Part shown: one piece after another, positions 1-64,000 of the stretch
How positions within the stretch are numbered: position 1 is the first letter of the stretch
Layout: every line of letters starts with the position of its first letter
Source: a virus
Virus record (IMG/VR): IMGVR_UViG_3300045157_000010
Length of the DNA stretch: 64,000 bases
Direction: 5' to 3' (one strand)
Program-made: the position numbers and the translations under genes
The notes under the pieces: generated by a model
Database searches by the model: none
Told to the model about the DNA's origin: nothing
What the model saw: the letters and a program-made list of their open reading frames with translations, nothing else

Positions 1-717
1 GTTACGCTCCAGAACCTGCATCTCCAGGCGCAAAGCCTGATCCCGCAACTTCCAGTGCTTGAACGCGGGACGCAACACCGAAGTGCCCTCCCACGACGTA
101 TCACGCGGCGCATGACAATAAGCCACAAGACGATCAACGGGGATAGTCGCACCATCCGCCCGCGCCGTGCCGGTGCTAGCCCCAACTTGCTCCACCGACG
201 ACAGACCACCATCCTCTGCCACATTGATACGGGTCAACGTCCCCGGATACCGGGGGGCCAACTTAGCGAGGTGCATACGGCCCCCGCGCTCCTCATAAAC
301 CTGCTCAAAGAACATCACACCGTACTGCAACGACAGAAGAGCCTGCTGCAAGTGCTCAGTCCACGACACACGCCCACGCCGACGCGCCACCGGCTCCTTG
401 GGAGAATCACCCAACACCGGAAGACGCAGATCCTCCGACACCAACGCCACAACCTCATCCGGTGCGCCGTTCGGGTCCAACCGCCAATCGGCACGCTCAA
501 TCGGCAACCACAAAGCATTCAACACCGAAGTAACCTGAGCATCCTCACGCCCCATCTTCGCAAACACCGCAGCCGAATGCGGAAACCGAAGCTCCCAATT
601 ATCCTCAGCCGTAATAGCGCCCTTAGACGAAATAGCGTGGCCGATCTCCGGCGTACGCCTAGAATCGGAGGTTGGCGACAAATTGCGAACCTTCCGAGGC
701 TGAAATGGATTCCACAT
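1..717 (-). CDS. Portal protein, 5' part (complete copy at 49428-50891)
   Basis: Identical to 50175-50891. Confidence 0.85.
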   Translation of the reverse strand, partial: MWNPFQPRKVRNLSPTSDSRRTPEIGHAISSKGAITAEDNWELRFPHSAAVFAKMGREDAQVTSVLNALWLPIERADWRLDPNGAPDEVVALVSEDLRLPVLGDSPKEPVARRRGRVSWTEHLQQALLSLQYGVMFFEQVYEERGGRMHLAKLAPRYPGTLTRINVAEDGGLSSVEQVGASTGTARADGATIPVDRLVAYCHAPRDTSWEGTSVLRPAFKHWKLRDQALRLEMQVLERN

Positions 718-2200
718 GCCCCACGAACCTCCTTGTCTTTTTCACGTCCGGCGCATCCACCGGAATCTCAAACTCAACTAGCCCCCACAACGCGAACGAC
801 GCAGCGACGAGCACACTGACCACCGGGGCGGTATGCTGAAACGCACGATCACCCCGAGACCCCTGACGGAACTCCGCGACCTCCAGAGCATCCCCCCACC
901 GGGGATCCCCATCATGTGTCAACGCGCCCTCGCGGAACATCGTCAACAGCAGCTCGCACGCCGCCGTGACCTTCCCCCAGGCGATCTGCTCCGGCTCCAC
1001 ACCAGACTTCGTGAGCGGGTCCAACAACGTAGCGCCGACACCCTTCGTCTCAATGACCACCGCCACCGGATCGTTCTTCGCCACCGTCCTAGCAACCGAA
1101 GCGACAACCTCATCCCGGTCAAACACCGACACAGGGGCAAGGGACAAATGCACGCCCCTATCGGTACGCAGCGCGGCAACCATGCCAACCCCCGCACCCT
1201 CCGGCGCGACATCCAACCCCACGCAACAATCACCGACAACACTCGGGCGAGACTCCGCGACCGCCTGCCACTCGACAGGATCAACCACAAACTCCCTGCC
1301 CTCATCCTCATCACCACGCGGATACCACTCACCCGTGCCCAACGACTCGACCGTGAACACCGCCCGCAGCTCCGGCGACTTCCCCGCAGACTTCGCCGCA
1401 GCCCGGATCTCGCTCAACTGCACACCAGGCCCACGATCCACCAAGGAAGGGTTAGCGATGCGCCACGACTGCTCCACGAGAGGATCGGCCCCCTCGGGCA
1501 TCGACCACTCCTTGAACAGAATCCCGTCCTCGCCGTCAATGCCCGCCCACCGCTTAGCCGAGAAGATCGCGCCGTGCATATGCTCCCACCGATTCACCGG
1601 CGACGAGATAAACACCTTCTGCGCATTCTCCACAGCAGCCGTCGTCGAGTTCATCGCAGCGAACACCTCGACCGGAAGGTCGTAGCACTCGTCAAAGATC
1701 AGCAGATCGATCGTCCGACCACGGCCCGTCTTCTTCGTCCTCGTACGGAACACCGCCGACGCACCATTCGGGAAGTGGATAGCCTCCTTGCCGTTCGACT
1801 TCATCAGCTCCGGCTCACCCTCGAACTCATCCGCCCACCAGCCCATCAGGTCCGGGTGCTCCGAGATCACATCCCACAACCGGCCCATAGCGTCCAGCGC
1901 CGTTTCCATCAAGTGCGCCGTGTGGTAGATCAGCCGCTCACCGAACAAGAAGATGCCGGCCAACTCACGGGCAACCAGAACCTCGCCCTTACCGTTCTGG
2001 CGGGCAACAACCACCGCAACCTCACGAGCCGACCACAACCCCGACTCATCCGTCCGGCACATATCCCGCAGCAAATCCTCCTGCCACGGGTACAGGGTCA
2101 GCCCGCAGAACCTGGCGAACTCCACCGCCTCATCGCCCCGCGCAACATCACCATCGGGAACATGAGACAAGCGAGGCTCACGGATGCCAAGCAGCGCCAC
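659..2200 (-). CDS. terL: Terminase large subunit
   Basis: Walker A-like VARQNGKG, GRGRTIDLLIFDE Walker B, C-terminal nuclease GLDVAP; upstream of portal. Confidence 0.95.
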   Translation of the reverse strand: MALLGIREPRLSHVPDGDVARGDEAVEFARFCGLTLYPWQEDLLRDMCRTDESGLWSAREVAVVVARQNGKGEVLVARELAGIFLFGERLIYHTAHLMETALDAMGRLWDVISEHPDLMGWWADEFEGEPELMKSNGKEAIHFPNGASAVFRTRTKKTGRGRTIDLLIFDECYDLPVEVFAAMNSTTAAVENAQKVFISSPVNRWEHMHGAIFSAKRWAGIDGEDGILFKEWSMPEGADPLVEQSWRIANPSLVDRGPGVQLSEIRAAAKSAGKSPELRAVFTVESLGTGEWYPRGDEDEGREFVVDPVEWQAVAESRPSVVGDCCVGLDVAPEGAGVGMVAALRTDRGVHLSLAPVSVFDRDEVVASVARTVAKNDPVAVVIETKGVGATLLDPLTKSGVEPEQIAWGKVTAACELLLTMFREGALTHDGDPRWGDALEVAEFRQGSRGDRAFQHTAPVVSVLVAASFALWGLVEFEIPVDAPDVKKTRRFVGHVESISASEGSQFVANLRF

Positions 2201-2213
2201 CCGCTCACCCCCC

Positions 2214-2480
2214 TCACTCCACAGCCCTCAACGACTGGAACTTCCCACGACCAGACGAAGCCGACGTGCGCTTACGCTCGCCAAACAGGTCAGGCCGGGC
2301 AGTCGTCCACCGCGCAATCTCCGCACTGCACTTCTGTTCGATCAGAACAGCCGGGTTCGGGACCAACGAACCGTTCACCTCGACCGTCACACCCCGCTCC
2401 CTGATGATTTCTTGGGCCTCCAGCGCCGTCGAAACCAGCCCGTCGAAGATCCGAACAATGTCCTCATCAGAATTACTCAC
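2214..2480 (-). CDS. terS: Terminase small subunit (P27-like)
   Basis: ERGVTV..NG..VPNPAV motif; directly upstream of terL. Confidence 0.75.
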   Translation of the reverse strand: MSNSDEDIVRIFDGLVSTALEAQEIIRERGVTVEVNGSLVPNPAVLIEQKCSAEIARWTTARPDLFGERKRTSASSGRGKFQSLRAVE

Positions 2481-2611
2481 TGTGTGGCCCCCTAACGGAT
2501 TGAAGGAACAAGACTGACAACGTCACCTAGCAGCGCTAAAAGCCCGTCAGAAGGGCCATGCAAGGCCGTACAGGGGCATTGTGGAACTACGGGGAGAGAG
2601 AAACGAGATAG

Positions 2612-2624
2612 CGGAGCGGCGGGG
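2612..2624 (-). other. Candidate cos site (possible 3' overhang near CCCCGCCGCTCCG)
   Basis: Non-coding gap between HNH and terS; G/C-run motif followed by pyrimidine tract TCTCTCTCCCCG; strand skew flips here; exact cut site inferred only. Confidence 0.4.
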
Positions 2625-2701
2625 CCGAGTCAGGCGGGGCACCCCCTCAATATTTTGTGGGGTGGGGTCTTAGGTTGTCCACATGTTGTGGTTTGGGTTG
2701 C

Positions 2702-3412
2702 CTATCCCCAGGTGAAGCCGTCTGGTTCGTTCGATTCGGCCACCTGTTCGTTTCCGGGTTGGCGTTCGTCGTGCCCTGCACCTCGGCTACGGTTACATGC
2801 CCTGTGCAGTAGGCGGTCAGCGTCCCCTGGCCCGTGGTGCTTCAGGTCTCGCGTGTGGTCGGCTTCTAGTGCCGCGCCGTCGAAGTTCTTGGCGGGGTCT
2901 TTCCACATTGGGCGTTGGCACCATTCACACGGTGTGCCGTCTTTCATGTTGAACATGAGGCGTTTGCGTACTTGTTGGTGCCTGTGATCGTAGCCGCGTT
3001 GTGCTGCTGTCTTCGGCTTGTCTCGGTCGTACCATGCGGCTGCGACCTTCAGCATGTGCGGTGGCCGCTCGGCCTTACACCGTCGCATGACTACAGCCTT
3101 GCCGGGGTCGATGGTGCGGATCTCCGCTCCGGCTTGCCTGTACTTGTCGAGGGTCTTAGCAGACGGCGTGCTGTCTACTATCCACACGTCTGTGGTGTTG
3201 GCGTGCTTCACGGCTTCCGTGATGGCTGCTCGTCGTGCGGCCTGTGTCACTGCCTTCACCGTGTCGGTGTGCGTGTGGTTGTCCACAGTCTCGCCGGCGA
3301 TTGTGTTGGCGATTTCGTCGTAGTCGATGGTGATGTCGCCGGGTTGCCGGTGGTCTCGTATGTAGGTGCTCTTCCCTGCGGCGGGGGGACCGGTGATGAT
3401 GTGTAGGGGGAT
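2702..3412 (-). CDS. P-loop NTPase-HNH endonuclease fusion, likely packaging-associated (start uncertain: ATC 3412 or GTG 3517)
   Basis: GPPAAGKST Walker A; CEWC...EADH...LHRACN HNH zinc motif; position before cos/terS. Confidence 0.8.
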   Translation of the reverse strand: MPLHIITGPPAAGKSTYIRDHRQPGDITIDYDEIANTIAGETVDNHTHTDTVKAVTQAARRAAITEAVKHANTTDVWIVDSTPSAKTLDKYRQAGAEIRTIDPGKAVVMRRCKAERPPHMLKVAAAWYDRDKPKTAAQRGYDHRHQQVRKRLMFNMKDGTPCEWCQRPMWKDPAKNFDGAALEADHTRDLKHHGPGDADRLLHRACNRSRGAGHDERQPGNEQVAESNEPDGFTWG

Positions 3413-3477
3413 GGTGTGTGCCCTCCCCTCTGGTGTTGTAGGTGCCCCCCCCTGTTCGATGAGAGGGGGGGGTGTTG

Positions 3478-3519
3478 TGCGTGCCGGGGGCTTGAACCCC
3501 TGGTGCCTGCCTGTCACGC
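3478..3519 (-). ncRNA. Minihelix-like T-loop module
   Basis: GCGTG/CACGC stem enclosing CCAGGGG-TTCAAGC-CCCCGG. Confidence 0.3.
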
Positions 3520-3606
3520 GCCGTGATGGCTGGCGTTGTCGGGTCTCGTCGTCCGGCGAGGATCACCGACAGCCGCGCTTCCTACCATCCGCAAACGGCA
3601 GGTTCG

Positions 3607-3677
3607 TGCGCCATCCGGGACTCGAACCCGGGTCTCCAGCTACTTGCACTGGTGCGAACCAACTTCGCCAATGACGC
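3607..3677 (-). tRNA. tRNA-like gene with non-canonical anticodon loop (GCAAGUA; nominal AAG), no encoded CCA
   Basis: GCGTCAT/ATGGCGC acceptor, GCGA/TCGC D stem, CCAGT/GCTGG anticodon stem, CCGGG-TTCGAGT-CCCGG T arm; lacks U33 and purine 37. Confidence 0.7.
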
Positions 3678-3822
3678 TGCCCCGCGTCCGGGGCGTTCCC
3701 TAGTTCCGCGTACGTCACCAGGGCTTCGGCGTATCCGTAAGGATTACCGGTAACAATGGGGCACCTGCCTGTAGCAACCAGTACCCCTCGGTTCAGTGAG
3801 CATGACCACGCTGACTGAACCC

Positions 3823-3894
3823 TGCGCGATGGAGGGGAATCGAACCCCGCACTGCCCGGAGTGACCGGCCAATCTGCGACCTTTGCAGCACCGC
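3823..3894 (-). ncRNA. Degenerate or non-canonical tRNA-like cloverleaf
   Basis: GCGGTG/CATCGC, CTGC-AAAGGTC-GCAG, CCGG-TCACT-CCGG, GGGG-TTCGATT-CCCC. Confidence 0.5.
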
Positions 3895-3915
3895 TAACCT
3901 ACGGGTAACGACTCC

Positions 3916-3977
3916 AAAAACGCTGACCAGTCCGGGGACGGTCAGGAGCAAAGCCCCCTCGGCTAGCAGGGAGGGGG
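3916..3977 (-). terminator. Two hairpins 3' of tRNA-Leu, the second followed by a U tract
   Basis: CCCCCTC/GAGGGGG (3954-3977); CTGACC/GGTCAG followed by CGTTTTT (3916-3945). Confidence 0.4.
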
Positions 3978-4053
3978 TGGTACTTCTAGCAGGATTCGAA
4001 CCTGCACTGAACGGGTTTTGAATCCGTTGCCTCTGCCATTGGGCTATAGAAGT
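3978..4053 (-). tRNA. tRNA-Leu(CAA), short variable loop, encoded CCA
   Basis: ACTTCTA/TAGAAGT acceptor, loop TT-CAA-AA, GCAGG-TTCGAAT-CCTGC T arm, A73-CCA; 76 nt. Confidence 0.9.
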
Positions 4054-4218
4054 AGGTGCCTTGCGTTTACAGTCCGTGATCCGGCGGCAACAATCGTTTG
4101 TCCGGTGTCGGCTTGCGTAAGCGTTTGGCATGAACCCCGGCAGGAGGACCGGGGTAGGAGAACCACAGAAGGAGAAGAGGTAAGGGTTTCAAGTCTTCCC
4201 TGAAAACCTTACCCAATT

Positions 4219-4227
4219 ATTATAGCA
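4219..4227 (-). promoter_or_regulatory. Extended -10 promoter TGCTATAAT driving the tRNA locus and probably late genes
   Basis: Perfect TGnTATAAT overlapping the stop codon of the upstream gene; no consensus -35. Confidence 0.7.
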
Positions 4228-4900
4228 CGGGTTTAGTGAGGGTCCCTCTATGCATATTCTCTGTCTTTATTTTCGCCATCTTCATCACATCGTCCAAGCA
4301 GTATTGGATTGGCCCTCCCTCGGTTAAGCACCGAATCACCCCTTGATATCTCCAGTCTCGAATCGTGTAGACAGATCTACCGCAGAGTTTCGCGGCCTCT
4401 TCCGCGCTGCCCCATTCCGGCGCTTCCGTCGGGTACATCTCGTGGTACAGGTCTCGCACATGCTCCCACTCGTACAGCAACCATTCCACCCCCTCTGTCT
4501 CCACAACCTCAGCCGCATATGCCTTCAGCCGACTCACAATCGGGAACAACGGTGCGAGGTAATCTTCCCCCGTGTGATTGCCGAACAAGTCGAACTCGTC
4601 CTCGTCGTGGCCGATGAGTCGCAGTCCGATGCACTTCCCCCGGTTCGTGAACCACAGTGGCCGCAGGCTAACAGGCGGGATAGTTCCCCGCCGCATACAG
4701 GTGAGTGCAATGTTCCCCAGGCACGCCGCCTCAGTGTCCGCTAGGTCCATCATCGCATCGTTGCAGGGACTCTTTGGGCCGAACCCGCCGAACGTTGGGG
4801 TGTCGCTGTATCCGATCCCGCCTCGTTGGATTCGTGCCCGGTGTCGCCGGATCGCGTCGATGGTGTGATCCAGGTGTTGCCTAAGCTGCTGCGCGTCCAG
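4220..4900 (-). CDS. HTH DNA-binding protein, putative late transcription regulator (CTG 4900 or TTG 4915 start)
   Basis: C-terminal AEEAAKLCGRSVYTIRDW HTH; last gene of the middle operon; GGAGG 6 nt before CTG. Confidence 0.6.
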   Translation of the reverse strand: MDAQQLRQHLDHTIDAIRRHRARIQRGGIGYSDTPTFGGFGPKSPCNDAMMDLADTEAACLGNIALTCMRRGTIPPVSLRPLWFTNRGKCIGLRLIGHDEDEFDLFGNHTGEDYLAPLFPIVSRLKAYAAEVVETEGVEWLLYEWEHVRDLYHEMYPTEAPEWGSAEEAAKLCGRSVYTIRDWRYQGVIRCLTEGGPIQYCLDDVMKMAKIKTENMHRGTLTKPVL

Positions 4901-5105
4901 TCTCCGCCTCCTCAATCATCCCGGCGAGCGTCTTACGTACTTTCGCCGGGGTCCATTTCTCGTTGATCGTTGTTTTCCCCCACACGTGGTACGGCTTCGT
5001 GTGGGTGAGGGTGATCCCTAGTTCCCCGGTGTTGCTGTTGAGTACGGTCACCCACCATTTGTTGCCGTCTGGCGGTGCGGGTAGTAGGTCCGCTACTGAC
5101 TTCAT
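4881..5105 (-). CDS. Hypothetical protein
   Basis: RBS GAGGAG then ATG; stop/start coupling. Confidence 0.65.
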   Translation of the reverse strand: MKSVADLLPAPPDGNKWWVTVLNSNTGELGITLTHTKPYHVWGKTTINEKWTPAKVRKTLAGMIEEAETGRAAA

Positions 5106-5374
5106 GCGTTCTCCTCTGCGTACTTCGCTGCGGCGAGGTAGATCAGCGCAACCTCGCGCAAGCGGTCTGGCGAGTCCAGGGTCATCGCCCCGTTGTCGTA
5201 GGACCACAACCCCTCGTCGGGATGGAATGCGACCTCGCCGCCCCACTCGACCCACCCGTCATCCTTCACGGTCGGCTCTGGCAGATCCGGTGCAATCAGC
5301 CCCTCATCCCGCAGTCCCCTTGCGAGGAGCCGGTACCCTCCGAGCACTTCCCGCGCCCGCTTGTAGTTGTTCAT
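5102..5374 (-). CDS. Hypothetical protein (paralog of 16770-17174)
   Basis: AAGGAG RBS; GLIAPDLPEP and LAAAKYAE motifs. Confidence 0.7.
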   Translation of the reverse strand: MNNYKRAREVLGGYRLLARGLRDEGLIAPDLPEPTVKDDGWVEWGGEVAFHPDEGLWSYDNGAMTLDSPDRLREVALIYLAAAKYAEENA

Positions 5375-5568
5375 TTGTTCTCCTTCGTCTCGATGCGCGT
5401 ATCCCGGAACACGAGCAGGCCCAACACAATCGTGATGAACACAGGCCCGAACCCCACCTCATGCCCGAACTCTGCGACCAGTGGGCGAATCCCCCACTCG
5501 ACAAGCGCGGCGGCGAGCAAGCCCTGGAGCACTGCGACCGCGATAATTAGTGCTGCTGATTCCTTCAT
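5371..5568 (-). CDS. Small membrane protein
   Basis: Two hydrophobic segments; RBS; coupled to next gene. Confidence 0.65.
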   Translation of the reverse strand: MKESAALIIAVAVLQGLLAAALVEWGIRPLVAEFGHEVGFGPVFITIVLGLLVFRDTRIETKENK

Positions 5569-5625
5569 TTGTTTCTCCCTCGTTTAGATGAGCGTGACGG
5601 GTATGCGCTCCCCGCCTCCCGCTGG

Positions 5626-7752
5626 TTACAGTGCGCAGGACTCGCAGAACCCGGCAGCGGTACCCTCCACAGCGGTGCCCGTCATGGCCGGCTGTTGGAT
5701 GCGGATGTAATAGATCCCCTTACATCCCTTGCGCCAGGCGTAGATCCGTGCCCGGTCGAGATCGCGGGTGGTTGCGGTATCGGGGACGAAGATCGTCAAC
5801 GACTGCCCCTGGTCCACCCAATGCTGCGACACTGCGTAGGTGTCGATCAGCTTCTCGTATCCGATGGTTGAGGCGGACTGGAACAGTGCAGCGTTCTCGT
5901 TCGTGAGGTGCGGCTGCGGGTAGTACACGCGCCCGAGCTTCCCCTCCTTACGGATCTCCACACCGGACGCCACCGGGTGGATAGAGGACGTGGAGTGGTT
6001 GATGTACGAGATACTGCCGGTCGGTGGGATTGCCTGAAGGTAGGCGTTCGCCATGCCGTACTTCGCCACTTCCAGTCGCAGCGCATCCCACTCAGCTCGT
6101 GACGGTGCGGACAGTCCGGGCATGATCTCCAGGTCATCCCCGAACTCATCCACCTTCGGATCGACTACACGGGTGAACCATTCCCCGGTGTCGTACTCGC
6201 ACCCGTCGAACCATGCGTGCGGGCCGTACTCTCGTGCGATCTGCGTTGACGCGAGCATCGCCGCCCACGTCACCCTAGCCATGTAGCGATCCAAGATCCA
6301 CAGTGATTCCGGCGATCCATACTCAATACCAAGGCTTCCGAGCGCACCATGCCAGTTCATCTGCCCCAGGCCGATACTCCGCGAGTTCTCATTACCCCTA
6401 CGAACATCCGGCACGGCGTCAATGCTGGTCGTGCGCGACACCTGATCCAGCGCCTTCGTTGCGACAACAACCGTGTCCACGAACTCATCCGTGGTCAGGC
6501 CGAGCATCTTCCCCATGTTGAACGAACCAAGGTTGCACGAGATCTGCGACCCCTCGACCTTGAACGACCCGTCCGGGTTGAACTCCGAGGGGGTCTGGAG
6601 CTGGTAGATCTCATTGCAAAGGTTGGACTGGCTAACCCTGCCCACGTGACCCATCGGGTGCTGGCGGTTAGCATTGTCCTCAAACATGCAGTACGGGTAC
6701 CCAGACTGGAACTGCACCTCAGACAGGGTGCGGAAGAAGTCGCGGGCCTTCACCTTCTTCTTCGTGATCCGCTCATCTTCCACCCAATCGTGGTAACGAT
6801 CGGACACCACGCAGTCAACGAACGGCTTGCCCTCAACCTTCGCCACATCGTAGGGGCTGAACAGGTACATGTCCTTGTTGTCCCGCGCCAGCTCGAACGC
6901 AATGTCGGGGATGATGATCCCCACGGAAAGGGTTTTCAGTCGGATCTTCTCGTCCGCGTTCTCGCGCTTGGAGTCGAGGATCTGCATCACGTCGGGGTGG
7001 TTTGCGTGGACGTAGATAGCGCACGCGCCCTGACGCTGCCCCAACTGGTCGAAGTAGGAGAACGTGTCTTCCAGAACCTTCGCCGGTGGGATCAGCCCTC
7101 GTGCCGCGCCCTTCAATCCCTGGACTGGTGCGCCCGCTTCGCGGATGTTGCTGATGTTGATTCCCACACCACCGCCACGCCGGGACAGCTGTGCCGCCGA
7201 CATGAATGTGCGGGTGATGGATTCGGTGTCGTCCTCGGCACGCAGTAGGAAGCATGACACGCGCTCCCCGCCCTGCGCCCTACCGGCGTTCAGGAACGTG
7301 GGGGTAGCGGGCTGGAAACGTCCGGTGATGATCGCGTCCACAATGTCCCGCGCCTGCTGGAAGTCGCCACCCGAAAGGTCGATAGCGACCATAACAACGC
7401 GGTCCTCGAACCGCTCTAGGATCGTCTCGCCGTCAACGTCTCGAAGTGCGTACGCCTGGTAAAACTTGAACGCGCCCATGTATGACTGGAAGCGGTACTT
7501 GTACGTGTAGGCGAGCTTGAACAGGGACTTGAACTGTTCTGGGGTGAATCGGTTAACCGTGGCTCGGTCCCAGAGGTTGTTCCCTACGAGGTAGTCGGTT
7601 TTTTCTTCGAGGGAGTGGAAGAACCGCGTGTGGGTGTTGACGTATTCGAGGTGGTAGGCGCGGGCTGCTTCTCGGTCCTTGTCGAGCTGAAGCTTCCCGT
7701 CTTTCAGGATGTTGACTTCACTGTTGAGATCGAAGTAAGTAACGTCGGTCAA
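5626..7752 (-). CDS. nrdE: Ribonucleotide reductase class Ib alpha subunit (TTG start)
   Basis: PATPTFLNAG, VSCF, SNLCNE, AIPPTGSIS, GIYY, C-terminal CESC; no ATP cone; AAGGAG RBS before TTG. Confidence 0.95.
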   Translation of the reverse strand: MTDVTYFDLNSEVNILKDGKLQLDKDREAARAYHLEYVNTHTRFFHSLEEKTDYLVGNNLWDRATVNRFTPEQFKSLFKLAYTYKYRFQSYMGAFKFYQAYALRDVDGETILERFEDRVVMVAIDLSGGDFQQARDIVDAIITGRFQPATPTFLNAGRAQGGERVSCFLLRAEDDTESITRTFMSAAQLSRRGGGVGINISNIREAGAPVQGLKGAARGLIPPAKVLEDTFSYFDQLGQRQGACAIYVHANHPDVMQILDSKRENADEKIRLKTLSVGIIIPDIAFELARDNKDMYLFSPYDVAKVEGKPFVDCVVSDRYHDWVEDERITKKKVKARDFFRTLSEVQFQSGYPYCMFEDNANRQHPMGHVGRVSQSNLCNEIYQLQTPSEFNPDGSFKVEGSQISCNLGSFNMGKMLGLTTDEFVDTVVVATKALDQVSRTTSIDAVPDVRRGNENSRSIGLGQMNWHGALGSLGIEYGSPESLWILDRYMARVTWAAMLASTQIAREYGPHAWFDGCEYDTGEWFTRVVDPKVDEFGDDLEIMPGLSAPSRAEWDALRLEVAKYGMANAYLQAIPPTGSISYINHSTSSIHPVASGVEIRKEGKLGRVYYPQPHLTNENAALFQSASTIGYEKLIDTYAVSQHWVDQGQSLTIFVPDTATTRDLDRARIYAWRKGCKGIYYIRIQQPAMTGTAVEGTAAGFCESCAL

Positions 7753-7822
7753 AGTGTCTCCTTGCATGGTTGGTAGCCCCCGCTGGTATGTGCGCGGGGG
7801 CAGTTCAGCGGCACACGCGCTG

Positions 7823-8233
7823 TCAGTTGGTGGTGGTTAGTGTGATGTGCGCTCCGGGCGCTTCCCCCGGCTCAGCGCGCCTCTTGTGCGCGTGGATGGT
7901 GACGACCTGCGAATCGTCCACGTATGCGGAACCTGTCAGGCCGTCGCAGGTGGACCTCAGGAGTTTGTCGGCGTCTGGGCGTTGCACCATCGGTGGTGCG
8001 GGTTTATCCCCCAACGCTTTCGGGCGGGGCATGATGAACTCGACCGTCAGTTCTAGCGGCCCGTCCAGTAGTTCCCCCACCGACTCTCGCGCCTTCGCCC
8101 CCACCGCTTCTCGCCACGGCTTCACCTTCTTGCTCGACTCCACCAACACCACCCGGCCCCCACGGATAAACCCGGACTTACTGCCCTGCGGTGCCGGAAC
8201 CCCCTCAACGAAGAAGCTAGGCAGAGTAAGCAC
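7823..8233 (-). CDS. rusA: RusA-like Holliday junction resolvase
   Basis: PAPQGSK, RPDADKLLRSTCDGL, DDSQVV. Confidence 0.9.
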   Translation of the reverse strand: MLTLPSFFVEGVPAPQGSKSGFIRGGRVVLVESSKKVKPWREAVGAKARESVGELLDGPLELTVEFIMPRPKALGDKPAPPMVQRPDADKLLRSTCDGLTGSAYVDDSQVVTIHAHKRRAEPGEAPGAHITLTTTN

Positions 8234-9014
8234 CGCCAAACAGTCGCTCCAGTGCGAGGTGCGCCTGCTGAGGGCACACACCGTTACCGATAGCCTTCAA
8301 CTGGTCGCGTCGGCTAAGTCCAATCTCGTCCGACGTGATCCACCCTTCGGGAAGTCCCATCATCCACTCGGCAAACGCGGCGTTCAGTCGATACTTGCCA
8401 CGCGCCCCCACCTCAACCGGGTACGGGGCGGGGCGGAACGCTTCTGACCAGCCGTGGACAACCTGGGTGTACCGACCGTACGGAGGGTGCTGCTCTGCCG
8501 CTTCGCCCATCGCCATAGCTGCATCGTTGATGCCCACGGAGTGTCCGCCGGCCTTCCGCTTGTCAGGGTGTTGCCCTCCGCCAGCCACCCCCGAATATGC
8601 GTTCGGAGTTGGAAGGAACTGCTGTCGAGGGAAGTGTGTGTCTACTGCGGTTATCGGCGGCGACTTACGCTTCTGGCACGATGGGAAGTTATCCCGCTTC
8701 CAGTCCGTCGCGGTTGGGGTCGGTAACCAAGATGAAGACCCTTTCTCGATGGTGCGGTGCCCCGGCGTCGGCAGCTCGTAGGCTCGTCCATTGAACATGC
8801 ATCCCGTCTTCGGCCAGGTCTCCGAGTACACGGTCGAATCCGAGGGATCGGTGTCCGCGCACGTTTTCCAGGATCGTGTACCGGGGTCGTAGGTGGCGAA
8901 TTGCTTCGCGGACGTAGGGCCAGAGGTGGCGGTCGTCGTTCTCTCCTTGTCGTCTTCCTGCCTGGGAGAACGGCTGACAAGGGTACCCGCCTGTAAGAAT
9001 GTCAACTGGTTCAA
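8217..9014 (-). CDS. C5-cytosine methyltransferase, second polypeptide (alternative-frame N part, variable region and C-terminal motifs)
   Basis: WPKTGCMFNG, LPTP repeats, EWMMGLPEGW, LKAIGNGVCPQQA; own RBS GGAG-5nt-TTG. Confidence 0.8.
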   Translation of the reverse strand: MNQLTFLQAGTLVSRSPRQEDDKERTTTATSGPTSAKQFATYDPGTRSWKTCADTDPSDSTVYSETWPKTGCMFNGRAYELPTPGHRTIEKGSSSWLPTPTATDWKRDNFPSCQKRKSPPITAVDTHFPRQQFLPTPNAYSGVAGGGQHPDKRKAGGHSVGINDAAMAMGEAAEQHPPYGRYTQVVHGWSEAFRPAPYPVEVGARGKYRLNAAFAEWMMGLPEGWITSDEIGLSRRDQLKAIGNGVCPQQAHLALERLFGGAYSA

Positions 9015-9198
9015 CCGTGCTCCAATCCATTGTGGTTACGTCCCCGTAGTTGGGAACATCGGGGTAGTGGTGTGCGAGGATTTTTGATGGCGCCTCGTCG
9101 TATTCAACGAACCATGCAACCTGGGCATCAAAAAAGGTCTCGACCGCTTGATCGAGACCGCCATAGCCACTGAATAGTGAACCTATTTTCAGAGTCAG
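8689..9198 (-). CDS. C5-cytosine methyltransferase, first polypeptide (motifs I-VIII; CTG 9198 or GTG 9252 start)
   Basis: LFSGYGG, GGYPCQPFS, ENV, HHRERVF, then stop. Confidence 0.9.
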   Translation of the reverse strand: MTLKIGSLFSGYGGLDQAVETFFDAQVAWFVEYDEAPSKILAHHYPDVPNYGDVTTMDWSTVEPVDILTGGYPCQPFSQAGRRQGENDDRHLWPYVREAIRHLRPRYTILENVRGHRSLGFDRVLGDLAEDGMHVQWTSLRAADAGAPHHRERVFILVTDPNRDGLEAG

Positions 9199-9518
9199 TT
9201 TTCTGCCCCCATTGCTGCGTGAAGATCGGCGTGCATCCGGTACGACTCCCACTGCTCCAGGGTGGGGCAGGTGATGATCTGATCGACCCGCTGGTGTAGG
9301 ACGTGCACGGTGGCGTTGTTGCTGTCGGTGATCATGATGTACCGGCTGGTTTCCTCGACCCGCCCGGATACGACCACGGTTTCCCAGTGCTCGGTGGTGT
9401 ACTCTTCCCCGTCTTCGTCTGTGCCGTGTTCCCTCACTTCGAGTTCGTAGGACACGGCCCCGTAGCCGAGGGTGGTTACGGTGTCTTCGGGTGGGTGGTT
9501 GATGGCGAACAGGCTCAT
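9195..9518 (-). CDS. Hypothetical protein
   Basis: RBS; coupled. Confidence 0.65.
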   Translation of the reverse strand: MSLFAINHPPEDTVTTLGYGAVSYELEVREHGTDEDGEEYTTEHWETVVVSGRVEETSRYIMITDSNNATVHVLHQRVDQIITCPTLEQWESYRMHADLHAAMGAEN

Positions 9519-9685
9519 GCGGTCCCCTTATGGTCGAAGATGATTGTCAGTCCGTCGTCGGAGTAGTGCTTCTTGATCGCCTGCCAGTCCCCGTTGAACC
9601 ATGTGGTCTTCGCCCCGGTGTGCGCTGCGTCGAATGCTGCTAGTGCTTCATGGTCATCTGGATGGAGACGGATCACTTCGCTCAT
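9515..9685 (-). CDS. Hypothetical protein (56 aa)
   Basis: AAGGAG RBS then ATG overlapping the thyX stop. Confidence 0.6.
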   Translation of the reverse strand: MSEVIRLHPDDHEALAAFDAAHTGAKTTWFNGDWQAIKKHYSDDGLTIIFDHKGTA

Positions 9686-10449
9686 GCGGTCTCCTTGTCG
9701 GGGTAGGAGATCTGGTATCGGAGGTGGTCTACGACGGTGGGGGCGACGGGGGCTAGTGCGTCGAGGATGAGGTGGGACACTTCCTGCATCTCCGCGTCCG
9801 CCGTGGGGTGTGCCCGCAGGGGGAGGATGGTGGACCATGCGCGAAGGTTTCCGGTGACAACTCCGCGCACCTCGGTCGCATTCGGAAGGACACTACGGGC
9901 AGCTTCACGGGCCTGCTTGCGAGGCAGACCACATTCGGTGGACAGCTCGTTGACCCATTCCTGATAGTTCTTCATGGCATCGTTTGCGTCGTTGATGAAT
10001 GAGAAGATGTCCCCGAACGGGTTACCTTCAGGGTCTTCTACTGGATTGCAGTATTCCCGAATCGCCGGGGGCATGACCACGCCGAATGTTGCGGCGTCCA
10101 CGTACCGCTGCGACACGACCGACCAGGACAGGTGTCGGTGGCGTTCCATCTCCATCAGCCATGCGCGGGACACGCCGGAGAATCGGAACGTCGCGCTGGC
10201 GTGCTCTAGGATGCTGCCGTGCTGCATCTCAAACGCGGTGCGGTTGATGTAATCGGCGTTGCGTGCGGTCTTCGGGTTTGGCTTGTCCCAGGATTCATAG
10301 CAGCCGCGCCCTGCGAACTCGACCAGGCATTCCGCGTCGGTTGCGGCAGGGTCGAGGCTCATCCAGTCCTCAATCTTCGGCCCGCCCCCCGGCGTGTACG
10401 TGAGGGTGGTTGATGCGATCAACTCAATCTTCGGGGTAACAATGTTCAA
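9682..10449 (-). CDS. thyX: FAD-dependent thymidylate synthase
   Basis: HGSILEHA and RHRHLSWSVVSQRY signature; GNLRAW. Confidence 0.95.
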   Translation of the reverse strand: MNIVTPKIELIASTTLTYTPGGGPKIEDWMSLDPAATDAECLVEFAGRGCYESWDKPNPKTARNADYINRTAFEMQHGSILEHASATFRFSGVSRAWLMEMERHRHLSWSVVSQRYVDAATFGVVMPPAIREYCNPVEDPEGNPFGDIFSFINDANDAMKNYQEWVNELSTECGLPRKQAREAARSVLPNATEVRGVVTGNLRAWSTILPLRAHPTADAEMQEVSHLILDALAPVAPTVVDHLRYQISYPDKETA

Positions 10450-10629
10450 CTAGTCCTCCTGGGTGATGATGATCGGCTTTTCGAGGTCGAGGTGCTTACT
10501 CAGGTCGCCGGAGACGGTGATGGTGAGCGTGGTTGATTCCGGTACTCGGATTTCCCTCTCGTTATTGGTGATGATGGTTACGTCAACGTGGAATGATTCC
10601 ACAGTTCCGGTGATCTTGCGGTTGCTCAT
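10450..10629 (-). CDS. Hypothetical protein (59 aa, MSNRKITG...)
   Basis: AGGAG RBS; fills the gap exactly. Confidence 0.6.
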   Translation of the reverse strand: MSNRKITGTVESFHVDVTIITNNEREIRVPESTTLTITVSGDLSKHLDLEKPIIITQED

Positions 10630-10838
10630 GCAGTCTCCTCTGTGTGGAATCGGGGGTACTCGCCATAGTCGCCCATTGCGACAGGGTTTCCATTTTCGTC
10701 AACAAGTCGCCACTCGTAGTGCAGCCCATCCCACGTTGGGAAAAGTGTTGCGTTGATGTCGCGGACGGCGGCGTGAAGTTTCGCGATGTGCGCGAAATGC
10801 TCAGTGGATACTGTTCGAACCATGTCAGCGTCATTCAC
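10626..10838 (-). CDS. Hypothetical protein
   Basis: GTGA coupling; GAGGAGG RBS. Confidence 0.6.
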   Translation of the reverse strand: MNDADMVRTVSTEHFAHIAKLHAAVRDINATLFPTWDGLHYEWRLVDENGNPVAMGDYGEYPRFHTEETA

Positions 10839-11030
10839 AGGTATTCGTCCTCCTCGTTGTGGTGTTTGCGATACCAGCCGCCGTAGGGTCCGGGCGTGTA
10901 CCGCCAGCCCTCGTTCTCAGCCCACCGTCGGTCCTGCTCGTACTCGTACTCGTCATCCTCGCGCCTCACTTCTGCCCCTTCGCGTGCCACAGGATCGCCA
11001 AGCATCCGGCGATCAGTAGTGCTAGTTCTC

Positions 11031-11207
11031 TCACGATTCCTCTTTCTTCTTCCGGGTGTCTTGCCATACCTTCTTCACGATTTCGAGGACCACCCATCCA
11101 CCAGCGACAGTCATTGCGAACTTTCCATAGGATTCCCACCCCTTAATGGAAGGCATAAAGACTCCGAATAGGAAAAGTAGAATCAGGTAGTCAATCGGAA
11201 CTTTCAT
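11031..11207 (-). CDS. Small membrane protein
   Basis: GAGGAG RBS; hydrophobic; lower GC. Confidence 0.55.
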   Translation of the reverse strand: MKVPIDYLILLFLFGVFMPSIKGWESYGKFAMTVAGGWVVLEIVKKVWQDTRKKKEES

Positions 11208-11416
11208 GCGTTCTCCTCCTCGTGGTGCAGTGCGCCTCACGGCCAGTGCGTCTAGCGGGTCAAGACTCGGTGGCGTCCCAATCACCCTCGCGGGGATCAT
11301 CCAGCGCCAACTCGATTGCGTGCTCCCAGTTGCGCGCCTCCACATGAAAAACCGCCGTCACCTCAAAAGTGCGGCGGTTCGTGTGGTTAGCGTTCTCGTA
11401 CAGTTCGTGAACAGGA

Positions 11417-11782
11417 TCAGTCAACGGCGAACCTTTCAGCCAGGCCCTCATTATCAGACCATCCGACCCTGAACTTAGGACGCACAATATCCCATCCACC
11501 CCAAGCGCCTTTTCGCCAAACGGTGCAGTCAGGTGAAGTAACCTCAGTCCCTACCGCTGCATCTTTGAACCAATCACTGTTGTGCCCTGATGTGTCGATC
11601 CTGTCTAGTTCATCCTTCAGGAAGTCGATTGCCTTCCGCAGGTCCGCCTCAACCTCGCCCTTGTTGTTGCCGTCCAGTCGGCAGGACCGGGCAATGTACT
11701 GCACAGCCTGCCCAGCGTTCGACGTGAGGTGACGGCTAATGTCGAGCACCTGCACCTTCCCGAACTTGTAGTAGTCGCTCAC
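11417..11782 (-). CDS. DUF3310-like protein
   Basis: DYY...GQAVQYIAR...K...DLRKAIDFL pattern. Confidence 0.75.
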   Translation of the reverse strand: MSDYYKFGKVQVLDISRHLTSNAGQAVQYIARSCRLDGNNKGEVEADLRKAIDFLKDELDRIDTSGHNSDWFKDAAVGTEVTSPDCTVWRKGAWGGWDIVRPKFRVGWSDNEGLAERFAVD

Positions 11783-11790
11783 GTGTCCTC

Positions 11791-12933
11791 CTAGACGATT
11801 GAGATGTTCGCGGGCTTACCGTCCACGTCATCGAAGACGAGGACACCCGGATTGCCGGTCGCGCCAGTCGAGTTGGCGAACCACGTTGACTGCGTTTCTA
11901 GCGCGGGGGCGCACATGATCCACCGTCGTGCCGTCCACGACCACGCCCGCATCCCGTGGAAATGACCGAACAGCAACACGTCCGCAGCGGCAGCGGGCCG
12001 GTCATTCGTGATCTGCCCCGCCCACCACTTCTCAGCGCCGTTCACCGGGCCACCACTGAACCGGTGACCGTGCACCACCGCGTAGGTCAACCCTCCCGCT
12101 GTGTAGGTCACGTCCCCGGTGTTCGGCTCCGGATAGTAGAAGCTCACACGGTCATCGAGGCCCGCCAGTTCGATTGCCTGCTGCACGTTGTTGACGATCT
12201 GGATATCGAACGAGTCGGTCATGGACACGTTCGACACGCGGGTCGATTCACCGTGGTTGCCGGGGATCGCCGCCACAATCACCTCCGACGCCGCCTCCAA
12301 GCACTTCTGCACCGTGTCCGATACGAGGTGGCCGGCAACCCGGATCTGCTCGGTCAGGGTCAGGTCACAGCCGCCGATGTTCTTCCCGTGCTGACTGACG
12401 TAGCCCTCGATGAGGTCGCCGCCGAGTACAAGGTTGATTCCCTCGAATGGGCCGTCGTCTAGCGCTCGGTCCACACTGTCTCGCCAACGCTGGATAAGGA
12501 GTTCGGAACCGCCACCGTCCTGAGCTGACTTGCCGATGTGAGTGTCCGCCAGCATGATCGTGCGCCAACCACTGCGCGGCTCATACGGGTACGACGGCTC
12601 GGCGTAGATGTTGTCGAGCAGGTCTTCCACGTCGAACGTGCGCTCAGGCTTTCGCGTGATCGGCAACTTGTACCAGCACTCGACCATCTTCGAGTCCGCG
12701 CCGATCTTCGTTGAGATACTGGCCTTCTGTGACCAGTCAACGATGATCTCGTCAGGGTCAAGGTGCGATTCCCGGAGAATCTTGTTTACCTCGTCCTTGC
12801 TCGGCTCTTGCCCTGCGCGCTTAGGGGTCGTGGTGACGTGACCGGTATCACCTTCCCACTGCACGCCGGGGGTCCAGCCCGACGGGGCGGGGGTGTTCAG
12901 TGTCTTCAGTGCGTTCAGATCGACTTCGCTCAC
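11791..12933 (-). CDS. Calcineurin-like metallophosphoesterase
   Basis: ADTHIG, GGDLIEG, PGNHGE, VHGH, FGHFH; AAGGAG RBS before GTG 12933. Confidence 0.9.
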   Translation of the reverse strand: MSEVDLNALKTLNTPAPSGWTPGVQWEGDTGHVTTTPKRAGQEPSKDEVNKILRESHLDPDEIIVDWSQKASISTKIGADSKMVECWYKLPITRKPERTFDVEDLLDNIYAEPSYPYEPRSGWRTIMLADTHIGKSAQDGGGSELLIQRWRDSVDRALDDGPFEGINLVLGGDLIEGYVSQHGKNIGGCDLTLTEQIRVAGHLVSDTVQKCLEAASEVIVAAIPGNHGESTRVSNVSMTDSFDIQIVNNVQQAIELAGLDDRVSFYYPEPNTGDVTYTAGGLTYAVVHGHRFSGGPVNGAEKWWAGQITNDRPAAAADVLLFGHFHGMRAWSWTARRWIMCAPALETQSTWFANSTGATGNPGVLVFDDVDGKPANISIV

Positions 12934-13148
12934 ACAGTCTCCTTCAGTTCGGTTCGCAGCATCTTCAGGGCGGTTAGCCCGAACGGGTATCCGGCGTGCT
13001 CGCGCAACGCCCGCAGTGCCCGAGGTGCGGGCTGGTTCACGATCACCATCTCCACCACTTCCCGCTCCTCCGTGCTCATCTCGTCCAACCATTCCCTCGC
13101 GGTGCGGGGCTTCCGCACCCCGTACTTCCGCAGCTCAGCGATACTCAA
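12930..13148 (-). CDS. Hypothetical protein
   Basis: GGAGG RBS, TTG start; coupled. Confidence 0.6.
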   Translation of the reverse strand: MSIAELRKYGVRKPRTAREWLDEMSTEEREVVEMVIVNQPAPRALRALREHAGYPFGLTALKMLRTELKETV

Positions 13149-13323
13149 TTTTCCTCCACTTGTCCTTCTTCACTTGCGCCGCCCAGCCCTCCTCGACTAG
13201 GCGGCGCATGATCCCCTCAACCTCGTGCGATTGCTCCCGCAGGACGCATGATTTGAGGGTGTATAGCGTGCATTCCATGCCACTGTTGAGCGCGTCCCGC
13301 ACCCATTCCTCGGTGTTGGTCAA
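13135..13323 (-). CDS. Hypothetical protein, possible small winged HTH
   Basis: Coupled to dUTPase stop. Confidence 0.5.
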   Translation of the reverse strand: MTNTEEWVRDALNSGMECTLYTLKSCVLREQSHEVEGIMRRLVEEGWAAQVKKDKWRKIEYR

Positions 13324-13742
13324 CGCCCGGTTGAGCCGTGCCCGCCCGTGCCGCGCTCGGTGTTATCCAGTGCGGCAACAGGGGTGAGTGTGGGGCGTTC
13401 GATCCGCTGAATGAGTAGCTGCGCGATCCGATCGCCCTTCTTCACCTCGACGGGGAACATGCCCGCGTTGTGCAAGTTCACCTTCACCGTGCCCCGATAG
13501 TCACTGTCGATCACCCCTGGCGCGTTGAGGACCGACACGCCGTGATTTGCGGCCAAGCCCGACCGGGAATGCACCAGACCGGCGAACCCGACCGGGATAG
13601 CGACCTGAATCCCCGCACTCACCAACTGCCACTCGGCGGGCAGGATCTCCACATCTTCTGCCGCGATCAGATCCGCGCCTGCATCGGTCGGATGCTTACG
13701 GACAGGCATGCAGCCCTTCTCCGCGATGATTGGAATGTCTAT
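13320..13742 (-). CDS. dut: Trimeric dUTPase (probable ATA start 13742; ATG at 13709)
   Basis: DAGADL, SRSG, GVIDSDYRG, RIAQL, RGTGGHGSTG; AGGAGG-5nt-ATA adds DIPIIAEKGC. Confidence 0.95.
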   Translation of the reverse strand: MDIPIIAEKGCMPVRKHPTDAGADLIAAEDVEILPAEWQLVSAGIQVAIPVGFAGLVHSRSGLAANHGVSVLNAPGVIDSDYRGTVKVNLHNAGMFPVEVKKGDRIAQLLIQRIERPTLTPVAALDNTERGTGGHGSTGR

Positions 13743-13751
13743 GTTGTCCTC

Positions 13752-15050
13752 CTATTGCATTGACACAAACCTCGAATAGTGCAACTGGCTAGCGACCGTG
13801 ACAGTGCCCGTATCCCCGCCACGATGCTTCGCCACGATCAGATCCGCCTCACCCGCCCTCGCATGATCTTTGTTCAGCACGTCCGGGCGGTGGATCATGA
13901 TCACCACATCCGCGTCCTGCTCCAGGGAACCCGATTCCCGCAGGTCAGATGGTCGCGGTGTTGCATCATCCCCGCGCTGCTCCACACCACGATTCAACTG
14001 GGCGATAGCAATCACCGGGATCTTGCACGACTTCGCCAACAGTTTCAGTTGCCGGCTGATGCTCGACACTTCCTCCTGCCGACTATCCGCCTTACCACCC
14101 AACCTGAGTAGCTGGAGGTAATCGACGGCCATGAGCTTGACACCGTGCCGCTTCACCGCGAGCTTCGTCTTCGCCGCGATCTCCACCATCGTCAACTCCG
14201 GCGAATCATCCACGTACAGTGGCGCGTCCTGGAGTGCGTCGCGTGCGGGGCCGATCTTCTCCCACCCCGCATCGTCCACCCGCCCGGTGCGTAAGTCTGT
14301 GATGAGTACCTGCGCCTCGGCGGACACGACACGCTCTTGTACCTCTGCCTCTGACATTTCCAGGCTGAACAGTAGGGCCGGCAACCCGGCCCGGATCGTC
14401 ATGTTCCGCATCACATCGACCGCGAGGGTTGACTTACCAACACCAGGCCGTGCCGCGACGATGATCATCTGCCCCGGTTTGAACCCACCGTTCAACTTCC
14501 GGTCAAGATCAGGGAACCCGGTCGGTACCGCATCCGGTATCGCACCACTCCCCCGCGCCTCGATCTCATCGAACAGTTCATCGAGGGTTTCCCCAATGCG
14601 GTGCGTTTCTGCGCTGGGAACGTCGGCGGATAGTTCCGCGATCTCGTCAACGAGCTGTTGCAGGTCTTCAATCGGCGCGCCTTCGCGGTACGCCTGCTGC
14701 GCACGGGTGAGACCCGCGCTCAACCTCCGGCGTAGGGCGTTGTCCGCGACCTGCTCAACGTGCAGGATCAGCGACACCGGTAGCGGCGCTTCACCTACCA
14801 GTGAGGTGACGGCGATAGCATCATCGGCGCTCTTGCATACACCTGTTTCCAGGAGGTAGTTCGCGCCAGACAGGTCATCGACGACGCGGCCTGCGTTGTA
14901 TCCGGCGATGAGTCCGGCGAATATCTTCTGGTGCCGTTCGGTCTCGAAATCATCGACGCGCAACCGTGTGGTGACTTCGGGGATGCGGTCGGGGTGTTGC
15001 AGGATGCCGCCGAGCACGGCGCGTTCGGCGGTCGCTTTCAGACTAGTCAG
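13752..15050 (-). CDS. dnaB: DnaB-like replicative helicase (probable CTG start 15050; GTG at 15017)
   Basis: AERAVLGGIL, AARPGVGKS, SLEM, DYLQL, QLNR, DLRESGSLEQDAD, KHRGG. Confidence 0.95.
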   Translation of the reverse strand: MTSLKATAERAVLGGILQHPDRIPEVTTRLRVDDFETERHQKIFAGLIAGYNAGRVVDDLSGANYLLETGVCKSADDAIAVTSLVGEAPLPVSLILHVEQVADNALRRRLSAGLTRAQQAYREGAPIEDLQQLVDEIAELSADVPSAETHRIGETLDELFDEIEARGSGAIPDAVPTGFPDLDRKLNGGFKPGQMIIVAARPGVGKSTLAVDVMRNMTIRAGLPALLFSLEMSEAEVQERVVSAEAQVLITDLRTGRVDDAGWEKIGPARDALQDAPLYVDDSPELTMVEIAAKTKLAVKRHGVKLMAVDYLQLLRLGGKADSRQEEVSSISRQLKLLAKSCKIPVIAIAQLNRGVEQRGDDATPRPSDLRESGSLEQDADVVIMIHRPDVLNKDHARAGEADLIVAKHRGGDTGTVTVASQLHYSRFVSMQ

Positions 15051-15373
15051 TGGCCGCCCTCCTCTTTCGCTGCGGTGGCGGCTGCCCGGGCGTCCTGCAG
15101 TTCGATCTTCAGCGACTCGATGATTCCTTCGAGCTTGGTGATCTTGGCGTCCTTCTCGGTGACGGTCGCCTGCAAGCTCTGCTCTCTGGCCTTGGATTCT
15201 CTCAGCCAGCCCCGGAGTTCATCGGCGCGCTTCCGTTCGGGTTCGTAGTCGTCCTCGGCGTGCTGCCGTGCTTCCTCGGAGTGATACAGGCTCTCCTTCA
15301 GGTCGGTGACTTGCCGGCGGTAGATCTCCATCATGGCGAGCATGGTGTGGTCCACCTGCTCATACTCGATCAT
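15047..15373 (-). CDS. Coiled-coil hypothetical protein
   Basis: GGAGG RBS; heptad-rich. Confidence 0.65.
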   Translation of the reverse strand: MIEYEQVDHTMLAMMEIYRRQVTDLKESLYHSEEARQHAEDDYEPERKRADELRGWLRESKAREQSLQATVTEKDAKITKLEGIIESLKIELQDARAAATAAKEEGGH

Positions 15374-15431
15374 TTGTCCTCCTTCATGGAAGAAGCCCCG
15401 CACGGTGGCGAGGCTTGGTGGTTGTGGTGGA

Positions 15432-16232
15432 TCATGCTTCTGGCTCCCACAGGACCGTGACGGGGTGGTCCTCGTCGCACAGGCGGTCTGCGGTCCACTT
15501 GGACGGCTCCCCATCACTGGTGGCCCACCAGGCGGACACCCACAGGCTGGTCTCCGAGGATTTCTGCCAGGCGTCACCGTCGGTGCTGAGGATTACCGAA
15601 CTGGCGGCCAGCCTGTCGAGTTCGTCGGGGTTGGTGATGACACGCGGCGCGGGCACCAGACGATGCAGGAGGGTGACGTTTTCGTTGTCCTCCATGAGAA
15701 ACCGCCCGTCAGGGTCGATGGTGTTCCACGGGCCGATGCTGTCCCTGTCCTTTACGGCGGGGCGTCGTTCCCCGCGAACTTCCACCATCCACGCTTCCCC
15801 CGGCTTCACGTCGGCGGGGTCGGGTGTTTCTGCGTTGCTTTCTGCACCTTTCTGCACGGTAGGTTCGCGGACGGGGCCGCCCCATGCACTGCCGTCTGCG
15901 AGGTGCTGGGCGGCTTCCAGACGATCCCGCTCGACGGTGAGGCGTTCCACCTCGGCACGGGCCTCCGCGAGGTCGTGCTCCATCTGCTCGGCGCTGTCAG
16001 CGAGGGCGATCAGTTCATACTTCCCGGTGCCGATGACGCCCGAGTAGCGCTTCTCCACCCATTCTCTGATCCCCTCCTCGAGGGTGGGGGCCGGGGCGTC
16101 CACGGTGGCGAGGATGTAGTTCACGGCGGCGCGGGTCTCACGTGGCGTCTCGTCGTCGTACTTGAACGTCTCGGCAATGTCCTCCGCCCACTGTCGGGCG
16201 TCGCGCCGGTCCTGGTCGGTGATGTCAGTCAT
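15432..16232 (-). CDS. Hypothetical multi-module protein
   Basis: AAGGAG RBS, ATG 16232. Confidence 0.65.
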   Translation of the reverse strand: MTDITDQDRRDARQWAEDIAETFKYDDETPRETRAAVNYILATVDAPAPTLEEGIREWVEKRYSGVIGTGKYELIALADSAEQMEHDLAEARAEVERLTVERDRLEAAQHLADGSAWGGPVREPTVQKGAESNAETPDPADVKPGEAWMVEVRGERRPAVKDRDSIGPWNTIDPDGRFLMEDNENVTLLHRLVPAPRVITNPDELDRLAASSVILSTDGDAWQKSSETSLWVSAWWATSDGEPSKWTADRLCDEDHPVTVLWEPEA

Positions 16233-16425
16233 TGGTGGTCTCCTTGGTAGAGGTGTTCGGGATGACGCGCACCCAGTCGTATCCGTCGGGTTCGCCCCAT
16301 AGCCTGCGGAGTCGAGTGCACCAGCACTGTCCGCACTGCGGGCATCGCCAGAGTCGGGTGGTGAAGCGGGTGAGGAACCACCGAGGCTTGCCAGGACAGG
16401 GGTTGTGTTCACAGCAGACCGTCAT
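16225..16425 (-). CDS. Cys-rich small protein, possible zinc finger
   Basis: CCEHNPC...CPQCGQCWC; coupled. Confidence 0.5.
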   Translation of the reverse strand: MTVCCEHNPCPGKPRWFLTRFTTRLWRCPQCGQCWCTRLRRLWGEPDGYDWVRVIPNTSTKETTND

Positions 16426-16777
16426 TGCCAGTCTCCTTGTTCAGTGCTTTGTTTGCGGCGCGGACCTCGGCACCCTCGCGGATGACAACGGCGGGGAGGT
16501 ATCGCTCGTAGACCCCCTTCTCGTACCAGTCGGCATCACGGTACTGGCGGACGAAGTAGAGACCTCCGGTGGTGTCGCCGTCCATCACCACTGTGTCCGG
16601 GTCGAGGGCTTCCAGTTCCTCCACGGAGCGGATGATCTGCGGGTCAGGGTGCGCGTTGATGAAGTCCACGACCGGCTGCACCAGCGCGTAGCCGTCGTTA
16701 CGTCGGGCGTAGTCGCGCACAAACTCTAGGTCGTCGGCGTAGGGGCTGTCCGGGTCACTCTTGTGCAGGTCACTCAT
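16409..16777 (-). CDS. Hypothetical protein
   Basis: AAGGA RBS; coupled. Confidence 0.65.
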   Translation of the reverse strand: MSDLHKSDPDSPYADDLEFVRDYARRNDGYALVQPVVDFINAHPDPQIIRSVEELEALDPDTVVMDGDTTGGLYFVRQYRDADWYEKGVYERYLPAVVIREGAEVRAANKALNKETGNDGLL

Positions 16778-17174
16778 GGTGGTTCCTTTCGGCGTAGTCA
16801 GCGGCAGCGAGCCACCTCATGCCGATACGTCGGGCCTCCGACGCGGTGACAGACTCGGCGGTTTCCCCGTCGTAGGCCGGGTGGACCATACTGCCCCCGG
16901 TCTTAGGGAAGACAGCAAGGGACGTCTCCGGCCCGGCGTCCTCCCACACGTCCGGGGTTTCGTAGTCGTCGCCGTAGTCCGCCTCCCACGTCTCACGGTG
17001 GTCTGCGATCCACTGGGGATCATCGCGTGCCAGGTCCGGCTCCGGCAGGTCGGGCATAAGTAGTCCGGCGTCCGCGAGGGCCTGGGCCACCTTTGGTGGC
17101 GTCATGTGCATCTTCACGTACTCGTCCGCATAGGTCTCGTTGATCACGAATGTTGCGCGGGCAATGTTGGTCAT
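16770..17174 (-). CDS. Hypothetical protein (paralog of 5102-5374)
   Basis: GLLMPDLPEP and LAAADYAE motifs; AAGGAG RBS. Confidence 0.65.
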   Translation of the reverse strand: MTNIARATFVINETYADEYVKMHMTPPKVAQALADAGLLMPDLPEPDLARDDPQWIADHRETWEADYGDDYETPDVWEDAGPETSLAVFPKTGGSMVHPAYDGETAESVTASEARRIGMRWLAAADYAERNHHE

Positions 17175-17244
17175 GGTTTCTCCTTCTCGTTTCCTGCGAT
17201 GATCAGCACTGTCACCAGCCCGTAGGCCAGCAGTAGGCCCACGA

Positions 17245-17481
17245 TCAAGCGCCGTGCTTCTCCACGAATCGGGCGATGCCCTGCGCGTCAGCGCCAGAGA
17301 ATGAGTCATCCTCGCTGAACACGATGGGTGCCTGGGTGAATCCCTGCGCCTTGATGCGTTCGAGCGCGTCCGGGTTCTTAGTGATGTCCACCTCTGTGAA
17401 TGTCACGTTGCGCTTCTTGAACTGCCCCTTGACGATGTTGCAGTGCGGGCAGTTAGGCTTGCTGTAGACGGTGACGGTCAA
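17245..17481 (-). CDS. nrdH: NrdH-like redoxin
   Basis: TVYSKPNCPHC, GFTQAP, FSG. Confidence 0.9.
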   Translation of the reverse strand: MTVTVYSKPNCPHCNIVKGQFKKRNVTFTEVDITKNPDALERIKAQGFTQAPIVFSEDDSFSGADAQGIARFVEKHGA

Positions 17482-17516
17482 GTGGTTCTCCTTTACTGTG
17501 GTTGGTTACTTACTTG

Positions 17517-17936
17517 TCAGAACGGGACGGAATCTCCGGCATCAAATCCCCCTCCCTGATGCGCGCTTGCCCCACCGCCGAAGCTGCTCTGCCCCGCACG
17601 CGGAACCGGCAGAGTCACACGCTCCGCCAGCAGATCCCAGGAGTCCCGCTCCTCACCCTGATTGCTGGTGTAGGTGGTGTGCTCGATAGATCCGGTCACA
17701 TCCACCCGGTCACCACCGTTCAGTGCCGTAACGTCCTTCGCATCGAACCCGAGGACGGTCACGCGGACGAACTTCGTCGGCCCGTTCTCGTACTCCCCGG
17801 TCTGCCGGTTCTTCTTGCTGGTGCCCCACATGACGGTGAAGGAGGCGTATTCCTTGCCGGCGTTGCTGGTCTTCAGTTCGACGCCCTTGTCGGTGATTCG
17901 GGCGTTTCGGATGGTGAGCTGGTCGCCGTATGCCAT
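17517..17936 (-). CDS. ssb: Single-stranded DNA-binding protein
   Basis: OB-fold pattern, GDRVDVTGSI, Gly-rich linker, acidic C-terminal DSVPF. Confidence 0.85.
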   Translation of the reverse strand: MAYGDQLTIRNARITDKGVELKTSNAGKEYASFTVMWGTSKKNRQTGEYENGPTKFVRVTVLGFDAKDVTALNGGDRVDVTGSIEHTTYTSNQGEERDSWDLLAERVTLPVPRAGQSSFGGGASAHQGGGFDAGDSVPF

Positions 17937-18061
17937 GTTGTGTGTCTCGTTTCTGCCCTTTCGGGCGTAAGGCGCTCAGACCGATTCTGAGCGCATGAAT
18001 AACCGCGTGGCATAAGTTGCTCACGCGGCGTGTAAAACTCTCTCAGCGGGACGCTCAGACG
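17937..18061 (-). ncRNA. Structured 5' leader of ssb (three hairpins)
   Basis: CCGCGTG/CACGCGG, GCGCTCAGA/TCTGAGCGC, GCCC-GAAA-GGGC; no SD before ATG. Confidence 0.45.
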
Positions 18062-18418
18062 CTATTCCAGCGCGATACGCTCCCCACCAACAATGTCCCC
18101 AATGCGACGATCCCGATTCTCCCTCGCCGCAAGCCGCCGACGCTCCAACTCCGGCAGCTTCGACGGGTCCGACTCCCACCGCCGCAACACCGCCTCCGCA
18201 GCCTCCTTCAAATCCTGCGGTGTCGCCTTCCCCCACTTCGCCCGATTCAACGACCACCAGGTGACAGCCTCCGGCCAAACCTCAACCGGAACATTCACCT
18301 GCGACAGTGCCTCACCCCATGCCTGCGCGGTCACGGCCGACGGTGGGGGGAACTTGTCCGGCACCAGTGCGGTGCCCTTCTCCAGGACGTGCGCAGCAAG
18401 GCGCGTCCAATCCGTCAA
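18062..18418 (-). CDS. Hypothetical protein, possible helicase loader/inhibitor
   Basis: Position downstream of rep; TTG start; function inferred from context only. Confidence 0.5.
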   Translation of the reverse strand: MTDWTRLAAHVLEKGTALVPDKFPPPSAVTAQAWGEALSQVNVPVEVWPEAVTWWSLNRAKWGKATPQDLKEAAEAVLRRWESDPSKLPELERRRLAARENRDRRIGDIVGGERIALE

Positions 18419-18846
18419 TCCTCGATCACCTCCGGGGCGGAGATGAGACGGCGGACGAGGCGGTACTCGCGGACGGCGTGCTTCGGTGTCCACCACCACA
18501 CCTGGTCATTTTCCGCATACCAGCGGGTGCTGCGCCATTCCATCGGTGCCCATTCCTCGTCTCCGACAATCCGGGTTTCCCGTCGCCACTCCTCGCGCAT
18601 CCCGGCGATGGTCTGCGCGAGGTCCGGGGCAGCGGCGGCGAGCGATCCGTCTTCCGTGGTGTGTGGGCCAGATTCGAAGACTGACACATTTCCGACGGGA
18701 TTGCCCTGCTCGTCACAGAAGGGCTGCTCGGTGACTATCCCGCAGGGAACCTGCTTCCGAGTCTCGTCCTCGTAGTGCACTGCGTGCCACGGTCCGGGTG
18801 TTGAACCGCTGAGCAGCTCCCGTGCCTCTTCTGGGGTAACAGTCAT
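18415..18846 (-). CDS. Hypothetical protein (TPGPW-type phage protein)
   Basis: AGGAGG RBS; TPGPW motif. Confidence 0.65.
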   Translation of the reverse strand: MTVTPEEARELLSGSTPGPWHAVHYEDETRKQVPCGIVTEQPFCDEQGNPVGNVSVFESGPHTTEDGSLAAAAPDLAQTIAGMREEWRRETRIVGDEEWAPMEWRSTRWYAENDQVWWWTPKHAVREYRLVRRLISAPEVIED

Positions 18847-18854
18847 TCTTCCTC

Positions 18855-19625
18855 CTATGTAAGTTCTCTCAAAACTTCCGCATCAACAACCGCAGGGGCA
18901 TCCACCACATCCAGCCACGACGACGGGGCAGCGACAGGCACCACCTCATCCTCATACCGGCCAGCAGACAACCACCCCTCCGGGTTTTTGATGTACCTCG
19001 ACTCCGTTCCGCGCACCGACTCGGCGTAAGCCTCAGCCGCGACAGCGATCACGTCAGGGTCGGTCGATTTCACCGCCTCACGCCAGCGTCTCAGAGCCGC
19101 CTTCTTCCCCGTCTTCTTCGGGTACGCCCTCCAGAACGTCTCGAACTCATCGGGGTACGCGCTAGTGTTCTCTCTAGTCTTCTCCTTAGTATTGTTTCTA
19201 GTCTTCTTATGTGGCTCAATATTTGAACAGTTTGTGCTCAAATTTTGAACACTTGCCTGCTCAATATTTGAACACCCCGTGCTCAATTCTTGAACACCAT
19301 CCGACCGTTGCTCACTATTTGCGCAACGGGAAGTGGAGTGAACAATGTACTCCACCGTCCCGAACTTCCCGTCCCCGATCCTGCCCTGGATTCGCTCCAC
19401 ATATCCGGCTTCGATCAGATCGTTGATAGCCGACATGATCGTGTTCCGTGAACGCCCCAACGCTTCCGCGATGGTGGACGTGTTCAGCTGCCACCCGGTG
19501 CGGTGCGAGCGCATGTACAAGTACACTGCCTTAGCCCGGTCGGTCAGGCTAGGGTCACGCATCAGCGTGTTCGATACAAGGGTGAAGTCATCCTCCGGCC
19601 CCGGCCCCTGCGTCACTCTGGTCAA
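18855..19625 (-). CDS. Replication initiator protein
   Basis: FTLVSN..MRD..L..AKAVY winged HTH; FETFWRAYPKKTGK C-domain; internal iterons. Confidence 0.85.
   Translation of the reverse strand: MTRVTQGPGPEDDFTLVSNTLMRDPSLTDRAKAVYLYMRSHRTGWQLNTSTIAEALGRSRNTIMSAINDLIEAGYVERIQGRIGDGKFGTVEYIVHSTSRCANSEQRSDGVQELSTGCSNIEQASVQNLSTNCSNIEPHKKTRNNTKEKTRENTSAYPDEFETFWRAYPKKTGKKAALRRWREAVKSTDPDVIAVAAEAYAESVRGTESRYIKNPEGWLSAGRYEDEVVPVAAPSSWLDVVDAPAVVDAEVLRELT
19213..19325 (+). repeat. Five iterons, putative replication origin inside rep
   Basis: GCTCAAT/ATTTGAACA-type 16-mers at 19214, 19236, 19259, 19281, 19310; AT-rich tract at 19170-19210. Confidence 0.8.
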
Positions 19626-20043
19626 CTACCTTCGCCCCCTTTCTGCTATTGCAGGACCTACACAGCGTCTGGAGATTCGACATCTCATTCGACCCTCCCT
19701 TACTGACTGGATAGATGTGGTCCACGCACAGATCCTCTCGCGATCCGCAGGTAACGCATGCGTACCCGTCTGCCGCAAAAACTGCCAGGCTCTTCCTTGC
19801 AGACATGGGCTTCCTGCGGTTTCGGCTTTTGGTGGTCACATAGCGTCGAATCAATCCGGCGTTATCGAAAGCCTTCCTAATCTCTTCGAGGACATAGCCT
19901 CCGTGACCGTCTCCCCATGTCCATAGCCACGGGCACTGGTCGGCTATCTCGGCTGCGAGATCCTCTAGCTTTTCCACTTGGTCTTGTTCGTATTGAAGCT
20001 GCTTGATTCTCATGTCATCAGGATCTAAGTAATCTCCTGGCAC
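19588..20043 (-). CDS. HNH endonuclease
   Basis: CVTCG..VDHIYPVSKGGSNEMSNLQTLCRSCNSRK. Confidence 0.9.
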   Translation of the reverse strand: MPGDYLDPDDMRIKQLQYEQDQVEKLEDLAAEIADQCPWLWTWGDGHGGYVLEEIRKAFDNAGLIRRYVTTKSRNRRKPMSARKSLAVFAADGYACVTCGSREDLCVDHIYPVSKGGSNEMSNLQTLCRSCNSRKGAKVVDQSDAGAGAGG

Positions 20044-20390
20044 TCTTTCTCCACCTCCGTCATTGAACCGTCCTCATGCAAAAGCACCCACCGGCCCCGG
20101 CGCAACACCGGCTCATCCTCCGGATAATCAAACCCATGCACAATCCACCCATTGCGATACGACTCCGCAGGGTGCCCGTGGATGTATCCGTGACAGTCCG
20201 AGCAGATCCCGATCCCATTCACCACCACATGCTCACCGCCCTGCGACCGAAGCTGCCGATGATGCCAATGCTCAGCCACACCACCGCACACCCCCGGAAT
20301 CAGCGCCTCGCACGCCGGCCACCCCGCCATGTCCTCAGCGCGTTCCATGACAGCCCGATACACGCCCTCAGGCATCCGTGTTTTACCCAT
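20025..20390 (-). CDS. HNH endonuclease
   Basis: CEA..C...HWHHRQLRSQGG..N.IGICSDCH. Confidence 0.8.
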   Translation of the reverse strand: MGKTRMPEGVYRAVMERAEDMAGWPACEALIPGVCGGVAEHWHHRQLRSQGGEHVVVNGIGICSDCHGYIHGHPAESYRNGWIVHGFDYPEDEPVLRRGRWVLLHEDGSMTEVEKECQEIT

Positions 20391-20610
20391 CGTCCCCCTC
20401 GCGTAGAAGCCAGAACAACCGGCCCTCCAACTGCCGTGCGGGACGAACCCACACCGCGCTACCCATCGGCTCAGCCGACCGCCACGACCGCTCATGCCGG
20501 ATCAGAATCTCCTCACTGTCCGGGTCCATGATCGCCGCACCCCGGAACAGTCTGCGGTCCAGCTCCTCGGTGAACTTGACTAGCTGCCACTCACGTTTTC
20601 CAGTTCCCAT
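20383..20610 (-). CDS. Hypothetical protein
   Basis: Coupled in operon. Confidence 0.5.
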   Translation of the reverse strand: MGTGKREWQLVKFTEELDRRLFRGAAIMDPDSEEILIRHERSWRSAEPMGSAVWVRPARQLEGRLFWLLREGDDG

Positions 20611-20858
20611 GTCGCCAACCTTCCATGCTCTGCCGCGTCATCCACGACGTGCTGCAACACCTCCACCATCAGGCCGACCTTCGCCGCCTTAATCACCACA
20701 TGCTCCGGCCTCCCACCGTCCGTGACCTGACTGAAGATCAGATCACCCTGCGGGGTCGCGGACATTGATGTCGAGTCGATCACCGCACCTCGGCGGAAAG
20801 CCCGCCAGTAAGCCTTCTGGAGGTGCTTAGTAACCCCTCCGACGTAGATCCTGCTCAT
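20580..20858 (-). CDS. Hypothetical protein
   Basis: AGGAG RBS, ATG 20858. Confidence 0.55.
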   Translation of the reverse strand: MSRIYVGGVTKHLQKAYWRAFRRGAVIDSTSMSATPQGDLIFSQVTDGGRPEHVVIKAAKVGLMVEVLQHVVDDAAEHGRLATWELENVSGS

Positions 20859-20862
20859 GCTC

Positions 20863-21210
20863 CTACCTTCCGGCGTTCCCATACGCCTGTCTCACCGAAG
20901 CGCCCAAAGACTGGTAAGTCCTAACCTCCAAATCAAGGGCCTTACTCTGCCGATCCGCATACTTGTAAGCCGCCTCCGCAACGTCCCGCGCCTCACGCTC
21001 CGCAGCAGTAGCCAGCTCAACCTTCGCCTCACGCTCCTTCACCGGCCCCTCAGCCTCCAGATACGCACGCGCCTGAGCCTGATCGAACACACGATCCGCC
21101 TCCAGGAACACCGCATACCTGTCCGACGTGATGCGGATACCCCGAGAAATGCGGGTCACCAGCTCCGTCAGGTGGGCCTCGATCTGCACCGGATTCAGCG
21201 GCTCATCCAT
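20863..21210 (-). CDS. Hypothetical helical protein of the recombination module
   Basis: AGGAGG RBS; follows the annealing protein. Confidence 0.7.
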   Translation of the reverse strand: MDEPLNPVQIEAHLTELVTRISRGIRITSDRYAVFLEADRVFDQAQARAYLEAEGPVKEREAKVELATAAEREARDVAEAAYKYADRQSKALDLEVRTYQSLGASVRQAYGNAGR

Positions 21211-21219
21211 CCGAACCTC

Positions 21220-21741
21220 CTACGCGGGCACCGCGCCCGTAGCGGCAAGCGCCTGAATCGCCTTCTTCTTCACACTCAGATCCTGCAAGAACTCCCGGTC
21301 GATACCCTCCGCATGAAGCTCGTTGTAGATCCCATTCAGATCATCCTCGGTCTGCGCGGCCTTGATCCGCTGCCGGACCTCCTCGCCCTTCACCTTCACC
21401 ATTTCCTCGCGGGTGGTGCGCTTCGTACCGGACAGTCCAGCGTTTGCCAGCGCTCGTCCGACCGCCGACGTTTCGCAGTTCTCTAGCGCGCTCGTCTTGT
21501 TCGCGCCACCACCGCCGTCAATCTCGAAAGCGTGTCCTTCCCCAGCGGGGCGGGCTTCGATGTCCGACGTGCGGAACACTGATGCCTTCACCTCCCACCG
21601 GATACGGTGCGGGTCGTCCTTAGTGGGCACCTCGTCCTTGCTTAGCCGGACGGTTTCGATCCTGCCGTCAGGGTAGGTGCGGTAGAACCGCTGGATACGC
21701 TGGTCTACTGTCTCGTACTCGTTAAGGTCGAACCTTGCCAT
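21220..21741 (-). CDS. Putative single-strand annealing protein (Sak/Rad52-like)
   Basis: ALENCETSAVGRAL motif; adjacent to exonuclease. Confidence 0.6.
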   Translation of the reverse strand: MARFDLNEYETVDQRIQRFYRTYPDGRIETVRLSKDEVPTKDDPHRIRWEVKASVFRTSDIEARPAGEGHAFEIDGGGGANKTSALENCETSAVGRALANAGLSGTKRTTREEMVKVKGEEVRQRIKAAQTEDDLNGIYNELHAEGIDREFLQDLSVKKKAIQALAATGAVPA

Positions 21742-22674
21742 TTACTCCTCCTTTAGGGTCACCTTCACGGTCGGTGCCCCGTCTTTCTCCAGTCGGTACT
21801 TTTCGATCAGTGCGGGATCGTCCGCGTTGTCCGCTTCCCACGCCTTGCGGTCGAACGTCACCGAGCGTCGGCCCGGTGACACCTCGACAACCGCGTTGGG
21901 GTAGTCAGTGCGCGACGGCCGCTCACCGACCAGCGCGAGCAGATCAGCGGCAGCGGCCTTGCGTGCTTCCTCCAGTTGCCGGCCAATCCTGCGGTGTTCC
22001 GCGATTTCCGCTTCGATCTCGCCCAGGCGTTGTGCTGCGGCTTGTGTTTCAAAGTCGGCGCTGTCGCCGGTTCGTAGGTCGGGGGGTGTCCAGTCGAGGA
22101 ACCGGCGTGCGGTTGCCTGTAGTTCGGCGATCAGTTCCTCGTCGCGGCGAACCATGCAGTGACGTAGTGGGCGTAGATCCGCCCACCCGTCCTCGTCTGA
22201 CCAGTCCTCCCAAGAAAATAGCGCCTCGGTAGCGCCGGTCACGGCGAGTTGCCACTGGACCTGTACGACGTATTGCGGTTTGTCTTTCCGCACGTCCGAC
22301 CAGTCAACCCACGCATCCGAATCGTCATGAATCAGGTGGGTTTTGATCTCCCCCACCATCGAACCATCCGCAGTCATCATGTCCGGCGTCGCACCAAACC
22401 GAGGCTCGTCCTCGGACACGACCAGCCGGTCGTTGTGCAGTAGCTCCGGGCGGTTCGCGGTGATAGCCGCAGCGATCACCGGCTCCCGGTTCTTACCGTG
22501 CTGCGTCCATCGGTTGTTGAACTTCCTCGGCGGGTTGTGCTTCTCCTTCCATAGGGACATGAACACGGCCTCCGACCCACTGCGGATCTTCGCCACGTCC
22601 GTGGCCGTCACAACCTTCTGTCGCTGCTGAAGCCACTCGGCCTCGCCGGTGTTCGGCAGGATGATGAACCCCAC
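21742..22674 (-). CDS. YqaJ/lambda-exonuclease-like recombinase
   Basis: EWLQQR..VTATD, GATPD..GEIKT, YVVQVQWQL. Confidence 0.9.
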   Translation of the reverse strand: MGFIILPNTGEAEWLQQRQKVVTATDVAKIRSGSEAVFMSLWKEKHNPPRKFNNRWTQHGKNREPVIAAAITANRPELLHNDRLVVSEDEPRFGATPDMMTADGSMVGEIKTHLIHDDSDAWVDWSDVRKDKPQYVVQVQWQLAVTGATEALFSWEDWSDEDGWADLRPLRHCMVRRDEELIAELQATARRFLDWTPPDLRTGDSADFETQAAAQRLGEIEAEIAEHRRIGRQLEEARKAAAADLLALVGERPSRTDYPNAVVEVSPGRRSVTFDRKAWEADNADDPALIEKYRLEKDGAPTVKVTLKEE

Positions 22675-22873
22675 TAGGCCACCACCTCGAACGGGATTGG
22701 CTCATCAACCGGGAACTCCCACGAATCAACAATCAGATCACTCACCAGCAAGCACCTCCACCTGCGGCGAACCATCCAGCAGCTCACCAACGGCGAACAA
22801 CAGCGTCACCAGCAACGCAACCAAAACGAACAACATCAGGGCCTCCTCAGACCACACCACGTACACTCAGCAC

Positions 22874-23131
22874 ATGGACTGGAAAACAGAACAACTAGCC
22901 CCCAACCTCTTCCGCTTCACCAACACCAGCGGACACAAACTCGTCATGGTCGGCTTCTCCCCCATCGGCGGAACCACCGTCAACATCAAGGGATCAGAAG
23001 ACCCCTCGGCACTCTCCGGACCGCTTAACCCAGGCGAATCCTTTGAAGCGTCGGTGGTTGGTGGCACAGCCGTGCTGCATTGCAGCGGCCCAACGGGGCG
23101 TCGTACCGGTCTCCCCGTCGTAGCGTCCTAA
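22874..23131 (+). CDS. Inverted small protein (85 aa), probably leaderless
   Basis: TACACT -10 six nt before ATG; protein-like beta-rich sequence; opposite strand to operon. Confidence 0.6.
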   Translation: MDWKTEQLAPNLFRFTNTSGHKLVMVGFSPIGGTTVNIKGSEDPSALSGPLNPGESFEASVVGGTAVLHCSGPTGRRTGLPVVAS

Positions 23132-23246
23132 CCAGATTGAACTCGGCGTCCCACTCTGTGACATGCCCGTCAGGGCGAACTAGGACGTGGTGACCATTCC
23201 CGAGAACCACGTCAACACTGTCGTCGTTCAACTCAACCTCAACCAT
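23025..23246 (-). CDS. Hypothetical protein overlapping the inverted gene convergently
   Basis: GAGGAGG RBS; 3' 107 nt overlap with the plus-strand gene. Confidence 0.45.
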   Translation of the reverse strand: MVEVELNDDSVDVVLGNGHHVLVRPDGHVTEWDAEFNLVRTLRRGDRYDAPLGRCNAARLCHQPPTLQRIRLG

Positions 23247-23255
23247 CAGGCCTCC

Positions 23256-23474
23256 TCAGACCATGCAGTACTTCACTGCCTCATCAATCGGAATACGAAT
23301 CCGCTTCCCATCCATCTCCGTCGAAGACCGGATCTCACCCGCATCAACACGCCGGCGAACCGTCTTCTCACACAACCCCGACACCCTCGCCATCTGCGCG
23401 ACAGTCAGAACCATCGGACGATGCTTCGTCTCCAGTGCGAACCAGATCAGCTCGTAAGCCTCACGCCGCGTCAT
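23256..23474 (-). CDS. Excisionase-like HTH protein
   Basis: LTVAQMARVSGLCEKTVRRRVDAGEI..RIRIP. Confidence 0.7.
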   Translation of the reverse strand: MTRREAYELIWFALETKHRPMVLTVAQMARVSGLCEKTVRRRVDAGEIRSSTEMDGKRIRIPIDEAVKYCMV

Positions 23475-23557
23475 GCCACCAACCGCCTGACAGTCGGGGC
23501 CACCACGCATCATCTTGCGCAGTAGGGGAAACACCACTAACATCAGAAGTGCCCTCC

Positions 23558-23785
23558 TCAGGCAGCGACCAGAACACGATCCTCCTCCTCCATCGTCATA
23601 GGCCGCATACCAAAACGCTCCATCTCCGCATGCACACCATCCAGCCGGTGAGCAAGCGCCCGCGCCTCGTTCGACCACGTACAACCCAGGAACAGTTCGC
23701 CCCGGGCCTCCAACTTCTCCAGCTCCGCCATCAGACGAAGCTCCATCGCCCGAAGGCGCATCTCGCACATCACCGAGGAAGTCAC
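23558..23785 (-). CDS. Hypothetical protein
   Basis: Coupled to the antirepressor stop. Confidence 0.55.
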
Positions 23786-24543
23786 GCCGCAACCCCCATC
23801 TTCCGTGCGATCATGTCCACGCCGGACGCCTTCACCTTCACGTTGTGCTGCAATTTCTCATCTCCGTAACTCGTCTTGTAGACGTAGGGGGTCACCTTGA
23901 AGTGCTGCGCGTAGCGCTGCCGTGGGGTGTTCTTGTTCTCCGGTGCCCGGTTCAGCACCTCTAGCTCACGCAGTGTGCGTAGCATCGTGTTCCTGCCGAC
24001 CCCGAGGATCTGTGCGACGCGCTGGAACGGCATCGCGCCGTCGGAGTCGAGGAACTGGTCGTACTTGTCGGCCTTCGGCTTGACGATCTCCAGTTCCCGT
24101 TCGGCTTGTTCCTTCGCCTCGTAGGTGTCTGCGAGTGCTCGGAGTGCTTCGCCGTAGTTCTGGGGGATCGTGAGCGTGTTCTGCTGCTGCTGGATGATCT
24201 CGGCTTCGCGGGTTTTGACTGCGAAGTAGGTCAGTGCGGCGGCGACTTCGGGCTTTCGTGGGTCGCCGGTCATGGCGACGAGGTACGCGGCGTAGCGGGT
24301 GAGGCGGTAGTTCTGCCGGGGCCGGCCACCAGACTTTTCAACCTTGGGGTCGAAAAGCCTGTTCAGGTCCATGTTCTGTGCTTCTGCGGCCGCCTTCGCT
24401 CGATCCACAGACTGATCGAACTTGACCCAGTTCGTGTAGCCCAGCAGTGGCATGAGGTCTCGTGCTGACCAGAACTCTCCACCCTGGTCGTCAACCTGCT
24501 TCACGTGATCGAACGGAGAACCGTTCTTCATGATGTTGCTCAC
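23782..24543 (-). CDS. Phage antirepressor (Bro-N/DinD-like N domain plus KilA-C/ANT C domain)
   Basis: [14 protein letters not shown]; [23 protein letters not shown]. Confidence 0.85.
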
Positions 24544-24704
24544 GCCGCAACCTCCACGCCCTCGCGCTGCATCAAGCCACGCACCAGACGCTCACTCTCG
24601 GCTACGATGCACGCCGACTCTGAATCCCCTTCCGCTACTGCCTTCGCCAGCCGGCTCTGTGCGGCATTCAGCAGGTAGTACAGTGCTTCAGCTTTCAGGT
24701 CCAT
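24540..24704 (-). CDS. Small protein upstream of the antirepressor (54 aa)
   Basis: GGAGGAG-7nt-ATG; coupled to ant. Confidence 0.6.
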
Positions 24705-24821
24705 AACGGATCTCCTCCATATCAGTGCGTCTCCATGCGCACAGCGGGAAGGAACAACAGATGTTGCCCCTCTCTGGTAAGGAGTGAGACAGTGAAGAAG
24801 CGGCGCAAGTAGCGCCCTCCC

Positions 24822-24860
24822 CAACGGCCCCAGCCTGATACTTCCAGGCTGGGGCCGTTG
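24822..24860. other. Perfect 16-bp hairpin in the early leader
   Basis: CAACGGCCCCAGCCTG-7nt-CAGGCTGGGGCCGTTG; outer 9-bp helix 24784-24792/24863-24871; no U tract. Confidence 0.8.
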
Positions 24861-24870
24861 CTCTGTCTCA

Positions 24871-24932
24871 CAGTGTCTTGTGGTGGACTCGAACCACCAG
24901 CCCTCCTCAGGACCGCACCATGCCAAGACTGC
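24871..24932 (-). ncRNA. Minimal tRNA-like cloverleaf with canonical T arm
   Basis: GTCTTG/CAAGAC; GCA-TGG-TGC; GGTCC-TGAGGA-GGGCT; GGTGG-TTCGAGT-CCACC. Confidence 0.6.
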
Positions 24933-25157
24933 CCAATACCGGGGTCTCACATGCCAGGTGTGAGGTACATCCCGTGGGCAAGCGCGTCATCTCTACTCGG
25001 CTCGTGGCATGGCGTTCACTCTCGCCGCTTACACCCGTAGCCTTTCGGTCAATGACCTCTGCGCTTCTCTTCGCGTTCTCTATTTGGTTCTCAAACTTCA
25101 TCCGAACCCCGGTTCTTCCTCCCCGTGTGGGGCGGCGTCTCCGTGCCGGTGAGGTGA

Positions 25158-25185
25158 ACACTACCAGACATTCTGGTTCCGTCAA
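25158..25185 (-). promoter_or_regulatory. Early lytic promoter
   Basis: TTGACG-16nt-TAGTGT with TG extension; operator in the spacer. Confidence 0.65.
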
Positions 25186-25273
25186 CCATGCACCCAGGTT
25201 CTTTCAACCATGCCACCCCCGTATGGTACCCCCGTCATGGCCACTATCAGGTGCAATGACCAAACACTCTGGT
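25163..25273. promoter_or_regulatory. Three related 15-bp operators
   Basis: ACCAGACATTCTGGT (25163, palindromic), ACCATGCACCCAGGT (25185), ACCAAACACTCTGGT (25259). Confidence 0.65.
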
Positions 25274-25283
25274 GGATTCGGCC

Positions 25284-25299
25284 TGGTATCTGATACCAT
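25284..25299 (+). promoter_or_regulatory. Repressor promoter (extended -10 TGATACCAT, leaderless) within palindrome TGGTATC-T-GATACCA
   Basis: -10 lies 7 nt before ATG 25307; no SD. Confidence 0.6.
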
Positions 25300-25306
25300 C
25301 CTTTAC

Positions 25307-25717
25307 ATGACAGATCACAGTGAATGGCTCACAGAGTCCACCGGAACTACCGTCCACGCCGTAGCCATAAAGACAGGCGTTGACCCCTCCAACTTCGCCA
25401 AGAAGGTGAAGCGTGGACTGTCCGCAGAGGAAGTCATCAACATCAGCTACGAGTACGGCCTCGACCCCGTTCAGGCTCTCGTAGACACCGGCTACCTCCA
25501 TGGAAACAGCCAGACGCGCACCGACCCGAAGGAAGTAGCCAACCGCATCCGACAAGACCTAGCAGCCCTGGAACGCATCGCCACACAAGAAATCGAACAG
25601 GACGCCACCGTCTACGAGTTCCCGGGGAGGTCCGACCCCTACACTGACGACATGCCCGAAGGGGCCGCAGCCTACGGAGGTGAACTGTTCGACACAGATG
25701 ACGACGACGATTACTGA
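25307..25717 (+). CDS. Immunity repressor (HTH)
   Basis: VHAVAIKTGVDPSNFAKK HTH; GLDPVQALVDTGYL; divergent from the early operon; upstream of ImmA. Confidence 0.75.
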   Translation: MTDHSEWLTESTGTTVHAVAIKTGVDPSNFAKKVKRGLSAEEVINISYEYGLDPVQALVDTGYLHGNSQTRTDPKEVANRIRQDLAALERIATQEIEQDATVYEFPGRSDPYTDDMPEGAAAYGGELFDTDDDDDY

Positions 25718-26072
25718 CCTGCACATCCTTTCCGAAACCCTCGGCGTGACCCTCACCCACCACAACGGGGGCACGCCAGGGTGGTACCACCACCAAACAC
25801 GTACAATCAGCACTCGCCGGAAACTCGGCATCTGCGACTACAAAAGCATCCTCGCCCACGAACTCGCCCACGCCTACTACCGCGACGAACACTGCGGCAG
25901 ATGGAACGGCAAGCAAGAGCGCAGGGCGGACCGGCTAGCAGCACGGATACTGATCTGCCCCGACGAGCTGCACAACGCGCTCCTATGGCACCGGGACGAC
26001 CTCCACGGGCTAGCGCTCGACCTAGAGGTAACACCTCACCTCATTGACGTTTTCATGTCACTCAGAAACTAG
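25698..26072 (+). CDS. immA: ImmA/IrrE-family metallopeptidase
   Basis: LAHELAHA HExxH; QERRADRLAARILI. Confidence 0.9.
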   Translation: MTTTITDLHILSETLGVTLTHHNGGTPGWYHHQTRTISTRRKLGICDYKSILAHELAHAYYRDEHCGRWNGKQERRADRLAARILICPDELHNALLWHRDDLHGLALDLEVTPHLIDVFMSLRN

Positions 26073-26083
26073 GAGAACTTCAG

Positions 26084-26371
26084 ATGGCAAACAACACCTG
26101 GGGCAAGCAGTCCTCCCCCTTGCCGGGATACGGCCCCACAGGACAATCCAAGCCGGAAAAAGACCCCTTCCACACCGCTGACATCACCGGATCACTCATC
26201 GTTGCACTTGCAATCATCGGCATCATCGTCGGACTCGCAACCGCCGGAGACGATGATGTAGCAGGCGTCGCCATCATCGGAGCAGCCGTATGCTTCGCCG
26301 CGCTCGGACTCATCCTGTCCGCCGTCGCACGCATCGGCACCGGACTGTGGGAAGCGGGGCACATCAAATGA
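26084..26371 (+). CDS. Two-TM membrane protein
   Basis: AGGAG RBS; two hydrophobic helices. Confidence 0.75.
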   Translation: MANNTWGKQSSPLPGYGPTGQSKPEKDPFHTADITGSLIVALAIIGIIVGLATAGDDDVAGVAIIGAAVCFAALGLILSAVARIGTGLWEAGHIK

Positions 26372-27204
26372 AACGAGCACTCACAGCACTAGCTGCGGTC
26401 GCGGTCCTCACCCTCGCGGCATGTAACGACGGGGATAGCGCGGACAGCAATACAAGCGGGGGCGCAACGGACAACACCCTCACCATCGGCCAGACTGTCG
26501 AGAAGATGGGTGTCAAACTCACCCTCACCAAAGTCACCGTCAACGACACCTGCAAATACGGTCCCGGATACGACGAGCTGAAAGACGGCACGAAGGTCAT
26601 CCAGTACGAAGCCACGATGGAGAACACCACCGCTGAAGAGCCGTTCCCCAGCCTTCCTACCCCGCTCAACGAGGATGGGACGGAGGCCGTTATCCCACGG
26701 TCCATGCAGTCCGCATCACCGTGCATGCCGACCCACAGCGAAGACGGAACCGTCTACTGGCACCAGGGCGTGAAGCCGAACGCGACCCGGAAGATCTACC
26801 AGCAACAGGTCGTCCCGGACGAGGTGACCGCAGTCCGCACGTTCGACAGGATCTTCACACTCCCCGCCGCCGCAACGCCGACTACGAGCGCAAACCAGAA
26901 GACAGAGCGGCCGGACCCGACTGAGGGGAGCTCCACACCGCAGGAAGTCGTCACCCCTGAAGTTGCATCAACCCCTGCGCCCGTCGAACAGGCAGCAGCG
27001 CCGGAAACGGTAACCGCAACCTGCGCCCCCGCAAACGACGTGTACCAGCCTGGGACCACATTCTACAGCGACGGCACATCCGGCTACACCGCAGCTTGTC
27101 AGCAGCAGATGGAGGACGCTATGCAGGCCACCGGAAAATACCCCGACTATCCGTTCGGCGAGGTCGATCCAAACTGGACCGAGGAAGACGTTTTCAACCA
27201 GTAG
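26368..27204 (+). CDS. Lipoprotein, candidate superinfection exclusion
   Basis: MKRALTALAAVAVLTLAAC lipobox; Pro/Thr/Ala linker; in the lysogeny operon. Confidence 0.75.
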   Translation: MKRALTALAAVAVLTLAACNDGDSADSNTSGGATDNTLTIGQTVEKMGVKLTLTKVTVNDTCKYGPGYDELKDGTKVIQYEATMENTTAEEPFPSLPTPLNEDGTEAVIPRSMQSASPCMPTHSEDGTVYWHQGVKPNATRKIYQQQVVPDEVTAVRTFDRIFTLPAAATPTTSANQKTERPDPTEGSSTPQEVVTPEVASTPAPVEQAAAPETVTATCAPANDVYQPGTTFYSDGTSGYTAACQQQMEDAMQATGKYPDYPFGEVDPNWTEEDVFNQ

Positions 27205-27208
27205 CCCC

Positions 27209-27230
27209 AGCCCCGCCACCGTGCGGGGCT
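27209..27230 (+). terminator. Hairpin between lipoprotein and integrase
   Basis: AGCCCCGC-6nt-GCGGGGCT; weak U tract. Confidence 0.45.
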
Positions 27231-27247
27231 TCACCATTTAGGACACC

Positions 27248-28354
27248 ATGCCCACACCACAGAAATACCAAGCCGCAGCCGGCACCCGCTGGCGCATCCA
27301 ATACCGCGACCCCACCGGCACCCGCCGCACCAAAACCGGCTTCAAAACCAAGAAACAAGCCGAGCACTGGGCAGCACAGAACATCGTTGACCAGAACGAC
27401 GGATCATGGATCGACCCCACCTCCGGGAAGATCACCGTCGGACAACTCGGCGCTGAGTGGCTGGAGAATCAAACCCACCTGAAGCCGTCCACGATGCGCG
27501 TCACCGAATCGACATGGCGCGTACATGTCGAACCGGCATGGGGACACCGCCCCGTAGGGTCCATACGCCCCTCTGAGGTCCAAACATGGGTCAGCCGCCT
27601 CGACGGTGGGGCAACGACCGTACGCAACGCACACGGCATCCTGGCGAAGATTCTGGACGTTGCCGTGATGGACAAGCGCATACCCGCCAACCCCGCCCGT
27701 GGCGTGAAGCTCCCCGTCAAGAACAAGGGGGTGAAGGTGTACCTCACCGCCGAACAGTTGCACCGGCTCGTCGACGAGTGCGGGGACCAAGGGGATCTGA
27801 TCTACCTCCTCGGAACATCCGGGATGCGATTCGGGGAAGCGGTCGCGCTCCGGGTGAAGGATGTGGACTTCATGCGGCGACGGATCAGCATCACGCGCAA
27901 CGCCGTGACCGTGAAGCAGGACGTGATTATCGGCACGCCCAAAACAGGGGAGGAACGCACCGTTGCGGTGGCTGAGGATGTTCTCACAGCCCTGTCCGTC
28001 AGGTGCCAGGGGAAGGCGCGCAACGACCTCCTATGGACGCGGCGGGACGGAGGGCTACTCCGCACCCTGGGGCACAACAGCTTCTTCCATAACGCGCTGC
28101 GGCGTATCCAGGCGGACGATCCCGAGTTCCCGTGGCTGACCCCGCACGGCCTACGGCATGTCGCAGCCGGACTGATGGTGTCGTCCGGGGCGAACGTGAA
28201 GGTTGTGCAACGGCAACTCGGACACGCGTCCGCGACCATGACCTTGGACCGGTACGCGGACCTGTTTGACGACGATCTCGACGGGGTGGCGGCGCGCATG
28301 GATGAGATCTTGACGCGTGGGGGTGCGTCAAATGTGCGTCAAATGAAAAAATAG
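27248..28354 (+). CDS. int: Tyrosine integrase
   Basis: GMRFGE, PKT, HGLRH, LGH, TLDRY; N-terminal arm-binding domain. Confidence 0.97.
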   Translation: MPTPQKYQAAAGTRWRIQYRDPTGTRRTKTGFKTKKQAEHWAAQNIVDQNDGSWIDPTSGKITVGQLGAEWLENQTHLKPSTMRVTESTWRVHVEPAWGHRPVGSIRPSEVQTWVSRLDGGATTVRNAHGILAKILDVAVMDKRIPANPARGVKLPVKNKGVKVYLTAEQLHRLVDECGDQGDLIYLLGTSGMRFGEAVALRVKDVDFMRRRISITRNAVTVKQDVIIGTPKTGEERTVAVAEDVLTALSVRCQGKARNDLLWTRRDGGLLRTLGHNSFFHNALRRIQADDPEFPWLTPHGLRHVAAGLMVSSGANVKVVQRQLGHASATMTLDRYADLFDDDLDGVAARMDEILTRGGASNVRQMKK

Positions 28355-28382
28355 GCCCTTCCCGATTTCTCGGAAAGGGCCT
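28345..28382 (-). terminator. Rho-independent terminator for the reconstituted tRNA-Val
   Basis: AGGCCCTTTCCGA-GAAA-TCGGGAAGGGCCT followed by ATTTTTT. Confidence 0.75.
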
Positions 28383-28388
28383 CTGAGC

Positions 28389-28436
28389 TGGTGCGCACTG
28401 ACGGGTTCGAACCGCCGACCTGCTGGGTGTAAACCA
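28389..28436 (-). other. attP common core: 3' half of tRNA-Val(TAC)
   Basis: TGG-TTTACAC-CCAGCAGGTC-GGCGG-TTCGAAC-CCGTC-AGTGCGC-ACCA; no 5' half. Confidence 0.9.
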
Positions 28437-28617
28437 TCGTCAACGGTAGCGGCACCCCCATTTGGGTTAGTGTGTCTGATCTGCGTAAATGCGTCTCTTG
28501 CTGCCACTTTGAGGTTCATGCACACTGTGAGCACCATGGTCAAGTTTGGAACATCGTGGACCTCGATGGACACCTACGTGCGTCAAATATGCGTCAAATC
28601 CACGCACCCACAAACGA

Positions 28618-28656
28618 CAAAAAGACCCCCTCCAGGCCACAGCCCAGAGGGGGTCT
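28618..28656 (-). terminator. Late operon terminator
   Basis: AGACCCCCTC..GAGGGGGTCT followed by TTTTT. Confidence 0.8.
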
Positions 28657-28663
28657 CAACATG

Positions 28664-29002
28664 TCACAAATCATCCACAATCTCACCCGGCAGATCAGCA
28701 TGAACCTCCGGGGACTTCCGCACCAGATCACGGATGAACAGCAATGCTGCATTGTACTTCCGGCGCAGAACACTCACCTCGGCGCGAAGCTCGCCAACAT
28801 CCTGCTCCAGACGGTCAATCTTCTTGTCCCGCTCCGCCAACCGCTGCTCCGTCCACTCCTGAATCTGGTCGGTGAACCCCTGCCAATCGGGACGGTCGGC
28901 AATCTGCTGATCCCCCTTCGTCTTCGTCCGGGTTGCCAGCCATGCGAGCACTCCGGAAGCGACAGCGGCGACAACCGGCCACACCTCACTGGGGATCTGC
29001 AC
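28664..29002 (-). CDS. Membrane-anchored coiled-coil protein (lysis cassette)
   Basis: N-terminal TM followed by heptads. Confidence 0.7.
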   Translation of the reverse strand: MQIPSEVWPVVAAVASGVLAWLATRTKTKGDQQIADRPDWQGFTDQIQEWTEQRLAERDKKIDRLEQDVGELRAEVSVLRRKYNAALLFIRDLVRKSPEVHADLPGEIVDDL

Positions 29003-29435
29003 GCGGCAACGCCCCCTCCGGCTTCACATCCTCCCGAGGCTCGCGTCGGGACAAGCCCCACAACACAAGGAACGAGATAGCGACGTAACTATTTGCGCTC
29101 ACCCATCCACGGCCCATATCGCCAGACAGGGTGGCGAAGAGGAACGAGAACCCGAACAGTGCGTGCAGGCCGACGATAGCGCCGAACGCGACAGCGGCAG
29201 GTCGAGTTCTCCACGCTACGGCGGCCGCGAAGCACAGCACCGCGACCACTCCCCACACCACAGACCAAACATCCATCGAGACCCACGCCTCGGCAGGGTG
29301 CGTAGCCTTCGTCTCAGGCGGCAGTGTGAGCGGCGTGTAGGCGAAAGCTCGGACTGCGGCAATCGTGCCGACGATGAGTAGTCCGGCCTCATCGGAGGTG
29401 GCGAAGCGCCGCGCTTGGCGCATCCACCCGGGCAT
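28986..29435 (-). CDS. Four-TM membrane protein (lysis cassette)
   Basis: Four hydrophobic segments. Confidence 0.7.
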   Translation of the reverse strand: MPGWMRQARRFATSDEAGLLIVGTIAAVRAFAYTPLTLPPETKATHPAEAWVSMDVWSVVWGVVAVLCFAAAVAWRTRPAAVAFGAIVGLHALFGFSFLFATLSGDMGRGWVSANSYVAISFLVLWGLSRREPREDVKPEGALPRADPQ

Positions 29436-29806
29436 TACTTCCGTCCGGCGTAGTAGTCCGCGACCGTCTGTTCAGCCTTGCTCTTCACAACCTCTGCGGC
29501 GTGCTCACCGTAGGACTGGACCTGATTCAGCGCCTCGGCGACGATGGCCTCCACGGACGGCCCGCCGTGGTTCGCGGACGCGGCAACCGCGACATCCTGC
29601 GCGGTGACCGTGGAGTCGGACCCCGCATTCGTCTTCGCGGACGCGAGGAAAGCGACCAGCGCACCGAGGATCGGTGACGCGGCGATAGTGTCGATCTGCC
29701 CCTCATCGATCAGGCCGAAGCCCGCAGCGACGAGGAGGACCACACCGACAATGGCATAGACAGCTCGGCGAATGAACCACGGCTGCGTGAACTTCTTGGT
29801 CTTCAT
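29435..29806 (-). CDS. Holin
   Basis: Two TM segments immediately after the endolysin. Confidence 0.7.
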   Translation of the reverse strand: MKTKKFTQPWFIRRAVYAIVGVVLLVAAGFGLIDEGQIDTIAASPILGALVAFLASAKTNAGSDSTVTAQDVAVAASANHGGPSVEAIVAEALNQVQSYGEHAAEVVKSKAEQTVADYYAGRK

Positions 29807-31137
29807 TACTTGCCACCCTTCAGGTCTGCGACGGCCTTGGTGAGCGCGTCGATCTTCTTGTCCTGCTTCACGAGGAAGTCCACGACAGTGGCACCCCCGA
29901 GCTGCGGCCAGCCGGTGAACTTGTAGTCCCCGTTGGCCTTCTTCTCCGGCCCGACAATCTGGTCGAGCATGAGTTCGATTCGCTTCTCAGCTTGTGCGCT
30001 CAAAGTATCCCCCTTGGGTGTAGTAGTGCCGCCCCCGGCGAGCACCTGGTTGACGTAGGACAGGAAAACGTCCCACGGGAAGTTCGGACCGGGGTCCGTG
30101 TGGTCGGTACCGCCGAATGCTCGGAGATCACCGTGGCCGCACACTCCCCGCCCGGTGGTCACCTTCGTCACCGGAATGTTGCGCGTCTTCGACCAGTAGG
30201 CGACGACAGTCGCCCCGGCCCGCAGCATCTTTTCTTGTGCGAGCCACTGTGCTCGGGTCCATGCGGCCTGCGCGACGAACGACAGGTTGACGCCCTGCAC
30301 GTTGCCAGCGTTATTGCCGGTAGACCAAGTGATCCAGTCATCGGTGTTCTCCCGCAGACGCTTACCCGTGGTGTCCACCAAAACGTGGTACGAGCCGGAC
30401 TGACTGTTGATCTGGTAGTTCGCCACGTTCTCGGCAGGTGTGCCTGCCGAGTTCTCGGTCGTATGGATGACGATCCGCTGGATACCGGACAGTGACCGTG
30501 GTCCGCCGAAGTTGAATCGGCTGGACCAGTCGAGATCGTAGTAGCTCAATGTCGTTCCCCCCTCTGTTGTCGTGTCGGGCAGTAGTGCTGCCCCTAGTGC
30601 TTTGCAGGTCGCTAGACGTGCCTTCCGGTCTGCGAGGCCGTTCGTTCCCCCGTTGATTGCTTTGGTGACGCCTACAACATCGTCTGCGTCACACAGGGCG
30701 TTCAGTCCCGGGCGGGCGACTGTCCAGTACCAGACAGGTCCGATGAACCCGTACTGGTCACTAGCGAGCTGCGCGGGGTTGTCCACAAAGAACGTTGCTG
30801 TCGGGACTAGCCCCTTGCTGTGCGCCCACTTGCTGACGGCGGTGTAGTTGTACCGTCCGGTGACCTGAATCGGCCCGCGGCCCTTGAACCGCACGCCGTC
30901 CCCGGCGACCGTGTTCCCGAGGTCAGTTCGCCCCTCATAGGCCGCACCAGAGGCGATTTCCTCCATCCAGCGCAACCCACCTGACTCATGCCCCAACTGC
31001 GAGCACCAGTGTGCGGCACGTAGCGGTGTTGTAATCCCTGCCGCAACCATCGCCGCATTGAATGCGGGAAGTAGAGCCTCATAGCGTGCGAGGCTTAGTG
31101 ATCCGCCCATTGCGGCGGAAAGTGTTTTAGCGTCCAT
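29806..31137 (-). CDS. Endolysin: GH19 glycosidase plus Amidase_2
   Basis: GHESGG..EE, FKGRGPIQVTGRYNY; IVIHTTE, SYH, HTDPGPNFPW. Confidence 0.92.
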   Translation of the reverse strand: MDAKTLSAAMGGSLSLARYEALLPAFNAAMVAAGITTPLRAAHWCSQLGHESGGLRWMEEIASGAAYEGRTDLGNTVAGDGVRFKGRGPIQVTGRYNYTAVSKWAHSKGLVPTATFFVDNPAQLASDQYGFIGPVWYWTVARPGLNALCDADDVVGVTKAINGGTNGLADRKARLATCKALGAALLPDTTTEGGTTLSYYDLDWSSRFNFGGPRSLSGIQRIVIHTTENSAGTPAENVANYQINSQSGSYHVLVDTTGKRLRENTDDWITWSTGNNAGNVQGVNLSFVAQAAWTRAQWLAQEKMLRAGATVVAYWSKTRNIPVTKVTTGRGVCGHGDLRAFGGTDHTDPGPNFPWDVFLSYVNQVLAGGGTTTPKGDTLSAQAEKRIELMLDQIVGPEKKANGDYKFTGWPQLGGATVVDFLVKQDKKIDALTKAVADLKGGK

Positions 31138-31772
31138 CAGATTTCACCGATACTAAAATCGTCAATAAGAGGCCCGGTGTAATGTCCAACATAGAACCCC
31201 CCGTAAAGTTGATCCGAAGTATCAACGATGCCGGAATTGTCGGTGTAAACCAGAGAATCATTGAGACTGATTCTCAGTTCCACCCCCACCCTTGACAGTT
31301 CTATGGTGTCGCCACTTTTAACAGTGTAGGTCATCGACCATAGGGTAGTTCCCGGGGAAGTGCTACTGCGCAACGAAAGCTTATTGTTTGACGGAGATAT
31401 ATCTAAAGAGATGAATGATGAGGTGATTACGTCTACATTATTGGTAATATGCAGACCACACCATCTACCTGAACTACTATAAGTTCCGGCCCTCAATGTT
31501 GCCTTCACCACAATATTAGGAGTAGACGGCGCAACAGTACAGTTCGCCTGCCTAATAGTCGTATTGTAAGACCCCACTGCGCCAGAGTAGTATTGGATAC
31601 CATTCTGGGTGTAAGGTCCCGACATTGGGCCGTCCGGCTGGTTGAAGTCGTCGAAAAATATCCAGTTCGGGCCAGACTTCCATACCAGTTCAGATCCAGA
31701 GTAAACAGAGTTCACTGGTGTGGACCCGTAATATACTGACTTAATAGGGGTCGCCCCTACATTAATTGCCAT
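31137..31772 (-). CDS. Low-GC tail tip / receptor-binding protein, lectin-like
   Basis: KSVYYGSTPV..VW N-terminus, FDDFN and DDFSI ends of a beta-sandwich; markedly AT-rich. Confidence 0.6.
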   Translation of the reverse strand: MAINVGATPIKSVYYGSTPVNSVYSGSELVWKSGPNWIFFDDFNQPDGPMSGPYTQNGIQYYSGAVGSYNTTIRQANCTVAPSTPNIVVKATLRAGTYSSSGRWCGLHITNNVDVITSSFISLDISPSNNKLSLRSSTSPGTTLWSMTYTVKSGDTIELSRVGVELRISLNDSLVYTDNSGIVDTSDQLYGGFYVGHYTGPLIDDFSIGEI

Positions 31773-31778
31773 GCGTAA

Positions 31779-33179
31779 TCACCCCGTCACAAAATAGATT
31801 ACGTTAGAGTCCGGTGTGCTCGGAAGTGCGGAAACAACCTGAATCTTTGACGCGTTCAGTTTTCCTGCCAGCGCCGCGTCCACATAGCTCTTCGTGGTCG
31901 CGTGCGAACTATCCGTAGGCTCACCGACCGGCAAGGTTGCCCCAGTTCCTCGATAGGCGACAGTGTTCGCCGTCGCCCCGTTCGCGTACTGCACCTGCGT
32001 CTGTGAGCCGCCAGAAGTCGTGCCATACAGTCGAGTACCCGTCGAAGTGGTAGACACCTTCCCGTCAAGCGCCGACTGCAACCCCGTCACATCCGCAACC
32101 GCGTGAACGTGAGAGGCGTTAGCCTTACCCGCCAGACCCGGCACCGTCGGAGCATCAGCCGTGCCCCCGAGATCACCCGCGAGCTGAACCTTGCCCTTCA
32201 TCGTCGTAGAAGCATCCGGCACACCATCCGACACCACAGACGCCGCATCCTGCGCCGACTGAGCAGCAGCAGCCGCAGAACCGGCAGCATCGTCCGCATG
32301 GCCCGAAGCGGTGTTCACAAGCCCAGACAGTTCCGACCGCACACCATCAGCCGCATCCGTCGCGGCAGTAGCAGCCACACCCTCAGACTGCGCAGCAGCA
32401 GCAGCCGACGCCTGAGCATCCGACGCTGAACCGGCAGCAGCAGAAGCGGACAGGGCCGCAGCAGCAGCGGAACCATCAGCGGCAGTGGCAGACGCAGAAG
32501 CATCCGACGCAGACCCAACGGCCGCGTCACGCGCATCCTCCGACCCAGACTGAGCGGAAACCGCCCCATCCTCCGCCAGCTCAGCCGCACCCTGCGCAAC
32601 AACCGCAGCATCACGCGCCAACTCCGCACCACCCTGAGCCGACTCCGCACCACCCCGGGCCACAACCGCAGCATCACGAGCAGCCGCAGAATCAGACGCA
32701 GACTGCGCCGACGCGGAAGCCGAAGACGCCGCAGCATCACGCGCCAACTCCGCAGCAGACTGAGCAGCCCCAGACGCCGCCTCAGCCTGCAACACACGCT
32801 CGGCAGAACCCACAACAGCCGCAGACGCCGCAGCATCATTAGCCGAAGCCCGCGCCTCACGCGCCGCCTGCTGAGCCGCCCGCACAATCTCCGGCTCATA
32901 GTCGTAATTGTCCTCCAACAGGTCCAAGAACTCGACCTGCTCGTCCTGCGAAGGAACAGTGAACTTCAACTGATGCGTCGCACCGTCGCCGGTCACATGA
33001 CCGACAATCGGCCCCGGCTCTAGATTCAGCGACGCCTCACCATTCGACAGCAGCGCTTCGCGCTTCTCCCCCGTGATAGCGGACGTGCCGCCGGGCCGCA
33101 GCTTCGGTGACCACACTGTGATAACGCCACTCGTCAACGTTGCATCAACAGCAGCGAACTTGAAATGAACAACAGGCAT
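31779..33179 (-). CDS. Tail fiber protein with Ala/Ser repeats
   Basis: Long AxxSA repeats, KGKVQLAGDLGG, HATTKSYVD. Confidence 0.8.
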   Translation of the reverse strand: MPVVHFKFAAVDATLTSGVITVWSPKLRPGGTSAITGEKREALLSNGEASLNLEPGPIVGHVTGDGATHQLKFTVPSQDEQVEFLDLLEDNYDYEPEIVRAAQQAAREARASANDAAASAAVVGSAERVLQAEAASGAAQSAAELARDAAASSASASAQSASDSAAARDAAVVARGGAESAQGGAELARDAAVVAQGAAELAEDGAVSAQSGSEDARDAAVGSASDASASATAADGSAAAAALSASAAAGSASDAQASAAAAAQSEGVAATAATDAADGVRSELSGLVNTASGHADDAAGSAAAAAQSAQDAASVVSDGVPDASTTMKGKVQLAGDLGGTADAPTVPGLAGKANASHVHAVADVTGLQSALDGKVSTTSTGTRLYGTTSGGSQTQVQYANGATANTVAYRGTGATLPVGEPTDSSHATTKSYVDAALAGKLNASKIQVVSALPSTPDSNVIYFVTG

Positions 33180-33192
33180 AATGCCCCCCTAA

Positions 33193-34002
33193 TTATCCAG
33201 TCGGATCGGTCGGGGTTGCTGAACCCTCACCGCCAGTACCATTCTCAACGTCACGCGAAATATGCTGAACCGTCAAACGGTTCCACTTCGGGCCGACCCA
33301 ATATCCACGATCACCAGGGCCGATAATGTACACGTCCACAAAATATCCAGGCTCCGGGATAACCACCGACGACACCAACGTCATCGTGACGTTGTTGGTT
33401 GTCTTCATGTAGTATCCCTGCTCCGAGTAAACGGAATGCAGCCCGCCGTCAGGCTTCACAACCCGAAGGAACACCTGCATCTGACTGTCGCCTAGCACAC
33501 TCATCCAGGATGCGGTGACCATTGCCCGCAAATCCCACAAGCCCTTATCGTCCAGCCTGAGACGACCATCACCCATGTTTGTAACACCGCGAGACGGACC
33601 AATCTGATAGGTGAACGGGAACCTAGCATTACTCACGCGATGCTCGCCCGACCCCGGGTTAGACGACACGGAACAATAGTCGAGCAGGGGGGACAAGAGA
33701 TCCGTCCGGTCATTCAGGTCCAATTGACCATCACGGATCTGCGTCCCCGCCTGGTGAAAAATACCAACCCAAGAACCAACAGTGTTCGCAATTCCATTAA
33801 TGCCGTTCCAAATAGCGGTACCGATACCGCCAATGATGTTCGTAAAGAACGAACCATGCGCCGACTGCCACGGCAGAAGCGCCTGCCCCTTGATCTGATT
33901 ACGAACATCCGCCTCAGTCAGATTCTGAATCAGGGCAAGATCAGCACCAGACTGCTTCGCCCCATCCGGCACCGGATGAGAACCACCAGGAATAACCGCC
34001 AC
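33193..34002 (-). CDS. Minor tail protein
   Basis: Position; Gly-rich helical N part plus beta C domain. Confidence 0.7.
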   Translation of the reverse strand: MAVIPGGSHPVPDGAKQSGADLALIQNLTEADVRNQIKGQALLPWQSAHGSFFTNIIGGIGTAIWNGINGIANTVGSWVGIFHQAGTQIRDGQLDLNDRTDLLSPLLDYCSVSSNPGSGEHRVSNARFPFTYQIGPSRGVTNMGDGRLRLDDKGLWDLRAMVTASWMSVLGDSQMQVFLRVVKPDGGLHSVYSEQGYYMKTTNNVTMTLVSSVVIPEPGYFVDVYIIGPGDRGYWVGPKWNRLTVQHISRDVENGTGGEGSATPTDPTG

Positions 34003-34353
34003 TCACTCCACCCCCTCATTCAACTGCCTACGCAACTCCGCCTTCATCTCCGGCGACATCAACGACAACGCCTGAGCCACCGGCTCCTCCTCGCGGCGCG
34101 GCGGCTCATCCCGCCACTCCCCCGACAACTGTGCAGTGAACCCACCCTGCTCGTTTCCCGGCGGGTGGTACCACGACTTCTGCAACTCCGGGTGGAACCG
34201 CAAACCACGATCCCAGAGGTTCTGCGCCTGCTCCCGCATCAACGGCACCGGATACATCAACGGTGCACCCTGCTTCGTGTTTAGCAGGACCAAAGCCCAC
34301 AACAGTGACTCAACCGGATCATCAAGATCCATATCCTTCTGCAACGGAATCAC
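34003..34353 (-). CDS. Minor tail protein (DUF2744-like)
   Basis: LWDRGLRFHPELQ..WYHPP motif after Tal. Confidence 0.7.
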   Translation of the reverse strand: MIPLQKDMDLDDPVESLLWALVLLNTKQGAPLMYPVPLMREQAQNLWDRGLRFHPELQKSWYHPPGNEQGGFTAQLSGEWRDEPPRREEEPVAQALSLMSPEMKAELRRQLNEGVE

Positions 34354-36023
34354 GCCAACACCCCCTGATCCTTCAACGCGGAAGCCGTGTCCGCGATCTT
34401 TGAAATAGCCCAATCAATCGGGTCGCCATCGCCCTTCACCTGCGGGTCACCAATCGTGATCTCCCACTGATGCGGGGTATCCGCATCCCACGCCAACCGC
34501 AGATCCGACACCTGCTCAACCGTCACACGGCCACCAGAACCAGGGATCTCGGCACCCACACGGTCGCCGAGGAAGAAATGCCCCTGCCCCTGCTCGCCAA
34601 TCAGGTACGGCCCACCATCGCCCACGGTGAGCGTGTGCGTCACCTTCTCGCGGGTATCCAGCATCCCCTTACGCATCGCCATGATCGAAGACAAGGTGTA
34701 CGCCTTATCGCCGCCCTGAACCCACGATTCGTAGTAGTGTGACCAGCCCAACGACGAGGACCGCTGAAGCGACTTGTACGACATGAACGCAAGTAGTGTG
34801 TCCTCGAACAGTGGCTCCAGGATCGTCGCCAACGGATCACCAAGATTCGGGACCGCCAGATACGTTTCCACGAACGCTCCGGCCAACTGCAACGAAGCGG
34901 TGATCGCCTCATTCACACCAGGTGCCGACTGCCCGCCCGCAACGATCTGCGTCACTGTCGCAGGCTGCCACGTGTACGACGTGGACTCCGCAACGTTCGT
35001 GCCCTTCTCCGTGTCAGTGCGGAACACCACCCACGGATTCTCCGGCGCAACCCCGAGGAAACCACTAACGGCATACTCGTTCGACTCCGCCATAGCGCCC
35101 GACGCCTCACGAACCTCATCAACCAGATCATCCGCAACTGTCAGAACCGTGCGAGCCAAACCGCCAAGAATCGTGCCACCCACAGCCGTCTGACCGAACC
35201 AGCCGCCCTTATCCACCACATCAACAATCAGTTGTCCGTTTCGCGGCTGAGCGCCCAGCCAAGGCAAAGGATCTCCATGCAGCCAACGACGGCACTCGAC
35301 CATAAGACCAGCATCATCGAGCGTGCCCTTCGCCATGTCGTGCCACGTCTTGAAACGACTGTTGAGGATCGTCCACTCGGAATCATCGAGCAGCAGCGAA
35401 TCCGGCTTGACCATGATCGGCCACTGGTTCAGGCGTAGGCCCTGCGTCCACGAATCAAAGTCCAGCGGATCATCAGGCATCGCCCACCACGAACCCTGCA
35501 ACCTAGCAAGGTTCAGGAACAGGGCGAGCTTCAGCATGTAGCGGGACGGGCCGGCGAGCATGAACACGCGGGGGAACTGCACCGCAGCCGGGGTGAACGG
35601 GTTGGACCACACGAGGACGTGCTTCAGCTCTTCGTAGTCGTGCAGGAAGTTCAGGGTGACCTTGCGAACCCCGAGATCATCCTGCTCCATCGACAAGGTT
35701 TCCAGCCGCCCGGACCACCGGGCACCATCCTTATCCACCGCGACATGAACGTTCTTCGCCTTACCCACGCGCTGCTGAGCGAGCGCCCACTTCGCCAGGT
35801 AATGATCATCCGGCAGGACAATCGTGCCCGAGCCAGTATCATTCAGCTTCCACTCAAACGACGCCTCATACTCCCCCGCGACACGACCCTTCAGATTCCA
35901 ATCCCCGTCATACAAGCGGACCAACGGCGCTTCACGACGAAGCTTCTCCCGCTGAGAACGCCGATTCAAGGCCGCATCGTAGATCGTGTCCAGTTCCCGC
36001 AACTTCTCCACGGCAACCGCCAT
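34350..36023 (-). CDS. Baseplate hub / Tal-like minor tail protein
   Basis: LYDGDW, NDTGSG, GHFFLGDRVG; second gene after the tape measure. Confidence 0.85.
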   Translation of the reverse strand: MAVAVEKLRELDTIYDAALNRRSQREKLRREAPLVRLYDGDWNLKGRVAGEYEASFEWKLNDTGSGTIVLPDDHYLAKWALAQQRVGKAKNVHVAVDKDGARWSGRLETLSMEQDDLGVRKVTLNFLHDYEELKHVLVWSNPFTPAAVQFPRVFMLAGPSRYMLKLALFLNLARLQGSWWAMPDDPLDFDSWTQGLRLNQWPIMVKPDSLLLDDSEWTILNSRFKTWHDMAKGTLDDAGLMVECRRWLHGDPLPWLGAQPRNGQLIVDVVDKGGWFGQTAVGGTILGGLARTVLTVADDLVDEVREASGAMAESNEYAVSGFLGVAPENPWVVFRTDTEKGTNVAESTSYTWQPATVTQIVAGGQSAPGVNEAITASLQLAGAFVETYLAVPNLGDPLATILEPLFEDTLLAFMSYKSLQRSSSLGWSHYYESWVQGGDKAYTLSSIMAMRKGMLDTREKVTHTLTVGDGGPYLIGEQGQGHFFLGDRVGAEIPGSGGRVTVEQVSDLRLAWDADTPHQWEITIGDPQVKGDGDPIDWAISKIADTASALKDQGVLA

Positions 36024-36032
36024 GACAACCCC

Positions 36033-37160
36033 CTACTCCAAGCCCCACGGCCTAGTCCACTGACGCTCCAACCGAATCTGCGCCGTAGCGCCCGCCATAT
36101 TCGACACCGAACCCCACTGCTGAACAATCGCATTCGCAATGTTCTCCGCCGACAAAACAGGGAACAACCAATCCGTCAGACCCTCAATCCAATCCGGGGT
36201 GAGATCCCGAATCCACTGAGCCATAACCGCGCCCAACTGCTGCGGCGTGAGCATCAGAAACTCATCCAACCCCGTAGCCTCCGCAAACTCCTTCATCCTG
36301 GCAGCAAACCAACGCCGCCCCTCATCGGGAATCCACGTACCCAACAACGGCAACGGGTCCACCGCCACCGGAATATCAATCGGCTGAGTGCGCGGCGGGA
36401 TTGAGAAGTTGAAGAATTGCCCGCCCATCTGCGCCCACAACAACGCATTCTTCGTGTCCGTCACCATCTCGACCGTAGGGTCAGAATCAACCACCACATC
36501 GTGACCGAGCTTCTGAAACGGAAGAACAATAGTGCGGGAAAGATCCCCCCCCCCCTTCACGTCCGGGTCGGGAAGAATCCACTTCGCCGGGGACGTGAGA
36601 ACCCACTTCGGCCACACCGGAACATCGGTCGGATTCGACACCCGAACCGTGCCCTCGTACCAGTTCAGGCCATTAAACACGAACTCCGAATGCGCCGTCT
36701 CCGAACGCCACAACGGATCATCCGCAACCAGACTTACGGTGTACTCGGCACGGAAATCCAAGTGCGGATCATACTCACCCTCGAAACTGAACTGCTCCGA
36801 CAAGCGAACATCAATCCACCGCTCCCCCGACTCCTCAGTCACAACAGACAAGCGAGCCGGCTCCTCATAGTCCAGAGCCTTACGGAACCCCGAATCGGCC
36901 TCCGCAAACGACTCCAGCGAAGACCCCTGCACCAACACCGGCAGCAGAATGTTCCGCTCCAGCATCCTCGACCCCAGGAACTTCGTGCCAGGCTTACCCA
37001 CCACAGACTTCCGGGACGTGTTCACCGGCACATCAAACAAATCCCCCAACGAGGACTCGCGGACCTGCACCGGCGCACCCCACGCATCAGCACCCGCAAG
37101 GTGCCACACCGAACCATCCACCCCCGTCAGCGTGACCGCAGCCAGATTCAGCTCAGACAT
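36033..37160 (-). CDS. Distal tail protein
   Basis: LTGVDGSVWHL, SGERW, NPTDVPVWPKW; follows the tape measure. Confidence 0.85.
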   Translation of the reverse strand: MSELNLAAVTLTGVDGSVWHLAGADAWGAPVQVRESSLGDLFDVPVNTSRKSVVGKPGTKFLGSRMLERNILLPVLVQGSSLESFAEADSGFRKALDYEEPARLSVVTEESGERWIDVRLSEQFSFEGEYDPHLDFRAEYTVSLVADDPLWRSETAHSEFVFNGLNWYEGTVRVSNPTDVPVWPKWVLTSPAKWILPDPDVKGGGDLSRTIVLPFQKLGHDVVVDSDPTVEMVTDTKNALLWAQMGGQFFNFSIPPRTQPIDIPVAVDPLPLLGTWIPDEGRRWFAARMKEFAEATGLDEFLMLTPQQLGAVMAQWIRDLTPDWIEGLTDWLFPVLSAENIANAIVQQWGSVSNMAGATAQIRLERQWTRPWGLE

Positions 37161-37169
37161 GACAACCCC

Positions 37170-40100
37170 CTAGCGGGCACCGATGGCACCCCTCACTCGA
37201 CCCGCAGCAGCGCGCCGATACATCGTGGACAATTCATCCGTGTTCACAGCCTGGAACACGTAGGTGTCACCCTGACCGCCACCATTCACGGCGGGGGCAG
37301 TAGCGACCTGGGCAGTGGGACGGACAAACGCCTGCGGGTTGCTGTTGATCGCGGCGATAGTGTCACGCCCCAACACGTCCGCAGCCTCAGCGGTCAGAAC
37401 CGCCTCATCCTGCGCCAGCAGGGACAACACATCATCCACGCCACGAGCGGACCCGCCAACAACGCGAGACGTGCCCGTCGAGAACGACGGCAGCTTGCCC
37501 TTGAACTTCGCCAGGGCCTTCTCCGCCGCGCCCATCTTCGTGGCGTACTTCGACGGGAACGCCGACACCTGAACCCCCTGCGCCACAGCGCCAGGCTCCA
37601 TCGTCCGCCACCCCGGGAACTTCTTCACCATCGCGTTCAGGAACATGCCCGCAGAAGCGCGAGCATTCATCCGCTGATCGACAGTGCCCCACGCCCCATT
37701 GTTGCGCTGCTGAAACAGGCCCGACGAATCATGATCCGACCCGATGGAATCGTACGGGTACCGCTGCGACGCAGTATCCACCGACGAAGCCCACATGCGC
37801 AGCGGATCACCAGACTCCACCAGTGCGGTAGCACCAGCAATCTTCGCCGCAGCGAAGCCCAAGCGACGCTCAGAAGCGGCCTTAGCGATCTCCTCCCAGA
37901 AGAACGCCGCCCCCTTCTTGTACTCGCCCTTCTTCAGGGAACCGACCTTCACCTCCGGCACGTTCTCCACCGTCGAAGCAGGCTTCGCGGCAGTGGTCGC
38001 CACCGTCGAGTCAGACGCGGCATCCGCGATCTGAGCGTTGACAGCATCCGCGCCCTCACCCTTCTCATCCACCGCGTAATACTGATTCGCGGCCTGGAAG
38101 ATCGGAGGCAGAGTATCGGAGATCCCGAACACGCCGAGCGCGTCCTGAACCATCCCCTCGGTCCAGTTCTTAGCGAAATCGCCGGCGATACCAGACCAAG
38201 TAGTAGGGGTGGTTTCCGTCGCGGCAGCGGCAACCGCAGTGTTCGAGGAATCAACCTCAACCACATTCGCGTCGCCACCAGACGTAGTGCCCGAAACAGT
38301 GGTGGCACGGTTCGGGTTGGTGTTCCTCAGTGCGGGGCCATCGGCCTTGCCCCTGATCCACGCCCAGTTCGTACCGTTCGCCAGCAGGTGACCAGCAGCT
38401 CCGCCGCCGATCTGCCCATTGCCGCGATTGCCACCCATCTCGACCTTCGTACCGTCCGGCAGGGTGCCGGCAGTGTGCCCGCCGCCAGGCCCGCCGTTGT
38501 ACCAGCCAATCCGGAGCGTCCCAGACGGCCCCTTACCCATCGTGAAGCCATACGAGCGCAGAACAGATCCCTCATCGCCCGTAAAGAACTTCCGGGGGAA
38601 CGGGGCACGACCAGTCATGAACGCAGCGAACGCGGACATAGCGCCAGAACAATCGCCCCAGTTCGACCCGCCGAACACATACGGCGCACCCTCCAAAGAA
38701 CGCGAAGCCTTCTGCCCAGCGACAGACTGCCCCTTAGCGAACGCCAACATCTCCTTCGGGGTGCGGATACCACCATTAGCGAACGCCTCAATCGGCTTGC
38801 CGGCAGCCCCGCCGGGGATAGCGGAAGACACCGTATCGCCCTTATGGTCCACCACAGACAGGCCCATGATCTGAGCCGTCTTCGCCAAGATCGCCTTCGA
38901 CCTTGCACGCTTCGACAGCGCCAGCGGAATGTACGCCTCGCCACCAGTTTCCGGCTCAGCCCACACCCGGAACGGTCCCTGCGGCCTGGCGATCTGTGCA
39001 ACATGCTTCTCGCCGCGAGTACCGCCATTAGCGTAAGCCTCAACCCCGCCATTAGCGTAAGCGATAGAACCATCAGCAGAGAACCATCCGACGACCGAGG
39101 ATACTGCGCCCTTAATGCTGTCTGGCACCAGCGACATGATCGCGTCGTAGATGGCGTTCGGGGCCGACATGATCCCGTCGATAGCGCCCTGGACGATGGC
39201 CTTACCAGTGTTCCAAAGCCATGTGCCAGCGTCCGACAGTGCGCTGACAATGTTGTCTTTCATGCCGACGACCTTGCCGACCATCTCGTCAATCTTCGCC
39301 TTAGCGCTGGACACCATCTCACCCAGCTTGCCGATGATCGCACCGACCGCATTAGCAATAGCATCCCTGGTGGCATTCCAAGCATTCGTGATCGAATCCT
39401 TGATACCGTTCCACACATTGACCGCAAGATCACGAATCACATTCCACGAGCCAGAAAGGAAACTACTGATACCATTCCACGCGCCAGTGAAGATACCGGT
39501 CAGTGCAGACCACCACGAAGAGAAGAACGCCGAAATCCCGTTCCACACCGCCTGGACCAGGCCAGTGAACGTCTGCCACGCCGTCGTGAAGAACCCCGAG
39601 ATGATATCCCACGCCGTCGTGAAGATCAGCTTGATACCCTCCCACAAGGTAGTGAAGTACAGCTTGATCCCATCCCACACCAGGGTGATCGTCCCAGTGA
39701 TCAAAGCCCAGTAGGACTCCAGGTACCACTTGATCCCATCAACCGCGAGCGTGAAGACTTCTTTGATCCCGTCCCACAGTCCGGTGAAGAAGTCCTTGAT
39801 CCCGTTCCAAATCTTCTCGGCTGTGCCCTTGATTGCGTCCCAATTGTCAGACAGGTATTCGGTGAGCGCATCCCAAATCTCCTTGGTCTTGTCCTTGATC
39901 GCCTGCCACGCAGCGGGGATAGCCTCCTTGACCCAATCCCATCCGGCGACAAAGACGTTCTTGATCCAGTCCCACGCGCCCTTCAGGACATCAACAAAGC
40001 CCTCCCAGATCTTCTGGCCCAGCTCCGTCTTCTTGAAGAACCAGATCAGACCCGCAACAACGGCGGCAATAGCCAGGCCGATCAACACAAACGGGTTGAT

Positions 40101-41906
40101 CGCCATGACAGCGTTGAACACTGCCATAGCGCCCGAGGCGACAGCGACCGCTCCGGCAAAGACACCGATACTCACCGCAATAGGCGTCAACCAATCCTTG
40201 TTCTCCGAAGCCCACTTAGCGATAGGCTCCAGCGCGTCCCACAGCTTCATGAACGCATCACCAGCGAGCGACTGAACCGTACCCTTCAGGCTGTTCATCC
40301 GGCCTTCCAGACTGTTCTTCATCTGGTCGGCCATCTCCTGCGACGACCCCTGAAAATCAGCCATGCCCCCAGCGCCCTCAGAAAGGGACTCCAGGAAATC
40401 CGGGATCTGGTCAACCGACAGATCCTCCAGAGGAGTGCCGAACAAGGCGATAGCAGCGTTCGCCCGCTCCGCAGGATCCTCCATCTGCAACAGGCCTTCA
40501 GCAGTCTGCTTCAAAGCATCCCGCGCACCCTCGCCGCCCTGCGCAATCTTGTTCGCCATCTCCTCGGCGTTCAGCCCCACAGACTCGAACGCCGTCTTCG
40601 AGGACTCGGACATGTCAGAGCCACGGATCGTGAACTCCTTCAGGGAGTCGCCGGTCTTATCCAGTGCCCACTTGCCCTTCTCCGAGGCAGCAACGAGAAG
40701 CCCGAAAGCCTCCTCACCGTCAAAACCAAGAGCACGGAAGTTCGTTCCGTACTCGTTGATGATCTCCGGCATCTCATCCCGCATCGCAGCCGGAACACGC
40801 TGCATCGCAGCGGTCATCAGATCCGCCGCTTCCTCAACATCTCCGGCCAACCCGTTCTGGATTAGCTGGCCGGCAGTCTGTGTCGCTTCCTCAATCGACA
40901 CACCAAACGTCTCCGAGAACGCGATGAAGTTGTCCGCCAACTGCGCGGCAGTCTGCTCACCCTCAGAACCGAGATACTTGAACTGACCATTCAGAGCACC
41001 GATAGCACCCGCAGCCTCATCGACGCCACCAGCGATACCGGTCTTCATCACGTCACGGACCTCAGCAGACGCGGCCTTAGCAGCATCCCCCGTCAACCCG
41101 AGCTGACGGTTCATCTTGTCCGTCGCCTGCGTAATGTCCATGCCCGTAGCAAAAGCGGCACCAATACCGCCGATACCAGCCGCACCAGTCAGAAGCCCGA
41201 GCTTCCCCTTGATCGACTCGAAGCCCTTACCGACACCCTCAGAAGAACCGACCAGTTCCTCCAGCTTGCCCTTCAGCCCCTTCGCCCCGGACTCGGCATC
41301 CTCCATGCCGTCGCCCATCCGCTTCGTCGCGGCCTTCACGTTATCGGCGGCGTCCTCCGCCTTACGGTGAGCGGTGACCAGATTATCCTCAGCGGACTTC
41401 AACTGCTCGGCGGCCTTCTCCGACCGCTGACGGGCCGACATAACAGCCGCTTCCTTCGACGCGACCGTGGACCCCGCAGACGACCGAGCCTGATCCAGCT
41501 TGTCCTCAGCGGCCTTCAACTGCTCCGCCGTAGCCTTGCCCGACTCCCGAAGATCCTTCAGATTCTTCTCGGCCTGCTCGACCTGCGAACCACCCTTAGA
41601 CCGGGCAGTCTCCAGGGCAAGCTCCGCAGCCTCAACCTTCTTGACCGCGATCTCAGTCTTGCCCTTAGCGTCCTGCACCTTCTGCTCGGCGGTCGCAACG
41701 TTCTGCGTCGCCTTCTCAGCACGCTTCTGCGCAATCTCCACGGCCTTAGCGCCGTTCTCCGCGCCCTCCTTCATGGAGGACTCCAGGATCTTCGCCGCCT
41801 TCTTGCCTGAAGACGTGAGCGGGCCAGACAACCCCTTAGACAGGGCCGACTGAACCCCCTTCAGCGACACCGTAACCGGCAACACCGACCAGCCAGTAGC
41901 AGACAT
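37170..41906 (-). CDS. Tape measure protein with C-terminal cell-wall hydrolase domains
   Basis: 1578 aa; Trp-periodic repeats; EPETGGEAYIP; GDCSG..GHT; ALVESG..SSGLFQQR. Confidence 0.95.
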   Translation of the reverse strand: MSATGWSVLPVTVSLKGVQSALSKGLSGPLTSSGKKAAKILESSMKEGAENGAKAVEIAQKRAEKATQNVATAEQKVQDAKGKTEIAVKKVEAAELALETARSKGGSQVEQAEKNLKDLRESGKATAEQLKAAEDKLDQARSSAGSTVASKEAAVMSARQRSEKAAEQLKSAEDNLVTAHRKAEDAADNVKAATKRMGDGMEDAESGAKGLKGKLEELVGSSEGVGKGFESIKGKLGLLTGAAGIGGIGAAFATGMDITQATDKMNRQLGLTGDAAKAASAEVRDVMKTGIAGGVDEAAGAIGALNGQFKYLGSEGEQTAAQLADNFIAFSETFGVSIEEATQTAGQLIQNGLAGDVEEAADLMTAAMQRVPAAMRDEMPEIINEYGTNFRALGFDGEEAFGLLVAASEKGKWALDKTGDSLKEFTIRGSDMSESSKTAFESVGLNAEEMANKIAQGGEGARDALKQTAEGLLQMEDPAERANAAIALFGTPLEDLSVDQIPDFLESLSEGAGGMADFQGSSQEMADQMKNSLEGRMNSLKGTVQSLAGDAFMKLWDALEPIAKWASENKDWLTPIAVSIGVFAGAVAVASGAMAVFNAVMAINPFVLIGLAIAAVVAGLIWFFKKTELGQKIWEGFVDVLKGAWDWIKNVFVAGWDWVKEAIPAAWQAIKDKTKEIWDALTEYLSDNWDAIKGTAEKIWNGIKDFFTGLWDGIKEVFTLAVDGIKWYLESYWALITGTITLVWDGIKLYFTTLWEGIKLIFTTAWDIISGFFTTAWQTFTGLVQAVWNGISAFFSSWWSALTGIFTGAWNGISSFLSGSWNVIRDLAVNVWNGIKDSITNAWNATRDAIANAVGAIIGKLGEMVSSAKAKIDEMVGKVVGMKDNIVSALSDAGTWLWNTGKAIVQGAIDGIMSAPNAIYDAIMSLVPDSIKGAVSSVVGWFSADGSIAYANGGVEAYANGGTRGEKHVAQIARPQGPFRVWAEPETGGEAYIPLALSKRARSKAILAKTAQIMGLSVVDHKGDTVSSAIPGGAAGKPIEAFANGGIRTPKEMLAFAKGQSVAGQKASRSLEGAPYVFGGSNWGDCSGAMSAFAAFMTGRAPFPRKFFTGDEGSVLRSYGFTMGKGPSGTLRIGWYNGGPGGGHTAGTLPDGTKVEMGGNRGNGQIGGGAAGHLLANGTNWAWIRGKADGPALRNTNPNRATTVSGTTSGGDANVVEVDSSNTAVAAAATETTPTTWSGIAGDFAKNWTEGMVQDALGVFGISDTLPPIFQAANQYYAVDEKGEGADAVNAQIADAASDSTVATTAAKPASTVENVPEVKVGSLKKGEYKKGAAFFWEEIAKAASERRLGFAAAKIAGATALVESGDPLRMWASSVDTASQRYPYDSIGSDHDSSGLFQQRNNGAWGTVDQRMNARASAGMFLNAMVKKFPGWRTMEPGAVAQGVQVSAFPSKYATKMGAAEKALAKFKGKLPSFSTGTSRVVGGSARGVDDVLSLLAQDEAVLTAEAADVLGRDTIAAINSNPQAFVRPTAQVATAPAVNGGGQGDTYVFQAVNTDELSTMYRRAAAGRVRGAIGAR

Positions 41907-41916
41907 GACAACCCCT

Positions 41917-42321
41917 CTAATTCATAGACATCTGCCGCTGACGCTCCAGCGCCGCCGCATTCCTCGCACGAGCCGCAGCCCTCTGCCGCTCCTTCGCCAC
42001 CTCACGCTCCGCACGCTCAACAGCCTTCGCACGCGCCCCCATAAGCTCACGCACCGGATGTTCCTTACCCGCCTGCGCCTCCCACAGCTCAACCACACGC
42101 GCCTCCACACCCGTCATCGTGGGCATGTCCGCCTGCTGCGACCGCACAAGCGACTCGATAGGAAGCCCCGCCGTGAGCGCATACACGCGCCGCCACGACA
42201 CTTCCCCCCGGTACAGGCCCGTCAGGTCCACACCGTAAAACCGCTGAAGATCCGCCTCCAGCTCGCGCGGCCACCGGGCGAACAGCACCATGAATGCTGG
42301 TAGGCCCGGTAGCCACATCAT
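41917..42321 (-). CDS. Tail assembly chaperone, -1 frameshift extension
   Basis: LEADLQRFYGVDL; in the -1 frame after GGGGGAA. Confidence 0.8.
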   Translation of the reverse strand: MMWLPGLPAFMVLFARWPRELEADLQRFYGVDLTGLYRGEVSWRRVYALTAGLPIESLVRSQQADMPTMTGVEARVVELWEAQAGKEHPVRELMGARAKAVERAEREVAKERQRAAARARNAAALERQRQMSMN

Positions 42322-42650
42322 TCCCCCATGCCGATTTCCTCAGACCACAGCTCCAGGAACGTGTTGAGGTCGTTGAACGATGCGCCGTGAGCGTCGAGCT
42401 TCGCGCAACCCTCGTCACCGAGGATGAGGGGGATCGCCTTAGCGATGGACTGATTCGTCCCCTCCTGCATGAGCAGGGGAACACGCCAGTTCGCGGCCTC
42501 AACGTTCGGCGGCGCGAGAACGGTCACCTCATCACCACGGATGGTGAGGGTGATCTCGACAAGATCGGCGTTAGCCTTGGCCTCGTTTTCGAGCGCCTTG
42601 CCGGCCTTCTTCGCAACCTCGACGGTGCTGGTCTTTCGGGTGGTAGCCAT
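42318..42650 (-). CDS. Tail assembly chaperone
   Basis: AAGGA RBS; ends ATG GGG GAA TGA. Confidence 0.8.
   Translation of the reverse strand: MATTRKTSTVEVAKKAGKALENEAKANADLVEITLTIRGDEVTVLAPPNVEAANWRVPLLMQEGTNQSIAKAIPLILGDEGCAKLDAHGASFNDLNTFLELWSEEIGMGE
42321..42327 (-). other. Programmed -1 frameshift site GGGGGAA
   Basis: Slippery heptamer at the end of the chaperone gene; -1 frame open to 41917. Confidence 0.85.
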
Positions 42651-42773
42651 TGTGTGTCCTTTCGGCATGTGTGTGTCGGATGAAAGTTTTGTGGTGGGTG
42701 CGCTCCGACACACGGAGAGCGCACCGCACCGGGTGACTACTTGTAACGCCCCGTCACCCACGGGGCCAGCGTG

Positions 42774-44228
42774 TTAACCCTCGGCAGGGGGCTCAAGCGC
42801 AGTGACACGCGCATCCAGCGCGGTAATCAGCGCTGCCTGAGCCGCGATCAGATCATCCACGTACTTCTTCGTTGCGGCGTGATCGGCACTGGTCGGATCA
42901 CCGACGACGATGATCCCGTTAGAGCCACGGACCGGAACAGTGTTGGCCGTCTTCGATGTGCCAGAGACAGTGCGCAGGTACGGCTGTCCGGTAGACCCGA
43001 CGCCGTAGACCGAGTTCGGGGTAGTGGAAGCGTCCACCTTGGTTCCGAGCGCGGCGGTCGTGGAGGTAGCAAGGTTTGCAACCTCAGTAGCGGCAGCCTC
43101 GCCAGCAGCGGCGGCGGCTTCCAGTTCAATGATTCGGGCAGCCTCGTAATCGTCTCCGGCTTTCCAATCATCGCGGGGGACGAAAGGCATGTCCTCCTCA
43201 CTTTCTGCGCCCAGATTGAGCGCGGTAATCAGTCGAGCGGCTAGATCGGCGTGCCCCTTCGCGGTCGGATGAACACCATCCGAGGCGAGGATTCCCGCAG
43301 CCTTATCGGCGTCAATGTCGCCGGACCAGTAGCCTTCCATCGCGTCCGTAAAGTCACGGTTCGCGGGGTCGAGCGCGGCAGCGGTACGCATGGGGCCGAT
43401 GATCTGCTCACGGTCGTACCCCTCGTCCTTCGGCGCGTCCTGTGACGCGAGGACGATCCACGGGTTCTTCGCGCACTCCTCAGAGATCACAGCTAGCATC
43501 TGGTTCAGCGTCGCCGTAACCTCTGCCTGGGTCTTCCCCGACGACTCCTCATTGCTGCCGTAGGACAGGATGATGAAATCAGGGTCCAGGTGCCGCAGTC
43601 GCGGGCGAAGCGTAAGTGCCTGCTGATTGGCGGTGAGATGCCAGTCCAAGGTGGACCCGCCCCAGCCGCCGTTCAGCATGATCGCACCGGCGGTGTTGTC
43701 GCCGTCGTACAGGTGTACGAAGTCGATCACTGTCTCGCCGGTGGTGGAAAACTCGAACGTGTGAGTACCACGGGGAAGCTCCCCGGAATCCCACGACGCT
43801 GAGAACGTCAGATCGCCGGACGTAGACAGGGGGATCGGAGCCGGGGTGTCACCGTCCACAGAGACGGTGACCGTGCCGGTCCCACCCCCCTCACGCAGAC
43901 CGAACCACGCCCCAGTGCAGTCCGTCATCGACCATGACACCGGGGCACCGGAAGTGACGAGAATGTTGGTGTGCCCGAGGCCGGACGAGTTCGACGTTCC
44001 CCCGGTTCGAGTAGCGCGGGGCCAACTGGCACCAGCATTCGCCGTACGCGGTTCGCCCGCAGCATCCTGGTGGACCTTCCCCCGTATCGCAGACTCCACC
44101 AGAGCGGAAATGGACTTGTCCGGCCACGAAGCACCCGCCCCGACCCCCGCGATGGTGGACGACCCGATGATGATTCCCACAGGACGGTCCATCGCCAGGA
44201 TCTCAGAGCGTCTCTTAGAGAGCGCCAT
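42774..44228 (-). CDS. SGNH/GDSL esterase fused to a fiber-like C-terminal module
   Basis: IGSSTIAG, NGGWGG, YGSNE, DGVHP; C-terminal HAATKKYVD; internal RBS and ATG at 43190. Confidence 0.85.
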   Translation of the reverse strand: MALSKRRSEILAMDRPVGIIIGSSTIAGVGAGASWPDKSISALVESAIRGKVHQDAAGEPRTANAGASWPRATRTGGTSNSSGLGHTNILVTSGAPVSWSMTDCTGAWFGLREGGGTGTVTVSVDGDTPAPIPLSTSGDLTFSASWDSGELPRGTHTFEFSTTGETVIDFVHLYDGDNTAGAIMLNGGWGGSTLDWHLTANQQALTLRPRLRHLDPDFIILSYGSNEESSGKTQAEVTATLNQMLAVISEECAKNPWIVLASQDAPKDEGYDREQIIGPMRTAAALDPANRDFTDAMEGYWSGDIDADKAAGILASDGVHPTAKGHADLAARLITALNLGAESEEDMPFVPRDDWKAGDDYEAARIIELEAAAAAGEAAATEVANLATSTTAALGTKVDASTTPNSVYGVGSTGQPYLRTVSGTSKTANTVPVRGSNGIIVVGDPTSADHAATKKYVDDLIAAQAALITALDARVTALEPPAEG

Positions 44229-44281
44229 CTACCCCTCCAATCACGTCAGGACGAGTGGCAGAGGACCACCCACCCGCCCGA

Positions 44282-44896
44282 CTAGGGGTTTTCCGGGTCA
44301 GTGCCAGCGGTCTTGAAACGGATCACATCAGGGGTAGCAACGTTCACGCCGGTACCGGAGAACACAGCCTTGTCGTACAGGGCACCATCAGCATCCTTAC
44401 GGATCTCAACAGTGAACTCCGTGGTCGAAGCACCATCATCAGCCTTGTCCATGCTGGACGGGTAGATGTTCGCCTCCAGTCGCGACACCTCGACATGAAC
44501 GTTGCCGTTCTGGTCAGTGGTGCGGAACCCGATGTACCGCTGAGCATCCTGCGGAGCAAGAACCACAGTCGGGGTTCCTGCCTCCGGGAACTCAGAGTTC
44601 GGCCACATCAGGGACCAAACAACCTCGTTATCCTCCAGGGAGGTGAAGGTGCGGGTGTCCTTCTTGAACTTCTGGTCGGTGGCGATCAGCTGAGAAGACC
44701 AACCAAGGATCTCCGTACGGTCAGCGTCGCGCTCCTGGCCGATGGAAGAACCATCAGCGAGGATGCCAACCTGAAGCCAGTCAGCGCCGAACGTGCCGTC
44801 AGCCTCAGCCTTCGGATCGGTAGCGCCCACGATGGAAATGTAGACCTCGGCGTTCTTCCAAATGTGAACGCGGTCTGCAACGTCAGTAGTAGCCAT
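44282..44896 (-). CDS. Major tail protein
   Basis: W..VGIL..GS, FTSLEDN; upstream of the chaperones. Confidence 0.85.
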   Translation of the reverse strand: MATTDVADRVHIWKNAEVYISIVGATDPKAEADGTFGADWLQVGILADGSSIGQERDADRTEILGWSSQLIATDQKFKKDTRTFTSLEDNEVVWSLMWPNSEFPEAGTPTVVLAPQDAQRYIGFRTTDQNGNVHVEVSRLEANIYPSSMDKADDGASTTEFTVEIRKDADGALYDKAVFSGTGVNVATPDVIRFKTAGTDPENP

Positions 44897-44897
44897 G

Positions 44898-45284
44898 CTA
44901 TGGCTCCTTTCGGTTAGTAGCAGCCTTCACAGCGAAAGCCGCAATCCAGCGGGACGCGTCCGGGGAATCCCGAACCACGCTCAGCCCCACTGCGGGATAG
45001 ATAGTCAGACCCGGCACGTGGGCGGGGTCCAGTAGAAACGCCTCCAGCTGCGCCGCCAACGAGCGCGCATCCGGGGCAAACTCGGCGTAGGTCACGACAC
45101 GGACGATCTCGCCCGTCCATGCCCGCGCCTGATCGGTGGTGCCGTTCGATGAGACGGTCACCGCAGGGCCGGACTTCACACCCCAACCCTTCGGCAACTC
45201 TGATCTCACCGGCACGTCAGCCACCGCAATATTCAGTTCTCGGATGATCGCGCTCACCGCGTCCTGTTGGACGAGCATCGTCAC
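44898..45284 (-). CDS. Tail terminator protein
   Basis: Position before the major tail gene; size. Confidence 0.65.
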   Translation of the reverse strand: MTMLVQQDAVSAIIRELNIAVADVPVRSELPKGWGVKSGPAVTVSSNGTTDQARAWTGEIVRVVTYAEFAPDARSLAAQLEAFLLDPAHVPGLTIYPAVGLSVVRDSPDASRWIAAFAVKAATNRKEP

Positions 45285-45547
45285 CCCCCATACCTGTGAA
45301 TGTCGAGGCCGGACGAAACAGCAGACTGAATCAGGTAGCCGTGCTTCGCCTCAGCAGCACGCGCTTGCGGAACCCGCATAGCGACCAGCGCGACCGGCTT
45401 ACCGCCCTTGTCCTTCTTCATCCGCACGTCCGCGTTCATCTCCGCAGGCACCCCCGAAGCGACCCGCTGCCCCGCCTGCTGAACAAGCGGCGTAGCGGCC
45501 TCCAAGAGCTGCTGCCAGAAATCGTCAGGCAGATTCTTCTGAGCCAT
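45281..45547 (-). CDS. Neck / head-tail protein
   Basis: EAKHG motif; position. Confidence 0.6.
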   Translation of the reverse strand: MAQKNLPDDFWQQLLEAATPLVQQAGQRVASGVPAEMNADVRMKKDKGGKPVALVAMRVPQARAAEAKHGYLIQSAVSSGLDIHRYGG

Positions 45548-45891
45548 CAGCCCTCACCCCTCTGGCACACGAACACAACAGACGGGCGATGCCTCGACAA
45601 CGCGGGCCGGCGGAATGCCGCAAAATCATGCGGCGGCTCCAGCACCGTGAACCACTCCCCCCGGATCAACACCTCAGAATCAGCATCGACCACCGTCCCA
45701 GACGGGGCGAACACCCGAAGCTGCACGAAAGCACCCTCCCGGTCCTGCCCCACATCCTGAGCAAGCACGAGCGGCTGCACACGACACGTCACAGTGACGG
45801 AACCACCCGGCATCTGCGGTACCCCGTACTCGTCCACTTCTGGACGCTGACGGATCACCACAGGCTCCCACGCCTCATTCACCGGTACCAC
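45547..45891 (-). CDS. Head-to-tail stopper
   Basis: VDEYG..CRVQP..IRGEWF; position. Confidence 0.7.
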   Translation of the reverse strand: MVPVNEAWEPVVIRQRPEVDEYGVPQMPGGSVTVTCRVQPLVLAQDVGQDREGAFVQLRVFAPSGTVVDADSEVLIRGEWFTVLEPPHDFAAFRRPALSRHRPSVVFVCQRGEG

Positions 45892-46310
45892 CGCTCCGGC
45901 CAGCGCGACGCACGCGGGAAACTCCCCCGAGCACCAGCCTGATACAGCAGGCCCAGTTCCTCACGGTGCGCATCGGTCAGGATAAGCCGACCGAACCCGA
46001 CCAGCCCATCAACAGACGAACCATAGGTCACCGAATCGGACTCAGCGCCCGTAGTCGAGGACACTGAAGCCTGACCGACGTTCCCGCCAATCAGAACCGC
46101 TGCGGCCACCATGTCACGGATCACGCGCTTAGCGGCATGAGCCAACCACGGTGTTGCCGCAACCTCCGCATCGAAGTCCCTACCGACACGAGAGAAAGCG
46201 TCACGCACAATCTCCTCCGCGTCGCCCAGAAGAACCACGACCCGTGCAGCCTCATCCACCGCCAGCGTCACCGGCAGGCGTGAGGCCAGATCATCAAACT
46301 CAACGAGCAT
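45879..46310 (-). CDS. Head-to-tail adaptor
   Basis: LLGDAEEIV, SSTTGAES, LILT..LGL. Confidence 0.75.
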   Translation of the reverse strand: MLVEFDDLASRLPVTLAVDEAARVVVLLGDAEEIVRDAFSRVGRDFDAEVAATPWLAHAAKRVIRDMVAAAVLIGGNVGQASVSSTTGAESDSVTYGSSVDGLVGFGRLILTDAHREELGLLYQAGARGSFPRASRWPERWYR

Positions 46311-46330
46311 GACGCACCCCCTTTTCGGAG

Positions 46331-46654
46331 TCAGCGCGTCGCCGCGATGATCTCCTTCTTCGTCAACCCCTTCGGGTCAATCCCCTTCTTGACGGCATAA
46401 GCACGCCACACATCCAAGGACTCAGTACGCTTCGGGGCACTAGGCCCCTCAACCACCTTCTCGACCGGGGCAGGCTTCGGCTTAGCAGCACGGGTGACAA
46501 CAGGACCGGAAGGCTTAGACACAACCTCGGAAGCCAAAGCGCCCTGCGCCTCCAGCCACTCCGCCATAGCGTCCTCAACCTCGACCGAAGAACCCCGCAA
46601 CAGAACACCCGTGCCCGGATTCCACGCCCGGGCCAGCGTCACCCGACGCATCAC
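46331..46654 (-). CDS. Hypothetical protein after the capsid gene
   Basis: C-terminal WRAYA..GID..GLTKKEII helical motif. Confidence 0.6.
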   Translation of the reverse strand: MMRRVTLARAWNPGTGVLLRGSSVEVEDAMAEWLEAQGALASEVVSKPSGPVVTRAAKPKPAPVEKVVEGPSAPKRTESLDVWRAYAVKKGIDPKGLTKKEIIAATR

Positions 46655-47568
46655 AGACCCTTGATGCGAACGACGGACTTCGGGTTGTCCACAGCGATAG
46701 CCCGCTTACGGACCAGATCGGAACGCCACGACATGGTGGGGCCACCAATAGGAGAATCGCCACCCTCGACATACAGGGGGGTAGCGGTCAGCGGCATGGT
46801 GTCAGACTTGAAGCCAACGGCGTTAGCCTCGAACACATACGCCTCATCCTTCGGCATCAGACGGGAAGTAGCAACATTCAGGGTGCCGAACAACTGGTAG
46901 CCGGTCAGGCCCTTGTAGACAGGGTTGTCATGAGCAACATCACCGATGTAGAGCTTCTGGATCTGCTCGTTGCGGATGATCTTCGTGAGCGCCTGCGGGT
47001 GGACCAGCAGGGTGTTCGGGTCGTAGTCGAAGATGCGGGTCTCGTCACCGTCAACGGTGGCACCCTGCACCATCTCGATAGCGTCGAACAGATCCTTCAC
47101 CGGGTCGCCAGCAGTCCAGGCGGCGGAAGCCTGCAACTCGGGGATGGCAGCGGCGTTGAACGCGCCGAACACGGCATTAACGCCGTGACGGAGAACAGTC
47201 TTCTCCAGGGCGTCCATAGCGCGGGTGACAGCATCAACCTTGTTCTCGTTGCGCTGCTCCCACGAGATTCGGATAGCCTCACCGGTCTTGATGCCGAAAG
47301 CGGCATTCAGGGAACCAAGCTCCGGCGCGGACACCGGAATCTCGCCGTACTCGGCGATCTCCTCAGCATCGTCAGCGAGGTAGAGGCCCGCAGCCTCACG
47401 GAAAGCAACAACCCCCTGGTTGCTGCCACCGTCACGGAAGAACAGATCTTCGACAAACGAGTTGTCCAGGTCCTCGATGATCCGCTGCGGGATGTAGGTC
47501 GGATCGGCCATGAGCTCATCGACGGTGATCTGGGGACCGTCGTAAGCGGAAGTGATAACGTCAGCCAT
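46651..47568 (-). CDS. Major capsid protein
   Basis: 305 aa; AEYGEIP; position after protease and decoration genes. Confidence 0.85.
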   Translation of the reverse strand: MADVITSAYDGPQITVDELMADPTYIPQRIIEDLDNSFVEDLFFRDGGSNQGVVAFREAAGLYLADDAEEIAEYGEIPVSAPELGSLNAAFGIKTGEAIRISWEQRNENKVDAVTRAMDALEKTVLRHGVNAVFGAFNAAAIPELQASAAWTAGDPVKDLFDAIEMVQGATVDGDETRIFDYDPNTLLVHPQALTKIIRNEQIQKLYIGDVAHDNPVYKGLTGYQLFGTLNVATSRLMPKDEAYVFEANAVGFKSDTMPLTATPLYVEGGDSPIGGPTMSWRSDLVRKRAIAVDNPKSVVRIKGL

Positions 47569-47656
47569 TACTGGCTCCTTTCAGTTGGCGGGCGCACGCC
47601 CGACATGACAAAACCCCCGACCCGACAGGCCAGGGGTTGGGATGATTCGGGGTGTA

Positions 47657-48070
47657 CTACTCGCCAGTGCCAGCAGCGACAGGGGCGGTCGGGGTGGCAA
47701 GGAGAACCTTCACCTTGCCGTCGCCGGAAGCGCGGACAGCGGTGCCGACAAACACGGCGCCGGTAGCGGCAGCCTTACCGTCAGCGGCAGCGTAAACCGG
47801 GGCACCGGGGGCGAAAGTGCCCTCAGTCTCAACCGGGACAACAGCCGGGGTGACATGCACGGCAACGTTGCCCGGCTTGCCGATGTGAAGCACGTTGTCA
47901 TTAGTACGGGCCGGGGGGTTGGCGTTAGCGCCGGTGACAACCGCGCCGAACACGGCGGCGGTACCGTCAGCGTGCTTCGCACCCTCAGCGGCGACAGAGA
48001 CGAGCCGGAACTTCTCGATGTCCTCAGCAGCGTCGAAAGTGATAGGGCCGGTCTTGAAAACAGCAGACAT
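47657..48070 (-). CDS. Capsid decoration protein
   Basis: Gly/Ala-rich beta protein, FAPGAPVYAAADG; between scaffold and capsid genes. Confidence 0.65.
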   Translation of the reverse strand: MSAVFKTGPITFDAAEDIEKFRLVSVAAEGAKHADGTAAVFGAVVTGANANPPARTNDNVLHIGKPGNVAVHVTPAVVPVETEGTFAPGAPVYAAADGKAAATGAVFVGTAVRASGDGKVKVLLATPTAPVAAGTGE

Positions 48071-48082
48071 ACTAGGTTCTCC

Positions 48083-49435
48083 TTAGTAGTTGGAACGGGT
48101 GCCGAGCAGACGGTCTGCACGGGCGCGGAAATCGGACTTGGTTGCAGCGTCGGTCGCCTCGCGGTCCTGGCCGTGGCCGATCTCCTTAACGGGGATCGTG
48201 TTCTTCGGGATGGATCCGTACAGAGCGCGAGCAGCGTCCATGTCCTTGTGAGCGAGGGCAACAGCCTTGGACCGGATAGCGACGTTGAAACGGCCATCCT
48301 TGATCCACTGGTCAACCTCAGCCTCACGGGAAGCGGTGTCGGCCTCGTTCTTCGCATCCCAGCCGAGCTTCGCGGCGGCCTTCAGATCGTTGTAGGTGTC
48401 CATGTCGAGGACAACACGATCAGCCGGAACCGGCTCCTCGGTAGCCAGGTCTCCGGCAGGCGCGGCCTCTTCCTCGTCTCCGGCGGCGGACTTCACCGTG
48501 ACGGTGACCGGCAGCTCAACCGGCGCATCGTTACCGGTGACGGTGACCGTCAGGGCAACCTCGGAATCGGGCTCAGCGCCAGACGGGGCAGTGACAGTGA
48601 GAACACCGGTCGCCTCGTCAACCTCGGCAACGAAACCCTCCGGCGCCTCACCGACAGAGAACACCAGGCCGGACGGCGGAAGCTCGCCCTGCGGCTCAAC
48701 GGTGGCCTTACCGGTCGGGACAACCGTGGTGCCCTCCGGGTAGGAAATCTCAACATCACTGGTGACAGTGACGGTCTCATTCATGATCTTTCGGACGATG
48801 TTCACAACGTCCTCGTGGGAAAGCGAACCCATGCCGCTATCCTCCTTCTGCCCCGTAGGGGCGGTTAGGTCGGGAGACGGCGCAACGCTTCGACCCCGAT
48901 ACTTGAAATGGTTAGTGACACGTCCAGCGACAGCGGCGACAACGGCCCTGCCATCCTCGACCGAATCGGCCAGGCCGGCAGCCACCGCCTCATCCGCCGA
49001 AAACCACGTCTCCGCCCGCATTCGCTCCCGCCACTCCGAAGGCTCACCACCACCACGGGTGGCGTACACCGACGCGAGATTGTCGGAGATGCGCTCCAGG
49101 TCGGTGACAACCCGGCCCATCTCCGCAGCGTTCCCGCCGACGAAGCTCATGGCGTCGTGGATCATCAGCTCTGCCGTGGGCCGCATGACCACACGGTCAG
49201 CACCGCCCACCGCGATGAACGACGCGGCAGACGCGGCCAGCCCCTCCACGACCGCCGTAACAGTCGCAGAGTGCGCCCGGAGTGCGTTCATGATCGCCAG
49301 GCCTTCGTACACGTCGCCGCCCGGACTGTTCACCCGCAAGGTGATCTCGTCCGTCTCCAGCGACTTCAATTCGGAGACAACGGCAGACGCCGAAACGTCA
49401 GTGCCGATCTCCCCGTAGATCAACAGTTCACTCAC
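48083..49435 (-). CDS. ClpP-like prohead protease with C-terminal scaffold
   Basis: IYGEIG, VNSPGGDV, GLAASAAS, MIHDA, ETWFSADEAV. Confidence 0.92.
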   Translation of the reverse strand: MSELLIYGEIGTDVSASAVVSELKSLETDEITLRVNSPGGDVYEGLAIMNALRAHSATVTAVVEGLAASAASFIAVGGADRVVMRPTAELMIHDAMSFVGGNAAEMGRVVTDLERISDNLASVYATRGGGEPSEWRERMRAETWFSADEAVAAGLADSVEDGRAVVAAVAGRVTNHFKYRGRSVAPSPDLTAPTGQKEDSGMGSLSHEDVVNIVRKIMNETVTVTSDVEISYPEGTTVVPTGKATVEPQGELPPSGLVFSVGEAPEGFVAEVDEATGVLTVTAPSGAEPDSEVALTVTVTGNDAPVELPVTVTVKSAAGDEEEAAPAGDLATEEPVPADRVVLDMDTYNDLKAAAKLGWDAKNEADTASREAEVDQWIKDGRFNVAIRSKAVALAHKDMDAARALYGSIPKNTIPVKEIGHGQDREATDAATKSDFRARADRLLGTRSNY

Positions 49436-50891
49436 TGTTGACCTCCTCCCCCGGCGTTGCCGCCGAATCATCAACAGGAACATCAAGCCCCGTAGCCTTC
49501 AGCGCGTCATCCTGCGAAACACCAGCATCAACAAGTGACTTCGTAGCCGCCGCCAACTGGGCCAACTCCGCAGCGTCCGCCCCGTCCGCCGCATCAGTCT
49601 TCACATCTCCGGCAGCGACAGCCTCAGACAGAGGACGCTTACCAGGCAGCGAGTAGACACGCCGAACGTGCTCCTCCAGATCCTTATCCGCGAAGATCGC
49701 CTTAGCGTTCACCAGCGTGGCGAGATCCTGAGCAGACAGTTCCTTCTTCGACGCAATCGGATCAACAACAACCCGAGGGCACAACCCCGTATAACCGGGG
49801 AACGCCACATCGACAAGATCCTCAACGATGTGCTGAGTCGCGGTGTCCGCGATCCAGTCTGCAATCGTCTGCAACGACTGGATGAACAGATCCGACTGCG
49901 TTTCCGCCAGTGCGTACGAGCCTCCCCCGCCGTCGAGGTTCAGGAAGTGAGCCAGCACCGAACGGGCAATCATCGCATCGTGATACGAAATCGACTCACG
50001 AGGACTGACCAGCTGACCATTCACGCCCAACAGCTGAAGCTCAGCCTTCGCCGGGATCGCGCCGCCCGCCTCAGCGCCCGCACGAATCCCCCGTGCAAGC
50101 TCCTGACCATGACGCAGATCCTCAGCAGGGTTCTCCGCAAGCTCGGAACCCTTGTAAATCGGCACACCCATGCCGTTACGCTCCAGAACCTGCATCTCCA
50201 GGCGCAAAGCCTGATCCCGCAACTTCCAGTGCTTGAACGCGGGACGCAACACCGAAGTGCCCTCCCACGACGTATCACGCGGCGCATGACAATAAGCCAC
50301 AAGACGATCAACGGGGATAGTCGCACCATCCGCCCGCGCCGTGCCGGTGCTAGCCCCAACTTGCTCCACCGACGACAGACCACCATCCTCTGCCACATTG
50401 ATACGGGTCAACGTCCCCGGATACCGGGGGGCCAACTTAGCGAGGTGCATACGGCCCCCGCGCTCCTCATAAACCTGCTCAAAGAACATCACACCGTACT
50501 GCAACGACAGAAGAGCCTGCTGCAAGTGCTCAGTCCACGACACACGCCCACGCCGACGCGCCACCGGCTCCTTGGGAGAATCACCCAACACCGGAAGACG
50601 CAGATCCTCCGACACCAACGCCACAACCTCATCCGGTGCGCCGTTCGGGTCCAACCGCCAATCGGCACGCTCAATCGGCAACCACAAAGCATTCAACACC
50701 GAAGTAACCTGAGCATCCTCACGCCCCATCTTCGCAAACACCGCAGCCGAATGCGGAAACCGAAGCTCCCAATTATCCTCAGCCGTAATAGCGCCCTTAG
50801 ACGAAATAGCGTGGCCGATCTCCGGCGTACGCCTAGAATCGGAGGTTGGCGACAAATTGCGAACCTTCCGAGGCTGAAATGGATTCCACAT
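49428..50891 (-). CDS. Portal protein
   Basis: 487 aa after terL; G.SVLRPAFKHW..K, ERNGMGVP. Confidence 0.88.
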   Translation of the reverse strand: MWNPFQPRKVRNLSPTSDSRRTPEIGHAISSKGAITAEDNWELRFPHSAAVFAKMGREDAQVTSVLNALWLPIERADWRLDPNGAPDEVVALVSEDLRLPVLGDSPKEPVARRRGRVSWTEHLQQALLSLQYGVMFFEQVYEERGGRMHLAKLAPRYPGTLTRINVAEDGGLSSVEQVGASTGTARADGATIPVDRLVAYCHAPRDTSWEGTSVLRPAFKHWKLRDQALRLEMQVLERNGMGVPIYKGSELAENPAEDLRHGQELARGIRAGAEAGGAIPAKAELQLLGVNGQLVSPRESISYHDAMIARSVLAHFLNLDGGGGSYALAETQSDLFIQSLQTIADWIADTATQHIVEDLVDVAFPGYTGLCPRVVVDPIASKKELSAQDLATLVNAKAIFADKDLEEHVRRVYSLPGKRPLSEAVAAGDVKTDAADGADAAELAQLAAATKSLVDAGVSQDDALKATGLDVPVDDSAATPGEEVNSE

Positions 50892-52374
50892 GCCCCACGA
50901 ACCTCCTTGTCTTTTTCACGTCCGGCGCATCCACCGGAATCTCAAACTCAACTAGCCCCCACAACGCGAACGACGCAGCGACGAGCACACTGACCACCGG
51001 GGCGGTATGCTGAAACGCACGATCACCCCGAGACCCCTGACGGAACTCCGCGACCTCCAGAGCATCCCCCCACCGGGGATCCCCATCATGTGTCAACGCG
51101 CCCTCGCGGAACATCGTCAACAGCAGCTCGCACGCCGCCGTGACCTTCCCCCAGGCGATCTGCTCCGGCTCCACACCAGACTTCGTGAGCGGGTCCAACA
51201 ACGTAGCGCCGACACCCTTCGTCTCAATGACCACCGCCACCGGATCGTTCTTCGCCACCGTCCTAGCAACCGAAGCGACAACCTCATCCCGGTCAAACAC
51301 CGACACAGGGGCAAGGGACAAATGCACGCCCCTATCGGTACGCAGCGCGGCAACCATGCCAACCCCCGCACCCTCCGGCGCGACATCCAACCCCACGCAA
51401 CAATCACCGACAACACTCGGGCGAGACTCCGCGACCGCCTGCCACTCGACAGGATCAACCACAAACTCCCTGCCCTCATCCTCATCACCACGCGGATACC
51501 ACTCACCCGTGCCCAACGACTCGACCGTGAACACCGCCCGCAGCTCCGGCGACTTCCCCGCAGACTTCGCCGCAGCCCGGATCTCGCTCAACTGCACACC
51601 AGGCCCACGATCCACCAAGGAAGGGTTAGCGATGCGCCACGACTGCTCCACGAGAGGATCGGCCCCCTCGGGCATCGACCACTCCTTGAACAGAATCCCG
51701 TCCTCGCCGTCAATGCCCGCCCACCGCTTAGCCGAGAAGATCGCGCCGTGCATATGCTCCCACCGATTCACCGGCGACGAGATAAACACCTTCTGCGCAT
51801 TCTCCACAGCAGCCGTCGTCGAGTTCATCGCAGCGAACACCTCGACCGGAAGGTCGTAGCACTCGTCAAAGATCAGCAGATCGATCGTCCGACCACGGCC
51901 CGTCTTCTTCGTCCTCGTACGGAACACCGCCGACGCACCATTCGGGAAGTGGATAGCCTCCTTGCCGTTCGACTTCATCAGCTCCGGCTCACCCTCGAAC
52001 TCATCCGCCCACCAGCCCATCAGGTCCGGGTGCTCCGAGATCACATCCCACAACCGGCCCATAGCGTCCAGCGCCGTTTCCATCAAGTGCGCCGTGTGGT
52101 AGATCAGCCGCTCACCGAACAAGAAGATGCCGGCCAACTCACGGGCAACCAGAACCTCGCCCTTACCGTTCTGGCGGGCAACAACCACCGCAACCTCACG
52201 AGCCGACCACAACCCCGACTCATCCGTCCGGCACATATCCCGCAGCAAATCCTCCTGCCACGGGTACAGGGTCAGCCCGCAGAACCTGGCGAACTCCACC
52301 GCCTCATCGCCCCGCGCAACATCACCATCGGGAACATGAGACAAGCGAGGCTCACGGATGCCAAGCAGCGCCAC
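50833..52374 (-). CDS. terL: Terminase large subunit (second copy)
   Basis: Identical to 659-2200. Confidence 0.93.
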   Translation of the reverse strand: MALLGIREPRLSHVPDGDVARGDEAVEFARFCGLTLYPWQEDLLRDMCRTDESGLWSAREVAVVVARQNGKGEVLVARELAGIFLFGERLIYHTAHLMETALDAMGRLWDVISEHPDLMGWWADEFEGEPELMKSNGKEAIHFPNGASAVFRTRTKKTGRGRTIDLLIFDECYDLPVEVFAAMNSTTAAVENAQKVFISSPVNRWEHMHGAIFSAKRWAGIDGEDGILFKEWSMPEGADPLVEQSWRIANPSLVDRGPGVQLSEIRAAAKSAGKSPELRAVFTVESLGTGEWYPRGDEDEGREFVVDPVEWQAVAESRPSVVGDCCVGLDVAPEGAGVGMVAALRTDRGVHLSLAPVSVFDRDEVVASVARTVAKNDPVAVVIETKGVGATLLDPLTKSGVEPEQIAWGKVTAACELLLTMFREGALTHDGDPRWGDALEVAEFRQGSRGDRAFQHTAPVVSVLVAASFALWGLVEFEIPVDAPDVKKTRRFVGHVESISASEGSQFVANLRF

Positions 52375-52387
52375 CCGCTCACCCCCC

Positions 52388-52654
52388 TCACTCCACAGCC
52401 CTCAACGACTGGAACTTCCCACGACCAGACGAAGCCGACGTGCGCTTACGCTCGCCAAACAGGTCAGGCCGGGCAGTCGTCCACCGCGCAATCTCCGCAC
52501 TGCACTTCTGTTCGATCAGAACAGCCGGGTTCGGGACCAACGAACCGTTCACCTCGACCGTCACACCCCGCTCCCTGATGATTTCTTGGGCCTCCAGCGC
52601 CGTCGAAACCAGCCCGTCGAAGATCCGAACAATGTCCTCATCAGAATTACTCAC
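52388..52654 (-). CDS. terS: Terminase small subunit (second copy)
   Basis: Identical to 2214-2480. Confidence 0.72.
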   Translation of the reverse strand: MSNSDEDIVRIFDGLVSTALEAQEIIRERGVTVEVNGSLVPNPAVLIEQKCSAEIARWTTARPDLFGERKRTSASSGRGKFQSLRAVE

Positions 52655-52875
52655 TGTGTGGCCCCCTAACGGATTGAAGGAACAAGACTGACAACGTCAC
52701 CTAGCAGCGCTAAAAGCCCGTCAGAAGGGCCATGCAAGGCCGTACAGGGGCATTGTGGAACTACGGGGAGAGAGAAACGAGATAGCGGAGCGGCGGGGCC
52801 GAGTCAGGCGGGGCACCCCCTCAATATTTTGTGGGGTGGGGTCTTAGGTTGTCCACATGTTGTGGTTTGGGTTGC

Positions 52876-53586
52876 CTATCCCCAGGTGAAGCCGTCTGGT
52901 TCGTTCGATTCGGCCACCTGTTCGTTTCCGGGTTGGCGTTCGTCGTGCCCTGCACCTCGGCTACGGTTACATGCCCTGTGCAGTAGGCGGTCAGCGTCCC
53001 CTGGCCCGTGGTGCTTCAGGTCTCGCGTGTGGTCGGCTTCTAGTGCCGCGCCGTCGAAGTTCTTGGCGGGGTCTTTCCACATTGGGCGTTGGCACCATTC
53101 ACACGGTGTGCCGTCTTTCATGTTGAACATGAGGCGTTTGCGTACTTGTTGGTGCCTGTGATCGTAGCCGCGTTGTGCTGCTGTCTTCGGCTTGTCTCGG
53201 TCGTACCATGCGGCTGCGACCTTCAGCATGTGCGGTGGCCGCTCGGCCTTACACCGTCGCATGACTACAGCCTTGCCGGGGTCGATGGTGCGGATCTCCG
53301 CTCCGGCTTGCCTGTACTTGTCGAGGGTCTTAGCAGACGGCGTGCTGTCTACTATCCACACGTCTGTGGTGTTGGCGTGCTTCACGGCTTCCGTGATGGC
53401 TGCTCGTCGTGCGGCCTGTGTCACTGCCTTCACCGTGTCGGTGTGCGTGTGGTTGTCCACAGTCTCGCCGGCGATTGTGTTGGCGATTTCGTCGTAGTCG
53501 ATGGTGATGTCGCCGGGTTGCCGGTGGTCTCGTATGTAGGTGCTCTTCCCTGCGGCGGGGGGACCGGTGATGATGTGTAGGGGGAT
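52876..53586 (-). CDS. P-loop-HNH fusion (second copy)
   Basis: Identical to 2702-3412. Confidence 0.78.
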   Translation of the reverse strand: MPLHIITGPPAAGKSTYIRDHRQPGDITIDYDEIANTIAGETVDNHTHTDTVKAVTQAARRAAITEAVKHANTTDVWIVDSTPSAKTLDKYRQAGAEIRTIDPGKAVVMRRCKAERPPHMLKVAAAWYDRDKPKTAAQRGYDHRHQQVRKRLMFNMKDGTPCEWCQRPMWKDPAKNFDGAALEADHTRDLKHHGPGDADRLLHRACNRSRGAGHDERQPGNEQVAESNEPDGFTWG

Positions 53587-53780
53587 GGTGTGTGCCCTCC
53601 CCTCTGGTGTTGTAGGTGCCCCCCCCTGTTCGATGAGAGGGGGGGGTGTTGTGCGTGCCGGGGGCTTGAACCCCTGGTGCCTGCCTGTCACGCGCCGTGA
53701 TGGCTGGCGTTGTCGGGTCTCGTCGTCCGGCGAGGATCACCGACAGCCGCGCTTCCTACCATCCGCAAACGGCAGGTTCG

Positions 53781-53851
53781 TGCGCCATCCGGGACTCGAA
53801 CCCGGGTCTCCAGCTACTTGCACTGGTGCGAACCAACTTCGCCAATGACGC
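53781..53851 (-). tRNA. tRNA-like gene with aberrant anticodon loop (second copy)
   Basis: Identical to 3607-3677. Confidence 0.65.
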
Positions 53852-54151
53852 TGCCCCGCGTCCGGGGCGTTCCCTAGTTCCGCGTACGTCACCAGGGCTT
53901 CGGCGTATCCGTAAGGATTACCGGTAACAATGGGGCACCTGCCTGTAGCAACCAGTACCCCTCGGTTCAGTGAGCATGACCACGCTGACTGAACCCTGCG
54001 CGATGGAGGGGAATCGAACCCCGCACTGCCCGGAGTGACCGGCCAATCTGCGACCTTTGCAGCACCGCTAACCTACGGGTAACGACTCCAAAAACGCTGA
54101 CCAGTCCGGGGACGGTCAGGAGCAAAGCCCCCTCGGCTAGCAGGGAGGGGG

Positions 54152-54227
54152 TGGTACTTCTAGCAGGATTCGAACCTGCACTGAACGGGTTTTGAATCCG
54201 TTGCCTCTGCCATTGGGCTATAGAAGT
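54152..54227 (-). tRNA. tRNA-Leu(CAA) (second copy)
   Basis: Identical to 3978-4053. Confidence 0.88.
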
Positions 54228-54393
54228 AGGTGCCTTGCGTTTACAGTCCGTGATCCGGCGGCAACAATCGTTTGTCCGGTGTCGGCTTGCGTAAGCGTTT
54301 GGCATGAACCCCGGCAGGAGGACCGGGGTAGGAGAACCACAGAAGGAGAAGAGGTAAGGGTTTCAAGTCTTCCCTGAAAACCTTACCCAATTA

Positions 54394-55074
54394 TTATAGC
54401 ACGGGTTTAGTGAGGGTCCCTCTATGCATATTCTCTGTCTTTATTTTCGCCATCTTCATCACATCGTCCAAGCAGTATTGGATTGGCCCTCCCTCGGTTA
54501 AGCACCGAATCACCCCTTGATATCTCCAGTCTCGAATCGTGTAGACAGATCTACCGCAGAGTTTCGCGGCCTCTTCCGCGCTGCCCCATTCCGGCGCTTC
54601 CGTCGGGTACATCTCGTGGTACAGGTCTCGCACATGCTCCCACTCGTACAGCAACCATTCCACCCCCTCTGTCTCCACAACCTCAGCCGCATATGCCTTC
54701 AGCCGACTCACAATCGGGAACAACGGTGCGAGGTAATCTTCCCCCGTGTGATTGCCGAACAAGTCGAACTCGTCCTCGTCGTGGCCGATGAGTCGCAGTC
54801 CGATGCACTTCCCCCGGTTCGTGAACCACAGTGGCCGCAGGCTAACAGGCGGGATAGTTCCCCGCCGCATACAGGTGAGTGCAATGTTCCCCAGGCACGC
54901 CGCCTCAGTGTCCGCTAGGTCCATCATCGCATCGTTGCAGGGACTCTTTGGGCCGAACCCGCCGAACGTTGGGGTGTCGCTGTATCCGATCCCGCCTCGT
55001 TGGATTCGTGCCCGGTGTCGCCGGATCGCGTCGATGGTGTGATCCAGGTGTTGCCTAAGCTGCTGCGCGTCCAG
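54394..55074 (-). CDS. Putative late regulator (second copy)
   Basis: Identical to 4220-4900. Confidence 0.58.
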   Translation of the reverse strand: MDAQQLRQHLDHTIDAIRRHRARIQRGGIGYSDTPTFGGFGPKSPCNDAMMDLADTEAACLGNIALTCMRRGTIPPVSLRPLWFTNRGKCIGLRLIGHDEDEFDLFGNHTGEDYLAPLFPIVSRLKAYAAEVVETEGVEWLLYEWEHVRDLYHEMYPTEAPEWGSAEEAAKLCGRSVYTIRDWRYQGVIRCLTEGGPIQYCLDDVMKMAKIKTENMHRGTLTKPVL

Positions 55075-55799
55075 TCTCCGCCTCCTCAATCATCCCGGCG
55101 AGCGTCTTACGTACTTTCGCCGGGGTCCATTTCTCGTTGATCGTTGTTTTCCCCCACACGTGGTACGGCTTCGTGTGGGTGAGGGTGATCCCTAGTTCCC
55201 CGGTGTTGCTGTTGAGTACGGTCACCCACCATTTGTTGCCGTCTGGCGGTGCGGGTAGTAGGTCCGCTACTGACTTCATGCGTTCTCCTCTGCGTACTTC
55301 GCTGCGGCGAGGTAGATCAGCGCAACCTCGCGCAAGCGGTCTGGCGAGTCCAGGGTCATCGCCCCGTTGTCGTAGGACCACAACCCCTCGTCGGGATGGA
55401 ATGCGACCTCGCCGCCCCACTCGACCCACCCGTCATCCTTCACGGTCGGCTCTGGCAGATCCGGTGCAATCAGCCCCTCATCCCGCAGTCCCCTTGCGAG
55501 GAGCCGGTACCCTCCGAGCACTTCCCGCGCCCGCTTGTAGTTGTTCATTTGTTCTCCTTCGTCTCGATGCGCGTATCCCGGAACACGAGCAGGCCCAACA
55601 CAATCGTGATGAACACAGGCCCGAACCCCACCTCATGCCCGAACTCTGCGACCAGTGGGCGAATCCCCCACTCGACAAGCGCGGCGGCGAGCAAGCCCTG
55701 GAGCACTGCGACCGCGATAATTAGTGCTGCTGATTCCTTCATTTGTTTCTCCCTCGTTTAGATGAGCGTGACGGGTATGCGCTCCCCGCCTCCCGCTGG

Positions 55800-57926
55800 T
55801 TACAGTGCGCAGGACTCGCAGAACCCGGCAGCGGTACCCTCCACAGCGGTGCCCGTCATGGCCGGCTGTTGGATGCGGATGTAATAGATCCCCTTACATC
55901 CCTTGCGCCAGGCGTAGATCCGTGCCCGGTCGAGATCGCGGGTGGTTGCGGTATCGGGGACGAAGATCGTCAACGACTGCCCCTGGTCCACCCAATGCTG
56001 CGACACTGCGTAGGTGTCGATCAGCTTCTCGTATCCGATGGTTGAGGCGGACTGGAACAGTGCAGCGTTCTCGTTCGTGAGGTGCGGCTGCGGGTAGTAC
56101 ACGCGCCCGAGCTTCCCCTCCTTACGGATCTCCACACCGGACGCCACCGGGTGGATAGAGGACGTGGAGTGGTTGATGTACGAGATACTGCCGGTCGGTG
56201 GGATTGCCTGAAGGTAGGCGTTCGCCATGCCGTACTTCGCCACTTCCAGTCGCAGCGCATCCCACTCAGCTCGTGACGGTGCGGACAGTCCGGGCATGAT
56301 CTCCAGGTCATCCCCGAACTCATCCACCTTCGGATCGACTACACGGGTGAACCATTCCCCGGTGTCGTACTCGCACCCGTCGAACCATGCGTGCGGGCCG
56401 TACTCTCGTGCGATCTGCGTTGACGCGAGCATCGCCGCCCACGTCACCCTAGCCATGTAGCGATCCAAGATCCACAGTGATTCCGGCGATCCATACTCAA
56501 TACCAAGGCTTCCGAGCGCACCATGCCAGTTCATCTGCCCCAGGCCGATACTCCGCGAGTTCTCATTACCCCTACGAACATCCGGCACGGCGTCAATGCT
56601 GGTCGTGCGCGACACCTGATCCAGCGCCTTCGTTGCGACAACAACCGTGTCCACGAACTCATCCGTGGTCAGGCCGAGCATCTTCCCCATGTTGAACGAA
56701 CCAAGGTTGCACGAGATCTGCGACCCCTCGACCTTGAACGACCCGTCCGGGTTGAACTCCGAGGGGGTCTGGAGCTGGTAGATCTCATTGCAAAGGTTGG
56801 ACTGGCTAACCCTGCCCACGTGACCCATCGGGTGCTGGCGGTTAGCATTGTCCTCAAACATGCAGTACGGGTACCCAGACTGGAACTGCACCTCAGACAG
56901 GGTGCGGAAGAAGTCGCGGGCCTTCACCTTCTTCTTCGTGATCCGCTCATCTTCCACCCAATCGTGGTAACGATCGGACACCACGCAGTCAACGAACGGC
57001 TTGCCCTCAACCTTCGCCACATCGTAGGGGCTGAACAGGTACATGTCCTTGTTGTCCCGCGCCAGCTCGAACGCAATGTCGGGGATGATGATCCCCACGG
57101 AAAGGGTTTTCAGTCGGATCTTCTCGTCCGCGTTCTCGCGCTTGGAGTCGAGGATCTGCATCACGTCGGGGTGGTTTGCGTGGACGTAGATAGCGCACGC
57201 GCCCTGACGCTGCCCCAACTGGTCGAAGTAGGAGAACGTGTCTTCCAGAACCTTCGCCGGTGGGATCAGCCCTCGTGCCGCGCCCTTCAATCCCTGGACT
57301 GGTGCGCCCGCTTCGCGGATGTTGCTGATGTTGATTCCCACACCACCGCCACGCCGGGACAGCTGTGCCGCCGACATGAATGTGCGGGTGATGGATTCGG
57401 TGTCGTCCTCGGCACGCAGTAGGAAGCATGACACGCGCTCCCCGCCCTGCGCCCTACCGGCGTTCAGGAACGTGGGGGTAGCGGGCTGGAAACGTCCGGT
57501 GATGATCGCGTCCACAATGTCCCGCGCCTGCTGGAAGTCGCCACCCGAAAGGTCGATAGCGACCATAACAACGCGGTCCTCGAACCGCTCTAGGATCGTC
57601 TCGCCGTCAACGTCTCGAAGTGCGTACGCCTGGTAAAACTTGAACGCGCCCATGTATGACTGGAAGCGGTACTTGTACGTGTAGGCGAGCTTGAACAGGG
57701 ACTTGAACTGTTCTGGGGTGAATCGGTTAACCGTGGCTCGGTCCCAGAGGTTGTTCCCTACGAGGTAGTCGGTTTTTTCTTCGAGGGAGTGGAAGAACCG
57801 CGTGTGGGTGTTGACGTATTCGAGGTGGTAGGCGCGGGCTGCTTCTCGGTCCTTGTCGAGCTGAAGCTTCCCGTCTTTCAGGATGTTGACTTCACTGTTG
57901 AGATCGAAGTAAGTAACGTCGGTCAA
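55800..57926 (-). CDS. nrdE: NrdE (second copy)
   Basis: Identical to 5626-7752. Confidence 0.93.
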   Translation of the reverse strand: MTDVTYFDLNSEVNILKDGKLQLDKDREAARAYHLEYVNTHTRFFHSLEEKTDYLVGNNLWDRATVNRFTPEQFKSLFKLAYTYKYRFQSYMGAFKFYQAYALRDVDGETILERFEDRVVMVAIDLSGGDFQQARDIVDAIITGRFQPATPTFLNAGRAQGGERVSCFLLRAEDDTESITRTFMSAAQLSRRGGGVGINISNIREAGAPVQGLKGAARGLIPPAKVLEDTFSYFDQLGQRQGACAIYVHANHPDVMQILDSKRENADEKIRLKTLSVGIIIPDIAFELARDNKDMYLFSPYDVAKVEGKPFVDCVVSDRYHDWVEDERITKKKVKARDFFRTLSEVQFQSGYPYCMFEDNANRQHPMGHVGRVSQSNLCNEIYQLQTPSEFNPDGSFKVEGSQISCNLGSFNMGKMLGLTTDEFVDTVVVATKALDQVSRTTSIDAVPDVRRGNENSRSIGLGQMNWHGALGSLGIEYGSPESLWILDRYMARVTWAAMLASTQIAREYGPHAWFDGCEYDTGEWFTRVVDPKVDEFGDDLEIMPGLSAPSRAEWDALRLEVAKYGMANAYLQAIPPTGSISYINHSTSSIHPVASGVEIRKEGKLGRVYYPQPHLTNENAALFQSASTIGYEKLIDTYAVSQHWVDQGQSLTIFVPDTATTRDLDRARIYAWRKGCKGIYYIRIQQPAMTGTAVEGTAAGFCESCAL

Positions 57927-57996
57927 AGTGTCTCCTTGCATGGTTGGTAGCCCCCGCTGGTATGTGCGCGGGGGCAGTTCAGCGGCACACGCGCTG

Positions 57997-58407
57997 TCAG
58001 TTGGTGGTGGTTAGTGTGATGTGCGCTCCGGGCGCTTCCCCCGGCTCAGCGCGCCTCTTGTGCGCGTGGATGGTGACGACCTGCGAATCGTCCACGTATG
58101 CGGAACCTGTCAGGCCGTCGCAGGTGGACCTCAGGAGTTTGTCGGCGTCTGGGCGTTGCACCATCGGTGGTGCGGGTTTATCCCCCAACGCTTTCGGGCG
58201 GGGCATGATGAACTCGACCGTCAGTTCTAGCGGCCCGTCCAGTAGTTCCCCCACCGACTCTCGCGCCTTCGCCCCCACCGCTTCTCGCCACGGCTTCACC
58301 TTCTTGCTCGACTCCACCAACACCACCCGGCCCCCACGGATAAACCCGGACTTACTGCCCTGCGGTGCCGGAACCCCCTCAACGAAGAAGCTAGGCAGAG
58401 TAAGCAC
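57997..58407 (-). CDS. rusA: RusA (second copy)
   Basis: Identical to 7823-8233. Confidence 0.88.
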   Translation of the reverse strand: MLTLPSFFVEGVPAPQGSKSGFIRGGRVVLVESSKKVKPWREAVGAKARESVGELLDGPLELTVEFIMPRPKALGDKPAPPMVQRPDADKLLRSTCDGLTGSAYVDDSQVVTIHAHKRRAEPGEAPGAHITLTTTN

Positions 58408-59188
58408 CGCCAAACAGTCGCTCCAGTGCGAGGTGCGCCTGCTGAGGGCACACACCGTTACCGATAGCCTTCAACTGGTCGCGTCGGCTAAGTCCAATCT
58501 CGTCCGACGTGATCCACCCTTCGGGAAGTCCCATCATCCACTCGGCAAACGCGGCGTTCAGTCGATACTTGCCACGCGCCCCCACCTCAACCGGGTACGG
58601 GGCGGGGCGGAACGCTTCTGACCAGCCGTGGACAACCTGGGTGTACCGACCGTACGGAGGGTGCTGCTCTGCCGCTTCGCCCATCGCCATAGCTGCATCG
58701 TTGATGCCCACGGAGTGTCCGCCGGCCTTCCGCTTGTCAGGGTGTTGCCCTCCGCCAGCCACCCCCGAATATGCGTTCGGAGTTGGAAGGAACTGCTGTC
58801 GAGGGAAGTGTGTGTCTACTGCGGTTATCGGCGGCGACTTACGCTTCTGGCACGATGGGAAGTTATCCCGCTTCCAGTCCGTCGCGGTTGGGGTCGGTAA
58901 CCAAGATGAAGACCCTTTCTCGATGGTGCGGTGCCCCGGCGTCGGCAGCTCGTAGGCTCGTCCATTGAACATGCATCCCGTCTTCGGCCAGGTCTCCGAG
59001 TACACGGTCGAATCCGAGGGATCGGTGTCCGCGCACGTTTTCCAGGATCGTGTACCGGGGTCGTAGGTGGCGAATTGCTTCGCGGACGTAGGGCCAGAGG
59101 TGGCGGTCGTCGTTCTCTCCTTGTCGTCTTCCTGCCTGGGAGAACGGCTGACAAGGGTACCCGCCTGTAAGAATGTCAACTGGTTCAA
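58391..59188 (-). CDS. C5-MTase second polypeptide (second copy)
   Basis: Identical to 8217-9014. Confidence 0.78.
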   Translation of the reverse strand: MNQLTFLQAGTLVSRSPRQEDDKERTTTATSGPTSAKQFATYDPGTRSWKTCADTDPSDSTVYSETWPKTGCMFNGRAYELPTPGHRTIEKGSSSWLPTPTATDWKRDNFPSCQKRKSPPITAVDTHFPRQQFLPTPNAYSGVAGGGQHPDKRKAGGHSVGINDAAMAMGEAAEQHPPYGRYTQVVHGWSEAFRPAPYPVEVGARGKYRLNAAFAEWMMGLPEGWITSDEIGLSRRDQLKAIGNGVCPQQAHLALERLFGGAYSA

Positions 59189-59372
59189 CCGTGCTCCAAT
59201 CCATTGTGGTTACGTCCCCGTAGTTGGGAACATCGGGGTAGTGGTGTGCGAGGATTTTTGATGGCGCCTCGTCGTATTCAACGAACCATGCAACCTGGGC
59301 ATCAAAAAAGGTCTCGACCGCTTGATCGAGACCGCCATAGCCACTGAATAGTGAACCTATTTTCAGAGTCAG
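58863..59372 (-). CDS. C5-MTase first polypeptide (second copy)
   Basis: Identical to 8689-9198. Confidence 0.88.
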   Translation of the reverse strand: MTLKIGSLFSGYGGLDQAVETFFDAQVAWFVEYDEAPSKILAHHYPDVPNYGDVTTMDWSTVEPVDILTGGYPCQPFSQAGRRQGENDDRHLWPYVREAIRHLRPRYTILENVRGHRSLGFDRVLGDLAEDGMHVQWTSLRAADAGAPHHRERVFILVTDPNRDGLEAG

Positions 59373-59855
59373 TTTTCTGCCCCCATTGCTGCGTGAAGAT
59401 CGGCGTGCATCCGGTACGACTCCCACTGCTCCAGGGTGGGGCAGGTGATGATCTGATCGACCCGCTGGTGTAGGACGTGCACGGTGGCGTTGTTGCTGTC
59501 GGTGATCATGATGTACCGGCTGGTTTCCTCGACCCGCCCGGATACGACCACGGTTTCCCAGTGCTCGGTGGTGTACTCTTCCCCGTCTTCGTCTGTGCCG
59601 TGTTCCCTCACTTCGAGTTCGTAGGACACGGCCCCGTAGCCGAGGGTGGTTACGGTGTCTTCGGGTGGGTGGTTGATGGCGAACAGGCTCATGCGGTCCC
59701 CTTATGGTCGAAGATGATTGTCAGTCCGTCGTCGGAGTAGTGCTTCTTGATCGCCTGCCAGTCCCCGTTGAACCATGTGGTCTTCGCCCCGGTGTGCGCT
59801 GCGTCGAATGCTGCTAGTGCTTCATGGTCATCTGGATGGAGACGGATCACTTCGC

Positions 59856-60623
59856 TCATGCGGTCTCCTTGTCGGGGTAGGAGATCTGGTATCGGAGGTG
59901 GTCTACGACGGTGGGGGCGACGGGGGCTAGTGCGTCGAGGATGAGGTGGGACACTTCCTGCATCTCCGCGTCCGCCGTGGGGTGTGCCCGCAGGGGGAGG
60001 ATGGTGGACCATGCGCGAAGGTTTCCGGTGACAACTCCGCGCACCTCGGTCGCATTCGGAAGGACACTACGGGCAGCTTCACGGGCCTGCTTGCGAGGCA
60101 GACCACATTCGGTGGACAGCTCGTTGACCCATTCCTGATAGTTCTTCATGGCATCGTTTGCGTCGTTGATGAATGAGAAGATGTCCCCGAACGGGTTACC
60201 TTCAGGGTCTTCTACTGGATTGCAGTATTCCCGAATCGCCGGGGGCATGACCACGCCGAATGTTGCGGCGTCCACGTACCGCTGCGACACGACCGACCAG
60301 GACAGGTGTCGGTGGCGTTCCATCTCCATCAGCCATGCGCGGGACACGCCGGAGAATCGGAACGTCGCGCTGGCGTGCTCTAGGATGCTGCCGTGCTGCA
60401 TCTCAAACGCGGTGCGGTTGATGTAATCGGCGTTGCGTGCGGTCTTCGGGTTTGGCTTGTCCCAGGATTCATAGCAGCCGCGCCCTGCGAACTCGACCAG
60501 GCATTCCGCGTCGGTTGCGGCAGGGTCGAGGCTCATCCAGTCCTCAATCTTCGGCCCGCCCCCCGGCGTGTACGTGAGGGTGGTTGATGCGATCAACTCA
60601 ATCTTCGGGGTAACAATGTTCAA
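59856..60623 (-). CDS. thyX: ThyX (second copy)
   Basis: Identical to 9682-10449. Confidence 0.93.
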   Translation of the reverse strand: MNIVTPKIELIASTTLTYTPGGGPKIEDWMSLDPAATDAECLVEFAGRGCYESWDKPNPKTARNADYINRTAFEMQHGSILEHASATFRFSGVSRAWLMEMERHRHLSWSVVSQRYVDAATFGVVMPPAIREYCNPVEDPEGNPFGDIFSFINDANDAMKNYQEWVNELSTECGLPRKQAREAARSVLPNATEVRGVVTGNLRAWSTILPLRAHPTADAEMQEVSHLILDALAPVAPTVVDHLRYQISYPDKETA

Positions 60624-61590
60624 CTAGTCCTCCTGGGTGATGATGATCGGCTTTTCGAGGTCGAGGTGCTTACTCAGGTCGCCGGAGACGGTGATGGTGA
60701 GCGTGGTTGATTCCGGTACTCGGATTTCCCTCTCGTTATTGGTGATGATGGTTACGTCAACGTGGAATGATTCCACAGTTCCGGTGATCTTGCGGTTGCT
60801 CATGCAGTCTCCTCTGTGTGGAATCGGGGGTACTCGCCATAGTCGCCCATTGCGACAGGGTTTCCATTTTCGTCAACAAGTCGCCACTCGTAGTGCAGCC
60901 CATCCCACGTTGGGAAAAGTGTTGCGTTGATGTCGCGGACGGCGGCGTGAAGTTTCGCGATGTGCGCGAAATGCTCAGTGGATACTGTTCGAACCATGTC
61001 AGCGTCATTCACAGGTATTCGTCCTCCTCGTTGTGGTGTTTGCGATACCAGCCGCCGTAGGGTCCGGGCGTGTACCGCCAGCCCTCGTTCTCAGCCCACC
61101 GTCGGTCCTGCTCGTACTCGTACTCGTCATCCTCGCGCCTCACTTCTGCCCCTTCGCGTGCCACAGGATCGCCAAGCATCCGGCGATCAGTAGTGCTAGT
61201 TCTCTCACGATTCCTCTTTCTTCTTCCGGGTGTCTTGCCATACCTTCTTCACGATTTCGAGGACCACCCATCCACCAGCGACAGTCATTGCGAACTTTCC
61301 ATAGGATTCCCACCCCTTAATGGAAGGCATAAAGACTCCGAATAGGAAAAGTAGAATCAGGTAGTCAATCGGAACTTTCATGCGTTCTCCTCCTCGTGGT
61401 GCAGTGCGCCTCACGGCCAGTGCGTCTAGCGGGTCAAGACTCGGTGGCGTCCCAATCACCCTCGCGGGGATCATCCAGCGCCAACTCGATTGCGTGCTCC
61501 CAGTTGCGCGCCTCCACATGAAAAACCGCCGTCACCTCAAAAGTGCGGCGGTTCGTGTGGTTAGCGTTCTCGTACAGTTCGTGAACAGGA

Positions 61591-61956
61591 TCAGTCAACG
61601 GCGAACCTTTCAGCCAGGCCCTCATTATCAGACCATCCGACCCTGAACTTAGGACGCACAATATCCCATCCACCCCAAGCGCCTTTTCGCCAAACGGTGC
61701 AGTCAGGTGAAGTAACCTCAGTCCCTACCGCTGCATCTTTGAACCAATCACTGTTGTGCCCTGATGTGTCGATCCTGTCTAGTTCATCCTTCAGGAAGTC
61801 GATTGCCTTCCGCAGGTCCGCCTCAACCTCGCCCTTGTTGTTGCCGTCCAGTCGGCAGGACCGGGCAATGTACTGCACAGCCTGCCCAGCGTTCGACGTG
61901 AGGTGACGGCTAATGTCGAGCACCTGCACCTTCCCGAACTTGTAGTAGTCGCTCAC
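61591..61956 (-). CDS. DUF3310-like protein (second copy)
   Basis: Identical to 11417-11782. Confidence 0.72.
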   Translation of the reverse strand: MSDYYKFGKVQVLDISRHLTSNAGQAVQYIARSCRLDGNNKGEVEADLRKAIDFLKDELDRIDTSGHNSDWFKDAAVGTEVTSPDCTVWRKGAWGGWDIVRPKFRVGWSDNEGLAERFAVD

Positions 61957-61964
61957 GTGTCCTC

Positions 61965-63107
61965 CTAGACGATTGAGATGTTCGCGGGCTTACCGTCCAC
62001 GTCATCGAAGACGAGGACACCCGGATTGCCGGTCGCGCCAGTCGAGTTGGCGAACCACGTTGACTGCGTTTCTAGCGCGGGGGCGCACATGATCCACCGT
62101 CGTGCCGTCCACGACCACGCCCGCATCCCGTGGAAATGACCGAACAGCAACACGTCCGCAGCGGCAGCGGGCCGGTCATTCGTGATCTGCCCCGCCCACC
62201 ACTTCTCAGCGCCGTTCACCGGGCCACCACTGAACCGGTGACCGTGCACCACCGCGTAGGTCAACCCTCCCGCTGTGTAGGTCACGTCCCCGGTGTTCGG
62301 CTCCGGATAGTAGAAGCTCACACGGTCATCGAGGCCCGCCAGTTCGATTGCCTGCTGCACGTTGTTGACGATCTGGATATCGAACGAGTCGGTCATGGAC
62401 ACGTTCGACACGCGGGTCGATTCACCGTGGTTGCCGGGGATCGCCGCCACAATCACCTCCGACGCCGCCTCCAAGCACTTCTGCACCGTGTCCGATACGA
62501 GGTGGCCGGCAACCCGGATCTGCTCGGTCAGGGTCAGGTCACAGCCGCCGATGTTCTTCCCGTGCTGACTGACGTAGCCCTCGATGAGGTCGCCGCCGAG
62601 TACAAGGTTGATTCCCTCGAATGGGCCGTCGTCTAGCGCTCGGTCCACACTGTCTCGCCAACGCTGGATAAGGAGTTCGGAACCGCCACCGTCCTGAGCT
62701 GACTTGCCGATGTGAGTGTCCGCCAGCATGATCGTGCGCCAACCACTGCGCGGCTCATACGGGTACGACGGCTCGGCGTAGATGTTGTCGAGCAGGTCTT
62801 CCACGTCGAACGTGCGCTCAGGCTTTCGCGTGATCGGCAACTTGTACCAGCACTCGACCATCTTCGAGTCCGCGCCGATCTTCGTTGAGATACTGGCCTT
62901 CTGTGACCAGTCAACGATGATCTCGTCAGGGTCAAGGTGCGATTCCCGGAGAATCTTGTTTACCTCGTCCTTGCTCGGCTCTTGCCCTGCGCGCTTAGGG
63001 GTCGTGGTGACGTGACCGGTATCACCTTCCCACTGCACGCCGGGGGTCCAGCCCGACGGGGCGGGGGTGTTCAGTGTCTTCAGTGCGTTCAGATCGACTT
63101 CGCTCAC
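61965..63107 (-). CDS. Metallophosphoesterase (second copy)
   Basis: Identical to 11791-12933. Confidence 0.88.
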   Translation of the reverse strand: MSEVDLNALKTLNTPAPSGWTPGVQWEGDTGHVTTTPKRAGQEPSKDEVNKILRESHLDPDEIIVDWSQKASISTKIGADSKMVECWYKLPITRKPERTFDVEDLLDNIYAEPSYPYEPRSGWRTIMLADTHIGKSAQDGGGSELLIQRWRDSVDRALDDGPFEGINLVLGGDLIEGYVSQHGKNIGGCDLTLTEQIRVAGHLVSDTVQKCLEAASEVIVAAIPGNHGESTRVSNVSMTDSFDIQIVNNVQQAIELAGLDDRVSFYYPEPNTGDVTYTAGGLTYAVVHGHRFSGGPVNGAEKWWAGQITNDRPAAAADVLLFGHFHGMRAWSWTARRWIMCAPALETQSTWFANSTGATGNPGVLVFDDVDGKPANISIV

Positions 63108-63493
63108 ACAGTCTCCTTCAGTTCGGTTCGCAGCATCTTCAGGGCGGTTAGCCCGAACGGGTATCCGGCGTGCTCGCGCAACGCCCGCAGTGCCCGAGGT
63201 GCGGGCTGGTTCACGATCACCATCTCCACCACTTCCCGCTCCTCCGTGCTCATCTCGTCCAACCATTCCCTCGCGGTGCGGGGCTTCCGCACCCCGTACT
63301 TCCGCAGCTCAGCGATACTCAATTTTCCTCCACTTGTCCTTCTTCACTTGCGCCGCCCAGCCCTCCTCGACTAGGCGGCGCATGATCCCCTCAACCTCGT
63401 GCGATTGCTCCCGCAGGACGCATGATTTGAGGGTGTATAGCGTGCATTCCATGCCACTGTTGAGCGCGTCCCGCACCCATTCCTCGGTGTTGG

Positions 63494-63916
63494 TCAACGC
63501 CCGGTTGAGCCGTGCCCGCCCGTGCCGCGCTCGGTGTTATCCAGTGCGGCAACAGGGGTGAGTGTGGGGCGTTCGATCCGCTGAATGAGTAGCTGCGCGA
63601 TCCGATCGCCCTTCTTCACCTCGACGGGGAACATGCCCGCGTTGTGCAAGTTCACCTTCACCGTGCCCCGATAGTCACTGTCGATCACCCCTGGCGCGTT
63701 GAGGACCGACACGCCGTGATTTGCGGCCAAGCCCGACCGGGAATGCACCAGACCGGCGAACCCGACCGGGATAGCGACCTGAATCCCCGCACTCACCAAC
63801 TGCCACTCGGCGGGCAGGATCTCCACATCTTCTGCCGCGATCAGATCCGCGCCTGCATCGGTCGGATGCTTACGGACAGGCATGCAGCCCTTCTCCGCGA
63901 TGATTGGAATGTCTAT
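63494..63916 (-). CDS. dut: dUTPase (second copy)
   Basis: Identical to 13320-13742. Confidence 0.93.
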   Translation of the reverse strand: MDIPIIAEKGCMPVRKHPTDAGADLIAAEDVEILPAEWQLVSAGIQVAIPVGFAGLVHSRSGLAANHGVSVLNAPGVIDSDYRGTVKVNLHNAGMFPVEVKKGDRIAQLLIQRIERPTLTPVAALDNTERGTGGHGSTGR

Positions 63917-63925
63917 GTTGTCCTC

Positions 63926-64000
63926 CTATTGCATTGACACAAACCTCGAATAGTGCAACTGGCTAGCGACCGTGACAGTGCCCGTATCCCCGCCACGATG
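63926..64000 (-). CDS. dnaB: DnaB 3' end (second copy, truncated by window edge)
   Basis: Identical to 13752-13826. Confidence 0.8.
   Translation of the reverse strand, partial: HRGGDTGTVTVASQLHYSRFVSMQ

Follow-up and report, generated by a model that had tools for sequence, protein, structure and literature searches.

A non-coding region of tRNA-like modules and hairpins upstream of the HNH/terminase genes of a Corynebacterium-type phage, with one copy of a compact tRNA-elbow RNA family

The window analyzed (the whole stretch of 64,000 nt, IMG/VR record IMGVR_UViG_3300045157_000010) is a genome of 50,174 bp read past its own start: positions 1-300 are identical to 50175-50474, and features recur at +50174. 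The source phage is a temperate Corynebacterium-type siphophage; the clue to its host is the attP core (~28385-28416, beside the integrase), which corresponds to the 3' end of a Corynebacterium tRNA-Val. The locus described here, approximately 790 nt read on the minus strand (as are all features given below), closes the block of replication and nucleotide-metabolism genes, and is followed immediately by those for kinase-HNH, small terminase, large terminase and portal. The locus is bordered upstream by an HTH gene (TAA stop, 4220-4222) and downstream by a Shine-Dalgarno sequence recognized in the sequence (GAGGGGAGGG, 3421-3430) and by the start position of kinase-HNH homologs (3410-3412), located from alignment A3 and the sequence, where this phage has the codon ATC. 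Judging by position only, the locus would be expressed late. Ant metatranscriptome contigs (four of the six runs containing the stretch) were 4-15 kb long and spanned the whole region at flat depth; these contigs from RNA libraries may represent DNA carry-over. A role of the locus as a cos site is unlikely, the genome end of Corynebacterium phage StAB falling after its HNH gene.

A first, sequence-only reading had described a structured, non-coding locus with four T-loops on the minus strand. A scan for TTCRANN loops closed by a stem of at least 4 bp, run on both genome strands, returned the same four arms (loops at 3994-4000, 3838-3844, 3620-3626 and 3490-3496), where approximately 0.06 would be expected by chance per 790 nt; just seven further arms were found in the rest of the genome, both strands included. 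None of the three ORFs overlapping the locus matched a PHROG family, and the locus as a whole folded with z = -2.85 (20 shuffles), so that both its non-coding and its structured character were upheld. Two parts of it gave z = -4.35 (3678-3825) and z = -4.33 (4120-4218); in folding energy, the T-loop modules were unexceptional. A further mini-cloverleaf is present in the immunity region of the genome.

At the upstream end, the perfect sequence noticed earlier was recovered as an extended -10-like box (TGCTATAAT, 4219-4227), which overlaps the TAA stop of the HTH gene, represents a candidate promoter and is the sole occurrence of TGNTATAAT in the genome (0.14 expected). It is followed by a strong hairpin (GGGUAAGG...CCUUACCU, 4178-4214) with a C/U-rich tract after it, predicted in the fold of 4120-4218 (-39 kcal/mol), which may either terminate the upstream operon or serve as a stabilizer at the 5' terminus, and by a leader hairpin predicted by folding (CCCCGG-UCCUCCUG-CCGGGG, 4134-4155).

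The first T-loop belongs to a canonical tRNA-Leu(CAA) (tRNA1, 3978-4053), called by ARAGORN and by Rfam (RF00005, 58 bits vs. a gathering score of 29). Its variable loop is short, its anticodon loop reads UUCAAAA, and both A73 and CCA are encoded. The tRNA shows a cloverleaf, U33, a purine at 37, a T-loop and a GG D-loop, and its identity to tRNA-Leu genes annotated in phages of Corynebacterium, Mycobacterium, Streptomyces and Rhodococcus is 79-86%; in StAB, a tRNA-Leu of this type stands directly before the HNH gene. Downstream of tRNA1, two hairpins were predicted by folding: CCCCCUC...GAGGGGG (3954-3977) and, between tRNA1 and the next module, CUGACC...GGUCAG followed by CG-UUUUU (3916-3945). 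The latter looks like an intrinsic terminator by its fold and sequence; it was omitted by a simple terminator scan because its stem is bulged.

The earlier count of one normal tRNA among the four modules needs correction: ARAGORN and Rfam call two tRNAs, the second of which has an abnormal anticodon loop. This tRNA-shaped gene with anticodon AAG (tRNA2, 3606-3677) was identified by ARAGORN and matched RF00005 at 47.7 bits (gathering score 29) in E-value mode only. Its stems, four in number, are all intact and go with a canonical T-loop and GG D-loop; CCA is not encoded, and the minimum-energy fold is the cloverleaf (z = -2.42). The anticodon loop, GCAAGUA, carries C33 and U37 in place of the U33 and purine 37 taken as the mark of decoding competence, and a visibly degenerate homolog of tRNA2 is carried by locus L003; tRNA2 may or may not decode.

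Between the two lies an orphan tRNA-like cloverleaf (module 3, 3824-3894), detected by folding and by ARAGORN, the latter calling a tRNA-Val(CAC) at relaxed thresholds of 50-70% only. Its arms comprise an acceptor GCGGUG/CAUCGC, a displaced D-like arm CUGC-AAAGGUC-GCAG, a middle arm whose loop is GUCACUC or UCACU, and a T-arm having 4 bp and one C-U mismatch. Minimum-energy folding gives this cloverleaf, at 58% of the ensemble (z = -1.46). Module 3 did not match RF00005 at E up to 10 and had no homologs in IMG/VR or GTDB genomes, a pattern scan giving one stemless chance match. An exact 25-mer of the module was absent from 185,579 species genomes, and an attP-type host-tRNA fragment was rejected on this ground, the real attP being the one beside the integrase. 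Module 3 may be plain debris.

The spacers are occupied by further hairpins predicted by folding. One of them, noticed earlier at ~3790-3822, was found at 3790-3821 (GGUUCAGU...ACUGAACC) in the fold of 3678-3825. Another (GCCCCG-GACG-CGGGGC, 3679-3694) ends one base before tRNA2, is conserved (96-100% identity) ahead of the tRNA2 homolog in both L003 and L002, and has a similar counterpart in L071 (CCUACG-GACG-CGUAGG). The long-range pairing TGCCCC/GGGGCA proposed from sequence is thereby made doubtful, its 3' arm forming this conserved local hairpin with a GACG tetraloop. The TGTCGG/CCGACA hairpin, in turn, was borne out as a two-tier structure with a conserved 8-nt loop (CCGGACGA, 3537-3571), 78% identical to L071 311-342 and showing compensatory changes with respect to it in both tiers (CUCG/CGAG to CUCC/GGAG, and UGUCGG/CCGACA to UGUGG/CCACA). 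A C8...G8 hairpin (3445-3472; -19.9 kcal/mol, z = -3.63) lies between the fourth module and the ribosome-binding site. The loop motif CCGGACG was not enriched genome-wide (33 occurrences vs. 23 expected).

The fourth module (3473-3523) was assigned to a mini-tRNA family, here termed R1, by a covariance model built from other phages and without module 4 itself (51.4 bits, E = 1.5e-11, model positions 1-50); other members score 30-73 bits, a range that includes this value. It is the sole full R1 copy in the genome. The outer stem GCGUG/CACGC pairs 3515-3519 with 3479-3483, and encloses a mini D-loop C-A-GGCA-G (3507-3513) and a T-arm (3485-3502) with loop UUCAAGC (3490-3496); an AC tail follows at 3477-3478. 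The tertiary pair between the linker G and the last T-loop base, C, is kept, and the single departure from the features of the family is a bulged A in the T-stem. The module is on the sense strand upstream of a gene, at 64 nt from the start position (the norm for R1 is ~35 nt), and it is preceded by tRNA2 and a hairpin instead of a coding gene.

At 50 nt, R1 imitates the tRNA acceptor stem, GG D-loop and T-arm and lacks an anticodon arm. Its consensus comprises a 5-bp outer stem, a C-N-GGCA-G mini D-loop, a 5-bp T-stem, loop UUCRAGY and an AC tail, with a linker base paired to the last T-loop base; the resulting stack (5 bp, an A-G layer and 5 bp) has ~11 layers vs. 12 in tRNA. In an unbiased alignment (A1), 99.3% of cells were paired and eight of the 12 pairs varied on both sides, the covarying pairs including the one closing the D-loop and the tertiary pair between linker and last T-loop base (GC 23, AU 22). 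None of 500 shuffles matched these pairing values, and slid controls paired at 32-52%. Among 108 distinct R1 matches, 99.8% of cells were paired (two of 1,188 unpaired). This covariation is as strong as in curated RNA families and, given the presence of G-U pairs and the near lack of unpaired cells, the sense strand of R1 is that of the genes. The tRNA-elbow invariants G18 and G19 (GG), T54, U55, C56, A58 and G53-C61 were constant in A1. The possibility that columns 3-8 of R1 represent a -10 promoter element was ruled out because T8 covaries with A41.

The placement of R1 was consistent across phages: for 123 IMG/VR copies, the median distance was 8 nt from the preceding same-strand stop and 35 nt to the next start, in agreement with how Saftant, Oaker and Morgana are annotated. 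Cultured phages that carry R1 include Saftant, R4, phiHau3 and Joe of Streptomyces and the mycobacteriophages Oaker and Predator. In Saftant, six of eight copies folded have after them a variable hairpin and, next, the ribosome-binding site, as in this phage. R1 reaches 14 copies in one phage locus and elsewhere separates nearly every gene of one operon; in Streptomyces phages, copies are massed in an operon which also bears an Ocr-like anti-restriction gene. In the R1-rich loci of the latter phages the family is not tRNA-linked, and the tRNAs called there by ARAGORN are mostly R1 copies interpreted as tRNAs with introns. Rfam 15 has no entry for R1, and at least 138 GenBank actinophages carry it without annotation. 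Full-text literature searches returned no description of it; it may be included, unnamed, among the 10,006 candidate viral RNAs catalogued in 2023 (PMC10690425). Among the 185,579 species genomes, R1 appeared in just five stretches, multi-copy and prophage-like in appearance, and an attP-type fragment as the source of module 4 was rejected on the basis of these multi-copy arrays. R1 was not found in phiC31, so that classical work on the early-region transcripts of that phage does not bear on the family.

No close relatives of this phage were found among GenBank phages, and relatives of the kinase-HNH gene reached at most 61% full-length identity in IMG/VR, GTDB genomes and metagenomes. The two closest of them (L071 and L077) carry a tRNA-Asn, a T-loop module and two R1 matches upstream of the gene, within a non-coding stretch of ~1 kb; the majority have no upstream tRNAs. 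In relatives of the flanking gene the locus region is missing altogether, and the modules of the locus recur separately in unrelated phages.

The main reading, to which a probability of roughly 0.55 is given, is that the region just ahead of the HNH/terminase genes yields a precursor of tRNAs and tRNA-like RNAs, which RNase P and RNase Z would process. The locus would be a row of tRNA-shaped modules, independent of one another and set apart by protective hairpins. Its working tRNA-Leu(CAA) would supply UUG decoding, the use of this codon being far above that of the likely host (TTG represents 21.8% of Leu codons in the phage vs. 3.3% in Corynebacterium loci, a small, GC3-filtered sample). Transcripts would be cut by host RNase P on the 5' flank of every acceptor stem and, past the discriminator, by RNase Z or an enzyme like it, releasing the tRNA(s); at the mini-tRNA, such cuts would leave defined, hairpin-protected ends for the kinase-HNH/terminase message, as with plant mitochondrial t-elements. 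The cutting is proposed because all the determinants of the tRNA elbow and of the acceptor/T-arm stack are present; acceptor/T-arm minihelices are substrates for bacterial RNase P, RNase Z and CCA-adding enzyme. In phage messages, R1 probably marks cut sites of the host tRNA-trimming enzymes, and its presence inside a real tRNA cluster, with the same arrangement in a related phage, provides a circumstantial link to the tRNA-processing machinery. Against the precursor reading, R1 follows a tRNA here and lies at 64 nt from the start position, and its stack has one layer fewer than that of tRNA (~11). Moreover, the terminator-like U-run hairpin between tRNA1 and module 3 means that co-transcription of all modules is not assured, and a single R1 copy in the genome makes operon punctuation impossible in this phage.

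A decaying tRNA cluster, in which only tRNA-Leu(CAA) works, tRNA2 and module 3 are neutral pseudogenes, the hairpins are old terminators and R1 has recombined in and lies idle, appears rather improbable as an account of the whole. This proposal of the sequence-only reading gained some support from the degenerate tRNA2 homolog in L003, from the lack of upstream tRNAs in most kinase-HNH relatives, from the mismatched T-stem of module 3, which has neither homolog nor Rfam match, and from StAB, which has the tRNA-Leu alone. Decay is, however, at odds with a tRNA2 whose four stems are intact and whose only oddity is the loop, with two spacer hairpins conserved through compensatory changes in diverged phages, and with the same mix of one tRNA plus mini-tRNAs in L071. 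The R1 copy also retains every family feature including the tertiary pair, and the covariation of R1 places module 4 under clear structural selection; the earlier suggestion that tRNA mimics are present beside tRNAs was in this respect well founded.

It seems unlikely that the locus is an array of decoys, in which defective tRNA bodies and the mini-tRNA, as stable small RNAs, titrate host factors that read the elbow or acceptor end; candidate targets are defence toxins directed at tRNA and the machinery of tRNA processing. A related and equally doubtful proposal is that a graded series of mimics (the dead-loop tRNA, the stunted-arm cloverleaf, the 50-nt elbow and the mini-cloverleaf of the immunity region) is excised as stable small RNAs and acts in trans, competing with host tRNAs for elbow and acceptor-end readers such as acceptor-end-modifying defence toxins or tRNA maturation enzymes. 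In favour of decoys are the graded tRNA shapes of the genome that have no usable anticodon loop, and the massing of R1 in the Streptomyces-phage operon with the Ocr-like gene. Decoys against anticodon nucleases, as suggested earlier, are nevertheless unlikely in the case of module 4, which has no anticodon arm and could not divert such enzymes; the rigid stop-to-start placement of R1 suggests that it acts in cis, one copy would make a poor sponge, and no tRNA-repair ligase was seen adjoining the kinase domain.

Control of transcription, with the hairpins and R1 serving as terminators or attenuators without U-tails, or as anti-terminators, that gate read-through from early/middle genes into the late HNH/terminase genes, is a still more remote prospect. 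The position of the locus at the early/late junction and its several G+C-rich hairpins, one with a U-run, would fit this role, yet a T-loop with its GG partner and a covarying tertiary pair constitute a tRNA-elbow fold and no terminator, and an element found elsewhere between nearly all genes of one operon is ill-suited to termination. Finally, a single large ornate RNA of the GOLLD/ROOL type containing the tRNA, also put forward from sequence, is very improbable despite the long non-coding stretch near tRNAs and its overall z value, since the recommended Infernal search against Rfam returned tRNA matches for tRNA1 and tRNA2 only, with neither GOLLD, ROOL nor any large family at gathering score or at E up to 10, no conserved long-range pairing was found, the U-run hairpin intervenes, each module recurs alone in different phages and relatives of the flanking gene lack the region.

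Taken together, the greater part of the locus is a commonplace phage tRNA region, eroded in places, and module 4 links the phage to the compact R1 family, which retains the tRNA-elbow invariants and an acceptor-like stem and nothing else, and is widespread yet unannotated. If host RNase P and RNase Z cut R1, phages would share with mitochondria the logic of tRNA punctuation for polycistronic messages, and many unexplained intergenic gaps would be accounted for. If mimics act in trans instead, R1 would be a new class of phage RNA for counter-defence or host takeover and no passive cutting mark.

Among known systems, the tRNA-like domain of tmRNA and the mascRNA of MALAT1 resemble R1 in combining an acceptor/T-arm stack and an elbow with no decoding anticodon arm, and mascRNA is excised by RNase P and RNase Z. 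R1 differs from both in being smaller (~45 nt) and multi-copy, and has no sequence or model match to them: ARAGORN detected no tmRNA, and the mascRNA model reached just 17 bits, on tRNA2. GOLLD and ROOL are also phage-borne and often found near tRNA genes, yet the present locus is modular rather than one conserved fold and matches neither model. The t-elements of plant mitochondria are described (PMC1920247) as tRNA-like folds processed by RNase P/RNase Z to make mRNA ends. Like R1, t-elements and the tRNAs of mitochondrial punctuation are short acceptor-stem/T-arm mimics without an anticodon arm, located between or beside coding regions; unlike them, R1 occurs in Actinomycetota phage DNA and has its own consensus, a one-pair mimic of the GG D-loop and a covarying tertiary pair, its cleavage being putative. 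Stoperators recur, in R4-like Streptomyces phages, in those intergenic gaps that also hold R1 (PMC10276819). They are a different, adjacent element, a 14-nt DNA motif (TGTGCAAGTGTNGC) just upstream of R1, so that R1 was ruled out as a stoperator; this motif is absent from the locus of the present phage. With regard to the tRNA gene itself, the phiC31 tRNA-Thr likewise adjoins an HNH/terminase junction, and the closest parallel is StAB, whose tRNA-Leu is 85% identical to tRNA1 over an aligned 58 nt and which, as in this phage, has it at the end of the right arm just before the HNH endonuclease gene. Unlike StAB, this phage carries ~560 nt more of tRNA-like modules and hairpins between the tRNA and the HNH-type gene.

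The minus-strand locus at 4218-3430 was scanned for T-loop arms (TTCRANN with a closing stem of 4 bp or more), and the four arms described in the sequence-only reading were recovered at precisely 3994-4000, 3838-3844, 3620-3626 and 3490-3496, with seven further arms found by the same scan in the remaining ~99 kb (both strands). The perfect TGCTATAAT upstream of the locus occurred nowhere else in the genome (0.14 expected), and the spacers, likewise described as structured, were more stably folded than their shuffles, with z = -4.35 (3678-3825), -4.33 (4120-4218) and -3.63 (C8/G8 hairpin). The locus was also right to be called devoid of a credible ORF: none of the three overlapping ORFs matched any PHROG family. 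CGGAC recurs in its hairpin loops (CCGGACGA, GACG and CCCCGGACU, at 3549-3556, 3685-3688 and 3931-3937) and in the matching hairpins of L071, a stretch from another phage (325-332 and 673-688); the heptamer from these loops showed no genome-wide enrichment.

The window holds a 50,174-bp genome running past its own start, with bases 1-300 repeated at 50175-50474 and both tRNA calls repeated at an offset of +50174. Along the minus strand, genes for thymidylate synthase (10449-9682), a DNA methyltransferase, ribonucleotide reductase (7767-5626) and two small proteins, the second HTH_17/MerR-like (4915-4220), precede the locus, which is followed by a fusion of a P-loop kinase (AAA_33) with an HNH endonuclease (ending at 2702), the small (2480-2214) and large (2200-659) terminases and the portal; this order places the locus at the junction of replication-type with packaging and structural genes. 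The genome is that of a temperate phage: its tyrosine integrase (27248-28354, plus strand) adjoins a 32-nt attP core (~28385-28416, minus strand) that exactly matches the tRNA-Val(TAC) 3' end of several Corynebacterium species, and genomes matching this core include Corynebacterium variabile, C. kalidii and further Corynebacterium, making this the likely host genus. Identical DNA was present in ant-metagenome runs, and no close relative was found among GenBank phages.

The claim that only one module is a normal tRNA stood in part. tRNA1 (3978-4053, minus; Rfam 58 bits) is a canonical tRNA-Leu(CAA) with U33, A37, A73 and an encoded CCA, akin to annotated tRNA-Leu genes in many actinophages; at the right end of the genome of Corynebacterium phage StAB, 46 nt separate the same tRNA from the HNH gene that follows. 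TTG makes up 21.8% of leucine codons in the phage vs. 3.3% in a small, filtered sample of Corynebacterium genes, which fits the usual codon-supply role. Since a hairpin and U-run follow tRNA1, it may form its own transcription unit. A C/U-rich leader (4141-4180, minus) separates the first hairpin from tRNA1; of its three CUCCU motifs, one forms the loop of a CCCCGG/CCGGGG hairpin, and the motifs were regarded in the sequence-only reading as candidate anti-Shine-Dalgarno-like elements. The stretch at 3606-3677 (tRNA2, minus) was likewise called a tRNA (ARAGORN; Rfam 47.7 bits), although its anticodon loop, GCAAGUA, is odd in having neither U33 nor a purine at 37. Module 3 (3824-3894, minus) adopts a cloverleaf as its minimum-energy structure, was called by ARAGORN at relaxed settings only (Val-CAC-like), failed the Rfam tRNA model and had no homolog found. 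Neutral decay of the two imperfect tRNA bodies is an unlikely account of the locus, if one still deserving weight: every stem of tRNA2 is intact, which speaks against decay, and its homolog in phage stretch L003 is more degraded than the window copy, which speaks for it.

The presence of tRNA mimics was borne out by module 4 (3473-3523, minus), in which alignment and covariance model identified a tRNA top half. Over 43 nt it matches intergenic DNA that carries no annotation in the Streptomyces phages Saftant and Kaine, at 93% identity. A loose IMG/VR pattern, fixing unpaired bases only, retrieved 57 stretches with 134 copies (97 distinct sequences) of this family, R1. In an alignment of 45 diverse copies, in which the tested pairs had been left free by the search pattern, standard pairs filled 99.3% of cells and both sides changed in 8 of 12 pairs, including the one-pair closure of the C-N-GGCA-G loop and the pairing of the next linker base with the last T-loop base (G-C 23, A-U 22); none of 500 shuffles reached the observed pairing values, and slid controls paired at 32-52%. 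Because the invariant bases are the tRNA elbow set (GG, T54-U55-C56, A58, G53-C61), the fold is a 5-bp acceptor-like stem stacked on the T-arm, with a minimal D-loop docking on the T-loop, i.e. a tRNA top half with the anticodon arm absent. A covariance model built without the window copy matched module 4 at full length (51.4 bits, E = 1.5e-11), the only such match in this genome, and recovered 111 copies over 30 sources, up to 14 per locus, with 99.8% of cells paired. That such elements would act in trans as decoys is improbable.

BLAST with one copy found R1 in at least 138 GenBank phages (Streptomyces 109, Mycobacterium 25, Gordonia 4), in unannotated gaps in 39 of 40 records among the matches listed. 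Bacterial genomes rarely contained it (5 stretches, multi-copy arrays that look like prophages); Rfam 15 gave no match, and no description of the element was found in the literature. Default ARAGORN misread an R1 copy in 5 of 10 calls (Streptomyces phage contigs L011, L031, L044, L050 and L053) as an over-long (82-86 nt) "tRNA-Arg(CCT)" or "tRNA-Ile(GAT)", and where R4-like phage genomes show calls of this kind, they are probably artefacts of the element.

Placement was consistent: in 123 IMG/VR copies, R1 followed the end of the same-strand upstream ORF by a median of 8 nt and preceded the next start by a median of 35 nt, and the annotated GenBank records of Saftant and Oaker show this stop-R1-start order too. 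Saftant carries eight copies, each in an intergenic gap of the right-arm leftward operon on the gene strand; six of the eight, when folded, are followed by a variable hairpin and a ribosome-binding site. From R1 onwards the window layout matches (R1, C8/G8 hairpin, GAGGGGAGGG, start position). Here the start of kinase-HNH homologs aligns exactly with ATC (3410-3412, minus), 8 nt after the strong GAGGGGAGGG, with no sequence variant at this position in four runs; the only in-frame canonical start, GTG (3515-3517), lies inside the mini-tRNA outer stem and would add 35 residues, reading through R1 and the C8/G8 hairpin. In Gordonia phage Morgana one copy occupies the leader of an operon's first gene. 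A good promoter (TTGACT-17-TAGGGT), with a stoperator-like GTGTGACAGTGTGAG in its spacer, overlaps the operon's first copy in Saftant (L012 11469-11560, minus), and its transcript would be without the 5' outer-stem strand of that copy. Control of transcription is a quite improbable role.

The modules of the locus do not travel together. The GACG hairpin and tRNA2 recur as a pair in phage stretches L002 and L003, the CCGGACGA-loop hairpin in L071 with compensatory changes, and R1 in Streptomyces and Mycobacterium phages; a single large RNA is thus very hard to credit. Contigs from RNA libraries span the whole region and mark no transcript ends. Most relatives of the kinase-HNH gene are without tRNA or R1 upstream, except the closest, L071 and L077 (61-71% protein identity), where ~1 kb of non-coding DNA upstream of the gene holds a T-loop module as well as a tRNA-Asn and two R1 matches (36 and 50 bits), so that real tRNA and mini-tRNAs meet at the kinase-HNH junction in two lineages.

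The immunity region contains a second kind of mini-cloverleaf (24868-24932, minus), situated upstream of both a small ORF and an anti-repressor gene. Its acceptor-like stem has 6 bp (GUCUUG/CAAGAC), a GG loop caps a 3-bp hairpin and a GANG tetraloop a 6-bp one, the T-arm is perfect, and after the AC tail comes a 17-bp hairpin. It recurs in one IMG/VR phage (L096 783-850) with three compensatory changes; another pattern scan brought up no additional members.

In bacteria, the elbow and the acceptor/T-arm stack guide recognition by RNase P, RNase Z and the CCA-adding enzyme, as established for minihelix substrates. RNase P and RNase Z would act on these tRNA-like features of R1. Processing and end-protection is the most likely function, with a probability of roughly 0.55, given that elbow and stack are recognised determinants and that t-elements use the same mimicry. 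With respect to known systems, phiC31 (L099 40702-41446) has, at the right end of its genome, a single tRNA (Thr) just ahead of a small gene and one for an HNH endonuclease, indicating that the tRNA-before-HNH arrangement recurs across actinophages, although phiC31, unlike the window, is without R1. Plant mitochondrial t-elements, according to PMC1920247, make mRNA ends through tRNA mimicry; R1 shares the mimicry. What the analysis establishes is fold, conservation and placement; processing is what we infer.

Follow-up and report, generated by a model that had tools for sequence, protein, structure and literature searches.

The early leader of a temperate Corynebacterium phage carries a conserved 55-nt RNA element with the shape of the top half of a tRNA. 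By analogy of setting and architecture, this element is a new form of the early-leader RNA known from the phages L5 and D29. As read from sequence, the element most plausibly undergoes processing by RNase P or other tRNA enzymes.

The phage and its early control region

The DNA analyzed here, referred to as the window, is a stretch of 64,000 nt and corresponds to a 50,174-bp phage genome read past its own end (bases 1–300 recur at 50175–50474). The public runs that contain this genome are ant metagenomes. Close relatives were not found among the 50,697 deposited phage genomes of INPHARED, in which a blastn search with the leader was also without a match. The phage is temperate and possesses a tyrosine integrase gene (27248–28354); next to this gene lies an attP core whose 48-bp identity with tRNA-Val(TAC) is common to several Corynebacterium species. 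Judged from such sequence evidence, its host belongs to the variabile group of Corynebacterium. The same phage also encodes tRNAs and T-loop modules that are grouped in a cluster of their own. The attachment site and the features of the early control region are the following:

28389–28436: attP core, beside the tyrosine integrase gene; matches the 3′ end of Corynebacterium tRNA-Val(TAC) at all 48 bp
25680–26072: gene for an ImmA-like protein (Peptidase_M78), overlapping the HTH repressor gene
25307–25717, plus strand: HTH repressor gene, divergent from the early operon
25259–25273: second copy of the operator ACCAGAcatTCTGGT
25158–25185, minus strand: putative early lytic promoter, with −35 box TTGACG (25185–25180), a 16-nt spacer and −10 box TAGTGT (25163–25158)
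25163–25177: palindromic operator ACCAGAcatTCTGGT, within the promoter spacer
24705–25151, minus strand: untranslated early leader of about 447 nt, with a conserved unit that runs from the predicted start to 24875
25102–25149, minus strand: 5′ irregular hairpin domain, with the same RNAalifold fold in short and long leaders
24540–24704, minus strand: conserved 54-aa early ORF without a family match; RBS GGAGGAG at 24718–24712
23782–24543, minus strand: antirepressor gene (Bro-N plus KilAC/ANT); its GTG start and the stop codon of the small ORF overlap

Early transcription would start at about 25152–25150. The promoter was called because its boxes are kept with equal spacing in relatives, and not on the basis of a scan: simple consensus scans for promoters and terminators between 24400 and 25400 made no calls and missed the TTGACG/TAGTGT promoter too. 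This is the sole promoter found for the leader, and it is overlapped by the repressor operator. Further downstream, the 54-aa ORF is translationally coupled to the antirepressor in the window phage.

The leader itself is devoid of a coding signal in a GC3 frame plot and of any conserved ORF, and its folding as a whole gives z = −3.57. Candidate frames for a Cro-like protein (92/64 aa, 41 aa, and 49 aa) were without a coding signature in every case. The original prediction had stated that no Cro is encoded here, and this is borne out in the sense that the middle of the leader is not conserved and that the ATG of the longest ORF candidate is missing from relatives.

Relatives were reached by three routes: protein-cluster look-ups with the repressor and the small ORF, one pattern match in a JGI metagenome, and one prophage. 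The repressor and small-ORF homologues in metagenome assemblies led to about 30 loci, while locus searches with the repressor or Ant as query yielded no relatives. The prophage copy of the element lies in Corynebacterium sp. CNJ-954. Two forms of the leader are distinguished in this set: (i) a short form of 273–299 nt, and (ii) a long form of 390–420 nt. Both have in common a hairpin domain at the 5′ terminus and, at the 3′ end, the tRNA-like element. In the 5′ domain, one closing pair changes from UA to GC and two other pairs change to G-U only. Conservation of the leader always opens at the motif GGCACGG, 10 nt past the −10 box, a spacing seen in four promoter/operator contexts that derive from three repressor variants with 27–35% amino acid identity. 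It halts at the acceptor 3′ end of the element, beyond which the sequences are unrelated. These limits, together with the shared end domains, argue for a non-coding RNA module as the unit, extending from the transcription start to the mini-tRNA. A long-range pairing, in several segments, between the 5′ half of the element and a conserved stretch upstream of it, proposed by RNAalifold for the long leaders, was rejected, as it was no better than in shuffled sequences.

Structure and conservation of the tRNA-like element

The element and the structures that follow it in the window, all on the minus strand, are:

24929–24875, minus strand: mini-tRNA-like element of 55 nt (GUCUUGG...CAAGAC)
24929–24924 with 24880–24875, minus strand: acceptor stem, 6 bp
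24923–24915, minus strand: mini D-like stem-loop, with a stem of 2–3 bp and GG in the loop
24913–24900, minus strand: hairpin GUCCU-GAGG-AGGGC, 5–6 bp across variants, with the 4-nt loop GAGG
24898–24882, minus strand: T arm GGUGG-UUCGAGU-CCACC, with a 5-bp stem and a 7-nt loop
24784–24871, minus strand: three-way structure after the element (an outer helix and two hairpins), with no U-tract after it
24871–24863 with 24792–24784, minus strand: outer helix, 9 bp
24860–24822, minus strand: long hairpin, 17 bp, z = −6.7
24816–24802, minus strand: hairpin GGCGC/GCGCC

The cloverleaf with its perfect T arm and the 9-bp outer helix had been described in the original prediction and are present as such; the long hairpin was also located correctly, but it has 17 bp and not 16. 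In all variants, a canonical T arm with a loop of the UUCRANY type is stacked on the 6-bp acceptor stem. The element resembles the top half of class II tRNAs (Leu/Ser), with which it shares the T loop UUCGAGU, the 5-bp T stem placed on the acceptor, and a hairpin on the 5′ side of the T arm that recalls the long variable arm. Unlike these tRNAs, it has no anticodon arm, and its D-like stem counts merely 2–3 bp. It is thus not a full cloverleaf with a 7-nt anticodon loop, its hairpin loop being of 4 nt. ARAGORN at default settings reported no tRNA at this position, and only a lowered threshold produced an odd call; the Rfam tRNA models gave no match on the element region at E ≤ 10. More generally, a search of Rfam with the window region, three relatives, and L5 revealed no family for the element and only sub-threshold noise. 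Its T arm is shared by no tRNA in four Corynebacterium genomes, which suggests that no particular tRNA is mimicked.

The cloverleaf is the minimum-energy fold of the isolated element in 7/7 variants tested. The folding energy is ordinary, with z = −0.1 to −2.7 when the element is folded by itself and z = +0.38 for a 91-nt stretch that contains it, so that it is through its conservation, and not through energy alone, that the element stands above chance. A covariance model built from the element, R1, was used to search the relatives and detected it in 29 of 30 related loci. The single miss was a contig too short to reach the element, and the 25 complete copies, with 14 distinct complete variants, scored 69–93 bits. 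The tRNA-like RNA that had been predicted in the leader of a repressor-controlled early operon is therefore a real and conserved element. In a search of 151 family-level and 151 genus-level Corynebacterium genomes, R1 found only the copy in the CNJ-954 prophage, which scores 88.8 bits. The other weak matches in this set were coding sequence or tRNA-Leu, and the score against host tRNA-Leu(CAA) was weak (about 22 bits).

Between the window and other lineages, nucleotide identity is 86–89% in the element, compared with 74–76% in the repressor gene, 62–69% in the small ORF, and 44–46% in the middle of the leader, where the shuffled baseline is 43%. From these figures, the element is the most strongly selected stretch of the region. 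Across its 16 pairs, 99.6% of pair cells are standard. The T stem contains one compensatory pair, with GC replaced by AU on both sides, while the three changes in the hairpin stem are one-sided and give only G-U or C-G pairs. In the D-like stem, GCA/UGC switches to GCC/GGC, and GG is always found in its loop. The remaining variation is confined to the linker, the junction, the bulge, and the discriminator position. The G-U pairs, among them an invariant U-G pair, work only on the minus-strand transcript, which is that of the early operon. The acceptor stem is invariant, and the lone covarying pair of the T stem has two states that largely track lineage; covariation support for the proposed structure is modest.

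What follows the element is far more variable. In 7/7 variants folded, a hairpin of unrelated sequence occurs 3–15 nt past the element, with a U-tract after it in two variants; in the window, no terminator-like site was called after the element by the scan. The first gene begins about 170 nt past the element in the window and 55–65 nt past it in relatives. The genes themselves also differ: some loci have the small ORF and the antirepressor, others the small ORF with other genes, and two relatives carry unrelated genes.

Antisense, DNA-level and translational readings

In the original prediction, the element was taken for a C4/CI-type antisense RNA, which would be processed by RNase P, pair with flanking sites of the operon, and block the small ORF and the antirepressor, thereby conferring a secondary immunity on the lysogen. 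C4 and CI RNAs are excised by RNase P, and C4-type loops are complementary to targets in their operons (a′/b′ at the icd RBS; seqA/seqC in P4). The order of promoter, tRNA-like RNA, small ORF, and coupled antirepressor does resemble that of the P1 c4-icd-ant operon (PMC8201110), and the antirepressor arrangement recurs in several relatives. For the window phage, the analogy holds at the level of this general layout, that is, a small structured RNA in the leader of an operon in which a small ORF is coupled to an antirepressor, but neither membership of the family nor the antisense-immunity mechanism is supported. The Rfam model of the C4 family (RF01695; 87 positions, with a cut-off of 45 bits) had no match in window positions 24000–26000 at E ≤ 10 or in the loci of three relatives at E ≤ 5; in the genome with the prophage copy, its best score was 22 bits, at a site 16 kb away from the element. 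The short complementary segments that had been quoted are literally present in the sequence, but pairing of this kind is at chance level: the longest contiguous match to the element has 10 nt, and one of at least this length occurred in 214/500 dinucleotide shuffles for the upstream flank and in 322/500 for the downstream flank, and the best RNAduplex energies between element and flanks in 9–10 variants had z values of −1.7 to +2.5. The T arm is kept in relatives, but the proposed target sites were not found at the corresponding positions, and the proposed antisense loop is itself variable, with GAGGAGGG replaced by GAGUAGGG or GAGGGGGG. In addition, the element travels with the leader and not with the antirepressor, as several relatives carry other genes downstream. 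Finally, immunity requires expression in the lysogen, which is not indicated here, since the only promoter is overlapped by the operator and a second, operator-independent promoter is not evident. Taken together, this makes an antisense immunity RNA very improbable. The idea that the conserved stretch acts as DNA and not as RNA, for instance as a secondary attachment site or a mobile-element target derived from the end of a tRNA gene, has a still smaller, almost negligible probability. The 3′ ends of tRNA genes are frequent integration targets, and T-arm and acceptor sequences are present in the element. A role of the element as attP was ruled out, as the real attP adjoins int and has the 48-bp match to tRNA-Val. 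When a 24-mer of the element and two degenerate patterns were searched in 185,579 species genomes, no host tRNA was retrieved, and the only hit was the one prophage copy. Against a DNA site also count the conservation of the 5′ acceptor strand, the G-U pairs, which make the structure strand-specific, and the fact that conservation opens at the transcription start.

Another reading concerns a short open reading frame that is embedded in the element and runs beyond it:

24868–24897, minus strand: nine-codon uORF, from a GUG in the T stem to a UGA, preceded by the SD-like motif GAGGAGG

According to this reading, GAGGAGG and the GUG/AUG codon truly initiate a short leader peptide (MVRVHH...), and fold and translation would alternate and thus tune the next gene. 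In the cloverleaf, half of the SD would be hidden together with the start codon, and the SD-like motif is found 4–5 nt ahead of the start codon in all variants. The G to A change in the T stem turns GUG into AUG, and the C to U change of its partner is a synonymous change of a His codon. Some relatives have a uORF that stops shortly after the small ORF has begun or that shares the frame of the latter, and in two of them gene callers began an 81-aa product within the element. However, the length of the uORF is unstable, with 9 codons in the window and 15 to more than 30 in relatives, and its stop in the window lies 160 nt ahead of the next gene. Two variants with GAGUAGGG have a weakened SD, and the 30 nt on the 5′ side of the SD are as conserved as the part occupied by the uORF. 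A 1-nt indel moves the frame after codon 6, with the nucleotides nonetheless conserved, and the third codon positions of the uORF frame in the T loop are invariant, although the adjoining real gene is only 62–69% identical. The indel and the invariant third positions indicate that selection acts on the RNA and not on a peptide. Translational control by a leader peptide is therefore considered improbable, and the uORF is probably incidental or secondary.

Comparison with the Pleft leader of L5 and D29, and proposed role

Among known systems, it is the non-coding Pleft leader RNA of the Cluster A mycobacteriophages L5, D29, and StarStuff (Dedrick et al. 2017, PMC5712189) that, by analogy, is the closest to the leader described here. 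As in these phages, a repressor-controlled early promoter is followed by several hundred nt of leader devoid of ORFs (its transcription being predicted in the present case). As in L5, D29, EagleEye, RedRock, and Loser, a tRNA-like module and then a hairpin are found just 5′ of the first early gene. In L5, we located this module at 51,133–51,228 on the early strand, about 50 nt ahead of gp89, with an 8-bp hairpin directly past it. Its score against the Rfam tRNA-Sec model, 22 bits, is below the cut-off. An alignment of Cluster A phages (L5, D29, EagleEye, RedRock, and Loser) contains 11 pairs with compensatory changes; four of these lie in the T stem, which has five pairs in all and encloses an invariant GUUCGAUUC. 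Several differences separate the two cases. The L5 module is of about 95 nt and has a D-like arm and further arms, whereas the element of the Corynebacterium phage has 55 nt and only a rudimentary D stem. The host genera are different, as is the phage type, the Corynebacterium phage having a central int and a repressor and ImmA cassette. R1 retrieved nothing from the right end of L5 at E ≤ 10, and as the two modules match neither in sequence nor by covariance model, the analogy is architectural only.

The position of the L5 module coincides with sites already singled out by experiment. The Pleft RNA of L5, of about 500 nt, is abundant, stable, and processed; it is the most abundant early transcript, and expression of the locus is toxic to M. 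smegmatis (PMC5712189). About 90% of the Pleft transcripts terminate at 51,140–51,190, without an evident terminator, and the segment 51,195–51,407 resisted deletion, which was interpreted as a sign that it is necessary for lytic growth (PMC5712189). This segment adjoins the 3′ end of the Pleft RNA and extends 34 nt into the tRNA-like module. Similarly, a sharp RNA peak lies immediately 5′ of gene 89 in D29 (2025 D29 preprint). The tRNA-like module thus falls on the reported 3′ end of the L5 Pleft RNA and on the D29 peak, and in neither of the two studies (PMC5712189; 2025 D29 preprint) is the RNA described as tRNA-like.

The architecture of the element agrees with a function at the level of RNA maturation. 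With the acceptor stem stacked on the T arm, the D-like loop with its GG could form a tRNA elbow, and the short hairpin would replace the anticodon or variable arm. The acceptor/T-arm part of tRNA is recognized by RNase Z as well as by the CCA-adding enzyme and RNase P, and the latter two accept a minihelix made of these two arms as a sufficient substrate. Because these enzymes recognize the top half of tRNA, we propose that the element mimics this half, acts in the processing or stability of the leader, and may be cut by host tRNA enzymes, a proposal that we consider evenly balanced between right and wrong. The leader, non-coding and built of modules, would be expressed from the repressor-controlled promoter, and the element is its last module on the 3′ side. 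After induction or infection, host tRNA-maturation enzymes would recognize the tRNA top half; RNase P would cut on the 5′ side of G24929, and RNase Z, RNase E, or exonucleases would act just past 24875. Such cuts would part the leader from the early mRNA. The outcome could be either to fix the 3′ end and the stability of an abundant leader RNA, or to release a stable RNA of about 55–60 nt, and processing would set the amount of transcript that continues into the small ORF and the antirepressor. Six metatranscriptome runs contain the stretch, only as long contigs of the whole region that are possibly DNA carry-over and that give no ends, strand, or levels.

The same mechanism as that proposed for the phage element operates in the mascRNA of MALAT1 and in plant mitochondrial t-elements, which are tRNA mimics embedded in longer transcripts and cut by tRNA enzymes. 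Such cutting matures the end of the RNA that lies upstream and leaves a small by-product resembling tRNA. These systems differ from the phage element in being eukaryotic or organellar and have no homology to it.

A further hypothesis is that the excised mini-tRNA, or the whole leader, acts in trans as a tRNA mimic that binds or titrates a host protein recognizing the elbow and acceptor and so helps early lytic development; a processing or modification enzyme, a tRNA-targeting toxin, and a defense nuclease are the candidate targets. Several observations agree with it. The elbow features (the T loop and the GG of the D loop) and the acceptor are conserved beyond the likely needs of a bare cleavage signal. 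The analogous RNA of L5 and D29 is abundant, stable, and toxic, and a segment adjoining its 3′ end resisted deletion (PMC5712189); the tRNAs and T-loop modules clustered elsewhere in the Corynebacterium phage point in a similar direction. However, no specific tRNA is mimicked, and an anticodon arm is lacking. We regard this role, together with its candidate targets, as rather unlikely, but it may follow from, and coexist with, the proposed processing. A broader form of the idea is that unrelated types of temperate actinophages, namely the present Corynebacterium group and Cluster A, each end their first early transcript with a tRNA top-half mimic, that cutting by host tRNA-processing enzymes yields an abundant and stable small RNA, and that this RNA is an essential early effector, for example a decoy or inhibitor of an elbow-recognizing host factor. 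We put this forward tentatively, as a possibility that has a modest chance of being correct. If true, it would explain why the Pleft RNA of L5 and D29 is toxic and hard to delete.

No family in Rfam covers the element, and automatic gene calling at times places a protein start within its sequence. In Cluster A, the function of the Pleft RNA and the formation of its 3′ end have so far been without an explanation. Experimental material is at hand: Corynebacterium sp. CNJ-954 is a cultured lysogen that carries the element, and the genetics of L5 and D29 are well developed. The unrelated Corynebacterium phages and Cluster A phages have one design in common, in which an early promoter is followed by a non-coding leader, a tRNA-like module, a hairpin, and the first gene, and in each of them selection is strongest on the tRNA-like module. 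This shared design points to a testable mechanism, namely recognition by tRNA-processing enzymes.

Hairpins flanking the tRNA-like element and the start of the small ORF

The early leader opens with a conserved irregular hairpin of ~50 nt, which sits directly at the inferred 5' end of the transcript and occupies the same position in every relative:

Window 25102-25149, minus strand: conserved irregular 5' hairpin

One of its pair changes replaces UA with GC, and two others give G-U pairs only. This domain could act as a 5' stabiliser or as an RNA-polymerase-directed element. Leaders of the long type seem to contain a second, similar copy of the module ~85 nt downstream.

At the other end of the leader, a U-rich tract lies 3' of the hairpin that follows the tRNA-like element in the two relatives without the small ORF (loci L020 and L021):

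L020 11573-11632: post-element hairpin, then U-rich tract, UUGAUUGUUUG
L021 1559-1618: post-element hairpin, then U-rich tract, UUGGUUUUUUGUU

This arrangement looks like an intrinsic terminator, at which the leader would be finished as a discrete RNA of ~470 nt. In two other relatives, the small ORF has been lengthened to 81 aa by automatic gene calls (L010 93-338 and L016 2166-2411), both of which begin at a GTG within the T stem of the tRNA-like element; alignment of the homologues places the start of the conserved small protein at a later ATG, which has its own RBS.

tRNA-like modules in Cluster A and elsewhere

The Pleft leader of Cluster A mycobacteriophages (L5, D29, EagleEye, RedRock, and Loser; loci L032 and L033-L036) has a terminal tRNA-like module followed by a hairpin:

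L5 (Z18946) 51,133-51,228 (L032 434-529): tRNA-like module of ~95 nt, end of the Pleft leader

The module displays strong covariation, with 11 compensatory pairs across the five phages, and its position coincides exactly with the 3' end of the abundant Pleft RNA of L5, an end left unexplained when this RNA was published (PMC5712189). Neither that paper nor the 2025 D29 preprint describes the Pleft RNA as "tRNA-like."

The phage itself contains a separate non-coding cluster:

Window 3430-4218, repeated at 53604-54392, minus strand: two ARAGORN tRNA-Leu calls and T-loop modules

The two tRNA-Leu calls are only 72-76 nt long, and further T-loop modules are present (GGTTCGATTCC and GGTTCGAGTCC). 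Since R1, the covariance model built from the leader element, matches this cluster with only 11.6 bits, it is not a copy of that element.

In the genome of Corynebacterium sp. CNJ-954, the Rfam C4 model scores highest at L060 (G002:C3:49302-49376), with 22 bits (E 0.14), below the cut-off; this locus lies on the same contig as the prophage leader element, 16 kb away. This match is probably noise.

Host assignment and possible routes to repressor inactivation

Further features concern integration and immunity:

Window 28389-28436: attP core, adjoining int (27248-28354), 48 bp identical to the tRNA-Val(TAC) 3' end
Window 25307-26072: repressor gene and overlapping ImmA-like metalloprotease gene

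The 48-bp identity is to the tRNA-Val(TAC) 3' end in at least eight Corynebacterium genomes, and this uncultured phage is therefore assigned a Corynebacterium host. The core also occurs on two contigs of one MAG, with the tRNA absent at one copy, as expected of the attL and attR of a resident prophage.

The repressor/ImmA-like gene pair is an ImmR/ImmA-type induction module, and the early operon additionally encodes a classical Ant antirepressor. The presence of both the ImmA-like metalloprotease and Ant in one phage thus provides two possible routes of repressor inactivation.
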